Below are positions 1-64,000 of a stretch of 64,000 nucleotides of DNA, one piece after another (within the stretch, counting starts at the first letter, position 1; each line of letters opens with the position of its first letter). The position numbers and the translations under genes are program-made. The DNA comes from Paragordius varius. Its lineage: Eukaryota > Animalia > Nematomorpha. Location of the stretch: the NCBI GenBank assembly GCA_964247055.1, contig OZ176051.1, positions 992,001 to 1,056,000 on the forward strand, in the 5' to 3' direction. The notes beneath the pieces are model-generated. The model made no database searches, was not told the origin of the DNA, and was given only the letters and a program-made list of their open reading frames with translations.

Positions 1-1794
1 CAACGATACTTTAAAAATTAATGTATAAAATTAGTCGCATCAATACTCAAGTTAAACTTTGTCCTTAAAAATCGGATATTGGTCACCGGTGAACAAAATT
101 ATTATTTATACATTCTCTTATTAAGAGTACATCAAAATATAGAGATAGTTGGACAAACTCTTTAATATCTGATTTTTACAGCGATACTTTAAAAATTAAT
201 GTATAAAATTAGTCGCATCAATACTCAAGTTAAACTTTGTCCTTAAAAATCGGATATTGGTCACCGGTGAACGAAATTATTTTTTATACATTCTCTTAGT
301 AGGACTACATCAAAATATAGAGATAGTTTGATAAACTCTTTCATATCCGATTTTTACAACGATACTTTAAAAATTAATGTATAAAATTAGTCGCATCAAT
401 ACTCAAGTTAAACATTGTCCTTAAAAATCGGATATTGGTCACCGGTGAACGAGACTATTTTTTATAAATTCTCTTAGTAGGACTACATCAAAATATAGAG
501 ATAGTTTGACAAACTCTTTATCCGATTTTTACAACGATATAAAATTAATGTATAAAACTAGTCGCATCAATACTCAAGTTAAACTTTGTCCTTAAAAATC
601 TGATATTGGTCACCGGTGAACGAAATTATTTTTTATACATTCTCTTAGTAAGACTACATCAAAATATAGAGATAGTTTGACAAACTCTTTCATATCCGAT
701 TTTTACAACGATACTTTAAAAATTAATGTATAAAACTAGTCGCATCAAAACTCAAGTTAAACTTTGTCCTTAAAAATCGGATATTGGTCACCGGTGAACG
801 AGACTATTTTTATAAATTCTCTTAGTAGGACTACATCAAAATATAGAGATAGTTTGACAAACTCTTTAATATCTGATTTTTACAGCGATACTTTAAAAAT
901 TAATGTATAATTTAGCATAGGACAATAAAGCAAGTTAAACTCTGTCCTTAAAAATCGGGGATTGGTCCGGTAAAGAAATTTATATTTTATACATTCTCTT
1001 AGTAGGACTACATCAAAATATAGAGATAGTTTGACAAACTCTTTCATATCCGATTTTTACAACGATACTTTAAAAATTAATGTATAAAATTAGTCGCATC
1101 AATACTCAAGTTAAACTTTGTATTTAAAAATCGGATATTGGTCACCGGTGAACAAAATTATTATTTATACATTCTCTTATTAAGAGTACATCAAAATATA
1201 GAGATAGTTGGACAAACTCTTTAATATCTGATTACAGCGATACTTTAAAAATTAATGTATAAAACTAGTCGCATCAATACTCAAGTTAAACTTTGTCCTT
1301 AAAAATCGGATATTGGTCACCGGTGAACGAAATTATTTTTTATACATTCTCTTAGTAGGACTACATCAAAATATAGAGATAGTTTGACAAACTCTTTCAT
1401 ATCCGATTTTTACAACGATACTTCAAAAATTAATGTATAAAATTAGTCGCATCAATACTCAGGTTAAACTTTGTCCTTAAAAATCGGATATTGGTCAACG
1501 GTGAACGAAACTATTTTTTATTTATTCTCTTGAGATAGTTTGACAAACTCTTTCATATCCGATTTTTACAACGATACTTTAAAAATTAATGTATAAAACT
1601 AGTCGCATCAAAACTCAAGTTAAACTTTGTCCTTAAAAATCGGATATTGGTCACCGGTGAACGAGACTATTTTTTATAAATTCTCTTAGTAGGACTACAT
1701 CAAAATATAGAGATAGTTTGACAAACTCTTTCATATCCGATTTTTACAACGATACTTTAAAAATTAATGTATAAAACTAGTCGCATCAAAACTC

Positions 1795-4700
1795 AAGTTA
1801 AACTTTGTCCTTAAAAATCGGATATTGGTCACCGGTGAACGAGACTATTTTTTATAAATTCTCTTAGTAGGACTACATCAAAATATATAGATAGTTTGAC
1901 AAACTCTTTAATATCTGATTTTTACAGCGATACTTTAAAAATTAATGTATAATTTAGCATAGGACAATAAGCAAGTTAAACTTTGTCCTTAAAAATCGGG
2001 GATTGGTCGCCGGTAAAGAAAATTTTATTTTATACATTCTCTTAGTATGACTACATCAAAATATAGAGATAGTTTGACAAACTCTTTCATATCCGATTTT
2101 TACAACGATACTTTAAAAATTAATGTATAAAATTAGTCGCATCAATACTCAAGTTAAACTTTGTATTTAAAAATCGGATATTGGTCACCGGTGAACAAAA
2201 TTATTATTTATACATTCTCTTATTAAGAGTACATCAAAATATAGAGATAGTTGGACAAACTCTTTAATATCTGATTTTTACAGCGATACTTTAAAAATTA
2301 ATGTATAAAACTAGTCGCATCAATACTCAAGTTAAACTTTGTCCTTAAAAATCGGATATTGGTCACCGGTGAACGAAATTATTTTTTATACATTCTCTTA
2401 GTAGGACTACATCAAAATATAGAGATAGTTTGACAAACTCTTTCATATCCGATTTTTACAACGATACTTTAAAAATTAATGTATAAAATTAGTCGCATCA
2501 ATACTCAAGTTAAACTTTATCCTTAAAAATCGGATATTGGTCAACGGTGAACGAAACTATTTTTTATACATTCTCTTAGTAGCACTACATCAAAATATAG
2601 AGATAGTTTGACAAACTCTTTCATATCCGATTTTTACAACGATACTTCAAAAATTAATGTATAAAATTAGTCGCATCAATACTCAGGTTAAACTTTGTCC
2701 TTAAAAATCGGATATTGGTCAACGGTGAACGAAACTATTTTTTATTTATTCTCTTGAGATAGTTTGACAAACTCTTTCATATCCGATTTTTACAACGATA
2801 CTTTAAAAATTAATGTATAAAACTAGTCGCATCAAAACTCAAGTTAAACTTTGTCCTTAAAAATCGGATATTGGTCACCGGTGAACGAGACTATTTTTTA
2901 TAAATTCTCCTAGTAGGACTACATCAAAATATAGAGATAGTTTGATAAACTCTTTAATATCTGATTTTTACAGCGATACTTTAAAAATTTATGTATAATT
3001 TAGCATACGACAATAAGCAAGTTAAACTTTGGCTTTAAAAATCGGATATTGGTCACCGGTGAACAAAATTATTTATTTATACATTCTCTTAGTAAGACTA
3101 CATCAAAATATAGAGATAGTTTCACAAACTCTTATATCCGATTTTTACAACGATACTTTAAAAATTAATGTATAAAACTAGTCTAATCAAAACTCAAGTT
3201 AAACTTTGTCCTTAAAAATTGGATATTGGTCACCGGTGAACGAAATTATTTTTTATACATTCTCTTAGTAGGACTACATCAAAATATAGAGATAGTTTGA
3301 CAAACTCTTTCATATCCGATTTTTACAACGATACTTTAAAAATTAATGTATAAAATTAGTCGCATCAATACTCAAGTTAAACTTTGTCCTTAAAAATCGG
3401 ATATTGGTCAACGGTGAACGAAACTATTTTTTATACATTCCCTTAGTAGGACTACATCAAAATATAGAGATAGTTTAACAAACTCTTTCATATCCGATTT
3501 TTACAACGATACTTTAAAAATTAATGTATAAAACTAGTCGCATCAAAACTCAAGTTAAACTTTGTCCTTAAAAATCGGATATTGGTCACCGGTGAACGAG
3601 ACTATTTTTTATAAATTCTCTTAGTAGGACTACATCAAAATATATAGATAGTTTGACAAACTCTTTAATATCTGATTTTTACAGCGATACTTTAAAAATT
3701 AATGTATAATTTAGCATAGGACAATAAGCAAGTTAAACTTTGTCCTTAAAAATCGGGGATTGGTCGCCGGTAAAGAAAATTATATTTTATACATTCTCTT
3801 AGTAGGACTACATCAAAATATAGAGATATTTTGACAAACTCTTTCATATCCGATTTTTACAACGATACTTTAAAAATTAATGTATAAAACTAGTTGCATC
3901 AATACTCAAGTTAAACTTTGTCCTTAAAAATCGGATATTGGTCACCGGTGAACGAGACTATTTTTTATAAATTCTCTTAGTAGGACTACATCAAAATATA
4001 TAGATAGTTTGACAAACTCTTTAATATCTGATTTTTACAGCGATACTTTAAAAATTAATGTATAATTTAGCATAGGACAATAAGCAAGTTAAACTTTGTC
4101 CTTAAAAATCGGGGATTGGTCGCCGGTAAAGAAAATTTTATTTTATACATTCTCTTAGTATGACTACATCAAAATATAGAGATAGTTTGACAAACTCTTT
4201 CATATCCGATTTTTACAACGATACTTTAAAAATTAATGTATAAAATTAGTCGCATCAATACTCAAGTTAAACTTTGTATTTAAAAATCGGATATTGGTCA
4301 CCGGTGAACAAAATTATTATTTATACATTCTCTTATTAAGAGTACATCAAAATATAGAGATAGTTGGACAAACTCTTTAATATCTGATTTTTACAGCGAT
4401 ACTTTAAAAATTAATGTATAAAACTAGTCGCATCAATACTCAAGTTAAACTTTGTCCTTAAAAATCGGATATTGGTCACCGGTGAACGAAATTATTTTTT
4501 ATACATTCTCTTAGTAGGACTACATCAAAATATAGAGATAGTTTGACAAACTCTTTCATATCCGATTTTTACAACGATACTTTAAAAATTAATGTATAAA
4601 ATTAGTCGCATCAATACTCAAGTTAAACTTTATCCTTAAAAATCGGATATTGGTCAACGGTGAACGAAACTATTTTTTATACATTCTCTTAGTAGCACTA

Positions 4701-6061
4701 CATCAAAATATAGAGATAGTTTGACAAACTCTTTCATATCCGATTTTTACAACGATACTTCAAAAATTAATGTATAAAATTAGTCGCATCAATACTCAGG
4801 TTAAACTTTGTCCTTAAAAATCGGATATTGGTCAACGGTGAACGAAACTATTTTTTATTTATTCTCTTGAGATAGTTTGACAAACTCTTTCATATCCGAT
4901 TTTTACAACGATACTTTAAAAATTAATGTATAAAACTAGTCGCATCAAAACTCAAGTTAAACTTTGTCCTTAAAAATCGGATATTGGTCACCGGTGAACG
5001 AGACTATTTTTTATAAATTCTCCTAGTAGGACTACATCAAAATATAGAGATAGTTTGATAAACTCTTTAATATCTGATTTTTACAGCGATACTTTAAAAA
5101 TTTATGTATAATTTAGCATACGACAATAAGCAAGTTAAACTTTGGCTTTAAAAATCGGATATTGGTCACCGGTGAACAAAATTATTTATTTATACATTCT
5201 CTTAGTAAGACTACATCAAAATATAGAGATAGTTTCACAAACTCTTATATCCGATTTTTACAACGATACTTTAAAAATTAATGTATAAAACTAGTCTAAT
5301 CAAAACTCAAGTTAAACTTTGTCCTTAAAAATTGGATATTGGTCACCGGTGAACGAAATTATTTTTTATACATTCTCTTAGTAGGACTACATCAAAATAT
5401 AGAGATAGTTTGACAAACTCTTTCATATCCGATTTTTACAACGATACTTTAAAAATTAATGTATAAAATTAGTCGCATCAATACTCAAGTTAAACTTTGT
5501 CCTTAAAAATCGGATATTGGTCAACGGTGAACGAAACTATTTTTTATACATTCCCTTAGTAGGACTACATCAAAATATAGAGATAGTTTAACAAACTCTT
5601 TCATATCCGATTTTTACAACGATACTTTAAAAATTAATGTATAAAACTAGTCGCATCAAAACTCAAGTTAAACTTTGTCCTTAAAAATCGGATATTGGTC
5701 ACCGGTGAACGAGACTATTTTTTATAAATTCTCTTAGTAGGACTACATCAAAATATATAGATAGTTTGACAAACTCTTTAATATCTGATTTTTACAGCGA
5801 TACTTTAAAAATTAATGTATAATTTAGCATAGGACAATAAGCAAGTTAAACTTTGTCCTTAAAAATCGGGGATTGGTCGCCGGTAAAGAAAATTATATTT
5901 TATACATTCTCTTAGTAGGACTACATCAAAATATAGAGATATTTTGACAAACTCTTTCATATCCGATTTTTACAACGATACTTTAAAAATTAATGTATAA
6001 AACTAGTTGCATCAATACTCAAGTTAAACTTTGTCCTTAAAAATCGGATATTGGTCACCGG
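1795..6061 (+). repeat. 12-monomer higher-order repeat, period 2113 bp, 2 copies
   Basis: The 22-bp-deletion marker (2755/4868) and the TATATAGAT variants recur at +2113. Confidence 0.85.
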
Positions 6062-7114
6062 AGAACGAAACTATTTTTTGTACATTCTCTTAGTAGGACT
6101 ACATCAAAATATAGAGATAGTTTGACAAACTCTTTCATATCCGATTTTTACAACGATACTTTAAAAATTAATGTATAAAATTAGTCGCATCAATACTCAA
6201 GTTAAACTTTGTCCTTAAAAATCGGATATTGGTCACCGGTGAACGAGACTATTTTTTATAAATTCTCTTAGTAGGACTACATCAAAATATATAGATAGTT
6301 TGACAAACTCTTTAATATCTGATTTTTACAGCGATACTTTAAAAATTAATGTATAATTTAGCATACGACAATAAGCAAGTTAAACTTTGGCTTTAAAAAT
6401 CGGATATTGGTCACCGATGAACAAAATTATTTATTTATACATTCTCTTAGTAAGACTACATCAAAATATAGAGATAGTTTCACAAACTCTTATATCCGAT
6501 TTTTACAACGATACTTTAAAAATTAATGTATAAAACTAGTCTAATCAAAACTCAAGTTAAACTTTGTCCTTAAAAATTGGATATTGGTCACCGGTGAACG
6601 AAATTATTTTTTATACATTCTCTTAGTAGGACTACATCAAAATATAGAGATAGTTTGACAAACTCTTTCATATCCGATTTTTACAACGATACTTTAAAAA
6701 TTAATGTATAAAATTAGTCGCATCAATACTCAGGTTAAACTTTGTCCTTAAAAATCGGATATTGGTCAACGGTGAACGAAACTATTTTTTATTTATTATC
6801 TTGAGATAGTTTGACAAACTCTTTCATATCCGATTTTTACAACGATACTTTAAATATTAATGTATAAAATTAGTCGCATCAATACTCAAGTTAAACTTTG
6901 TATTTAAAAATCGGATATTGGTCACCGGTGAACAAAATTATTATTTATACATTCTCTTATTAAGACTACATCAAAATATAGAGATAGTTGGACAAACTCT
7001 TTAATATCTGATTTTTACAACGATACTTCAAAAATTAATGTATAAAACTAGTCGCATCAATACTCAAGTTAAACTTTGTCCTTAAAAATCGGATATTGGT
7101 CACCGGTGAACGAA

Positions 7115-10100
7115 ATTATTATTTATACATTCTCTTATTAAGAGTACATCAAAATATAGAGATAGTTGGACAAACTCTTTAATATCTGATTTTTACAGCG
7201 ATACTTTAAAAATTAATGTATAAAACTAGTCGCATCAATACTCAAGTTAAACTTTGTCCTTAAAAATCGGATATTGGTCACCGGTGAACGAAATTATTTT
7301 TTATACATTCTCTTAGTAGGACTACATCAAAATATAGAGATAGTTTGATAAACTCTTTCATATCCGATTTTTACAACACTTTAAAAATTAATGTATAAAA
7401 CTAGTCGCATCAAAACTCAAGTTAAACTTTGTCCTTAAAAATCGGATATTGGTCACCGGTGAACGAGACTATTTTTTATAAATTCTCTTAGTAGGACTAC
7501 ATCAAAATATAGAGATAGTTTGACAAACTCTTTAATATCTGATTTTTACAGCGATACTTTAAAAATTTATGTATAATTCAGCATACGACAATAAGCAGTT
7601 AAACTTTGGCTTTAAAAATCTGATATTGGTCACCGGTGAACAAAATTATTTATTTATACATTCTCTTAGTAAGACTACATCAAAATATAGAGATAGTTTG
7701 ACAAACTCTTTCATATCCGATTTTTACAACGATACTTTAAAAATTAATGTATAAAATTAGTCGCATCAATACTCAAGTTAAACTTTGTATTTAAAAATCG
7801 GATATTGGTCACCGGTGAACAAAATTATTATTTATACATTCTCTTATTAAGAGTACATCAAAATATAGAGATAGTTGGACAAACTCTTTAATATCTGATT
7901 TTTACAGCGATACTTTAAAAATTAATGTATAAAACTAGTCGCATCAATACTCAAGTTAAACTTTGTCCTTAAAAATCGGATATTGGTCACCGGTGAACGA
8001 AATTATTTTTTTATACATTCTCTTAAACTACATCAAAATATAGAGATAGTTTGACAAACTCTTTCATATCCGATTTTTACAGCGATACTTTAAAAATTAA
8101 TGTATAATTTAGCATAGGACAATAAGCAAGTTAAACTTTGTCCTTAAAAATCGGGGATTGGTCCGGTAAAGAAAATTATATTTTATACATTCTCTTAGTA
8201 GGACTACATCAAAATATAGAGATAGTTTGACAAACTCTTTCATATCCGATTTTTACAACGATACTTTAAAAATTAATGTATAAAATTAGTCGCATCAATA
8301 CTCAAGTTAAACTTTGTATTTAAAAATCGGATATTGGTCACCAATGAACAAAATTATTATTTATACATTCTCTTATTAAGAGTACATCAAAATATAGAGA
8401 TAGTTGGACAAACTCTTTAATATCTGATTTTTACAGCGATACTTTAAAAATTAATGTATAAAACTAGTCGCATCAATACTCAAGTTAAACTTTGTCCTTA
8501 AAAATCGGATATTGGTCACCGGTGAACGAAATTATTTTTTATACATTCTCTTAGTAGGACTACATCAAAATATAGAGATAGTTTGATAAACTCTTTCATA
8601 TCCGATTTTTACAACACTTTAAAAATTAATGTATAAAACTAGTCGCATCAAAACTCAAGTTAAACTTTGTCCTTAAAAATCGGATATTGGTCACCGGTGA
8701 ACGAGACTATTTTTTATAAATTCTCTTAGTAGGACTACATCAAAATATAGAGATAGTTTGACAAACTCTTTAATATCTGATTTTTACAGCGATACTTTAA
8801 AAATTTATGTATAATTCAGCATACGACAATAAGCAGTTAAACTTTGGCTTTAAAAATCTGATATTGGTCACCGGTGAACAAAATTATTTATTTATACATT
8901 CTCTTAGTAAGACTACATCAAAATATAGAGATAGTTTGACAAACTCTTTCATATCCGATTTTTACAACGATACTTTAAAAATTAATGTATAAAATTAGTC
9001 GCATCAATACTCAAGTTAAACTTTGTATTTAAAAATCGGATATTGGTCACCGGTGAACAAAATTATTATTTATACATTCTCTTATTAAGAGTACATCAAA
9101 ATATAGAGATAGTTGGACAAACTCTTTAATATCTGATTTTTACAGCGATACTTTAAAAATTAATGTATAAAACTAGTCGCATCAATACTCAAGTTAAACT
9201 TTGTCCTTAAAAATCGGATATTGGTCACCGGTGAACGAAATTATTTTTTTATACATTCTCTTAAACTACATCAAAATATAGAGATAGTTTGACAAACTCT
9301 TTCATATCCGATTTTTACAGCGATACTTTAAAAATTAATGTATAATTTAGCATAGGACAATAAGCAAGTTAAACTTTGTCCTTAAAAATCGGGGATTGGT
9401 CCGGTAAAGAAAATTATATTTTATACATTCTCTTAGTAGGACTACATCAAAATATAGAGATAGTTTGACAAACTCTTTCATATCCGATTTTTACAACGAT
9501 ACTTTAAAAATTAATGTATAAAATTAGTCGCATCAATACTCAAGTTAAACTTTGTATTTAAAAATCGGATATTGGTCACCAATGAACAAAATTATTATTT
9601 ATACATTCTCTTATTAAGAGTACATCAAAATATAGAGATAGTTGGACAAACTCTTTAATATCTGATTTTTACAGCGATACTTTAAAAATTAATGTATAAA
9701 ACTAGTCGCATCAATACTCAAGTTAAACTTTGTCCTTAAAAATCGGATATTGGTCACCGGTGAACGAAATTATTTTTTATACATTCTCTTAGTAGGACTA
9801 CATCAAAATATAGAGATAGTTTGATAAACTCTTTCATATCCGATTTTTACAACACTTTAAAAATTAATGTATAAAACTAGTCGCATCAAAACTCAAGTTA
9901 AACTTTGTCCTTAAAAATCGGATATTGGTCACCGGTGAACGAGACTATTTTTTATAAATTCTCTTAGTAGGACTACATCAAAATATAGAGATAGTTTGAC
10001 AAACTCTTTAATATCTGATTTTTACAGCGATACTTTAAAAATTTATGTATAATTCAGCATACGACAATAAGCAGTTAAACTTTGGCTTTAAAAATCTGAT

Positions 10101-10480
10101 ATTGGTCACCGGTGAACAAAATTATTTATTTATACATTCTCTTAGTAAGACTACATCAAAATATAGAGATAGTTTGACAAACTCTTTCATATCCGATTTT
10201 TACAACGATACTTTAAAAATTAATGTATAAAATTAGTCGCATCAATACTCAAGTTAAACTTTGTATTTAAAAATCGGATATTGGTCACCGGTGAACAAAA
10301 TTATTATTTATACATTCTCTTATTAAGAGTACATCAAAATATAGAGATAGTTGGACAAACTCTTTAATATCTGATTTTTACAGCGATACTTTCAAAATTA
10401 ATGTATAAAACTAGTCGCATCAATACTCAAGTTAAACTTTGTCCTTAAAAATCGGATATTGGTCACCGGTGAACGAAATT
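7115..10480 (+). repeat. 7-monomer higher-order repeat, period 1238 bp, about 2.7 copies
   Basis: Identical monomer-length ORFs at 7569, 8807 and 10045. The ACAACACTTT and CTCTTAAACTAC deletion variants recur at +1238. Confidence 0.9.
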
Positions 10481-13400
10481 ATTTTTTATACATTCTCTTA
10501 GTAGGACTACATCAAAATATAGAGATAGTTTGATAAACTCTTTCATATCCGATTTTTACAACGATACTTTAAAAATTAATGTATAAAACTAGTCGCATCA
10601 AAACTCAAGTTAAACTTTGTCCTTAAAAATCGGATATTGGTCACCGGTGAACGAGACTATTTTTTATAAATTCTCTTAGTAGGACTACATCAAAATATAG
10701 AGATAGTTTGACAAACTCTTTAATATCTGATTTTTACAGCGATACTTTAAAAATTTATGTATAATTCAGCATACGACAATAAGCAGTTAAACTTTGGCTT
10801 TAAAAATCGGATATTGGTCACCGGTGAACAAAATTATTTATTTATACATTCTCTTAGTAAGACTACATCAAAATATAGAGATAGTTTCACAAACTCTTAT
10901 ATCCGATTTTTACAACGATACTTTAAAAATTAATGTATAAAACTAGTCTAATCAAAGCTCAAGTTAAACTTTGTCCTTAAAAATTGGATATTGGTCACCG
11001 GTGAACGAAATTATTTTTTATACATTCTCTTAGTAGGACTACATCAAAATATAGAGATAGTTTGACAAACTCTTTCATATCCGATTTTTACAACGATACT
11101 TTAAAAATTAATGTATAAAATTAGTCGCATCAATACTCAAGTTAAACTTTGTCCTTAAAAATCGGATATTGGTCAACGGTGAACGAAACTATTTTTCATA
11201 CATTCCCTTAGTAGGACTACATCAAAATATAGAGACAGTTTGACAAACTCTTTCATATCCGATTTTTACAACGATACTTTAAAAATTAATGTATAAAACT
11301 AGTCGCATCAAAACTCAAGTTAAACTTTGTCCTTAAAAATGGGATATTGGTCACCGGTGAACGAGACTATTTTTTATAATTTCTCTTAGTAGGACTACAT
11401 CAAAATATATAGATAGTTTGACAAACTCTTTAATATCTGATTTTTACAGCGATACTTTAAAAATTAATGTATAATTTAGCATAGGACAATAAGCAAGTTA
11501 AACTTTGTCCTTAAAAATCGGGGATTGGTCGCCGGTAAAGAAAATTATATTTTATACATTCTCTTAGTAGGACTACATCAAAATATAGAGATAGTTTGGC
11601 AAACTGTTTCATATCCGATTTTTACAACGATACTTTAAAAATTAATGTATAAAACTAGTCGCATCAATACTCAAGTTAAGCTTAGTCTTTAAAAATCGGA
11701 TATTGAACACCGGTGAACAAAATTAATTTCTATACATTCTCTTAGTAGGACTACATCAAAATATAGAGATAGTTTGACAAACTCTTTCATATCCGATTTT
11801 ACAACGATACTTTAAAAAATAATGTATAAAACTAGTCGCATCAATACTCAAGTTAAACTTTGTCCTTAAAAATCGGATATTGAACACCGGTGAACAAAAT
11901 TATTTTTTTATACATTCTCTTAAACTACATCAAAATATAGAGATAGTTTGACAAACTCTTTCATATCCGATTTTTACAACGATACTTAAAAAATTAATGT
12001 ATAAAACTAGTCGCATCAAAACTCAAGTTAAACTTTGTTCTTAAAAATCGGATATTAGTCACCGATGAACAAAATTATTTTTTTATACATTCTTTTAGTA
12101 AGACTACATCAAAATATAGAGATAGTTTGGCAAACTGTTTCATATCCGATTTTTACAGCGATACTTTATAAATTAATGTATAAAATTAGTCGCATCAATA
12201 CTCAAGTTAAACTTTGACCTTAAAAATCGGATATTAGTTACCGGTGAACAAAATTATTTTTTATACATTCTCTTAGTAAGACTACATCAATTGGAGATAT
12301 TTTGACAAACTCTTTAATATCTGATTTTTACAGCGATACTTTAAAAATTAATGTATAAAATTAGTCGCATCAATACTCAAGTTAAACTTTGTCCTTAAAA
12401 ATCGGATATTGGTCAACGGTGAACGAAACTATTTTTTATACATTCTCTTAGTAGGACTACATCAAAATATAGAGATAGTTTGACAAACTCTTTATCCGAT
12501 TTTTACAACGATACTTTAAAAATTAATGTATAAAACTAGTCGCATCAATACTCAAGTTAAACTTTGTCCTTAAAAATCGGATATTGGTCACCGGTGAACG
12601 AAATTATTTTTTATACATTCTCTTAGTAAGACTACATCAAAATATAGAGATAGTTTGACAAACTCTTTCATATCCGATTTTTACAACGATACTTTAAAAA
12701 TTAATGTATAAAACTAGTCGCATCAAAACTCAAGTTAAACTTTGTCCTTAAAAATCGGATATTGGTCACCGGTGAACGAGACTATTTTTATGAATTCTCT
12801 TAGTAGGACTACATCAAAATATAGAGATAGTTTGACAAACTCTTTAATATCTGATTTTTACAGCGATACTTTAAAAATTAATGTATAATTTAGCATAGCA
12901 CAATAAGCAAGTTAAACTTTGTCCTTAAAAATCGGGGATTGGTCCGGTAAAGAAAATTATATTTTATACATTCTCTTAGTAGGACTACATCAAAATATAG
13001 AGATAGTTTGACAAACTCTTTCATATCCGATTTTTACAACGATACTTTAAAAATTAATGTATAAAATTAGTCGCATCAATACTCAAGTTAAACTTTGTAT
13101 TTAAAAATCGGATATTGGTCACCGGTGAACAAAATTATTATTTATACATTCTCTTATTAAGAGTACATCAAAATATAGAGATAGTTGGACAAACTCTTTA
13201 ATATCTGATTTTTACAGCGATACTTTAAAAATTAATGTATAAAACTAGTCGCATCAATACTCAAGTTAAACTTTGTCCTTAAAAATCGGATATTGGTCAC
13301 CGGTGAACGAAATTATTTTTTATACATTCTCTTAGTAGGACTACATCAAAATATAGAGATAGTTTGACAAACTCTTTCATATCCGATTTTTACAACGATA

Positions 13401-16400
13401 CTTCAAAAATTAATGTATAAAATTAGTCGCATCAATACTCAGGTTAAACTTTGTCCTTAAAAATCGGATATTGGTCAACGGTGAACGAAACTATTTTTTA
13501 TTTATTCTCTTGAGATAGTTTGACAAACTCTTTCATATCCGATTTTTACAACGATACTTTAAAAATTAATGTATAAAACTAGTCGCATCAAAACTCAAGT
13601 TAAACTTTGTCCTTAAAAATCGGATATTGGTCACCGGTGAACGAGACTATTTTTTATAAATTCTCTTAGTAGGACTACATCAAAATATAGAGATAGTTTG
13701 ACAAACTCTTTCATATCCGATTTTTACAACGATACTTTAAAAATTAATGTATAAAACTAGTCGCATCAAAACTCAAGTTAAACTTTGTCCTTAAAAATCG
13801 GATATTGGTCACCGGTGAACGAGACTATTTTTTATAAATTCTCTTAGTAGGACTACATCAAAATATATAGATAGTTTGACAAACTCTTTAATATCTGATT
13901 TTTACAGCGATACTTTAAAAATTAATGTATAATTTAGCATAGGACAATAAGCAAGTTAAACTTTGTCCTTAAAAATCGGGGATTGGTCGCCGGTAAAGAA
14001 AATTTTATTTTATACATTCTCTTAGTATGACTACATCAAAATATAGAGATAGTTTGACAAACTCTTTCATATCCGATTTTTACAACGATACTTTAAAAAT
14101 TAATGTATAAAATTAGTCGCATCAATACTCAAGTTAAACTTTGTATTTAAAAATCGGATATTGGTCACCGGTGAACAAAATTATTATTTATACATTCTCT
14201 TATTAAGAGTACATCAAAATATAGAGATAGTTGGACAAACTCTTTAATATCTGATTTTTACAGCGATACTTTAAAAATTAATGTATAAAACTAGTCGCAT
14301 CAATACTCAAGTTAAACTTTGTCCTTAAAAATCGGATATTGGTCACCGGTGAACGAAATTATTTTTTATACATTCTCTTAGTAGGACTACATCAAAATAT
14401 AGAGATAGTTTGACAAACTCTTTCATATCCGATTTTTACAACGATACTTTAAAAATTAATGTATAAAATTAGTCGCATCAATACTCAAGTTAAACTTTAT
14501 CCTTAAAAATCGGATATTGGTCAACGGTGAACGAAACTATTTTTTATACATTCTCTTAGTAGCACTACATCAAAATATAGAGATAGTTTGACAAACTCTT
14601 TCATATCCGATTTTTACAACGATACTTCAAAAATTAATGTATAAAATTAGTCGCATCAATACTCAGGTTAAACTTTGTCCTTAAAAATCGGATATTGGTC
14701 AACGGTGAACGAAACTATTTTTTATTTATTCTCTTGAGATAGTTTGACAAACTCTTTCATATCCGATTTTTACAACGATACTTTAAAAATTAATGTATAA
14801 AACTAGTCGCATCAAAACTCAAGTTAAACTTTGTCCTTAAAAATCGGATATTGGTCACCGGTGAACGAGACTATTTTTTATAAATTCTCCTAGTAGGACT
14901 ACATCAAAATATAGAGATAGTTTGACAAACTCTTTAATATCTGATTTTTACAGCGATACTTTAAAAATTTATGTATAATTTAGCATACGACAATAAGCAA
15001 GTTAAACTTTGGCTTTAAAAATCGGATATTGGTCACCGGTGAACAAAATTATTTATTTATACATTCTCTTAGTAAGACTACATCAAAATATAGAGATAGT
15101 TTCACAAACTCTTATATCCGATTTTTACAACGATACTTTAAAAATTAATGTATAAAACTAGTCTAATCAAAACTCAAGTTAAACTTTGTCCTTAAAAATT
15201 GGATATTGGTCACCGGTGAACGAAATTATTTTTTATACATTCTCTTAGTAGGACTACATCAAAATATAGAGATAGTTTGACAAACTCTTTCATATCCGAT
15301 TTTTACAACGATACTTTAAAAATTAATGTATAAAATTAGTCGCATCAATACTCAAGTTAAACTTTGTCCTTAAAAATCGGATATTGGTCAACGGTGAACG
15401 AAACTATTTTTTATACATTCCCTTAGTAGGACTACATCAAAATATAGAGATAGTTTAACAAACTCTTTCATATCCGATTTTTACAACGATACTTTAAAAA
15501 TTAATGTATAAAACTAGTCGCATCAAAACTCAAGTTAAACTTTGTCCTTAAAAATCGGATATTGGTCACCGGTGAACGAGACTATTTTTTATAAATTCTC
15601 TTAGTAGGACTACATCAAAATATATAGATAGTTTGACAAACTCTTTAATATCTGATTTTTACAGCGATACTTTAAAAATTAATGTATAATTTAGCATAGG
15701 ACAATAAGCAAGTTAAACTTTGTCCTTAAAAATCGGGGATTGGTCGCCGGTAAAGAAAATTATATTTTATACATTCTCTTAGTAGGACTACATCAAAATA
15801 TAGAGATATTTTGACAAACTCTTTAATATCTGATTTTTACAGCGATACTTTAAAAATTAATGTATAAAATTAGTCTCATCAATACTCAAGTTAAACTTTG
15901 TCCTTAAAAATCGGATATTGGTCAACGGTGAACGAAACTATTTTTTATACATTCTCTTAGTAGCACTACATCAAAATATAGAGATAGTTTGACAAACTCT
16001 TTCATGTCCGATTTTTACAACGATACTTTAAAAATTAATGTATAAAACTAGTTGCATCAATACTCAAGTTAAACTTTGTCCTTAAAAATCGGATATTGGT
16101 CACCGGAGAACGAAACTATTTTTTGTACATTCTCTTAGTAGGACTACATCAAAATATAGAGATAGTTTGACAAACTCTTTCATATCCGATTTTTACAACG
16201 ATACTTTAAAAATTAATGTATAAAATTAGTCGCATCAATACTCAAGTTAAACTTTGTCCTTAAAAATCGGATATTGGTCACCGGTGAACGAGACTATTTT
16301 TTATAAATTCTCTTAGTAGGACTACATCAAAATATATAGATAGTTTGACAAACTCTTTAATATCTGATTTTTACAGCGATACTTTAAAAATTAATGTATT

Positions 16401-18571
16401 TAGCATAGGACAATAAGCAAGTTAAACTTTGTCCTTAAAAATCGGGGATTGGTCGCCGGTAAAGAAAATTATATTTTATACATTCTCTTAGTAGGACTAC
16501 ATCAAAATATAGAGATAGTTTGGCAAACTGTTTCATATCCGATTTTTACAACGATACTTTAAAAATTAATGTATAAAACTAGTCGCATCAATACTCAAGT
16601 TAAACTTTGTCCTTAAAAATCGGATATTGGTCACCGGTAAACGAAATTATTTTTCAATTCTCTTAGTAAGACTACATCAATATATAGAGATATTTTGACA
16701 AACTCTTTAATATCTGATTTTTACAGCGATACTTTAAAAATTAATGTATAAAATTAGTCGCAGCAATACTCAAGTTAAACTTTGTCCTTAAAAATCGGAT
16801 ATTGGTCAACGGTGAACGAAACTATTTTTTATACATTCTCTTAGTAGGACTACATCAAAATATAGAGATAGTTTGACAAACTCTTTATCCGATTTTTACA
16901 ACGATACTTTAAAAATTAATGTATAAAATTAGTCGCATCAATACTCAAGTTAAACTTTATCCTTAAAAATCGGATATTGGTCAACGGTGAACGAAACTAT
17001 TTTTTATACATTCTCTTAGTAGCACTACATCAAAATATAGAGATAGTTTGACAAACTCTTTCATATCCGATTTTTACAACGATACTTTAAAAATTAATGT
17101 ATAAAACTAGTTGCATCAATACTCAAGTTAAACTTTGTCCTTAAAAATCGGATATTGGTCACCGGTTAACGAAACTATTTTTTGTACATTCTCTTAGTAG
17201 GACTACATCAAAATATAGAGATAGTTTGACAAACTCTTTCATATCCGATTTTTACAACGATACTTTAAAAATTAATGTATAAAATTAGTCGCATCAATAC
17301 TCAAGTTAAACTTTGTCCTTAAAAATCGGATATTGGTCAACGGTGAACGAAACTATTTTTTATACATTCTCTTAGTAGGACTACATCAAAATATAGAGAT
17401 AGTTTCACAAACTCTTATATCCGATTTTTACAACGATACTTTAAAAATTAATGTATAAAACTAGTCTAATCAAAACTCAAGTTAAACTTTGTCCTTAAAA
17501 ATTGGATATTGGTCACCGGTGAACGAAATTATTTTTTATACATTCTCTTAGTAGGACTACATCAAAATATAGAGATAGTTTGACAAACTCTTTCATATCC
17601 GATTTTTACAACGATACTTTAAAAATTAATGTATAAAATTAGTCGCATCAATACTCAGGTTAAACTTTGTCCTTAAAAATCGGATATTGGTCAACGGTGA
17701 ACGAAACTATTTTTTATTTATTATCTTGAGATAGTTTGACAAACTCTTTCATATCCGATTTTTACAACGATACTTTAAATATTAATGTATAAAATTAGTC
17801 GCATCAATACTCAAGTTAAACTTTGTATTTAAAAATCGGATATTGGTCACCGGTGAACAAAATTATTATTTATACATTCTCTTATTAAGACTACATCAAA
17901 ATATAGAGATAGTTGGACAAACTCTTTAATATCTGATTTTTACAACGATACTTCAAAAATTAATGTATAAAACTAGTCGCATCAATACTCAAGTTAAACT
18001 TTGTCCTTAAAAATCGGATATTGGTCACCGGTGAACGAAATTATTTTTTATACATTCTCTTAGTAAGACTACATCAAAATATAGAGATAGTTTGACAAAC
18101 TCTTTCATATCCGATTTTTACAACGATACTTTAAAAATTAATGTATAAAACTAGTCGCATCAAAACTCAAGTTAAATTTTTGTCCTTAAAAATCGGATAT
18201 TGGTCACCGGTGAACGAGACTATTTTTATAAATTCTCTTAGTAGGACTACATCAAAATATAGAGATAGTTTGACAAACTCTTTAATATCTGATTTTTACA
18301 GCGATACTTTAAAAATTAATGTATAATTTAGCATAGGACAATAAGCAAGTTAAACTTTGTCCTTAAAAATCGGGGATTGGTCCGGTAAAGAAAATTATAT
18401 TTTATACATTCTCTTAGTAGGACTACATCAAAATATAGAGATAGTTTGACAAACTCTTTCATATCCGATTTTTACAACGATACTTTAAAAATTAATGTAT
18501 AAAATTAGTCGCATCAATACTCAAGTTAAACTTTGTATTTAAAAATCGGATATTGGTCACCGGTGAACAAA

Positions 18572-20699
18572 ATTATTATTTATACATTCTCTTATTAAGA
18601 GTACATCAAAATATAGAGATAGTTGGACAAACTCTTTAATATCTGATTTTTACAGCGATACTTTAAAAATTAATGTATAAAACTAGTCGCATCAATACTC
18701 AAGTTAAACTTTGTCCTTAAAAATCGGATATTGGTCACCGGTGAACGAAATTATTTTTTATACATTCTCTTAGTAGGACTACATCAAAATATAGAGATAG
18801 TTTGATAAACTCTTTCATATCCGATTTTTACAACACTTTAAAAATTAATGTATAAAACTAGTCGCATCAAAACTCAAGTTAAACTTTGTCCTTAAAAATC
18901 GGATATTGGTCACCGGTGAACGAGACTATTTTTTATAAATTCTCTTAGTAGGACTACATCAAAATATAGAGATAGTTTGACAAACTCTTTAATATCCGAT
19001 TTTTACAGCGATACTTTAAAAATTTATGTATAATTCAGCATACGACAATAAGCAGTTAAACTTTGGCTTTAAAAATCTGATATTGGTCACCGGTGAACAA
19101 AATTATTTATTTATACATTCTCTTAGTAAGACTACATCAAAATATAGAGATAGTTTGACAAACTCTTTCATATCCGATTTTTACAACGATACTTTAAAAA
19201 TTAATGTATAAAATTAGTCGCATCAATACTCAAGTTAAACTTTGTATTTAAAAATCGGATATTGGTCACCGGTGAACAAAATTATTATTTATACATTCTC
19301 TTATTAAGAGTACATCAAAATATAGAGATAGTTGGACAAACTCTTTAATATCTGATTTTTACAGCGATACTTTAAAAATTAATGTATAAAACTAGTCGCA
19401 TCAATACTCAAGTTAAACTTTGTCCTTAAAAATCGGATATTGGTCACCGGTGAACGAAATTATTTTTTTATACATTCTCTTAAACTACATCAAAATATAG
19501 AGATAGTTTGACAAACTCTTTCATATCCGATTTTTACAGCGATACTTTAAAAATTAATGTATAATTTAGCATAGGACAATAAGCAAGTTAAACTTTGTCC
19601 TTAAAAATCGGGGATTGGTCCGGTAAAGAAAATTATATTTTATACATTCTCTTAGTAGGACTACATCAAAATATAGAGATAGTTTGACAAACTCTTTCAT
19701 ATCCGATTTTTACAACGATACTTTAAAAATTAATGTATAAAATTAGTCGCATCAATACTCAAGTTAAACTTTGTATTTAAAAATCGGATATTGGTCACCA
19801 ATGAACAAAATTATTATTTATACATTCTCTTATTAAGAGTACATCAAAATATAGAGATAGTTGGACAAACTCTTTAATATCTGATTTTTACAGCGATACT
19901 TTAAAAATTAATGTATAAAACTAGTCGCATCAATACTCAAGTTAAACTTTGTCCTTAAAAATCGGATATTGGTCACCGGTGAACGAAATTATTTTTTATA
20001 CATTCTCTTAGTAGGACTACATCAAAATATAGAGATAGTTTGATAAACTCTTTCATATCCGATTTTTACAACACTTTAAAAATTAATGTATAAAACTAGT
20101 CGCATCAAAACTCAAGTTAAACTTTGTCCTTAAAAATCGGATATTGGTCACCGGTGAACGAGACTATTTTTTATAAATTCTCTTAGTAGGACTACATCAA
20201 AATATAGAGATAGTTTGACAAACTCTTTAATATCTGATTTTTACAGCGATACTTTAAAAATTTATGTATAATTCAGCATACGACAATAAGCAGTTAAACT
20301 TTGGCTTTAAAAATCTGATATTGGTCACCGGTGAACAAAATTATTTATTTATACATTCTCTTAGTAAGACTACATCAAAATATAGAGATAGTTTGACAAA
20401 CTCTTTCATATCCGATTTTTACAACGATACTTTAAAAATTAATGTATAAAATTAGTCGCATCAATACTCAAGTTAAACTTTGTATTTAAAAATCGGATAT
20501 TGGTCACCGGTGAACAAAATTATTATTTATACATTCTCTTATTAAGAGTACATCAAAATATAGAGATAGTTGGACAAACTCTTTAATATCTGATTTTTAC
20601 AGCGATACTTTAAAAATTAATGTATAAAACTAGTCGCATCAATACTCAAGTTAAACTTTGTCCTTAAAAATCGGATATTGGTCACCGGTGAACGAAATT
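18572..20699 (+). repeat. Second array of the 1238-bp 7-monomer repeat, about 1.7 copies
   Basis: Identical ORFs at 19026 and 20264, with the same diagnostic deletions. Confidence 0.85.
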
Positions 20700-23600
20700 A
20701 TTTTTTATACATTCTCTTAGTAGGACTACATCAAAATATAGAGATAGTTTGATAAACTCTTTCATATCCGATTTTTACAACGATACTTTAAAAATTAATG
20801 TATAAAACTAGTCGCATCAAAACTCAAGTTAAACTTTGTCCTTAAAAATCGGATATTGGTCACCGGTGAACGAGACTATTTTTTATAAATTCTCTTAGTA
20901 GGACTACATCAAAATATAGAGATAGTTTGACAAACTCTTTAATATCTGATTTTTACAGCGATACTTTAAAAATTTATGTATAATTCAGCATACGACAATA
21001 AGCAGTTAAACTTTGGCTTTAAAAATCGGATATTGGTCACCGGTGAACAAAATTATTTATTTATACATTCTCTTAGTAAGACTACATCAAAATATAGAGA
21101 TAGTTTCACAAACTCTTATATCCGATTTTTACAACGATACTTTAAAAATTAATGTATAAAACTAGTCTAATCAAAACTCAAGTTAAACTTTGTCCTTAAA
21201 AATTGGATATTGGTCACCGGTGAACGAAATTATTTTTTATACATTCTCTTAGTAGGACTACATCAAAATATAGAGATAGTTTGACAAACTCTTTCATATC
21301 CGATTTTTACAACGATACTTTAAAAATTAATGTATAAAATTAGTCGCATCAATACTCAAGTTAAACTTTGTCCTTAAAAATCGGATATTGGTCAACGGTG
21401 AACGAAACTATTTTTCATACATTCCCTTAGTAGGACTACATCAAAATATAGAGATAGTTTGACAAACTCTTTCATATCCGATTTTTACAACGATACTTTA
21501 AAAATTAATGTATAAAACTAGTCGCATCAAAACTCAAGTTAAACTTTGTCCTTAAAAATGGGATATTGGTCACCGGTGAACGAGACTATTTTTTATAATT
21601 TCTCTTAGTAGGACTACATCAAAATATATAGATAGTTTGACAAACTCTTTAATATCTGATTTTTACAGCGATACTTTAAAAATTAATGTATAATTTAGCA
21701 TAGGACAATAAGCAAGTTAAACTTTGTCCTTAAAAATCGGGGATTGGTCGCCGGTAAAGAAAATTATATTTTATACATTCTCTTAGTAGGACTACATCAA
21801 AATATAGAGATAGTTTGGCAAACTGTTTCATATCCGATTTTTACAACGATACTTTAAAAATTAATGTATAAAACTAGTCGCATCAATACTCAAGTTAAGC
21901 TTAGTCTTTAAAAATCGGATATTGAACACCGGTGAACAAAATTAATTTCTATACATTCTCTTAGTAGGACTACATCAAAATATAGAGATAGTTTGACAAA
22001 CTCTTTCATATCCGATTTTACAACGATACTTTAAAAAATAATGTATAAAACTAGTCGCATCAAAACTCAAGTTAAACTTTGTTCTTAAAAATCGGATATT
22101 GGTCGCCGGTAAAGAAAATTATTTTTTATACATTCTCTTAGTAGAACTACATCAAAATATAGAGATAGTTTGACAAACTCTTTCATATCCGATTTTTACA
22201 ACGATACTTTAAAAATTAATGTATAAAACTAGTCGCATCAATACTCAAGTTAAACTTTGTCCTTAAAAATCGGATATTGAACACCGGTGAACAAAATTAT
22301 TTTTTTATACATTCTCTTAAACTACATCAAAATATAGAGATAGTTTGACAAACTCTTTCATATCCGATTTTTACAACGATACTTAAAAAATTAATGTATA
22401 AAACTAGTCGCATCAAAACTCAAGTTAAACTTTGTTCTTAAAAATCGGATATTAGTCACCGATGAACAAAATTATTTTTTTATACATTCTTTTAGTAAGA
22501 CTACATCAAAATATAGAGATAGTTTGGCAAACTGTTTCATATCCGATTTTTACAGCGATACTTTATAAATTAATGTATAAAATTAGTCGCATCAATACTC
22601 AAGTTAAACTTTGACCTTAAAAATCGGATATTAGTTACCGGTGAACAAAATTATTTTTTATACATTCTCTTAGTAAGACTACATCAATTAGAGATATTTT
22701 GACAAACTCTTTAATATCTGATTTTTACAGCGATACTTTAAAAATTAATGTATAAAATTAGTCGCATCAATACTCAAGTTAAACTTTGTCCTTAAAAATC
22801 GGATATTGGTCAACGGTGAACGAAACTATTTTTTATACATTTTCTTAGTAGGACTACATCAAAATATAGAGATAGTTTGACAAACTCTTTATCCGATTTT
22901 TACAACGATACTTTAAAAATTAATGTATAAAACTAGTCGCATCAATACTCAAGTTAAACTTTGTCCTTAAAAATCGGATATTGGTCACCGGTGAACGAAA
23001 TTATTTTTTATACATTCTCTTAGTAAGACTACATCAAAATATAGAGATAGTTTGACAAACTCTTTCATATCCGATTTTTACAACGATACTTTAAAAATTA
23101 ATGTATAAAACTAGTCGCATCAAAACTCAAGTTAAACTTTGTCCTTAAAAATCGGATATTGGTCACCGGTGAAGGAGACTATTTTTATGAATTCTCTTAG
23201 TAGGACTACATCAAAATATAGAGATAGTTTGACAAACTCTTTAATATCTGATTTTTACAGCGATACTTTAAAAATTAATGTATAATTTAGCATAGCACAA
23301 TAAGCAAGTTAAACTTTGTCCTTAAAAATCGGGGATTGGTCCGGTAAAGAAAATTATATTTTATACATTCTCTTAGTAGGACTACATCAAAATATAGAGA
23401 TAGTTTGACAAACTCTTTCATATCCGATTTTTACAACGATACTTTAAAAATTAATGTATAAAATTAGTCGCATCAATACTCAAGTTAAACTTTGTATTTA
23501 AAAATCGGATATTGGTCACCGGTGAACAAAATTATTATTTATACATTCTCTTATTAAGAGTACATCAAAATATAGAGATAGTTGGACAAACTCTTTAATA

Positions 23601-26600
23601 TCTGATTTTTACAGCGATACTTTAAAAATTAATGTATAAAACTAGTCGCATCAATACTCAAGTTAAACTTTGTCCTTAAAAATCGGATATTGGTCACCGG
23701 TGAACGAAATTATTTTTTATACATTCTCTTAGTAGGACTACATCAAAATATAGAGATAGTTTGACAAACTCTTTCATATCCGATTTTTACAACGATACTT
23801 TAAAAATTAATGTATAAAATTAGTCGCATCAATACTCAAGTTAAACTTTATCCTTAAAAATCGGATATTGGTCAACGGTGAACGAAACTATTTTTTATAC
23901 ATTCTCTTAGTAGCACTACATCAAAATATAGAGATAGTTTGACAAACTCTTTCATATCCGATTTTTACAACGATACTTCAAAAATTAATGTATAAAATTA
24001 GTCGCATCAATACTCAGGTTAAACTTTGTCCTTAAAAATCGGATATTGGTCAACGGTGAACGAAACTATTTTTTATTTATTCTCTTGAGATAGTTTGACA
24101 AACTCTTTCATATCCGATTTTTACAACGATACTTTAAAAATTAATGTATAAAACTAGTCGCATCAAAACTCAAGTTAAACTTTGTCCTTAAAAATCGGAT
24201 ATTGGTCACCGGTGAACGAGACTATTTTTTATAAATTCTCTTAGTAGGACTACATCAAAATATAGAGATAGTTTGACAAACTCTTTAATATCTGATTTTT
24301 ACAGCGATACTTTAAAAATTTATGTATAATTTAGCATACGACAATAAGCAAGTTAAACTTTGGCTTTAAAAATCGGATATTGGTCACCTGTGAACAAAAT
24401 TATTTATTTATACATTCTCTTAGTAAGACTACATCAAAATATAGAGATAGTTTCACAAACTCTTATATCCGATTTTTACAACGATACTTTAAAAATTAAT
24501 GTATAAAACTAGTCTAATCAAAACTCAAGTTAAACTTTGTCCTTAAAAATTGGATATTGGTCACCGGTGAACGAAATTATTTTTTATACATTCTCTTAGT
24601 AGGACTACATCAAAATATAGAGATAGTTTGACAAACTCTTTCATATCCGATTTTTACAACGATACTTTAAAAATTAATGTATAAAATTAGTCGCATCAAT
24701 ACTCAAGTTAAACTTGGTCCTTAAAAATCGGATATTGGTCAACGGTGAACGAAACTATTTTTTATACATTCCCTTAGTAGGACTACATCAAAATATAGAG
24801 ATAGTTTAACAAACTGTTTCATATCCGATTTTTACAACGATACTTTAAAAATTAATGTATAAAACTAGTCGCATCAAAACTCAAGTTAAACTTTGTCCTT
24901 AAAAATCGGATATTGGTCACCGGTGAACGAGACTATTTTTTATAAATTCTCTTAGTAGGACTACATCAAAATATATAGATAGTTTGACAAACTCTTTAAT
25001 ATCTGATTTTTACAGCGATACTTTAAAAATTAATGTATAATTTAGCATAGGACAATAAGCAAGTTAAACTTTGTCCTTTAAAATCGGGGATTGGTCGCCG
25101 GTAAAGAAAATTATATTTTATACATTCTCTTAGTAGGACTACATCAAAATATAGAGATATTTTGACAAACTCTTTAATATCTGATTTTTACAGCGATACT
25201 TTAAAAATTAATGTATAAAATTAGTCTCATCAATACTCAAGTTAAACTTTGTCCTTAAAAATCGGATATTGGTCAACGGTGAACGAAACTATTTTTTATA
25301 CATTCTCTTAGTAGCACTACATCAAAATATAGAGATAGTTTGACAAACTCTTTCATATCCGATTTTTACAACGATACTTTAAAAATTAATGTATAAAACT
25401 AGTTGCATCAATACTCAAGTTAAACTTTGTCCTTAAAAATCGGATATTGGTCACCGGAGAACGAAACTATTTTTTGTACATTCTCTTAGTAGGACTACAT
25501 CAAAATATAGAGATAGTTTGACAAACTCTTTCATATCCGATTTTTACAACGATACTTTAAAAATTAATGTATAAAATTAGTCGCATCAATACTCAAGTTA
25601 AACTTTGTCCTTAAAAATCGGATATTGGTCACCGGTGAACGAGACTATTTTTTATAAATTCTCTTAGTAGGACTACATCAAAATATATAGATAGTTTGAC
25701 AAACTCTTTAATATCTGATTTTTACAGCGATACTTTAAAAATTAATGTATTTAGCATAGGACAATAAGCAAGTTAAACTTTGTCCTTAAAAATCGGGGAT
25801 TGGTCGCCGGTAAAGAAAATTATATTTTATACATTCTCTTAGTAGGACTACATCAAAATATAGTGATAGTTTGGCAAACTGTTTCATATCCGATTTTTAC
25901 AACGATACTTTAAAAATTAATGTATAAAACTAGTCGCATCAATACTCAAGTTAAACTTTGTCCTTAAAAATCGGATATTGGTCACCGGTAAACGAAATTA
26001 TTTTTCATAAATTCTCTTAGTAAGACTACATCAATATATAGAGATATTTTGACAAACTCTTTAATATCTGATTTTTACAGCGATACTTTAAAAATTAATG
26101 TATAAAATTAGTCGCATCAATACTCAAGTTAAACTTTGTCCTTAAAAATCGGATATTGGTCAACGGTGAACGAAACTATTTTTTATACATTCTCTTAGTA
26201 GGACTACATCAAAATATAGAGATAGTTTGACAAACTCTTTATCCGATTTTTACAACGATACTTTAAAAATTAATGTATAAAATTAGTCGCATCAATACTC
26301 AAGTTAAACTATATCCTTAAAAATCGGATATTGGTCAACGGTGAACGAAACTATTTTTTATACATTCTCTTAGTAGCACTACATCAAAATATAGAGATAG
26401 TTTGACAAACTCTTTCATATCCGATTTTTACAACGATACTTTAAAAATTAATGTATAAAACTAGTTGCATCAATACTCAAGTTAAACTTTGTCCTTAAAA
26501 ATCGGATATTGGTCACCGGTGAACGAAACTATTTTTTGTACATTCTCTTAGTAGGACTACATCAAAATATAGAGATAGTTTGACAAACTCTTTCATATCC

Positions 26601-26668
26601 GATTTTTACAACGATACTTTAAAAATTAATGTATAAAATTAGTCGCATCAATACTCAAGTTAAACTTT

Positions 26669-27481
26669 GACTGATGTGAATTTAAGTCAGTAAGATAGTA
26701 AGACGGTAAGACATAAAGATAGTAAGACGGTAAGACAGTAAGATAGTAAGACGGTAAGACAGTAAGATAGTAAGACAGTAAGCATAAGACAGTAAGATAT
26801 TTGTATAAAAAACATACATTCGTGATAAGTCTGCTAATAGGAGACTTATCAAAATTTCAAAGTATTATAACTTGAAAAATATTGCATCTTTTTGAATTCT
26901 GTAAACTGGAGGATTGAAAGTCAGGTATCCTTTACAAATAATATATAGGGTTAAGTGAAAATGCGTAATTCTTTCGACACGAAACTGAGTTTACTAAACA
27001 CCTCCAAAAATTGTATAAATCTTAAAAAATATATAAAAAATCTTGGGTATTATAGAAGAAAATGGCATCTATACCATTGTTTCTTATTTGGTAAATATTT
27101 TTTTTATATTTTTACAGTTTTAACAATTTTTTTTAAAAAAATTGTACTTCATGGTTCTGACAACAATAAAAATAAATATAGCTAAATATTATTATAATAA
27201 ATTTGAATTTTGTATTCTAAAATCAGCTTTTAACCCGATAATAACCGTTTTCCCCTAAAATTTTACATGCAGAACGATATCAGATCCAGGGAAGTTTTGG
27301 TGGAATTACTTGAAAAGTAAATTATTAATAAATATATAGATTTCCAATATTATATTCTAGAAAATCCAACAGTTTAGTTATGCAAAAAGATCAATGAAAT
27401 TTATTGTTTAGTGAATATATAACAAAAGTTAATGATGGCCAGAACTTAAAACAGTTACAGAAGATGTTTACTAATATTAAA
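26669..27481 (+). repeat. Left inverted arm (813 bp)
   Basis: Reverse complement of 27643-28455. The only mismatches I saw were 26714/28410 and 27470-71/27653-54. Confidence 0.97.
26688..26797 (+). repeat. Subterminal 8-bp-period array (CA/TA/CG)GTAAGA, about 14 units
   Basis: CAGTAAGA-TAGTAAGA-CGGTAAGA cycles, starting 19 bp inside the terminus. Confidence 0.95.
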
Positions 27482-27655
27482 TATACGATTAAAAAGAAGT
27501 TGCAAAAAATGAAACAAACTGGAAACAAAAAGCCACCTATTTTTCTGGAATATGAAAAAAAATTATACTCATTACTTGAATATTCATCCAGTAGCGAAAT
27601 ACAAGGTCATAAAAATCAAGGCAATAATTTTGATACGTTTGGTTTAATATTATAA
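27267..27655 (+). pseudogene. Disrupted Myb/SANT-like DNA-binding protein gene (Harbinger ORF1-like), 3'-truncated
   Basis: ATG at 27267 and a putative GT-AG intron at 27317-27360 give MQNDIRSREVLVELLEKKSNSLVMQKDQ*NLLFSEYITKVNDGQNLKQLQKMFTNIKYTIKKKLQKMKQTGNKKPPIFLEYEKKLYSLLE. The pattern KQL.K.F.NIK...KKK...KQTG matches helix 3 and the TG tail of Myb_DNA-bind_5-type domains, and the TGA at 27395-97 sits where a conserved Trp is expected. Matched by eye; no HMM was run. Confidence 0.62.
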
Positions 27656-27857
27656 AACATCTTCTGTAACTGTTTTAAGTTCTGGCCATCATTAACTTTT
27701 GTTATATATTCACTAAACAATAAATTTCATTGATCTTTTTGCATAACTAAACTGTTGGATTTTCTAGAATATAATATTGGAAATCTATATATTTATTAAT
27801 AATTTACTTTTCAAGTAATTCCACCAAAACTTCCCTGGATCTGATATCGTTCTGCAT
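27655..27857 (-). pseudogene. Mirror copy of the 5' part of the Myb/SANT-like remnant
   Basis: The right arm duplicates 27267-27469 in reverse orientation, up to ...KQLQKMF. Confidence 0.55.
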
Positions 27858-28326
27858 GTAAAATTTTAGGGGAAAACGGTTATTATCGGGTTAAAAGCTG
27901 ATTTTAGAATACAAAATTCAAATTTATTATAATAATATTTAGCTATATTTATTTTTATTGTTGTCAGAACCATGAAGTACAATTTTTTTAAAAAAAATTG
28001 TTAAAACTGTAAAAATATAAAAAAAATATTTACCAAATAAGAAACAATGGTATAGATGCCATTTTCTTCTATAATACCCAAGATTTTTTATATATTTTTT
28101 AAGATTTATACAATTTTTGGAGGTGTTTAGTAAACTCAGTTTCGTGTCGAAAGAATTACGCATTTTCACTTAACCCTATATATTATTTGTAAAGGATACC
28201 TGACTTTCAATCCTCCAGTTTACAGAATTCAAAAAGATGCAATATTTTTCAAGTTATAATACTTTGAAATTTTGATAAGTCTCCTATTAGCAGACTTATC
28301 ACGAATGTATGTTTTTTATACAAATA

Positions 28327-28436
28327 TCTTACTGTCTTATGCTTACTGTCTTACTATCTTACTGTCTTACCGTCTTACTATCTTACTGTCTTACCGTCTT
28401 ACTATCTTTCTGTCTTACCGTCTTACTATCTTACTG
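28327..28436 (-). repeat. Mirror subterminal 8-bp-period array
   Basis: TCTTACTG/TCTTACTA/TCTTACCG cycles, the reverse complement of 26688-26797 with one difference. Confidence 0.95.
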
Positions 28437-29649
28437 ACTTAAATTCACATCAGTCTTTGTCTTTAAAAATCGGATATTGGTCAACGGTGAACGAAACTAT
28501 TTTTTATACATTCTCTTAGTAGGACTACATCAAAATATAGAGATGGTTTGACAAACTCTTTATCCGATTTTTACAACGATACTTTAAAAATTAATGTATA
28601 AAATTAGTCGCATCAATACTCAAGTTAAACTTTATCCTTAAAAATCGGATATTGGTCAACGGTGAACGAAACTATTTTTTATACATTCTCTTAGTAGCAC
28701 TACATCAAAATATAGAGATAGTTTGACAAACTCTTTCATATCCGATTTTTACAACGATACTTTAAAAATTAATGTATAAAACTAGTTGCATCAATACTCA
28801 AGTTAAACTTTGTCCTTAAAAATCGGATATTGGTCACCGGTGAACGAAACTATTTTTTGTACATTCTCTTAGTAGGACTACATCAAAATATAGAGATAGT
28901 TTGACAAACTCTTTCATATCCGATTTTTACAACGATACTTTAAAAATTAATGTATAAAATTAGTCGCATCAATACTCAAGTTAAACTTTATCCTTAAAAA
29001 TCGGATATTGGTCAACGGTGAACGAAACTATTTTTTATACATTCTCTTAGTAGGACTACATCAAAATATAGAGATAGTTTGACAAACTCTTTATCCGATT
29101 TTTACAACGATACTTTAAAAATTAATGTATAAAACTAGTTGCATCAATACTCAAGTTAAACTTTGTCCTTAAAAATCGGATATTGGTCACCGGTGAACGA
29201 AACTATTTTTTATACATTATCTTAGTAGGACTACATCAAAATATAGAGATAGTTTGACAAACTCTTTCATATCCGATTTTTACAACGATACTTTAAAAAT
29301 TAATGTATAAAATTAGTCGCATCAACTCAAGTTAAACTTTGTCCTTAAAAATCGGATATTGGTCAACGGTGAACAAAACTATTTTTTATACATTCTCTTA
29401 GTAGGACTACATTAAAATATAGAGATAGTTTGACAAACTCTTTATCCGATTTTTAAAACGATACTTTAAAAATTAATGTATAAAATTAGTCGCATCAATA
29501 CTCAAGTTAAACTTTGTCCTTAAAAATCGGATATTGGTCAACGATGAACGAAACTATTTTTTATACATTCTCTTAGTAGGACTACATCAAAATATAGAGA
29601 TAGTTTGACAAACTCTTTCATATCCGATTTTTACAACGATACTTTAAAA

Positions 29650-32600
29650 ATTAATGTATAAAACTAGTCGCATCAAAACTCAAGTTAAACTTTGTCCTTA
29701 AAAATCGAATATTGGTCACCGGTGAACAAAATTATTTTTTATACATTCTCTTAGTAGGACTACATCAAAATATAGAGATAGTTTGACAAACTCTTTCATA
29801 TCCGATTTTTACAACGATACTTTAAAAAATAATGTATAAAACTAGTCGCATCAATACTCAAGTTAAACTTTGTATTTAAAAATCGGATATTAGTCACCGG
29901 TGAAGCAAGTTAAACTTTGTCCTTAAAAATCGGATATTGGTCGCCGGTAAAGAAAATTATTTTTTATACATTCTCTTAGTAGGACTACATCAAAATATAG
30001 AGATAGTTTGACAAACTCTTTAATATCTGATTTTTACAGCGATACTTTAACAATTAATGTATAAAATTAGTCGCATCAATACTCAAGTTAAACTTTGTCC
30101 TTAAAAATCGGATATTAGTCACCGGTGAACAAAATTATTTTTTTATACATTCTCTTAGTAAGACTACATCAAAATATAGAGATAGTTTGACAAACTCTTT
30201 AATATCTGATTTTTACAGCGATACTTTAAAAATTAATGTATAAAACTAGTCGCATCAAAACTCAAGTTAAACTTTGTCCTTAAAAATCGGATATTGGTCA
30301 ACGGTGAACGAAACTATTTTTTATACATTCTCTTAGTAGGACTACATTAAAATATAGAGATAGTTTGACAAACTCTTTATCCGATTTTTAAAACGATACT
30401 TTAAAAAATAATGTATAAAACTAGTCGCATCAATACTCAAGTTAAACTTTGTCCTTAAAAATCGGATATTGGTCAACGGTGAACAAAACTATTTTTTATA
30501 CATTCTCTTAGTAGGACTACCTTAAAATATAGAGATAGTTTGACAAACTCTTCATATCCGATTTTTACAACGATACTTTAAAAATTAATGTATAAAATTA
30601 GTCGCATCAATACTCAAGTTAAACTTTGTCCTTAAAAATCGGATATTGGTCAACGGTGAACGAAACTATTTTTTATACATTCTCTTAGTAGGACTACATT
30701 AAAATATAGAGATAGTTTGACAAACTCTTTCATATCCGATTTTTACAACGATACTTTAAAAATTAATGTATAAAATTAGTCGCATCAATACTCAAGTTAA
30801 ACTTTGTCCTTAAAAATCGGATATTGGTCAACGGTGAACGAAACTATTTTTTATACATTCTCTTAGTAGGATTACATCAAAATATAGAGATAGTTTGACA
30901 AACTCTTTCATATCCGATTTTTACAACGATACTTTAAAAATTAATGTATAAAATTAGTCGCATCAACTCAAGTTAAACTTTGTCCTTAAAAATCGGATAT
31001 TAGTCACCGGTAAAGCAAGTTAAACTTTGTCCTTAAAAATCGGATATTGGTCGCCGGTAAAGAAAATTATTTTTTATACACTCTCTTAGTAGGACTACAT
31101 CAGAATATAGAGATAGTTTGACAAACTCTTTCATATCCGATTTTTACAACCATACTTTAAAAAATAATGTATAAAACTAGTCGCATCAATACTCAAGTTA
31201 AACTTTGTTCTTATAAATCGGATATTGGTCGCTGGTAAAGAAAATTATTTTTTATACATTCTCTTAGTAGGACTACATCAAAATATAGAGATAGTTTGAC
31301 AAACTGTTTAATATCTGATTTTTACAGCGATACTTGAAAAATTAATGTATAAAATTAGTCGCATCAATACTAAATTTAAACTTTGTCCTTAAAAATCGGA
31401 TATTAGTCACCGGTGAACAAAATTATTTTTTTATACATTCTCTTAGTAAGACTACATCAAAATATAGAGATAGTTTGACAAACTCTTTAATATCTGATTT
31501 TTACAGCGATACTTTAAAAATTAATGTATAATTTAGCATACGACAATAAGCAAGTTAAACTTTGTCCTTAAAAATCGGATATTGGTCGCCGGTAAAGAAA
31601 ATTATTTTTTCTACATTCTCTTAGTAGGACTACATCAAAATATAGAGATAGTTTGACAAACTCTTTCATATCCGATTTTTACAACGATACTTTAAAAAAT
31701 AATGTATAAAACTAGTCGCATCAAAACTCAAGTTAAACTTTGTTCTTAAAAATCGGATATTGGTCGCCGGTAAAGAAAATTATTTTTTATACATTCTCTT
31801 AGTAGGACTACATCAAAATATAGAGATAGTTTGACAAACTGTTTAATATCTGATTTTTACAGCGATACTTGAAAAATTAATGTATAAAATTAGTCGCATC
31901 AATACTCAATTTAAACTTTGTCCTTAAAAATCGGATATTAGTCACCGGTGAACAAAATTATTTTTTTATACATTCTCTTAGTAAGACTACATCAAAATAT
32001 AGAGATAGTTTGACAAACTCTTTAATATCTGATTTTTACAGCGATACTTTAAAAATTAATGTATAATTTAGCATACGACAATAAGCAAGTTAAACTTTGT
32101 CCTTAAAAATCGGATATTGGTCGCCGGTAAAGAAAATTATTTTTTCTACATTCTCTTAGTAGGACTACATCAAAATATAGAGATAGTTTGACAAACTCTT
32201 TCATATCCGATTTTTACAACGATACTTTAAAAAATAATGTATAAAACTAGTCGCATCAATACTCAAGTTAAACTTTGTTCTTAAAAATCGGATATTGGTC
32301 GCTGGTAAAGAAAATTATTTTTTATACATTCTCTTAGTAGGACTACATCAAAATATAGAGATAGTTTAACAAACTGTTTAATATCTGATTTTTACAGCGA
32401 TACTTTATAAATTAATGTATAAAATTAGTCGCATCAATACGCAAGTTAAACTTTGTCCTTAAAAATCGGATATTAGTCACCGGTGAACAAAATTATTTTT
32501 TTATACATTCTCTTAGTAAGACTACATCAAAATATAGAGATAGTTTGACAAACTCTTTAATATCTGATTTTTACAGCGATACTTTAAAAATTAATGTATA

Positions 32601-35600
32601 AAACTAGTCGCATCAATACTCAAGTTAAACTTTGTCCTTAAAAATCGGATATTGAACACCGGTGAACAAAATTAATTTTTATACATTCTCTTAGTAGGAC
32701 TACATCAAAATATAGAGATAGTTTGACAAACTCTTTCATATCCGATTTTTACAACGATACTTTAAAAAATAATGTATAAAACTAGTCGCATCAATACTCA
32801 AGTTAAACTTTGTCCTTAAAAATCGGATATTAGTCACCGGTAAAGCAAGTTAAACTTTGTCCTTAAAAATCGGATATTGGTCGCCGGTAAAGAAAATTAT
32901 TTTTTATACATTCTCTTAGTAGGACTACATCAAAATATAGAGATAGTTTGACAAACTCTTTAATATCTGATTTTTACAGCGATACTTTAAAAATTAATGT
33001 ATAAAATTAGTCGCATCAATACTCAAGTTAAACTTTGTCCTTAAAAATCGGATATTAGTCACCGGTGAACAAAATTATTTTTTTATACATTCTCTTAGTA
33101 AGACTACATCAAAATATAGAGATAGTTTGACAAACTCTTTAATATCTGATTTTTACAGCGATACTTTAAAAATTAATGTATAAAATTAGTCGCATCAATA
33201 CGCAAGTTAAACTTTGTCCTTAAAAATCGGATATTAGTCACCGGTGAACAAAATTATTTTTTTATACATTCTCTTAGTAAGACTACATCAAAATATAGAG
33301 ATAGTTTGACAAACTCTTTAATATCTGATTTTTACAACGATACTTTAAAAATTAATGTATAAAACTAGTCGCATCAATACTCAAGTTAAACTTTGTCCTT
33401 AAAAATCGGATATTGTACACCGGTGAACAAAATTAATTTTTATACATTCTCTTAGTAGGACTACATCAAAATATAGAGATAGTTTGACAAACTCTTTAAT
33501 ATCTGATTTTTACAGCGATACTTTAAAAATTAATGTATAATTTAGCATACGACAATAAGCAAGTTAAACTTTGTCCTTAAAAATCGGATATTAGTCACCG
33601 GTGAAGCAAGTTAAACTTTGTCCTTAAAAATCGGATATTGGTCGCCGGTAAAGAAAATTATTTTTTATACATTCTCTTAGTAGGACTACATCAAAATATA
33701 GAGATAGTTTGACAAACTCTTTCATATCCGATATTTACAACGATACTTTAAAAATTAATGTATAAAACTAGTCGCATCAATACTCAAGTTAAACTTTGTC
33801 CCTAAAAATCGGATATTGAACACCGGTGAACAAAATTAATTTTTATACATTCTCTTAGTAGGACTACATCAAAATATAGAGATAGTTTGACAAACTCTTT
33901 AATATCTGATTTTTACAGCGATACTTTAAAAATTAATGTATAATTTAGCATACGACAATAAGCAAGTTAACCTTTGTCCTTAAAAATCGGATATTGGTCG
34001 CCGGTAAAGAATATTATTTTTTCTACATTCTCTTAGTAAGACTACATCAAAATATAGAGATAGTTTGACAAACTCTTTCATATCCGATTTTTACAACGAT
34101 ACTTTAAAAAATAATGTATAAAACTAGTCGCATCAATACTCAAGTTAAACTTTTTTCTTAAAAATCGGATATTGGTCGCCGGTGAACAAAATTATTTTTT
34201 TATACATTCTCTTAGTAGGACTACATCAAAATATAGAGATAGTTTGACAAACTCTTTCATATCCAATTTTTACAACGATACTTTAAAAATTAATGTATAA
34301 AACTAGTCGCATCAATACTCAAGTTAAACTTTGTCCTTAAAAATCGGATATTGAACACCGGTGAACAAAATTAATTTTTATACATTCTCTTAGTAGGACT
34401 ACATCAAAATATAGAGATAGTTTGACAAACTCTTTCATATCCGATTTTTACAACGATACTTTAAAAAATAATGTATAAAACTAGTCGCATCAATACTCAA
34501 GTTAAACTTTGTCCTTAAAAATCGGATATTAGTCACCGGTGAAGCAAGTTAAACTTTGTCCTTAAAAATCGGATATTGGTCGCCGGTAAAGAAAATTATT
34601 TTTTATACATTCTCTTAGTAGGACTACATCAAAATATAGAGATAGTTTGACAAACTCTTTCATAACCGATTTTTACAACCATACTTTAAAAAACAATGTA
34701 TAAAACTAGTCGCATCAATACTCAAGTTAAACTTTGTTCTTATAAATCGGATATTGGTCGCTGGTAAAGAAAATCATTTTTTATACATTCTCTTAGTAGG
34801 ACTACATCAAAATATAAAGATAGTTTGACAAACTGTTTAATATCTGATTTTTACAGCGATACTTTAAAAATTAATGTATAAAATTAGTCGCATTAATACT
34901 CAATTTAAACTTTGTCCTTAAAAATCGGATATTAGTCACCGGTGAACAAAATTATTTTTTTATACATTCTCTTAGTAAGACTACATCAAAATATAGAGAT
35001 AGTTCGACAAACTCTTTAATATCTGATTTTTACAGCGATACTTTAAAAATAAATGTATAATTTAGCATACGACAATAAGCAAGTTAAACTTTGTCCTTAA
35101 AAATCGGATATTGGTCGCCTGTAAAGAAAATTATTTTTTCTACATTCTCTTAGTAGGACTACATCAAAATATAGAGATAGTTTGACAAACTCTTTCATAT
35201 CCGATTTTTACAACGATACTTTATAAATTAATGTATAAAATTAGTCGCATCAATACGCAAGTTAAACTTTGTCCTTAAAAATCGGATATTAGTCACCGGT
35301 GAACAAAATTATTTTTTTATACATTCTCTTAGTAAGACTACATCAAAATATAGAGATAGTTTGACAAACTCTTTAATATCTGATTTTTACAGCGATACTT
35401 TAAAAATTAATGTATAAAACTAGTCGCATCAATACTCAAGTTAAACTTTGTCCTTAAAAATCGGATATTGAACACCGGTGAAAAAAATTAATTTTTATAC
35501 ATTCTCTTAGTAGGACTACATCAAAATATAGAGATAGTTTGACAAACTCTTTCATATCCGATTTTTACAACGATACTTTAAAAAATAATGTATAAAACTA

Positions 35601-38600
35601 GTCGCATCAATACTCAAGTTAAACTTTGTCCTTAAAAATCGGATATTAGTCACCGGTAAAGCAAGTTAAACTTTGTCCTTAAAAATCGGATATTGGTCGC
35701 CGGTAAAGAAAATTATTTTTTATACATTCTCTTAGTAGGACTACATCAAAATATAGAGATAGTTTGACAAACTCTTTAATATCTGATTTTTACAGCGATA
35801 CTTTAAAAATTAATGTATAAAATTAGTCGCATCAATACTCAAGTTAAACTTTGTTCTTAAAAATCGGATATTGGTCGCCGGTAAAGAAAATTATTTTTTC
35901 TACATTCTCTTAGTAGGACTACATCAAAATATAGAGATAGTTTGACAAACTCTTTCATATCCGATTTTTACAACCATACTTTAAAAAATAATGTATAAAA
36001 CTAGTCGCATCAATACTCAAGTTAAACTTTGTTCTTATAAATCGGATATTGGTCGCTGGTAAAGAAAATTATTTTTTTATACATTCTCTTAGTAGGACTA
36101 CATCAAAATATAGAGATAGTTTGACAAACTGTTTAATATCTGATTTTTACAGCGATACTTTAAAAATTATTGTATAAAATTAGTCGCATCAATACTCAAG
36201 TTAAACTTTGTTCTTAAAAATCGGATATTGGTCGCCGGTAAAGAAAATTATTTTTTCTACATTCTCTTAGTAGGACTACATCAAAATATAGAGATAGTTT
36301 GACAAACTCTTTCATATCCGATTTTTACAACCATACTTTAAAAAATAATGTATAAAACTAGTCGCATCAATACTCAAGTTAAACTTTGTTCTTATAAATC
36401 GGATATTGGTCGCTGGTAAAGAAAATTATTTTTTATACATTCTCTTAGTAGGACGACATCAAAATATAGAGATAGTTTGACAAACTGTTTAATATCTGAT
36501 TTTTACAGCGATACTTTAAAAATTAATGTATAAAATTAGTCGCATTAATACTCAATTTAAACTTTGTCCTTAAAAATCGGATATTAGTCACCGGTGAACA
36601 AAATTATTTTTTTATACATTCTCTTAGTAAGACTACATCAAAATATAGAGATAGTTCGACAAACTCTTTAATATCTGATTTTTACAGCGATACTTTAAAA
36701 ATAAATGTATAATTTAGCATACGACAATAAGCAAGTTAAACTTTGTCCTTAAAAATCGGATATTGGTCGCCGGTAAAGAAAATTATTTTTTCTACATTCT
36801 CTTAGTAGGACTACATCAAAATATAGAGATAGTTTGACAAACTGTTTGATATCCGATTTTTACAACGATACTTTAAAAATTAATGTATAAAACTAGTCGC
36901 ATCAATACTCAAGTTAAACTTTGTCCTTAAAAATCGGATATTAAACACCGGTGAACAAAATTAATTTTTATACATTCTCTTAGTAGGACTACATCAAAAT
37001 ATATAGATAGTTTGACAAACTCTTTCATATCCGATTTTTACAACGATACTTTAAAAAATAATGTATAAAACTAGTCGCATCAATACTCAAGTTAAACTTT
37101 GTCCTTAAAAATCGGATATTAGTCACCGGTGAAGCAAGTTAAACTTTGTCCTTAAAAATCGGATATTGGTCGCCGGTAAAGAAAATTATTTTTTATACAT
37201 TCTCTTAGTAGGACTACATCAAAATATAGAGATAGTTTGACAAACTCTTTCATATCCGATATTTACAACGATACTTTAAAAAATAATGTATAAAACTAGT
37301 CGCATCAATACTCAAGTTAAACTTTGTTCTTAAAAATCGGATATTGGTCGCCGGTAAAGAAAATTATTTTTTATACATTCTCTTAGTAGGACTACATCAA
37401 AATATAGAGATAGTTTGACAAACTCTTTCATATCCGATTTTTACAACGATACTTTAAAAATTAATGTATAAAACTAGTCGCATCAATACTCAAGTTAAAC
37501 TTTGTCCTTAAAAATCGGATATTGAACACCGGTGAACAAAATTAATTTTTATACATTCTCTTAGTAAGACTACATCAAAATATAGAGATAGTTTGACAAA
37601 CTCTTTAATATCTGATTTTTACAGCGATACTTTATAAATTAATGTATAATTTAGCATACGACAATAAGCAAGTTACACTTTGTCTTTAAAAATCGGATAT
37701 TGGTCGCCGGTAAAGAAAATTATTTTTTATACATTCTCTTAGTAGGACTACATCAAAATATAGAGATAGTTTGACAAACTCTTTAATATCTGATTTTTAC
37801 AGCGATACTTTAAAAATTAATGTATAAAATTAGTCGCATCAATACTCAAGTTAAACTTTGTCCTTAAAAATCGGATATTAGTCACCGGTGAACAAAATTA
37901 TTTTTTTATACATTCTCTTAGTAAGACTACATCAAAATATAGAGATAGTTTGACAAACTCTTTAATATCTGATTTTTACAGCGATACTTTATAAATCAAT
38001 GTATAATTTAGCATACGACAATAAGCAAGTTAAACTTTGTCCTTAAAAATCGGATATTGGTCGCCGGTAAAGAAAATTATTTTTCATACATTCTCTTAGT
38101 AGGACTACATCAAAATATAGAGATAGTTTGACAAACTCTTTCATATCCGATTTTTGCAACGATACTTTAAAAAATAATGTATAAAACTAGTCGCATCAAT
38201 ACTCAAGTTAAACTTTGTTCTTAAAAATCGGATATTGGTCGCCGGTAAAGAAAATTATTTTTTATACATTCTCTTAGTAGGACTACATCAAAATATAGAG
38301 ATAGTTTGACAAACTCTTTCATATCCGATTTTTACAACGATACTTTAAAAATTAATGTATAAAACTAGTCGCATCAATACTCAAGTTAAACTTTGTCCTT
38401 AAAAATCGGATATTGAACACCGGTGAACAAAATTAATTTTTATACATTCTCTTAGTAAGACTACATCAAAATATAGAGATAGTTTGACAAACTCTTTAAT
38501 ATCTGATTTTTACAGCGATACTTTATACATTAATGTATAATTTAGCATACGACAATAAGCAAGTTAAACTTTGTCCTTAAAAATCGGATATTGGTCGCCG

Positions 38601-41600
38601 GTAAAGAAAATTATTTTTTATACATTCTCTTAGTAGGACTACATCAAAATATAGAGATAGTTTGACAAACTCTTTAATATCTGATTTTTACAGCGATACT
38701 TTAAAAATTAATGTATAAAATTAGTCGCATCAATACTCAAGTTAAACTTTGTCCTTAAAAATCGGATATTAGTCACCGGTGAACAAAATTATTTTTTTAT
38801 ACATTCTCTTAGTAAGACTACATCAAAATATAGAGATAGTTTGACAAACTCTTTAATATCTGATTTTTACAGCGATACTTTATAAATCAATGTATAATTT
38901 AGCATACGACAATAAGCAAGTTAAACTTTGTCCTTAAAAATCGGATATTGGTCGCCGGTAAAGAAAATTATTTTTCATACATTCTCTTAGTAGGACTACA
39001 TCAAAATATAGAGATAGTTTGACAAACTCTTTCATATCCGATTTTTGCAACGATACTTTAAAAAATAATGTATAAAACTAGTCGCATCAAAACTCAAGTT
39101 AAACTTTGTTCTTAAAAATCGGATATTGGTCGCCTGTAAAGAAAATTATTTTTTATACATTCTCTTAGTAGGACTACATCAAAATATAGAGATAGTAGAC
39201 AAACTCTTTCATCTCCGATTTTTACAACGATACTTTAAATATTAATGTATAAAACTAGTCGCATCAATACTCAAGTTAAACTTTGTCCTTAAAAATCGGA
39301 TATTATGAACAAAATTATTTTTTTTTACATTCTCTTAGTAAGACTACATCAAAATATAGAGATAGTTTGACAAACTCTTTAATATCTGATTTTTACAGCG
39401 ATATAAAAATTAATGTATAATTTAGCATACGACAATAAGCAAGTTAAACTTTGTCCTTAAAAATCGGATATTGTTCGCCGGTAAAGAAAATTATTTTTTA
39501 TACATTCTCTTAGTAAGAATACATCAAAATATAGAGAAAGTTTGACAAACTCTTTCATATCCGATTTTTACAACGATACTTTAAAAAATAATGTATAAAA
39601 CTAGTCGCATCAAAACTCAAGTTAAACTTTGTTCTTAAAAATCGGATATTGGTCGCCGGTAAAGAAAATTATTTTTTATACATTCTCTTAGTAGGACTAC
39701 ATCAAAATATAGAGATAGTTTGACAAACTCTTTAATATCTAATTTTTACAGCGATACTTTATAAATCAATGTATAATTTAGCATACGACAATAAGCAAGT
39801 TAAACTTTGTCCTTAAAAATCGGATATTGGTCGCCGGTAAAGAAAATCATTTTTCATACATTCTTATAGTAGGACTACATCAAAATATAGAGATAGTTTG
39901 ACAAACTCTTTCATATCCGATTTTTACAACGATACTTTAAAAAATAATGTATAAAACTAGTCGCATCAAAACTCAAGTTAAACTTTGTTCTTAAAAATCG
40001 GATATTGGTCGCCGGTAAAGAAAATTATTTTTTATACATTCTCTTAGTAGGATTACATCAAAATATAGAGATAGTAGACAAACTCTTTCATATCCGATTT
40101 TTACAACGATACTTTAAATATTAATGTATAAAACTAGTCGCATCAATACTCAAGTTAAATTTTGTCCTTAAAAATCGGATATTAGTCACCGGTGAACAAA
40201 ATTATTTTTTTTTACATTCTCTTAGTAAGACTACATCAAAATATAGAGATAGTTTGACAAACTCTTTAATATCTGATTTTTACAACGATATAAAAATTAA
40301 TGTATAATTTAGCATACGACAATAAGCAAGTTAAACTTTGTCCTTAAAAATCGGATATTGTTCGCCGGTAAAGAAAATTATTTTTTATACATTCTCTTAG
40401 TAAGACTACATCAAAATATAGAGATAGTTTGACAAACTCTTTCATATCCGATTTTTACAACGATACTTTAAAAAATAATGTATAAAACTAGTCGCATCAA
40501 AACTCAAGTTAAACTTTGTTCTTAAAAATCGGATATTGGTCGCCGGTAAAGAAAATTATTTATACATTCTCTTAGTAGGACTACATCAAAATATAGAGAT
40601 AGTTTGACAAACTCTTTCATATCCGATTTTTACAACGATACTTTAAAAAATAATGTATAAAACTAGTCGCATCAATACTCAAGTTAAACTTTGTCCTTAA
40701 AAATCGGATATTAGTCACCGGTGAAGCAAGTTAAACTTTGTCCTTAAAAATCGGATATTGGTCGCCGGTAAAGAAAATTATTTATACATTCTCTTAGTAG
40801 GACTACATCAAAATATAGAGATAGTTTGACAAACTCTTTCATATCCGATTTTTACAACGATACTTTAAAAAATAATGTATAAAACTAGTCGCATCAATAC
40901 TCAAGTTAAACTTTGTCCTTAAAAATCGGATATTAGTCACCGGTGAAGCAAGTTAAACTTTGTCCTTAAAAATCGGATATTGGTCGCCTGTAAAGAAAAT
41001 TATTTTTTATACATTCTCTTAGTAGGACTACATCAAAATTAGAGATAGTTTGAAAAACTCTTTCATATCCGATTTTTACAACGATACTTTAAAAAATAAT
41101 GTATAAAACTAGTCGCATCAATACTCAAGTTAAACTTTGTTCTTAAAAATCGGATATTGGTCGCCGGTAAAGAAAATTATTTTTTATACATTCTCTTAGT
41201 AGGACTACATCAAAATATAGAGATAGTTTGACAAACTCTTTAATATCTGATTTTTACAGCGATACTTTAAAAATTAAAGTATAAAATTAGTCGCATCAAT
41301 ACTCAAGTTAAACTTTGTCCTTAAAAATCGGATATTAGTCACCGGTGAACAAAATTTTTTTTTATACATTCTCTTAGTAAGACTACATCAAAATATAGAG
41401 ATAGTTTAACAAACTCTTTAATATCTGATTTTTACAGCGATACTTTATAAATTAATGTATAATTTAGCATACGACAATAAGCAAGTTAAACTTTGTCCTT
41501 AAAAATCGGATATTGGTCGCCGGTAAAGAAAATTATTTTTTATACATTCTCTTAGTAGGACTACATCAAAATATAGAGATAGTTTGACAAACTCTTTCAT

Positions 41601-43560
41601 ATCCGATTTTTACAACGATACTTTAAAAAATAATGTATAAAACTAGTCGCATCAAAACTCAAGTTAAACTTTGTTCTTAAAAATCGGATATTGGTCGCCG
41701 GTAAAGAAAATTATTTTTTATACATTCTCTTAGTAGGACTACACCAAAATATAGAGATAGTTTGACAAACTCTTTCATATCCGATTTTTACAACGATACT
41801 TTAAAAATTAATGTATAAAACTAGTCGCATCAATACTCAAGTTAAACTTTGTCCTTAAAAATCGGATATTGAACACCGGTGAACAAAATTAATTTTTATA
41901 AATTCTCTTAGTAGGACTACATAAAAATATAGAGATAGTTTGACAAACTCTTTCATATCCGATTTTTACAACGATACTTTAAAAAATAATGTATAAAACT
42001 AGTCGCATCAATACTCAAGTTAAACTTTGTCCTTAAAAATCGGATATTATTCACCGGTGAACAAAATTATTTTTTTATACATTCGCTTAGTAAGACTACA
42101 TCAAAATATAGAGATAGTTTGACAAACTCTTTAATATCTGATTTTTACAGCGATACTTTAAAAATTAATGTTTAATTTAGCATACGACAAAAGGCAAGTT
42201 AAACTTTGTCCTTAAAAATCGGATATTGGTCGCCGGTAAAGAAAATTATTTTTTATACATTCTCTTAGTAGGACTACATCAAAATATAGAGATAGTTTGA
42301 CAAACTCTTTAATATCTGATTTTTACAGCGATACTTTAAAAATTAATGTATAAAATTAGTCGCATCAATACTCAAGTTAAACTTTGTCTTTAAAAATCGG
42401 ATATTAGTCACCGGTGAACAAAATTATTTTTTTATACATTCTCTTAGTAAGAGTACATCAAAATATAGAGATAGTTTGACAAACTCTTTAATATCTGATT
42501 TTTACAGCGATACTTTAAAAATTAATGTATAATTTAGCATACGACAATAAGCAAGTTAAACTTTGTCCTTAAAAATCGGATATTGGTCGCCGGTAATGAA
42601 AATTATTTTTTATACATTCTCTTAGTAGGACTACATCAAAATATAGAGATAGTTTGACAAACTCTTTCATATCCGATGTTTACAACGATACTTTAAAAAT
42701 TAATGTATAAAACTAGTCGCATCAATACTCAAGTTAAGCTTAGTCTTTAAAAATCGGATATTGAACACCGGTGAACAAAATTAATTTCTATACATTCTCT
42801 TAGTAGGACTACATCAAAATATAGAGATAGTTTGACAAACTCTTTCATATCCGATTTTACAACGATACTTTAAAAAATAATGTATAAAACTAGTCGCATC
42901 AAAACTCAAGTTAAACTTTGTTCTTAAAAATCGGATATTGGTCGCCGGTAAAGAAAATTATTTTTTATACATTCTCTTAGTAGAACTACATCAAAATATA
43001 GAGATAGTTTGACAAACTCTTTCATATCCGATTTTTACAACGATACTTTAAAAATTAATGTATAAAACTAGTCGCATCAATACTCAAGTTAAACTTTGTC
43101 CTTAAAAATCGGATATTGAACACCGGTGAACAAAATTATTTTTTTATACATTCTCTTAAACTACATCAAAATATAGAGATAGTTTGACAAACTCTTTCAT
43201 ATCCAATTTTTACAACGATACTTAAAAAATTAATGTATAAAACTAGTCGCATCAAAACTCAAGTTAAACTTTGTTCTTAAAAATCGGATATTAGTCACCG
43301 ATGAACAAAATTATTTTTTTATACATTCTTTTAGTAAGACTACATCAAAATATAGAGATTGTTTAACAAACTCTTTAATATCTGACTTTTACAGCGATAC
43401 TTTATAAATTAATGTATAAAATTAGTCGCATCAATACTCAAGTTAAACTTTGTCCTTAAAAATCGGATATTAGTTACCGGTGAACAAAATTATTTTTTAT
43501 ACATTCTCTTAGTAAGACTACATTAAAATATAGAGATAGTTTGACAAACTCTTTCATATC
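29650..43560 (+). repeat. Satellite variant domain II
   Basis: Dominated by ATATTAGTCACC, GGTCGCCGGTAAAGAAAATT, ATTGAACACC and AAAAAATAATGT variants and by 47-bp mini-monomers. Short local higher-order repeats are present (e.g. +535 at 31331/31866, +891 at 38151/39042). Boundaries are approximate. Confidence 0.75.
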
Positions 43561-46500
43561 CGATTTTTACAACGTTACTTTAAAAAATAATGTATAAAAC
43601 TAGTCGCATCAATACTCAAGTTAAACTTTGTATTTAAAAATCGTATATTGGTAACCGGTGAACAAAATTATGTTTTATACATTCTCTTAGTTAGACTACA
43701 TCAAAATATAGAGAGTGTTTGACAAACTCTTTAATATCTGATTTTTACAGCGATACTTTAAAAATTAGTGTATTTAGAATACGACAATAAGCAAGTTAAA
43801 CTTTGTCCTTAAAAATCGGATATTGGTCGCCGGTAAAGAAAATTATTTTTTATACATTCTCTTAGTAGGACTACATGAAAATATAGAGATAGTTTGACAA
43901 ACTCTTTCATATCCGATTTTTACAACGATACTTTAAAAATTAATGGATAAAACTAGTCGCATCAAAACTCAAGTTAAACTTTGTTCTTAAAAATCGGATA
44001 TTGGTCGCCGGTAAAGAAAATTATTTTTTATACATTCTCTTAGTAGGACTACATCAAAATATAGAGATAGTTTGACAAACTCTTTCATATCCGATTTTTA
44101 CAACGATACTTTAAAAATTTATGTATAAAACTAGTCGCATGAATACTCAAGTTAAACTTTGTCCTTAAAAATCGGACATTGATCACCGGTTAACAAAATT
44201 TTTTCATACATTCTCTTAGTAAGACTACATCAAAATATAGAGATAGTTTGACAAACTCTTTCATATCCGATTTTTACAACGATACTTTAAAAATTAATGT
44301 ATAAAACTAGTCGCATCAATACTCAAGTTAAACTTTGTCCTTAAAAATCGGATATTAGTCACCGGTGAACAAAATTATTTCAAACTCTTTCATATCCGAA
44401 TTTTACAACGATACTTTAAAAAACAATGTATAAAACTAGTCGCATCAATACTCAAGTCAAACTTTGTCCTTAAAAATCGGATATTGGTCACCGGTGAAAA
44501 AAATTATATTTTATGCATTCTCTTAGTAGGACTACATCAAAATATAGAGATGACAAACTCTTAAATATCTGATTTTTACAACGATACTTTAAAAATTAAT
44601 GTTTAATTTAGCATACGACAATACTCAAGTTAAAATTTCTCCTTAAAAATCGGATATTGGTCGGTGAACGAAACTATTTTTTATACATTCTCTTAGTAGG
44701 AGTACATCGTAATAGGGAGATAGTTTGACAAACTCTTTCACATACGATTTTTACAACGATACTTTAAAAATTAATGTATAAAACTAGTCGCATCAATACT
44801 CTAGTTAAACTTTGGCCTTAAAAATCGGATATTGGTCACCGGTGAACAAAATTATTTTTTTATACATTCTCTTAGTAAGACTACATCAAAATATAGAGAT
44901 AGTTTGACAAACTCTTTCATATCCGATTTTTAAAACGATACTTTAAAAATTAATGTATAAAACTAGTCGCAACAAAACTCAAGTTAAATTTTGTCCTTAA
45001 AAATCGGATATTGATCACCGGTGAACCAAATTATTTTTTATACATTCTCTTAGTAGGACTACATTAAAATATAGAGATAGTTTGACAAACTCTTTCATAT
45101 CCGATTTTTACAACTATACTTTAATAATTAATGTATAAAACTAGTCGCATCAACACTCAAGTTAAACTTTGTCCTTAAAAATCGGATATTAGTCACCGGT
45201 GAACAAAATTATTTTTTTATATATTCTCTTAGTAAGACTACATCAAAATATATAGATAGTTTGACAAACTCTTTCATATCCGATTTTTACAACGATACTT
45301 TAAAAATTAATGTATAAAACTAGTCGCATCAAAACTCAAGTTAAACTTTGTACTTAAAAATCGGATATTGGTCGCCGGTAAAAAAATTATTTTGTATACA
45401 TTCTCTTAGTAGGACTACATCAAAATATAGAGATAGTTTGACAAACTCTTTCATATCCGATTTTTACAACGATACTTTAATAATTAATGTATAAAACTAG
45501 TCGCATCAATACTCAAGTCAAACTTTGTCCTTAAAAATCGGATATTGGTCACCGGTGAAAAAAATTATATTTTATACATTCTCTTAGTAGGACTACATCA
45601 AAATATAGAGATGACAAACTCTTAAATATCTGATTTTTACAACGATACTTTAAAAATTAATGTTTAATTTAGCATACGACAATACTCAAGTTAAAATTTG
45701 TCCTTAAAAATCGGATATTGGTCGGTGAACGAAACTATTTTTTATACATTCTCTTAGTAGGAGTACATCGTAATAGGGAGATAGTTTGACAAACTCTTTC
45801 ACATACGATTTTTACAACGATACTTTAAAAATTAATGTATAAAACTAGTCGCATCAATACTCAAGTTAAACTTTGGCCTTAAAAATCGGATATTGGTCAC
45901 CGGTGAACAAAATTATTTTTTTATACATTCTCTTAGTAAGACTACATCAAAATATAGAGATAGTTTGACAAACTCTTTCATATCCGATTTTTAAAACGAT
46001 ACTTTAAAAATTAATGTATAAAACTAGTCGCAACAAAACTCAAGTTAAATTTTGTCCTTAAAAATCGGATATTGATCACCGGTGAACCAAATTATTTTTT
46101 ATACATTCTCTTAGTAGGACTACATCAAAATATAGAGATAGTTTGACAAACTCTTTCATATCCGATTTTTACAACGATACATTAAAAAATAATGTATAAA
46201 ACTAGTCGCATCAATACTCAAGTTAAACTTTATCCTTAAAAAATCGGATATTGATCACCGGTGAACCAAATTATTTTTTATACATTCTCTTAGTAGGACT
46301 ACATTAAAATATAGAGATAGTTTGACAAACTCTTTCATATCCGATTTTTACAACGATACTTTAAAAATTAATGTATAAAACCAGTCGCATGAATACTCAA
46401 GTTAAACTTTGTCCTTAAAAATCGGACATTGATCACCGGTTAACAAAATTTTTTCATACATTCTCTTAGTAAGACTACATCAAAATATAGAGATAGTTTG

Positions 46501-49500
46501 ACAAACTCTTTCATATCCGATTTTTACAACGATACTTTAAAAATTAATGTATAAAACTAGTCGCATCCATACTCAAGTTAAACTTTGTCCTTAAAAATCG
46601 GATATTGATCACCGGTGAACAAAATTATTTTTTATACATTCTCTTAGTAGGATTACATTAAAATATAGAGATAATTTGACAAACTCCTAGATAGCTGATT
46701 TTTACAGCGATACTTTAAATTAATGTATAATTTAGCATACGACAATAAGCAAGTTAAACTTTGTCCATAAAAATCGGATATTGGTCGCCCGTAAAAAAAT
46801 TATTTTTTATACATTCTGTTAGTAAGACTACATCAAAATATAGAGATAGTTTGACAAACTCTTTCATATCCGATTTTTACAACGATACTTTAAAAATTAA
46901 TGTATAAAACTAGTCGCACCAATCCTCAAGTTAAACTTTGTCCTTAAAAATCGGATATTGATCACCGTGAACAAAATTATTTTTTATACATTCTCTTAGT
47001 AGGACTACATCAAAATATAGAGATAGTTTGACAAACTCTTTCATATCCGATTTTTACAACGATACTTTAAAAATAAATGTATAAAACTAGTCGCATCAAT
47101 ACTCAAGTTAAACTTTGTCCTTAAAAATCGGATATTGATCACCGGTTAACAATATTATTCTTTATACATTCTCTTAAGAAGACTACATCAAAATATAGAG
47201 ATAGTTTGACAAACTCTTTCATATCCGATTTTTACAACGATACTTTAAAAATTAAAGTATTTAGAATACGACAATAAGCAAGTTAAACTTTGTCCTTAAA
47301 AATCGGATATTGGTCGCCGGTAAAGAAAATTATTTTTTATACATTCTGTTAGTAGGACTACATCAAAATATAGAGATAGTTTGACAAACTCTTTCATATC
47401 CGATTTTTACAACGATACTTTAAAAATTAATGTATAAAACTAGTCGCATCCATACTCAAGTTAAACTTTGTCCTTAAAAATCGGATATTGATCACCGGTG
47501 AACAAAATTATTTTTTATACATTCTCTTAGTAGGATTACATTAAAATATAGAGATAGTTTGACAAACTCTTTAATATCTGATTTTTACAGCGATACTTTA
47601 AAAATTAATGTATAAAATAGTCGCATCAATACTCAAGTTAAACTTTGTCCTTAAAAATCGTATATTGATCACCAGTTAACAAAATTATTTTTATTACATT
47701 CTCTTAGTAAGACTACATCAAAATATAGAGATAGTTTGACAAACTCCTAGATAGCTGATTTTTACAGCGATACTTTAAAAATTAATGTATAATTTAGAAT
47801 ACGACAATAAGCAAGTTAAACTTTGTAATCGGATATTGGTCGCCGGTAAAGAAAATTATTTTTTATACATTCTGTTAGTAGGACTACATCAAAATATAGA
47901 GATAGTTTGACAAACTCTTTCATATCCGATTTTTACAACGATACTTTAAAAATTAATGTATAAAACTAGTCGCATCAATACTCAAGTTAAACTTTGTCCT
48001 TAAAAATCGGATATTGATCACCGGTTAACAATATTATTCTTTATACATTTTAGTAAGACTACATCAAAATATAGAGATAGTTTGACAAACTCCTTAATAT
48101 CTGATTTTTACAGCGATACTTTAAAAATTAATGTATAAAATAGTCGCATCAATACTCAAGTTAAACTTTGTCCTTAAAAATCGGATATTGATCACCGGTG
48201 AAAAAATTATTTTTTATACATTCTCTTAGTAGGATTACATTAAAATATAGAAATAGTTTGACCAACTCTTTCATATCCGATTACAACTATACTTTAAAAA
48301 TTAATGTATAAAACTAGTCGCATCAAAACTCAAGTTAAACTTTGTCCTTAAAAATCGAATATTAGTCACCGGTGAACCTAATTATTTTTTATACATTCTC
48401 TTAGTAAGACTACATCAAAATATAGAGATAGTTCGACAAACTCTTTAATATCTGATTTTTACAGCGATACTTTAAAAATTAATGTATAAAATAGTCGCAT
48501 CAATACTCAAGTTAAACTTTGTCCTTAAAAATCGGATATTGATCACCAGTTAACAAAATTATTTTTTTTACATTCTCTTAGTAAGACTACATCAAAATAT
48601 AGAGATAGTTTGACAAACTCTTTCATATCCGAATTTTACAACGATACTTTAAAAACTAATGTATAAAACTAGTCGCACCAATCCTCAAGTTAAACTTTGT
48701 CCTTAAAAATCGGATATTGATCACCAGTTAACAAAATTATTTTTTATACATTTTCTTAGTAGGACTACATCAAAATATAGAGATAGTTTGACAAACTCTT
48801 TCATATCCGATTTTTACAACGATACTTTAAAAATTAAAGTATTTAGAATACGACAATAAGCAAGTTAAACTTTGTCCTTAAAAATCGGATATTGGTCGCC
48901 GGTAAAGAAAATTATTTTTTATACATTCTGTTAGTAGGACTACATCAAAATATAGAGATAGTTTGACAAACTCTTTCATATCCGATTTTTACAATGATAC
49001 TTTAAAAATTAATGTATAAAACTAGTCGCATCAATACTCAAGTTAAACTTTGTCCTTAAAAATCGGATATTGATCACCGGTTAACAAAATTATTTTTTAT
49101 ACATTCTCTTAGTAAAACTACATCAAAATATAGAGATAGTTTGACAAACTCTTTCATATCCGATTTTTACGACGATACTTTAAAAATTAATGTATAAAAC
49201 TAGTCGCATCCATACTCAAGTTAAACTTTGTCCTTAAAAATCGGATATTGATCACCGGTGAACAAAATTATTTTTTATACATTCTCTTAGTAGGATTACA
49301 TTAAAATATAGAGATAATTTGACAAACTCCTAGATAGCTGATTTTTACAGCGATACTTTAAATTAATGTATAATTTAGCATACGACAAAAGGCAAGTTAA
49401 ACTTTGTCCTTAAAAATCGGATATTGGTCGCCCGTAAAAAAATTATTTTATTTACATTCTCCTAGTAGGACTACAATATATAATAGTTTGGCAAACTCTT

Positions 49501-52500
49501 TCATATCCGATTACAACTATACTTATAAATTAATGTATAAAACTAGTCGCATCAAAACTCAAGTTAAACTTTGTCCTTAAAAATCGAATATTAGTCACCG
49601 GTGAACCTAATTATTTTTTATACATTCTCTTAGTAAGACTACATCAAAATATAGAGATAGTTCGACAAACTCTTTAATATCTGATTTTTACAGCGATACT
49701 TTAAAAATTAATGTATAAAATAGTCGCATCAATACTCAAGTTAAACTTTGTCCTTAAAAATCGGATATTGATCACCAGTTAACAAAATTATTTTTTTTAC
49801 ATTCTCTTAGTAAGACTACATCAAAATATAGAGATAGTTTGACAAACTCTTTCATATCCGAATTTTACAACGATACTTTAAAAACTAATGTATAAAACTA
49901 GTCGCATCCATACTCAAGTTAAACTTTGTCCTTAAAAATCGGATATTGATCACCGGTGAACAAAATTATTTTTTATACATTCTCTTAGTAGGATTACATT
50001 AAAATATAGAGATAGTTTGACAAACTCTTTAATATCTGATTTTTACAGCGATACTTTAAAAATTAATGTATAAAATAGTCGCATCAATACTCAAGTTAAA
50101 CTTTGTCCTTAAAAATCGTATATTGATCACCAGTTAACAAAATTATTTTTATTACATTCTCTTAGTAAGACTACATCAAAATATAGAGATAGTTTGACAA
50201 ACTCCTAGATAGCTGATTTTTACAGCGATACTTTAAAAATTAATGTATAATTTAGAATACGACAATAAGCAAGTTAAACTTTGTAATCGGATATTGGTCG
50301 CCGGTAAAGAAAATTATTTTTTATACATTCTGTTAGTAGGACTACATCAAAATATAGAGATAGTTTGACAAACTCTTTCATATCCGATTTTTACAACGAT
50401 ACTTTAAAAATTAATGTATAAAACTAGTCGCATCAATACTCAAGTTAAACTTTGTCCTTAAAAATCGGATATTGATCACCGGTTAACAATATTATTCTTT
50501 ATACATTTTAGTAAGACTACATCAAAATATAGAGATAGTTTGACAAACTCCTTAATATCTGATTTTTACAGCGATACTTTAAAAATTAATGTATAAAATA
50601 GTCGCATCAATACTCAAGTTAAACTTTGTCCTTAAAAATCGGATATTGATCACCGGTGAAAAAATTATTTTTTATACATTCTCTTAGTAGGATTACATTA
50701 AAATATAGAAATAGTTTGACCAACTCTTTCATATCCGATTACAACTATACTTTAAAAATTAATGTATAAAACTAGTCGCATCAAAACTCAAGTTAAACTT
50801 TGTCCTTAAAAATCGAATATTAGTCACCGGTGAACCTAATTATTTTTTATACATTCTCTTAGTAAGACTACATCAAAATATAGAGATAGTTCGACAAACT
50901 CTTTCATATCCGATTTTTACAACGATACTTTAAAAATTAATGTTTAATTTAGCATACGACAATACTCAAGTTAAAATTTCTCCTTAAAAATCGGATATTG
51001 GTCGGTGAACGAAACTATTTTTTATACATTCTCTTAGTAGGAGTACATCGTAATAGGGAGATAGTTTGACAAACTCTTTCACATACGATTTTTACAACGA
51101 TACTTTAAAAATTAATGTATAAAACTAGTCGCATCAATACTCTAGTTAAACTTTGGCCTTAAAAATCGGATATTGGTCACCGGTGAACAAAATTATTTTT
51201 TTATACATTCTCTTAGTAAGACTACATCAAAATATAGAGATAGTTTGACAAACTCTTTCATATCCGATTTTTAAAACGATACTTTAAAAATTAATGTATA
51301 AAACTAGTCGCAACAAAACTCAAGTTAAATTTTGTCCTTAAAAATCGGATATTGATCACCGGTGAACCAAATTATTTTTTATACATTCTCTTAGTAGGAC
51401 TACATTAAAATATAGAGATAGTTTGACAAACTCTTTCATATCCGATTTTTACAACTATACTTTAATAATTAATGTATAAAACTAGTCGCATCAACACTCA
51501 AGTTAAACTTTGTCCTTAAAAATCGGATATTAGTCACCGGTGAACAAAATTATTTTTTTATATATTCTCTTAGTAAGACTACATCAAAATATATAGATAG
51601 TTTGACAAACTCTTTCATATCCGATTTTTACAACGATACTTTAAAAATTAATGTATAAAACTAGTCGCATCAAAACTCAAGTTAAACTTTGTACTTAAAA
51701 ATCGGATATTGGTCGCCGGTAAAAAAATTATTTTGTATACATTCTCTTAGTAGGACTACATCAAAATATAGAGATAGTTTGACAAACTCTTTCATATCCG
51801 ATTTTTACAACGATACTTTAATAATTAATGTATAAAACTAGTCGCATCAATACTCAAGTCAAACTTTGTCCTTAAAAATCGGATATTGGTCACCGGTGAA
51901 AAAAATTATATTTTATACATTCTCTTAGTAGGACTACATCAAAATATAGAGATGACAAACTCTTAAATATCTGATTTTTACAACGATACTTTAAAAATTA
52001 ATGTTTAATTTAGCATACGACAATACTCAAGTTAAAATTTGTCCTTAAAAATCGGATATTGGTCGGTGAACGAAACTATTTTTTATACATTCTCTTAGTA
52101 GGAGTACATCGTAATAGGGAGATAGTTTGACAAACTCTTTCACATACGATTTTTACAACGATACTTTAAAAATTAATGTATAAAACTAGTCGCATCAATA
52201 CTCAAGTTAAACTTTGGCCTTAAAAATCGGATATTGGTCACCGGTGAACAAAATTATTTTTTTATACATTCTCTTAGTAAGACTACATCAAAATATAGAG
52301 ATAGTTTGACAAACTCTTTCATATCCGATTTTTAAAACGATACTTTAAAAATTAATGTATAAAACTAGTCGCAACAAAACTCAAGTTAAATTTTGTCCTT
52401 AAAAATCGGATATTGATCACCGGTGAACCAAATTATTTTTTATACATTCTCTTAGTAGGACTACATCAAAATATAGAGATAGTTTGACAAACTCTTTCAT

Positions 52501-55500
52501 ATCCGATTTTTACAACGATACATTAAAAAATAATGTATAAAACTAGTCGCATCAATACTCAAGTTAAACTTTATCCTTAAAAAATCGGATATTGATCACC
52601 GGTGAACCAAATTATTTTTTATACATTCTCTTAGTAGGACTACATTAAAATATAGAGATAGTTTGACAAACTCTTTCATATCCGATTTTTACAACGATAC
52701 TTTAAAAATTAATGTATAAAACCAGTCGCATGAATACTCAAGTTAAACTTTGTCCTTAAAAATCGGACATTGATCACCGGTTAACAAAATTTTTTCATAC
52801 ATTCTCTTAGTAAGACTACATCAAAATATAGAGATAGTTTGACAAACTCTTTCATATCCGATTTTTACAACGATACTTTAAAAATTAATGTATAAAACTA
52901 GTCGCATCCATACTCAAGTTAAACTTTGTCCTTAAAAATCGGATATTGATCACCGGTGAACAAAATTATTTTTTATACATTCTCTTAGTAGGATTACATT
53001 AAAATATAGAGATAATTTGACAAACTCCTAGATAGCTGATTTTTACAGCGATACTTTAAATTAATGTATAATTTAGCATACGACAATAAGCAAGTTAAAC
53101 TTTGTCCATAAAAATCGGATATTGGTCGCCCGTAAAAAAATTATTTTTTATACATTCTGTTAGTAAGACTACATCAAAATATAGAGATAGTTTGACAAAC
53201 TCTTTCATATCCGATTTTTACAACGATACTTTAAAAATTAATGTATAAAACTAGTCGCACCAATCCTCAAGTTAAACTTTGTCCTTAAAAATCGGATATT
53301 GATCACCGTGAACAAAATTATTTTTTATACATTCTCTTAGTAGGACTACATCAAAATATAGAGATAGTTTGACAAACTCTTTCATATCCGATTTTTACAA
53401 CGATACTTTAAAAATAAATGTATAAAACTAGTCGCATCAATACTCAAGTTAAACTTTGTCCTTAAAAATCGGATATTGATCACCGGTTAACAATATTATT
53501 CTTTATACATTCTCTTAAGAAGACTACATCAAAATATAGAGATAGTTTGACAAACTCTTTCATATCCGATTTTTACAACGATACTTTAAAAATTAAAGTA
53601 TTTAGAATACGACAATAAGCAAGTTAAACTTTGTCCTTAAAAATCGGATATTGGTCGCCGGTAAAGAAAATTATTTTTTATACATTCTGTTAGTAGGACT
53701 ACATCAAAATATAGAGATAGTTTGACAAACTCTTTCATATCCGATTTTTACAACGATACTTTAAAAATTAATGTATAAAACTAGTCGCATCCATACTCAA
53801 GTTAAACTTTGTCCTTAAAAATCGGATATTGATCACCGGTGAACAAAATTATTTTTTATACATTCTCTTAGTAGGATTACATTAAAATATAGAGATAGTT
53901 TGACAAACTCTTTAATATCTGATTTTTACAGCGATACTTTAAAAATTAATGTATAAAATAGTCGCATCAATACTCAAGTTAAACTTTGTCCTTAAAAATC
54001 GTATATTGATCACCAGTTAACAAAATTATTTTTATTACATTCTCTTAGTAAGACTACATCAAAATATAGAGATAGTTTGACAAACTCCTAGATAGCTGAT
54101 TTTTACAGCGATACTTTAAAAATTAATGTATAATTTAGAATACGACAATAAGCAAGTTAAACTTTGTAATCGGATATTGGTCGCCGGTAAAGAAAATTAT
54201 TTTTTATACATTCTGTTAGTAGGACTACATCAAAATATAGAGATAGTTTGACAAACTCTTTCATATCCGATTTTTACAACGATACTTTAAAAATTAATGT
54301 ATAAAACTAGTCGCATCAATACTCAAGTTAAACTTTGTCCTTAAAAATCGGATATTGATCACCGGTTAACAATATTATTCTTTATACATTTTAGTAAGAC
54401 TACATCAAAATATAGAGATAGTTTGACAAACTCCTTAATATCTGATTTTTACAGCGATACTTTAAAAATTAATGTATAAAATAGTCGCATCAATACTCAA
54501 GTTAAACTTTGTCCTTAAAAATCGGATATTGATCACCGGTGAAAAAATTATTTTTTATACATTCTCTTAGTAGGATTACATTAAAATATAGAAATAGTTT
54601 GACCAACTCTTTCATATCCGATTACAACTATACTTTAAAAATTAATGTATAAAACTAGTCGCATCAAAACTCAAGTTAAACTTTGTCCTTAAAAATCGAA
54701 TATTAGTCACCGGTGAACCTAATTATTTTTTATACATTCTCTTAGTAAGACTACATCAAAATATAGAGATAGTTCGACAAACTCTTTAATATCTGATTTT
54801 TACAGCGATACTTTAAAAATTAATGTATAAAATAGTCGCATCAATACTCAAGTTAAACTTTGTCCTTAAAAATCGGATATTGATCACCAGTTAACAAAAT
54901 TATTTTTTTTACATTCTCTTAGTAAGACTACATCAAAATATAGAGATAGTTTGACAAACTCTTTCATATCCGAATTTTACAACGATACTTTAAAAACTAA
55001 TGTATAAAACTAGTCGCACCAATCCTCAAGTTAAACTTTGTCCTTAAAAATCGGATATTGATCACCAGTTAACAAAATTATTTTTTATACATTTTCTTAG
55101 TAGGACTACATCAAAATATAGAGATAGTTTGACAAACTCTTTCATATCCGATTTTTACAACGATACTTTAAAAATTAAAGTATTTAGAATACGACAATAA
55201 GCAAGTTAAACTTTGTCCTTAAAAATCGGATATTGGTCGCCGGTAAAGAAAATTATTTTTTATACATTCTGTTAGTAGGACTACATCAAAATATAGAGAT
55301 AGTTTGACAAACTCTTTCATATCCGATTTTTACAATGATACTTTAAAAATTAATGTATAAAACTAGTCGCATCAATACTCAAGTTAAACTTTGTCCTTAA
55401 AAATCGGATATTGATCACCGGTTAACAAAATTATTTTTTATACATTCTCTTAGTAAAACTACATCAAAATATAGAGATAGTTTGACAAACTCTTTCATAT

Positions 55501-57289
55501 CCGATTTTTACGACGATACTTTAAAAATTAATGTATAAAACTAGTCGCATCCATACTCAAGTTAAACTTTGTCCTTAAAAATCGGATATTGATCACCGGT
55601 GAACAAAATTATTTTTTATACATTCTCTTAGTAGGATTACATTAAAATATAGAGATAATTTGACAAACTCCTAGATAGCTGATTTTTACAGCGATACTTT
55701 AAATTAATGTATAATTTAGCATACGACAAAACGCAAGTTAAACTTTGTCCTTAAAAATCGGATATTGGTCGCCCGTAAAAAAATTATTTTATTTACATTC
55801 TCCTAGTAGGACTACAATATATAATAGTTTGGCAAACTCTTTCATATCCGATTACAACTATACTTATAAATTAATGTATAAAACTAGTCGCATCAAAACT
55901 CAAGTTAAACTTTGTCCTTAAAAATCGAATATTGGTCACCGGAGAACCTAATTATTTTTTATACATTCTCTTAGTAAGACTACATCAAAATATAGAAATA
56001 GTTTGACAAACTCTTTCATATCCGATTTTTACAACGATACTTTAAAAATTAATGTATAAAACTAGTCGCATCAAAACTCAAGTTAAACTTTGTCCTTAAA
56101 AATCGAATATTGGTCACCGGTGAACCTAATTATTTTTTATACATTCGCTTAGTAAGACTACATCAAAATATAGAGATAGTTTCACAAACTCTTTCATATC
56201 CGATTTTTACAACGATACTTTAAAAATTAATGTATAAAACCAGTCGCATCAATACTCAAGTTAAACTTTGTCCTTAAAAATCGGATATTGATCACCGTGA
56301 ACAAAATTATTTTTTATACATCTTAGTAGGACTACATCAAAATATAGAGATAGTTTGACAAACTCTTTCATATCCGATTTTTACAACAATACTTTAAAAA
56401 TTGATGTATAAAACTAGTCGCATCAATACTCAAGTTAAACTTTGTCCTTAAAAATCGGATATTGGTCGCCGGTAAAAAAATTATTTTATATACATTCTCT
56501 TAGTAGGACCACATCAAAATATAGAGATAGTTTGACAAACTCTTTCATATCCGATTTTTACAACGATACTTTAAAAATTAATGTATTTAGAATACGACAA
56601 TAAGCAAGTTAAACTTTGTCCTTAAAAATCGGATATTGGTCGCCGGTAAAAAAATTATTTTATATACATTCTCTTAGTAGGACTACATCAAAATATAGAG
56701 ATAGTTTGACAAACTCTTTCATATCCGATTTTTACAACGATACTTTAAAAATTAATGTATTTAGAATACGACAATAAGCAAGTTAAACTTTGTCCTTAAA
56801 AATCGGATATTGGTCGCCGGTAAAGAAAATTATTTTTTATACATTCTGTTAGTAGGACTACATCAAAATATAGAGATAGTTTGACAAACTCTTTCATATC
56901 CGATTTTTACAACGATACTTTAAAAATTAATGTATAAAACTAGTCGCATCAATACTCAAGTTAAACTTTGTCCTTAAAAATCGGACATTGATCACGGTTA
57001 AGAAAATTATTTTTTATACATTCTTTTAGTAAGACTACATCAAAATATAGAGATAGTTTGACAAACTCTTTAATATCTGATTTTTACAGCGATACTTTAA
57101 ACATTAATGTATAATATAGTCGCATCAATACTCAAGTTAAACTTTGTCCTTAAAAATTGGATATTGATCACCGGTTAACAAAATTATTTTTTATATATTC
57201 TCTAAGTAAGACTACATGATAATATAGAGATAGCTTGGCAAACTCTTTCATATCTGATTTTTACATCTATACTTTTAAAATTAATGTAT
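43561..57289 (+). repeat. Satellite variant domain III (more diverged edge layer)
   Basis: Private variants ATTGATCACC, GAGTACATCGTAATAGGGAG, CTCCTAGATAGCTG and TTTAGAATACGAC, with more small deletions. The last monomer is the most degenerate. Confidence 0.75.
44570..55930 (+). repeat. Recent tandem duplication with 6341-bp period, containing a 1061-bp 6-mer repeat
   Basis: Markers recur at exactly +6341 (44701/51042, 45762/52103, 47821/54162, 49441/55782). The internal offset of +1061 is seen at 44701/45762. Confidence 0.92.
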
Positions 57290-57499
57290 CTAAAAAATAA
57301 AAAAAATTGTAACATAATCTTTTCGTCCTTGTCGTAATCAGATCTTCTAAATTTCTGTTTTATAAGGCCTCTCCTTGATTACTATAAACCCTTATTCAAT
57401 TGTGGGCTAATGTAACGATCTCCATATTTTGCTGTTATAAATAATTAGTCCCAAAGAATCTATCCAACATTGAATATATTTAATTTTTTTATTTTTTAG

Positions 57500-58720
57500 A
57501 TGATTTGCGTATTATTCCCAGGAAGAATTACAAAGAGCCGGCCATCGAGTTATTATTTTCATACAAATATTAATATTATTTACTATTATATAACAAAATT
57601 TTTAAATGTCAAACATTAATTTTGAATTATATTTATATTCCCTTAAAAATAACATTAGTCTTTCTATTATCTGCCTATCTTATTTGATAATAACACCTGA
57701 TATAGTAAAAAGGCACAAATGGAACTAGATTTCAAAATATATATGGATTTATTTAGCCTATTATAATTTTTAATTTGATGACGAATTTATTTATGTTTAT
57801 TGTGTCCATCACTAATAATTATAGAAAAATTGGTAAATGATAGAAAATTATTTATGTTTAATAAAAATAATATAATATTAGATTTGTAAATTAATGTATT
57901 TTTAATTTGTTAATTATTGCACATTGCAAATTAGGTGCGACGTAACATTTGGATGAAAACATTCAATTTCTTTTAAAAAAATTATCACTTCTATATAAAC
58001 AAACTAAAAATTTAGCCAACAAGACATCAAAGATTCATGAATATAAGAGTTTTAACACAAAACCCGTCAAATGCTATTCACCTCTTGAATAAACGAAATA
58101 AAGAATAACATCATATGTTGGTTTGCTTTAGACATGATATCAAGAAGCGGGCTTAACACTTCGATTCAAATTGGGAAATCTAAATACCCAGACTAAATTT
58201 GATGTAGGTGTAAATTATTGAAGGAAACGGTCCCAAATTTAATTTATGTCTATCCTTATATAAATTAAATATATATGGCAAAATATCTAACTAAAATTTT
58301 TATTTGAAAAAAAAGTTCCGCGTTAAACTACTTCGACGCCATTTTTATTTTACAAAATTTTTGCAAAATATCGTCTTTATTTAATTTTAAGGGTAAAATT
58401 GAAACGAATTTTTATTTAAATTACTTCTAGCATTGATTGAAATGGAAAAAGCAGTTTATTTTGTCTTATTTTTCAATTTTACCATTGCAAGCATGTCTTG
58501 CCGAAATTTTTATTTCTCGGTTTTAGCTCAAAAAGTATTATCACGTATTTTTGAATAAAATTTTTTATATATTTTAGTTTATTAATCTTATATAAGTGCA
58601 CATGGTTTCGATTCCTTCCATATTTTAAATAGGCCTGGGGTATTTAAGACCCCAATTTGAATCGAAGGACAAAAATGAATGTGTTGCATCGTGTTAAAAA
58701 GATTGAAAGATTAGTAAATT
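57500..58720 (+). pseudogene. Inverted paralog of the exon-like blocks, interrupted by a longer intervening segment and the MITE
   Basis: 57500-57620 and 58030-58152 (resuming at 58698) align at roughly 80% by eye to the reverse complement of 60452-60573 and 60237-60386. The sequence between the blocks is non-homologous. Confidence 0.3.
58157..58693. mobile_element. TTAA-flanked MITE-like insertion (piggyBac-like), unit 1
   Basis: TTAA-CAC at the left end and GTG-TTAA at the right end. A 17-bp perfect inverted repeat (CTTCGATTCAAATTGGG, 58159-75 / 58651-67) extends imperfectly to about 35 bp. Homology to the inverted paralog stops at the left TTAA and resumes after the right TTAA. Confidence 0.65.
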
Positions 58721-60029
58721 ATTGCCATATGAAGATTCTCGTATTTTAAATTTCAATTTACCATCCATATAATAAACATTCATTAACAATATAATTGGAA
58801 GCAAATAAAATATAAAAAAATACGTGTTATTCCCTCACATCGTATTGTTGGACCCATGGGGCGATCTTTTTCTAAAATAAAAAAATGTACCACATTGCAC
58901 AAATAAAAGATTGATTTTTAATAAAATATATATATCATCATGTATGTCTTTTTGTATTAGGCAATAAAGTGACCACTTTTATGGTATTAACCTCATACGA
59001 AAATATAATTTATGAATAATTTACATTTTTAGGGGAAAATAAATTTTCCAAAATATATCATTTATGTCATAAACTATAACAAGAATTTTTTGATAAAAAT
59101 TAAATGTTTAGATTGGTCTCCCACAATAACCGAGACTGCGCTAAGAAATATTATTATATGTTAAATTGTATAAAAAAGATTATTTCTAAATAAAACTTTG
59201 CCCACAATTTGTATCATATGAGATTTATTATTGTAGTGATTATAAGGTAGTTAGACGTTTTTTAATAAATTCAAAATTTATTAATACAGAAGGTGGATTC
59301 ATTATTAAATGAATTTTAATGTGCGAAAAGTCTAGGAAATTACTGAATGCATGTTCTTATATTAAAATGAAAATGTAACAAAACCTATATAATTCAATTT
59401 TTTCCCAGGATTTTTACACAATGTCTTTTCGATGATACTCTCAACGAATTTTGCGAATTCATCCGTGAACCTCGCTCTATATTTTGATTTTATTATACCA
59501 ATAAATCAAAAATTGACATCTATAATAGTGAAACATGGTTGTCAATTTAAGCAAGTTTATGTGCAAACATATGAATATATAAAATATCTGGTGAAATGAA
59601 TTAGATTTTGCTAAATGCTGTTAAACTTCATTTTTTGAAATACTATACTTTGGTAAGCCATATAAAAACACACGGCCGGCCAATTTTAGTATGTGAACCC
59701 TTGTTTGCCGACTCCTGATGTAAACTATTATATTGAGCCATCAACAAAAATAAGATTTAATTATCCTCCATGTTGTAAATATATACAGGTGTGTTGGTTC
59801 ATAAAAAGCGAAATGTTAATTGCTTTGAAAATATGATATTGGCGGACGCTGCAATAACATATAAACCCTGTAATTTCAAACAGGTCAATGTCACTAAATG
59901 AATGAGAACACAATAGACCCAAAAAATTAAAGCCTATAATAACAGGAACAAAAGGAGGCTATAAAAATGTTAAAAGCAAACATTATCCCTATTCTAAACA
60001 TAAACTTATATCCCTAGTTTACAACTTAC

Positions 60030-60573
60030 ATTGTTGCATATTTCACTCAGCTATTTATCGAATTTCACTTCATTTCATATCATACAATAACTTTAATACG
60101 ATTAAATAATCATCTATTATTGATCTTTTAACAAAAGAAATTTTTTGATATTCTTGGTCATATCTTAGGCCACGTCGAGATAAATTCGCCAACTTATATA
60201 CAATGATCTTAACTACTTCGGGCACACTGTTATATGATCTACTAATTTTTCAATATTTTTACCTCGCTTCTTGTTAGTTATTATGTCTAAAGCAAACCAT
60301 TATGATCTTATTCTTTATCTTGTTAATTAAGAGATGAATAGTATTTGACCGGTTTATTCTTAAAACTCTTATATTCATGAACCTTTAGGGCAGTGATGAT
60401 CTATATACCATTTATATCTGTTTTTAATCATATATTCATGTTTTAACTCACCATTAATGTTTGGCTTTTATAAATTATGATATATTTTAAATAAAATTAA
60501 TATTTGTATAAGAATAATAACTCGTTAATGGCGGGCTCCTTGTAATTTTTCGAGGAAATAATACGCAAATTAC
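60030..60573 (-). pseudogene. Exon-like blocks of an unidentified decayed gene (unit 1)
   Basis: On the minus strand: a polypyrimidine acceptor TTCTTTAG, a 122-bp block (60573-60452), donor GTGAGT, a second block, then donor GTAAGT at 60029. Indels versus unit 2 within the second block are 3, 3, 6 and 9 bp. Stops occur in every frame and the product is unknown. Confidence 0.35.
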
Positions 60574-61439
60574 CTAAAGAATAAAAAAAATTGTAACATA
60601 ATCTTTTCGTCCTTGTCGTGGATTTATCAGATCTTCGAAATTTCTGTTTTATAAGGCCTCTCCTTGATTACTAGAAACCCTTATTCAATTGTAGACTAAT
60701 GCAACGATCTCCATATTTTGCTGTTATAAATAATTAGTCCCAAAGAATCTATCCAACATTGAATATATTTAATTTTTTTATTTTTTAGATGATTTGCGTA
60801 TTATTCCCAGGAAGAATTACAAGGAGCCGGCCATCGAGTTATTATTCTTATACAAATATTAATATTATTTACTATTTTATGACTTAATTTTTAAATGCCA
60901 AACATTAATGAAATTTAATTTATATTCTATTAAAAATAACATTAATCTTTTTATTATCTTCCTATCTTGTTTGATAATTACACCTGATATAGTAAAAAAC
61001 ACAAATAGAAAATAGATTTCAATATATATTTATGGATTTATTTGGCCCATCATAATTTTCTAAATTAGTGACGAATTTAGATTATGTTTACTCTGTCCAT
61101 CACTAATAATTATAGAAAAATTGGTAGATAGAAAATTATTTATGTTTAATAAAAATAATATAATATTTATTTGTAAATTAATGTATTTATAATTTGTTAA
61201 TTATTGCACATTGCAAATTAGGTGCGACGTAACACTTGGATGAAAACATTCATTTTCTTTTAAAAAAATTATCACTTCTATATAAACAAACAATTTAGCC
61301 AACAAGACATCAAAGGTTCATGAATATAAAAGTTTTAACACTAAACCCGTCAAATGCTATTCACCTCTTGAATAAACGAAATAAAGAATAACATCATATG
61401 TTGGTTTGCTTTAGACATGATATCAAGAAGCGGGCTTAA

Positions 61440-61971
61440 CACTTTGATTCAAATTGGGTAATCCAAATACCCAGACTAAATTTATGTAGGTGTAAATTAT
61501 TGAAGGAAACGGTCCCAAATTAAATTTATGTCTATCCTTATATAAATTAAATATATATGGCCAAATATCTAACTAAAATTTTTATTTGAAAAAAAAGTTC
61601 CGCGTTAAACTACTTCGACGCCATTTTTATTTTACAAAATTTTTGCAAAATATCGTCTTTATTTTAAGGGTAAAATTGAAGCGAATTTTTATTTAAATTA
61701 CTTCTAGCATTGATTGAAATGGAAAAAGCAGTTTATTTTGTCTAATTTTTCAATTTTCCATTGCAAGCATGTCTTGACGAAATTTTTATTTCTCGGTTTT
61801 AGCTCAAAATAAGTAATATCACGTATTTTTGAATAAAATTTTTTATATATTTTAGTTTATTAATCTTATATAAGTGCACATGGTTTCGATTCCTTCCATA
61901 TTTTAAATAGGCCTGGGGTATTTAAGACCCCAATTTGAATCGAAGGACAAAAATGAATGTGTTGCATCGTG
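61440..61971. mobile_element. TTAA-flanked MITE-like insertion, unit 2 copy
   Basis: Equivalent position in unit 2, with TTAA at 61436-39 and 61972-75. Confidence 0.62.
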
Positions 61972-63330
61972 TTAAAAAGATTGAAAGATTAGTGAATTAT
62001 TGCCATATGAAGATTCTCGTATTTTAAATTTCAATTTACCATCCATATAATAAACATTCATTAACAATATAATTGGAAGCAAATAAAATATAAAAAATAC
62101 GTGTTATTCCCTCACATCGTATTGTTGGACCCATGGGGCGATCTTTTTCTAAAATAAAAAAAATGTATATAATATTATTGATACCCCATTGCACAAATAA
62201 AAGATTGATTTTTAATAAAATATATATATCATCATGTATGTCCTTTTGTATTAGGCAATAAAGTGACCACTTTTATGGTATTAACCTTATACGAAAATAT
62301 AATTTATGAATAATTTACATTTTTAGGGGAAAATAAATTTTCCAAAATATATCATTTATGTCATAAACTATAACAAGAATTTTTTGATAAAAATTAAATG
62401 TTTAGATTGGTCTCCCACAATAACCGAGACTGCGCTAAGAAATATTATTATATGTAAAATTGTATAAAAAAGATTATTTCTAAATAAAACTTTGCCCACA
62501 ATTTGTATCATATGAGATTTATTATTGTAGTGATTATAAGGTAGTTAGACGTTTTTTAATAAATTCAAAATTTATTAATACAGAAGGTGGATTCATTATT
62601 AAATGAATTTTAATGTGCGGAAAGTCTAGGAAATTACTGAATGCATGTTCTTATATTAAAATGAAAATGTAACATAACCTATATAATTCAATTATTTCCC
62701 AGGATTTTTACACAATGTCTTTTCGATGATACTCTCAACGAATTTTGCGAATTTTTATCCGTGAACCTCGCTCTATATTTTGATTTTATTATACCAATAA
62801 ATCAAAAATTGACATCTATAATAGTGAAACATGGTTGTCAATTTAAGCAAGTTTATGTGCAAACATATGAATATATAAAATATCTGGTGAAATGAATTAG
62901 ATTTTGCTAAATGCTGTTAAACTTCATTTTTTGAAATACTATACTTTGGTAAGCCATATAAAAACACACGGCCGGCCAATTTTAGTATGTGAACCCTTGT
63001 TTGCCGACTCCTGATGTAAACTATTATATTGAGCCATCAACAAAAATAAGATTTAATTTTTATCCTCCATGTATTGTTAATATATACAGGTGTGTTGGTT
63101 CATAAAAAGCGAAATGTTAATTGCTTTGAAAAAATTATATTGGTGGACGCTGCAATAACATAAAAACCCTGTAATTTCAAACAGGTCAATGTCACTAAAT
63201 GAATGAGAACACAATAGACCCAAAAAATTAAAGCCTATAATAACAGGAACAAAAGGAGGCTATAAAAATGTTAAAAGCAAACATTATCCCTATTCTCAAC
63301 ATAAACTTATATCCCTAGTTTACAACTTAC

Positions 63331-63857
63331 ATTGTTGCATATTTCACTCAGCTATTTATCGAATTTCACTTCATTTCATTCCATACAATACGATTAAATA
63401 ATCATCTATTATTGATCTTTTAACAAAAGTAATTTTTTGATATTCTTGGTCATATCTTAGGCCATAAATTTCCGCCAACTTATATACAATTTTGATCTTA
63501 ACTACTTCGGGCGCACTGTTATATGATCTACTAATTTTTCAATATTTTTACCTCGCTTCTTGTTAGTTATTATGTCTAAAGGAAACCATTATGAGCTTAT
63601 TCTTTATGTTAATTAAGAGATGAATAGTATTTGACCGGTTTATTCTTAAAACTCTTATATTCATGAACCTTTAGGGCAGTGATGATCTATACCATTTATA
63701 TCTGTTTTTAATCATATATTCATGTTTTAACTCACCATTAATGTTTGGCTTTTATAAATTATGTTATATTTTAAATAAAATTAATATTTGTATAAGAATA
63801 ATAACTCGTTAATGGCGGGCTCCTTGTAATTTTTCGAGGAAATAATACGCAAATTAC
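63331..63857 (-). pseudogene. Exon-like blocks, unit 2 copy
   Basis: Same splice-like signals at the equivalent positions. Confidence 0.33.
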
Positions 63858-64000
63858 CTAAAGAATAAAAAAAATTGTAACATAATCTTTTCGTCCTTGT
63901 CGTGGATTTATCAGATCTTCGAAATTTCTGTTTTATAAGGCCTCTCCTTGATTACTATGAACCCTTATTCAATTGTAGACTAATGCAACGATCTCCATAT

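Follow-up and report, generated by a model that had tools for sequence, protein, structure and literature searches.

The window analyzed here, a 64,000-nucleotide stretch of DNA from Paragordius varius, contains a long palindrome within a satellite array, and this raises the question of whether such a structure is the standing architecture of a foldback transposon family or the rearrangement of a single copy of a more conventional element. The evidence described below indicates that the window element is very probably a non-autonomous, rearranged PIF/Harbinger copy, in which the transposase-bearing side (T side) has been replaced by an inverted copy of the side that carries a Myb/SANT-like gene (M side).

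Results

Structure and Setting of the Palindrome

The palindrome is 1787 bp in length (26669–28455) and consists of a left arm of 813 bp (26669–27481, plus strand) comprising family TIR and Myb-side internal sequence, a spacer of 161 bp (27482–27642, plus strand), and a right arm (27643–28455, minus strand) that is the left arm copied in inverted orientation. The canonical Myb-side sequence carries on colinearly from the left arm through the spacer, as element positions 1–974 are matched without a break by other copies. Exact comparison of the arms identifies three mismatches (26714/28410 and 27470–27471/27653–27654), but since two of these are inside the repair junction, the copied part of the arm (∼801 bp) has a single mismatch. 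The predicted single-strand fold has 816 of 845 pairs in the foldback register and an MFE of −1321 kcal/mol (RNA parameters). The element has G...C termini and is flanked on both sides by TTT (26666–26668 and 28456–28458). It is embedded in a 178-bp satellite (TRF period 178; plus strand) that occupies 1–26668 on the left and 28456–57289 on the right, in a single orientation throughout; the monomer split by the element stays in phase, and a k-mer scan identifies 26670–28461 as the sole non-satellite stretch within 1–57289. The window contains 226 occurrences of the empty site, AAAC-TTT-GTCC. Thus the arms with about three differences and a 161-bp spacer, the G...C termini with a 3-bp TTT duplication at both ends, and the lone insertion with co-oriented satellite on either side, all proposed in the original prediction, are confirmed, the element being the only break in the 57-kb array. 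Two other interpretations of the locus were rejected: a satellite-subtype boundary at the element, because satellite variants are intermixed on the left and right, and a nested head-to-head insertion, because internal termini are absent.

Strand-displacing polymerases yield fold-back chimeras with microhomology, so that the inverted arm might be an artifact of assembly or amplification originating in a chimeric fold-back read. No Logan contig from four runs, all of them short, crosses the internal junction or the junctions between element and satellite; these contigs carry the majority variant alone and lack the private letters of the window copy, and loose contig ends at 27657 and 28455–28457 run on into other family copies. 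However, a chimera would mirror the flank, whereas the satellite keeps its orientation and monomer phase across the element. On each side the terminus is exact and is followed by the 3-bp TSD, the window copy has private substitutions, and five siblings elsewhere show comparable structures that differ in detail and are bounded by proper TSDs, all of which make an artifact highly improbable. It was also observed that a flank in run X5 is missing from assembly GCA_964247055.1, which hints weakly that further insertion sites exist in other samples.

Copies, Termini, and Target Sites

The family of the window element has at least 16 copies in the 110-Mb genome, and its divergence of about 1% indicates that it is young. 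The termini GACTGATGTG...CACATCAGTC are common to all 16 copies, and perfect 3-bp A/T-rich TSDs are present in 15 of them (ATA in four, TTT, TTA, TAA, and AAA in two each, and CTA, ATT, and TAT in one each); the extended target is weakly palindromic (aRAY/WWW/RTYt). A 5-bp TSD (CTTTG), which would point to Transib-like elements, is ruled out by the other copies because the G...C is a constant part of the element. These results bear out the view of the locus as a DNA transposon that is young, shaped like a foldback, and flanked by a 3-bp TSD, but not the proposal that 813-bp arms are a trait of the family. The family TIR is about 685–700 bp (∼690 bp), T-side and M-side reference sequences agreeing only to T684/M701, and the palindrome junction (27643–27657) is found at no other place in a search of the genome. 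In the left arm, the family-TIR part extends over 26669–27334 (plus strand; element 1–666), the full length of ∼685–700 bp being present in copies without a 154-bp deletion that is discussed below.

Near the ends of the element, at 26683–26800 (plus strand; mirrored at 28324–28441), there are about 14 tandem 8-bp units, TAAGAYRG, with a 24-bp higher order, the number of which differs between copies by steps of 8 or 24 bp. A passage of PMC13668399 citing Sinzelle 2008 states that, in the Harbinger systems that have been studied, a Myb-like partner binds subterminal repeats. By analogy with this Harbinger biology (PMC13668399), the TAAGAYRG units are likely candidates for binding sites of the Myb-like protein.

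Transposase and Family Assignment

The window copy itself has no transposase and is non-autonomous. A same-ended sibling copy, C6:3.94M (L031:1831–2835), encodes a transposase of 334 aa that matches PF13359 (DDE_Tnp_4; E = 4.7e-34) over the entire profile, has residues D135, D210, and E246, and also matches PF04827 at 1e-7. The T side is next to the same TIR in at least seven copies, and T and M sides are joined in three copies that have differing deletion breakpoints and in which both genes read inward; a convergent transposase/Myb layout is likewise present at four further Harbinger loci of this genome. No full-length copy that retains both genes in intact form is present in the assembly, and the canonical structure is therefore a reconstruction from deletion derivatives. 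No TIRs were found within the 3.8 kb of L038, the closest transposase relative. Judged from the sequence, the family is PIF/Harbinger, as predicted, an assignment based on the 3-bp TSDs in 15 of 16 copies, the DDE_Tnp_4 transposase of the same-ended sibling, and the Myb/SANT-like second gene. The 3-bp TSD and subterminal repeats are also features of CACTA/EnSpm elements, which have CACTA/CACTG termini and a Tnp2-type transposase; this alternative is ruled out by the termini GACTG...CAGTC in 16 of 16 copies and by the DDE_Tnp_4 character of the transposase.

The Myb/SANT-like Gene Remnant

The remnant of the second gene is at 27267–27655 (plus strand), with a candidate exon 1 at 27267–27316 and an exon 2 open frame at 27361–27655, the first ∼215 bp of which are mirrored on the minus strand of the right arm. 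In the Myb-like domain, the codon for the invariant Trp is replaced by a TGA stop at 27395–27397 (plus strand; mirrored at 27727–27729), which is private to the window copy and present in both arms; the private variants are at 27385 and 27397–27398, the latter position being G in contigs of all four runs. Because the gene is truncated and stop-bearing, the window copy encodes nothing. In homology searches conducted with the exon 2 frame, the M-side open frame matches PF13873-positive ORFs by BLASTP at 4.9e-14 (the partner of the closest transposase relative) and 6.6e-8, and these ORFs sit convergent to Harbinger transposases of the same genome. PF13873 is matched by five of six aligned Myb-like members, and the ESM atlas gives a value of 0.91 for the M-side frame to PF13873 clusters. 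Against Pfam, the frame has a sub-threshold match to MADF (E = 0.0013, 19.5 bits, with a cut-off of 22), and the 83-aa ORF of the window and a 103-aa ORF of a sibling have no Myb match. A HMMER search of 1.84 billion representatives gave a sole match, to a low-complexity protein of 1870 aa, which was discarded as spurious because BLASTP does not align it to the query and its Pfam matches are all nonsensical. An AlphaFold model of the Myb-like ORF generated without an alignment has a pLDDT of 62; Foldseek comparison of this model with the PDB gave nothing at E ≤ 0.001, and a PDB sequence search with a profile of six Myb-like ORFs found no match. Of the Myb/SANT cargo that had been proposed, the Myb/SANT-like identity is upheld by the PF13873 homology, but the sequence is not cargo, being the truncated remains of a second gene that belongs to the element itself.

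The Junction and Its Origin

The window copy can be tiled by M 1–669 and 823–1133 followed by the reverse complement of M 972–823 and 669–1. At the repair junction (27643–27657), 15 nt pair at 14 of 15 positions, in inverted orientation, with 27467–27481, and this is the only non-self pair of such quality among 861,184 pairs tested in the 942-bp Myb-side sequence. Each arm contains the scar of the 154-bp deletion (M670–822), at 27334–27335 and its mirror 27789–27790, and the private substitutions are identical in the two arms, which differ from each other at 0 of 471 core positions compared with differences of 0.4–1.7% from any other copy. The presence of the deletion and the private stop codon in both arms indicates that one arm was copied from the other. 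On this sequence evidence, the palindrome is a one-off, its Myb-side end (1–974) having been joined to an inverted form of itself (∼1–801).

Same-end palindromes with different breakpoints make up 6 of the 16 family copies, four being M/M palindromes and the others a T/T copy and a complex copy. Long palindromes are known to undergo central deletions with microhomology, and an older, larger M/M palindrome could be envisaged as an ancestor whose unstable center was lost through asymmetric deletions, one of which led to the window copy. The existence of four M/M copies accords with such an ancestor, as does the location of the inner breakpoints of the inverted arms in the window copy and C6:8.28M (M972 and M954), which are just 18 bp apart. 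Nevertheless, the M/M copies differ in their deletion status and boundaries: the 154-bp deletion is in both arms of the window copy and C6:8.28M but in neither arm of C4:2.33M, and C6:1.12M has another boundary, M812. These differing states imply at least two to three separate foldback events, in addition to those that generated the T/T and complex copies. Furthermore, the right arm of the window copy extends further inward than that of C6:8.28M, so that deletion from C6:8.28M could not have produced it, and the tree of arms is star-like, without common derived junction-proximal variants. Descent from a shared M/M ancestor is therefore unlikely.

Further palindromes are found in the genome. 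There is a 5.2-kb genomic palindrome at C3:12.52M, a sister family is almost entirely palindromic, and other Harbinger families have palindromes of ∼5.7 kb and smaller; in one case, 2 kb of host flank is mirrored.

Discussion

The proposed starting point for the window copy is a canonical element with TIRs of ∼690 bp, from which the Myb/SANT-like gene would read inward from the M side and the DDE_Tnp_4 gene inward from the T side. Its most likely origin would be an excision followed by double-strand-gap repair in which both broken ends copied the same template end, since, with long identical TIRs, strand invasion can take place in the wrong orientation; the pair of newly made strands would then have annealed at the best short inverted homology, with subsequent trimming and sealing. 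The element either landed or was remodeled at an AAAC/TTT/GTCC site of a satellite monomer. It should be recognized that we infer the gap-repair pathway from the scar alone and that the same microhomology would serve intrastrand snap-back or template switching at a replication fork; also, the near-identity of the arms could arise from gene conversion within the palindrome instead of recency. As two intact termini and the subterminal 8-bp repeats are retained, the copy could still be mobilized in trans.

The family is similar to PIF/Harbinger elements (Harbinger3_DR, PIF, and Ping/mPing) in having an A/T-rich 3-bp TSD, a DDE_Tnp_4 transposase, a separate Myb/SANT-like gene, subterminal repeats, an extended target that is weakly palindromic, and non-autonomous deletion derivatives. 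However, its TSD is not confined to TTA/TAA (also being TTT, AAA, ATA, CTA, or ATT), more than one-third of its copies are same-end palindromes, and its TIR of ∼690 bp contrasts with the tens of base pairs that are typical, but not defining, for PIF/Harbinger. PMC3814204 includes long-TIR or foldback-like MITEs of the PIF/Harbinger type, CbmPIF1a among them, and proposes that long-TIR/hairpin MITEs originate through template switching and end joining during gap repair (the Goblin/Ozma model). In the CbmPIF1a, Joey, Hairpin, and PAL MITEs (PMC3814204), as in the window copy, one parent end is inverted in place of the other and the junction is at an inverted microhomology, but the window product is a single 1.8-kb copy as opposed to an amplified MITE family, and here a single genome displays the parent sides, several sibling products of independent origin, and the precise 14/15-nt microhomology. 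Spy, of the PHIS group, is comparable in its related DDE transposase group and in TIR length, which varies from 9 to 1,474 bp through an unexplained mechanism (PMC4122938). Spy has no TSD, inserts at AAA/TTT, and contains a single ORF, whereas the present family has varied 3-bp TSDs and a Myb-like second gene, which rules out membership. The suggestion that the locus represents an undescribed Harbinger-like foldback was consequently too strong, because long-TIR/foldback-like derivatives of PIF/Harbinger and Spy have been published (PMC3814204, PMC4122938); the window palindrome is a published kind of product with an unusually clear repair scar. The foldback elements FB of Drosophila and Galileo (of the P superfamily; PMC3688188) also have long, variable inverted arms with outer tandem subrepeats and are able to form hairpins and seed rearrangements, the 5.2-kb genomic palindrome at C3:12.52M being a case in point here, but they belong to another superfamily with TSDs of 7–9 bp. 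Their arms consist largely of tandem subrepeats, whereas the subrepeats of the window element are limited to the outer ∼130 bp of the arm; membership is ruled out by these few subrepeats, the 3-bp TSD, and a DDE_Tnp_4 transposase that is not of the THAP/P or MULE type.

In the Mu killer locus of maize, a MULE derivative, one end of an autonomous DNA transposon has been naturally duplicated in inverted orientation, and a hairpin transcript and silencing have been demonstrated for this locus. The window copy, likened to it by structure only, is also a one-end inverted duplication, and read-through transcription might by analogy produce dsRNA of ∼800 bp that spans the TIR plus the 5′ portion of the Myb-like gene and that would silence the family through small RNAs. 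The structural prerequisite is present, in that one end of the autonomous element is repeated in inverted orientation, almost perfectly, over 813 bp, and the family is left with rearranged copies only and one intact transposase ORF, as would be the case in a silenced family. The window copy, however, lies far inside a satellite array, no promoter is evident beyond the element, the stretch is contained in no RNA run, and nothing marks the copy out from the six same-end palindromes of the family; we consider such a silencing role to be quite improbable.

A broader proposal, prompted by the same-end palindromes of this family, those of the sister and other Harbinger families, and the mirrored host flank, but speculative and at present rather doubtful, is that Harbinger elements in the Paragordius varius genome become same-end palindromes as a rule, not by accident. 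If true, this would suggest either that the lineage has a repair habit of its own, in which fold-back priming at long TIRs is guided by homology and long TIRs are built up stepwise, or that hairpin loci are retained because they silence their own family. For annotators, the present results are a caution that the arms of one palindromic copy are not equivalent to the TIR of its family. The origin of very long TIRs and of foldback shapes has been called unclear for the PHIS group (PMC4122938). The present family is young, and a single genome preserves its parent sides along with simple deletion derivatives and a number of same-end palindromes that arose independently. In other respects, the window element is an unremarkable dead transposon lying in satellite DNA, but its joint falls exactly at the one best inverted microhomology, providing clean evidence from nature for the template-switch/annealing model put forward from mosquito MITEs (PMC3814204).

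The Palindrome and Its Satellite Setting

An inverted-repeat search places the two arms of the palindrome at 26669-27481 and 27643-28455 (813 nt each) around a spacer of 161 nt, and direct comparison of the arms identifies three mismatches, at 26714/28410 and at the adjacent pair 27470-27471/27653-27654. The first base of the element is G and the last is C, with TTT on either flank. The surrounding 178-bp satellite array occupies window positions 1-57289 in a single orientation, and 26670-28461 is the sole non-satellite stretch found within it in a k-mer scan; the monomer phase is preserved across the interrupted monomer, and 226 uninterrupted examples of the site (AAAC-TTT-GTCC) are present in the window. 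The repeat search, arm comparison, and k-mer scan thus bear out the original prediction with respect to the palindrome, its arms and spacer, the G...C termini, the TTT flanks, and the common orientation of the satellite on both sides. In a single-strand fold of the element, the foldback register accounts for 816 of the 845 predicted pairs. Past the end of the satellite at 57289, the 6.7 kb at 57290-64000 contain no ORF of 80 amino acids or more.

The Transposon Family and Its Genes

When the left arm and spacer were used to search the window's own genome (G000, 110.6 Mb in 44 contigs; loci are given below by contig label and position in it), at least 16 copies were found with identities of 96-99%. 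All 16 have the termini GACTGATGTG...CACATCAGTC, and tabulation of their TSDs, as originally suggested, gives a perfect 3-bp duplication in 15 of the 16 (TTT, ATA, TTA, TAA, AAA, CTA, ATT, or TAT). A 5-bp duplication (CTTTG) for the window copy is ruled out because the terminal G and C are invariant, whereas the flanks vary among copies. Next to the TSD, C at −1 and G at +1 are each found at 7 of 15 sites, in a genome region with a G+C content of about 27%, and the extended target, from reconstructed empty sites, is weakly palindromic (aRAY/WWW/RTYt). The family is young, in keeping with what had been predicted for the element: pairwise divergence is about 1% and the tree is star-like.

A 334-residue ORF in the copy at C6:3942950-3946334 (ORF at C6:3943730-3944734, L031:1831-2835 in the extracted locus) gives a full-profile match to DDE_Tnp_4 (PF13359, E 4.7e-34), also matches Plant_tran (PF04827), and contains Asp135, Asp210, and Glu246. 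The side of the element that carries this gene (T side) adjoins the family TIR in at least 7 copies and is therefore native to the family as opposed to a nested insertion. No other transposase ORF in the family is intact, and the copy that hosts this one lacks 3 bp at its left terminus (GA-ATGTG); no copy in the assembly has both genes complete. In another copy, C3:7.37M, a non-LTR retrotransposon fragment (RVT_1 match, E 1.2e-40; C3:7374548-7376064, L032:1549-3065) interrupts the left TIR at about element position 148.

The opposite side (M side), whose continuation beyond the TIR is present in the window copy, contains an open frame that is not named by Pfam alone. A search of the six-frame translation of the genome with PF13873 (Myb_DNA-bind_5) located ORFs convergent to the transposase at four other Harbinger loci (C4:12609718-12614110, C8:1387416-1389347, C8:4543147-4545064, and C10:1721221-1723159), in each case on the opposite strand and 1-3.4 kb downstream. 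In BLASTP, the M-side frame matches the partner ORF of the closest transposase relative (4.9e-14) and an ORF above the PF13873 cut-off (6.6e-8), with conservation of an invariant Trp and the motif QL.K...NIK..IKKK...QTG in the alignment. Five of the six aligned ORFs match PF13873, the M-side frame itself matches MADF (E 0.0013), and the ESM atlas agrees for this frame (0.91). Several lines of evidence thus point to a Myb/SANT-like gene; a candidate first exon may lie inside the TIR at 27267-27316, with donor AA/GTAAAT and an acceptor at 27360. The 3-bp TSD, the DDE_Tnp_4 transposase, and the Myb/SANT-like second gene together assign the family to PIF/Harbinger, and the superfamily was correctly guessed at the outset.

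Same-end Palindromes and the Joint

All copies were tiled on one M-side and one T-side reference, which agree only to about 685-700 bp, the family TIR. Three copies (C2:4.92M, C8:3.97M, and C9:2.67M) are T-M joins with three different internal deletions and both genes reading inward, and seven have one side together with a bare or truncated TIR. The same side is present at both ends in 6 of the 16: there are four M/M palindromes (the window copy, C6:1.12M, C6:8.28M, and C4:2.33M) and one T/T palindrome (C6:3.94M, the host of the intact transposase ORF, with arms of 1448 bp), and C3:7.37M is the palindrome of a previously deleted M+T element. The breakpoints are distinct in every same-end palindrome, and with respect to a 154-bp deletion (M670-822) the palindromes differ from one another, whereas the two arms of each agree; several independent events are therefore needed.

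The window copy tiles as M 1-669 and 823-1133 joined to the reverse complement of M 972-823 and 669-1, indicating that the left arm runs on colinearly into the 161-bp spacer; this junction has no second occurrence in the genome. At the joint, the forward and inverted M side match at 14 of 15 nt (TTTAATATTATTAAA versus the reverse complement of TTTACTAATATTAAA), and the inner two arm mismatches fall inside this stretch. A scan of the 942-bp unique M side, covering all 861,184 forward/reverse 15-mer pairs, yielded no other non-self pair with at least 14 matches, so that the joint used the best available inverted homology. The 154-bp deletion is common to both arms, as are the private substitutions, including one that replaces the invariant Trp codon by TGA (27395-27397, mirror 27727-27729). 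The two arms are identical at all 471 positions compared in the TIR core, whereas any other copy differs by at least 0.4%. By these comparisons, one arm was copied from the other, or both from one template end, apparently late in the history of the family.

Of the words sampled from the stretch, 59-72% are found in eight sequencing runs, which carry five organism labels and are all available as short Logan contigs; a freshwater metagenome also contains the family and satellite in small share. Four runs (X1, X2, X5, and X7), all of which contain both satellite and family, were aligned over 26300-28800 as short Logan contigs. These contigs, from which rare variants are lost, include none that crosses the inner joint or the boundary with the satellite on either side; at 27385 and 27397-27398, where the window copy has private letters, they show only the letters that predominate among the other copies, and loose ends at 27657 run on as the canonical M side; because rare variants are dropped, the contigs neither support nor oppose the window copy. 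Run X5 has an end of a family copy with a flank that is not in this assembly. That the window copy is an artefact, a fold-back chimera, is highly improbable: such a chimera predicts a mirrored satellite flank, whereas on each side the terminus, TSD, and monomer phase are exact.

Mechanism and Relation to Known Elements

A gap-repair model has been put forward for long-TIR and hairpin MITEs (PMC3814204), and we infer that the present data fit it. Excision would be followed by synthesis-dependent strand annealing, in which the sister copy serves as the template for filling the gap; having copied one TIR, a nascent end could invade again, in inverted orientation, at the other TIR, which is identical, and extend into the wrong side. 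Both new strands would then have the same sequence, limiting their pairing to short inverted homologies, where trimming and sealing would occur. With TIRs of about 690 bp, mis-invasion should be frequent, which would account for six same-end products among 16 copies. The window copy may instead have originated by intrastrand snap-back or replication template switching, but simple snap-back predicts a mirrored flank, which is absent here and present at C3:12.52M. The latter locus (C3:12521837-12527077; L030, L052, L053) is a 5.2-kb palindrome with 2414-bp arms (99.05% identity), and its center falls within a 1116-bp copy belonging to the present family; the mirrored sequence includes about 2 kb of host DNA per side, and the TTA/TAA flanks of the copy are mirror images, with no TSD.

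A sister family, with 75% identity over element positions 129-393 (part of the TIR), includes L034 (C4:2901887-2904699) and L035 (C5:11098249-11100678); it has termini GACCCATGTTCGGG / GACCCATGTTCGGGTAAG, a TTT TSD, and 14-bp subterminal repeats (TCCTTATGCTTAMR), and is nearly all palindrome across 2.4-2.8 kb, with about 20 matches in inverted pairs. Harbinger transposase matches in the genome include about 10 inverted pairs. The distant loci in this arrangement include L049 (C1:9052140-9057885), L048 (C6:3424228-3424973), L050, and L051; C1:9.05M is a Harbinger palindrome of about 5.7 kb with a 186-bp center. The sister-family palindromes, the other inverted pairs, and the mirrored flank at C3:12521837-12527077 are the basis for reading palindromic Harbinger copies as a wider habit of this genome, which we consider rather unlikely.

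Long-TIR MITEs related to PIF/Harbinger, CbmPIF1a among them, have been reported, as have whole-element hairpins from several superfamilies (PMC3814204). Spy elements of the same PHIS group have TIRs of 9 to 1,474 bp, and their mechanism was called unclear (PMC4122938). Membership in FB/Galileo, CACTA, or Spy is rejected since TSD length, termini, or transposase is mismatched in each case. The proposal of an undescribed Harbinger-like foldback holds in part: full-text literature searches on Harbinger elements with foldback or long TIRs turned up no description of a comparable family, but long-TIR relatives were already known among the MITEs of PMC3814204.

The 8-bp TAAGAYRG repeats are putative binding sites for the Myb-like protein. 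Both ends of the window copy are intact, each with a block of these repeats, and on this basis it should be mobilisable in trans. The TIR of the present family is unusually long, and repeated TIR extension through same-end duplication is visible within the family itself.

Follow-up and report, generated by a model that had tools for sequence, protein, structure and literature searches.

A probable end-copied palindrome with the first exons of a MADF-type gene in a PIF/Harbinger transposon family of Paragordius varius

An open reading frame noticed beside a long inverted repeat in the genome of Paragordius varius (Nematomorpha) is likely to represent the first two exons, at the 5′ end, of the MADF (Myb/SANT-like) gene carried by a PIF/Harbinger transposon with long arms, in a copy that was rebuilt into a near-perfect palindrome. 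The window, meaning the whole stretch of DNA analyzed, is 64,000 nt in length (contig OZ176051.1, positions 992,001 to 1,056,000) and belongs to a eukaryotic assembly of 110.6 Mb with a GC content of 27%. Read in this way, an odd palindrome in a satellite array would be explained as ordinary transposon biology, by a known route of remodelling and with no new kind of element; it would belong to a young PIF/Harbinger family in a little-studied animal genome, with very long inverted repeats that were repeatedly rebuilt by end-copying.

Insertion site, termini, and arms

The element is a non-autonomous PIF/Harbinger transposon of 1787 bp (Table 1) and the single interruption of a 57-kb satellite array, which occupies positions 1-57289 with a 178-bp unit and a 356-bp higher-order period. 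With the element and one TTT removed, the empty site reads as a normal satellite monomer, AAACTTTGTC, and the 178-bp phase is unbroken across the element. Short (156-bp) and long (222-225-bp) monomers also recur at intervals within the array. The outermost bases of the element were set as G...C for a 3-bp reading of the target site duplication (TSD). An alternative with the 5-bp TSD CTTTG and termini ACTGATG...CATCAGT was dropped; the 3-bp G...C reading alone fits the other copies. At least 15 further family copies were found elsewhere in the genome, with 91-99% identity to the window element, and the TSDs of the family, taken from copies with both termini except L029, were TAA, TTA, ATA, CTA, AAA, ATT, TAT, and TTT. 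The copy at L029 (G000:C3:12522000-12527000, element at 1900-3015) consists of the repeats only, has flanks that are mutually reverse-complementary, and is nested in a larger palindrome.

Near each terminus lies an array of 8-bp repeats, in which a third variant, TAAGACGG, occurs besides TAAGACAG and TAAGATAG, and the number of repeats differs among family copies; they are candidate sites for binding by the MADF protein. Assignment to the strict Foldback (FB-like) class was considered and rejected, as the array covers only ∼100 nt per arm and the family has a Harbinger transposase.

Inverted arms of 813 nt each, with 161 nt between them, were returned by a repeat search (26669-27481 and 27643-28455). 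The arms match at 810/813 positions and differ at element positions 46, 802, and 803. Continuous homology stops at element position 801 (window position 27469), where the Phe codon of KQLQKMF ends, just where a preliminary description of this DNA had seen the arm end in mid-ORF. The ORF list also holds a mirrored frame on the minus strand at 27616-27720. The ordinary repeat of the family accounts for 666 of the 801 arm bases, which leaves only 135 nt per arm as an extension particular to this copy; the earlier proposal that the long arms are not original TIRs is thus borne out for these inner 135 nt, which are new, but not for the remainder. Across repeat positions 140-660, the window arms show 0/521 differences, compared with 0.2-1.5% in other copies. 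In its overall composition, the window copy runs along the MADF end from element position 1 to ∼986 and then returns, in reverse complement, from ∼801 to 1, and the architecture map described below places no transposase-side sequence in it. The preliminary description of an element with two copies of one end was therefore correct: the MADF end is present twice and the transposase end is absent.

A near-perfect palindrome inside a 57-kb satellite that is hard to assemble could reflect an assembly artefact, for example a chimeric fold-back long read, within a real insertion. This explanation is very improbable, given that both termini are present with a matching 3-bp TSD, that the satellite phase continues, that the arms carry three mismatches, and that the junction falls in a microhomology; moreover, several family copies on other contigs have the same palindromic structure, with arms that have diverged by 1-3%.

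Table 1. Features of the window element; positions count from the first base of the 64,000-nt window.
Feature	Position	Strand	Remarks
Left TSD copy, TTT	26666..26668		From empty-site reconstruction
Whole element	26669..28455		Termini G-ACTGATG...CATCAGT-C
Left family inverted repeat, 666 nt	26669..27334	+	Present at both ends of all family copies; boundary set by MADF-side/transposase-side divergence
Subterminal 8-bp repeat array, TAAGACAG / TAAGATAG	26683..26782		Mirror at 28342-28441
Exon 1 of MADF/Myb-like gene, MQNDIRSREVLVELLEK	27267..27316	+	Inside family repeat; homologous to N-terminus of paralogue L052, MQNERARDLLINVLKK
Intron 1, 23-nt GT-AG	27317..27339	+	Family repeat ends within it, at 27334
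Inner left arm, 135 nt, MADF side	27335..27469	+	Single-copy in ordinary members, duplicated in window copy
Exon 2, most of DNA-binding domain, interrupted by stop	27340..27641	+	3′ end predicted from GT at 27642 and downstream exons of other copies
Nonsense TGA at conserved Trp	27395..27397	+	Mirror at 27727-27729 on minus strand; TGG in 9/9 other copies
Unpaired loop, remainder of exon 2	27470..27642	+	From arm comparison
Rearrangement junction	27643..27657		Parental sequence and arm reverse complement agree at 14/15
Second 135 nt, inverted: exon 2 (5′ part) plus inner 5 nt of intron 1; TGA as in left arm	27655..27789	-	
Right family inverted repeat, 666 nt	27790..28455	-	Holds second exon 1, 27808-27857 minus
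Right TSD copy, TTT	28456..28458		3-bp duplication

The MADF-type gene and the transposase

The components from which a hidden gene had been proposed are all present, namely an ORF at 27404-27655, a TGA upstream of it, and an ATG at 27267. The ATG begins a 17-codon stretch that is followed by GT, and the frame of the ORF is open upstream to 27340 apart from the TGA. The 44-nt GT-AG segment that was to join the two parts proved too long. An intron of 23 nt preserves the frame, and the leftover 21 nt encode FPILYSR, which aligns with YPILYSK/YPIVFAK in paralogues; in the paralogue L052, a 24-nt GT-AG segment occupies the same place and phase. MADF exon 1 thus lies within the 666-nt repeat of the family, whose boundary falls 17 nt into intron 1.

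The TGA had been read as a Trp codon, but this was rejected in favor of a nonsense mutation specific to the window copy: all nine other copies that cover the region have TGG, and the transposase frame of the family closes normally under the standard code. The window has TGAAAT for TGGGAT in both arms, and its three private substitutions (27383 C to A and 27397-27398 GG to AA) all lie within 16 nt of exon 2 and are the same in both arms, with none in the 521 nt compared within the inverted repeat. None of the copies retrieved shares either the junction or the private mutations of the window copy. The TAA at 27653-55, which closes the ORF, arises from the rearrangement junction. Other copies continue in frame, and the corresponding point resembles the probable start of a second small intron. 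The MADF gene is dead in the window copy, with its Trp codon changed to TGA in both arms and its downstream exons absent. In L003:2482-2768 and L005:2441-2765, GT-AG segments of 26 and 27 nt were read by eye past exon 2, and these intact copies seem to run into an acidic C-terminal region (...MIMDEEGEEIIIQPPP...). On this reading, four or more exons are probable for the MADF gene.

The identity of the encoded protein was approached through profiles and genomic context, each exon being searched or translated separately. The Myb/SANT-like models suggested for it, PF13873 and PF13837, were not matched by the window piece or by the intact frames of L003 at E-values up to 10, and direct Pfam scans of the window piece and of a 109-aa intact homologue yielded no Myb match. 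In six-frame scans of the genome, PF13837 had no match anywhere, and PF13873 matched other Harbinger families but zero copies of the window family. A 119-aa intact frame at L003:2156-2512 that includes the FPILYSR residues matched MADF_DNA_bdg (PF10545) with 18.2 bits and an E-value of 0.0032, which falls short of the 22-bit gathering score; with a query that lacks exon 1, the alignment covers positions 7-78 of the 84 in the profile, and it arises only when FPILYSR is part of the query. The paralogue L052, ∼40% identical, scored 23.1 bits with the same profile and thus lies above the 22-bit cut-off.

Relatives found in the genome with the window peptide adjoin DDE_Tnp_4 matches, and some of these ORFs score on Myb_DNA-bind_5. 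With phmmer, the intact L003 ORF retrieved PF13873-scoring ORFs adjoining DDE genes, with E-values between 4e-9 and 4e-5 when a small local set was searched, and in hhalign the family profile (A2) aligned to the PF13873-positive Harbinger group (A3) over 92 columns with 96.7% probability and an E-value of 3.2e-10. Structural comparison was uninformative: an AlphaFold (AF2) model from an 11-sequence alignment had three main helices at a pLDDT of 66.8, a Foldseek search with this mediocre model found no match, and VIA-align reached Z 4.3 at best and ranked the Zeste DNA-binding domain (5cqq) 12th (Z 3.2), showing no discrimination at this pLDDT of 67. The Zeste DNA-binding domain was also on top in a profile search of PDB sequences, with a non-significant E-value of 0.076. 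The ORF is accepted here as the MADF / Myb_DNA-bind_5-type, Myb/SANT-like second gene of a Harbinger element, by a link that is transitive, through profiles and context. The proposal of a Myb/SANT gene crossing the arm boundary is upheld to this extent, as a gene of MADF type by profile, although it does not match PF13873 or PF13837 directly.

A six-frame genome scan with DDE_Tnp_4 (PF13359) gave a match inside one family member, L020 (G000:C6:3942946-3946349), the termini of which are 98% identical to those of the window element. Its 340-aa open frame (L020:2713-3732) scored 117.7 bits (E 4.8e-34) across the entire profile (positions 1-158), and a further match was to Plant_tran (PF04827). 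Since this transposase lies between the same ends and the TSDs are 3 bp long, the length typical of PIF/Harbinger elements (in which TSDs are usually TWA-like), the family is assigned to PIF/Harbinger, as had been proposed. L020 is the sole family copy with a complete-looking transposase frame, free of stops, and it contains no MADF gene. The copy is itself a palindrome with 1448-nt arms (locus G000:C6:3941000-3948500, element at 1946-5349), in which one arm holds the start of the transposase gene, which extends from there into the middle, and the opposite arm contains an inverted version truncated to 247 aa. A stop-free in-frame path at L020:2533-2760, traced by hand and possibly due to chance, joins the ATG of the repeat to the transposase frame through exon 1 (2533-2582), exon 2 (2616-2645), and exon 3 (2671-2718), with the transposase frame from 2742; the GT-AG segments are 33, 25, and 23 nt, and the transposase has its own ATG at 2736. 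In other Harbinger families of this genome, the transposase and the Myb-like gene are convergent.

Family architecture and origin of the palindrome

To describe the family architecture, 16 copies were mapped on three modules: the repeat common to all, and the sequences on the MADF and on the transposase side. Element positions 1-666 are common to both ends of every mapped copy, and beyond position 666 each end continues into either the MADF or the transposase side. Three copies (L002, L006, and L014) pair a fragment of the transposase side at one terminus with a fragment of the MADF side at the opposite one; five (L003, L008, L026, L027, and L028) retain one side only; MADF sequence is present at both ends in the window copy, L004, L005, and L021; and transposase sequence is present at both ends in L020. 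No complete two-gene copy of the family was found in the assembly. Because of the paired fragments in L002, L006, and L014, the parent is reconstructed as an element with 666-nt repeats and two inward-reading, convergent genes, and we infer this two-gene parent from its deletion derivatives. An intact parent had been predicted to have the same left end, a DDE_Tnp_4 transposase, and a right end that differed and bore a short TIR; a copy with the same ends and a DDE_Tnp_4 transposase does exist, but there is no short-TIR parent, as all copies have the same 666 nt at both ends. The 666-nt repeat takes in MADF exon 1 together with the first 17 nt of intron 1, so that a piece of the MADF end is duplicated at the transposase end; the family repeat was probably built by an older end-copying event of this type.

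Related families in the genome also have long inverted arms. The MADF ORFs of three sister families, L049 (G000:C4:6938500-6943500), L052 (C2:9792500-9797000), and L053 (C1:12739500-12745000), are 40-55% identical to that of the window, and the transposase DNA of L049 and L053 is ∼70% identical. Their arms, of ∼850, 985, and 1640 nt, already include the 5′ part of the MADF gene, and long arms may therefore have a greater age than is supposed here. The L049 sequence upstream of the transposase includes a truncated 5′ part of the MADF gene, which stops close to codons homologous to the end of the window arm. A more distant family (L024, L025, and L031; e.g., G000:C1:6303500-6309700), with ∼75% identity over element positions 129-393, comprises many copies of ∼2.3-kb elements with ∼1000-nt arms at 94-99% identity; no MADF ORF was detected in L024, L025, or L031.

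These families bear on the alternative that arms of ∼800 nt are the original architecture of the lineage, that the copies with 666-nt repeats and a transposase are deletion derivatives, and that no copying took place in the window element. The arm lengths of the sister families in the same genome, the arm of L049 that ends upstream of the transposase near the homologous spot in the MADF gene, and the MADF sequence in both arms of L004 and L005 are all in line with it. However, all three transposase/MADF copies and all transposase-only copies leave the MADF sequence at exactly position 666, whereas the arm extensions of the MADF/MADF copies end differently, at 801 in the window copy, about 947 in L004, 795 in L005, and 728 in L021. 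In addition, the inverted copy in the window starts in a microhomology within intron 2 and makes an artificial stop, and private mutations of the window copy are present in both arms. Original long arms are thus very unlikely for the window element, and copying from the MADF end is the preferred reading.

The junction suggests how this copying may have occurred. The inverted copy starts in a microhomology within the probable intron 2, where a single base fits neither the parental sequence nor the reverse complement of the arm. This 15-nt microhomology points to template switching during repair; little or no microhomology was found at the junctions of the other palindromic copies L005 and L020. 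A template switch during DNA synthesis, most likely in the repair of an excision gap, probably produced the palindrome, to judge from the end product alone. In one route, the growing strand would snap back at the inverted microhomology TTTAATATTA / TAATATTAAA; in a second, pairing via the identical 666-nt repeat would bring it back onto the template at the wrong end. By either route, both arms would be copied from one end. With both termini kept, the window copy could still move in trans, by means of the transposase of the C6 copy (L020) together with an intact MADF protein, e.g., that of L003.

Intramolecular or ectopic recombination with gene conversion between the long inverted repeats, as in Galileo and without gap repair or snap-back, could lead to a similar structure. 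Inverted repeats that lie near each other and measure 600 nt or more are prone to recombination, this route was favored by the authors of the Galileo study for the same type of product (PMC3573991), and the 0/521 differences between the arms would be expected from conversion as well. Yet conversion homogenizes existing homology and alone cannot swap a non-homologous interior for an inverted copy, and a junction microhomology of 14/15 is typical of template switching or end joining. Galileo-like recombination is unlikely, though the end product does not separate it from the template-switch routes.

Comparison with known systems

With transposase/MADF, MADF/MADF, and transposase/transposase copies in one family, these elements offer a worked example of inverted-repeat growth. 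The family repeat that ends within MADF intron 1 is a small new detail; general views are unchanged.

PIF/Harbinger elements of nematodes, namely Turmoil1/2 of C. elegans and Harbinger-1M_cIno of C. inopinata, encode a DDE transposase and a separate MADF protein, non-autonomous derivatives with only the MADF gene move in trans, and the inverted repeats of the C. elegans Turmoil elements are unusually extended and composite (PMC13668399). As far as descriptions can be compared, the window family is alike in its 3-bp TSD and in a DDE_Tnp_4-type transposase and a MADF gene in opposite orientations; unlike in the nematode elements, its 666-nt repeat takes in MADF exon 1 and stops inside intron 1, many of its copies are palindromes with one end present twice, and the host belongs to a different phylum.

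Mu killer of maize, an inverted duplication of the 5′ end of a transposon, silences its own family (PMC3440606). By analogy, the 666-nt repeat could be a functional module instead of a by-product, and the palindromic copies family repressors of this kind, a reading that we regard as doubtful. If it were true, a promoter, first exon, and 5′ splice site in the repeat could drive both convergent genes from either end, on the transposase side by way of the stop-free path traced in L020, and palindromic copies transcribed from that promoter would yield hairpin RNA against the shared 5′ exon. The likeness to Mu killer is one of DNA architecture only, with hairpin RNA possible in principle; Mu killer is a Mutator derivative with genetically shown silencing and transcription from a flanking gene, whereas the window element lies in a satellite and is known from DNA alone. 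With its clean microhomology junction, the window copy may nonetheless serve as an example of how Mu killer-like inverted duplications originate spontaneously.

Internally deleted derivatives are known to arise through abortive gap repair, as in Ds from Ac, MITEs, and the deletions of P elements. The window family resembles these systems in having deletions with short-homology junctions, with L002, L006, and L014 as textbook cases; the window copy differs in that the end it kept was copied, in inverted orientation, into the place of the part it lost. The paper on the Harbinger derivatives likewise refers to abortive gap repair (PMC13668399).

In Galileo, a P-superfamily element of Drosophila, copies with "2 recombinant TIRs" have recruited adjacent internal sequence in inverted orientation, which lengthened their repeats (PMC3573991). 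Both systems have long, variable inverted repeats of at least 600 nt that are longest in copies without transposase, and in the non-autonomous copies of both a region inside one repeat recurs in inverted orientation beside the other repeat. They differ in superfamily and TSD (P superfamily with 7 bp, compared with Harbinger and 3 bp), and the extensions in Galileo are non-coding F1/F2 flanks, whereas those of the present family are coding exons, of the MADF gene or, in L020, of the transposase.
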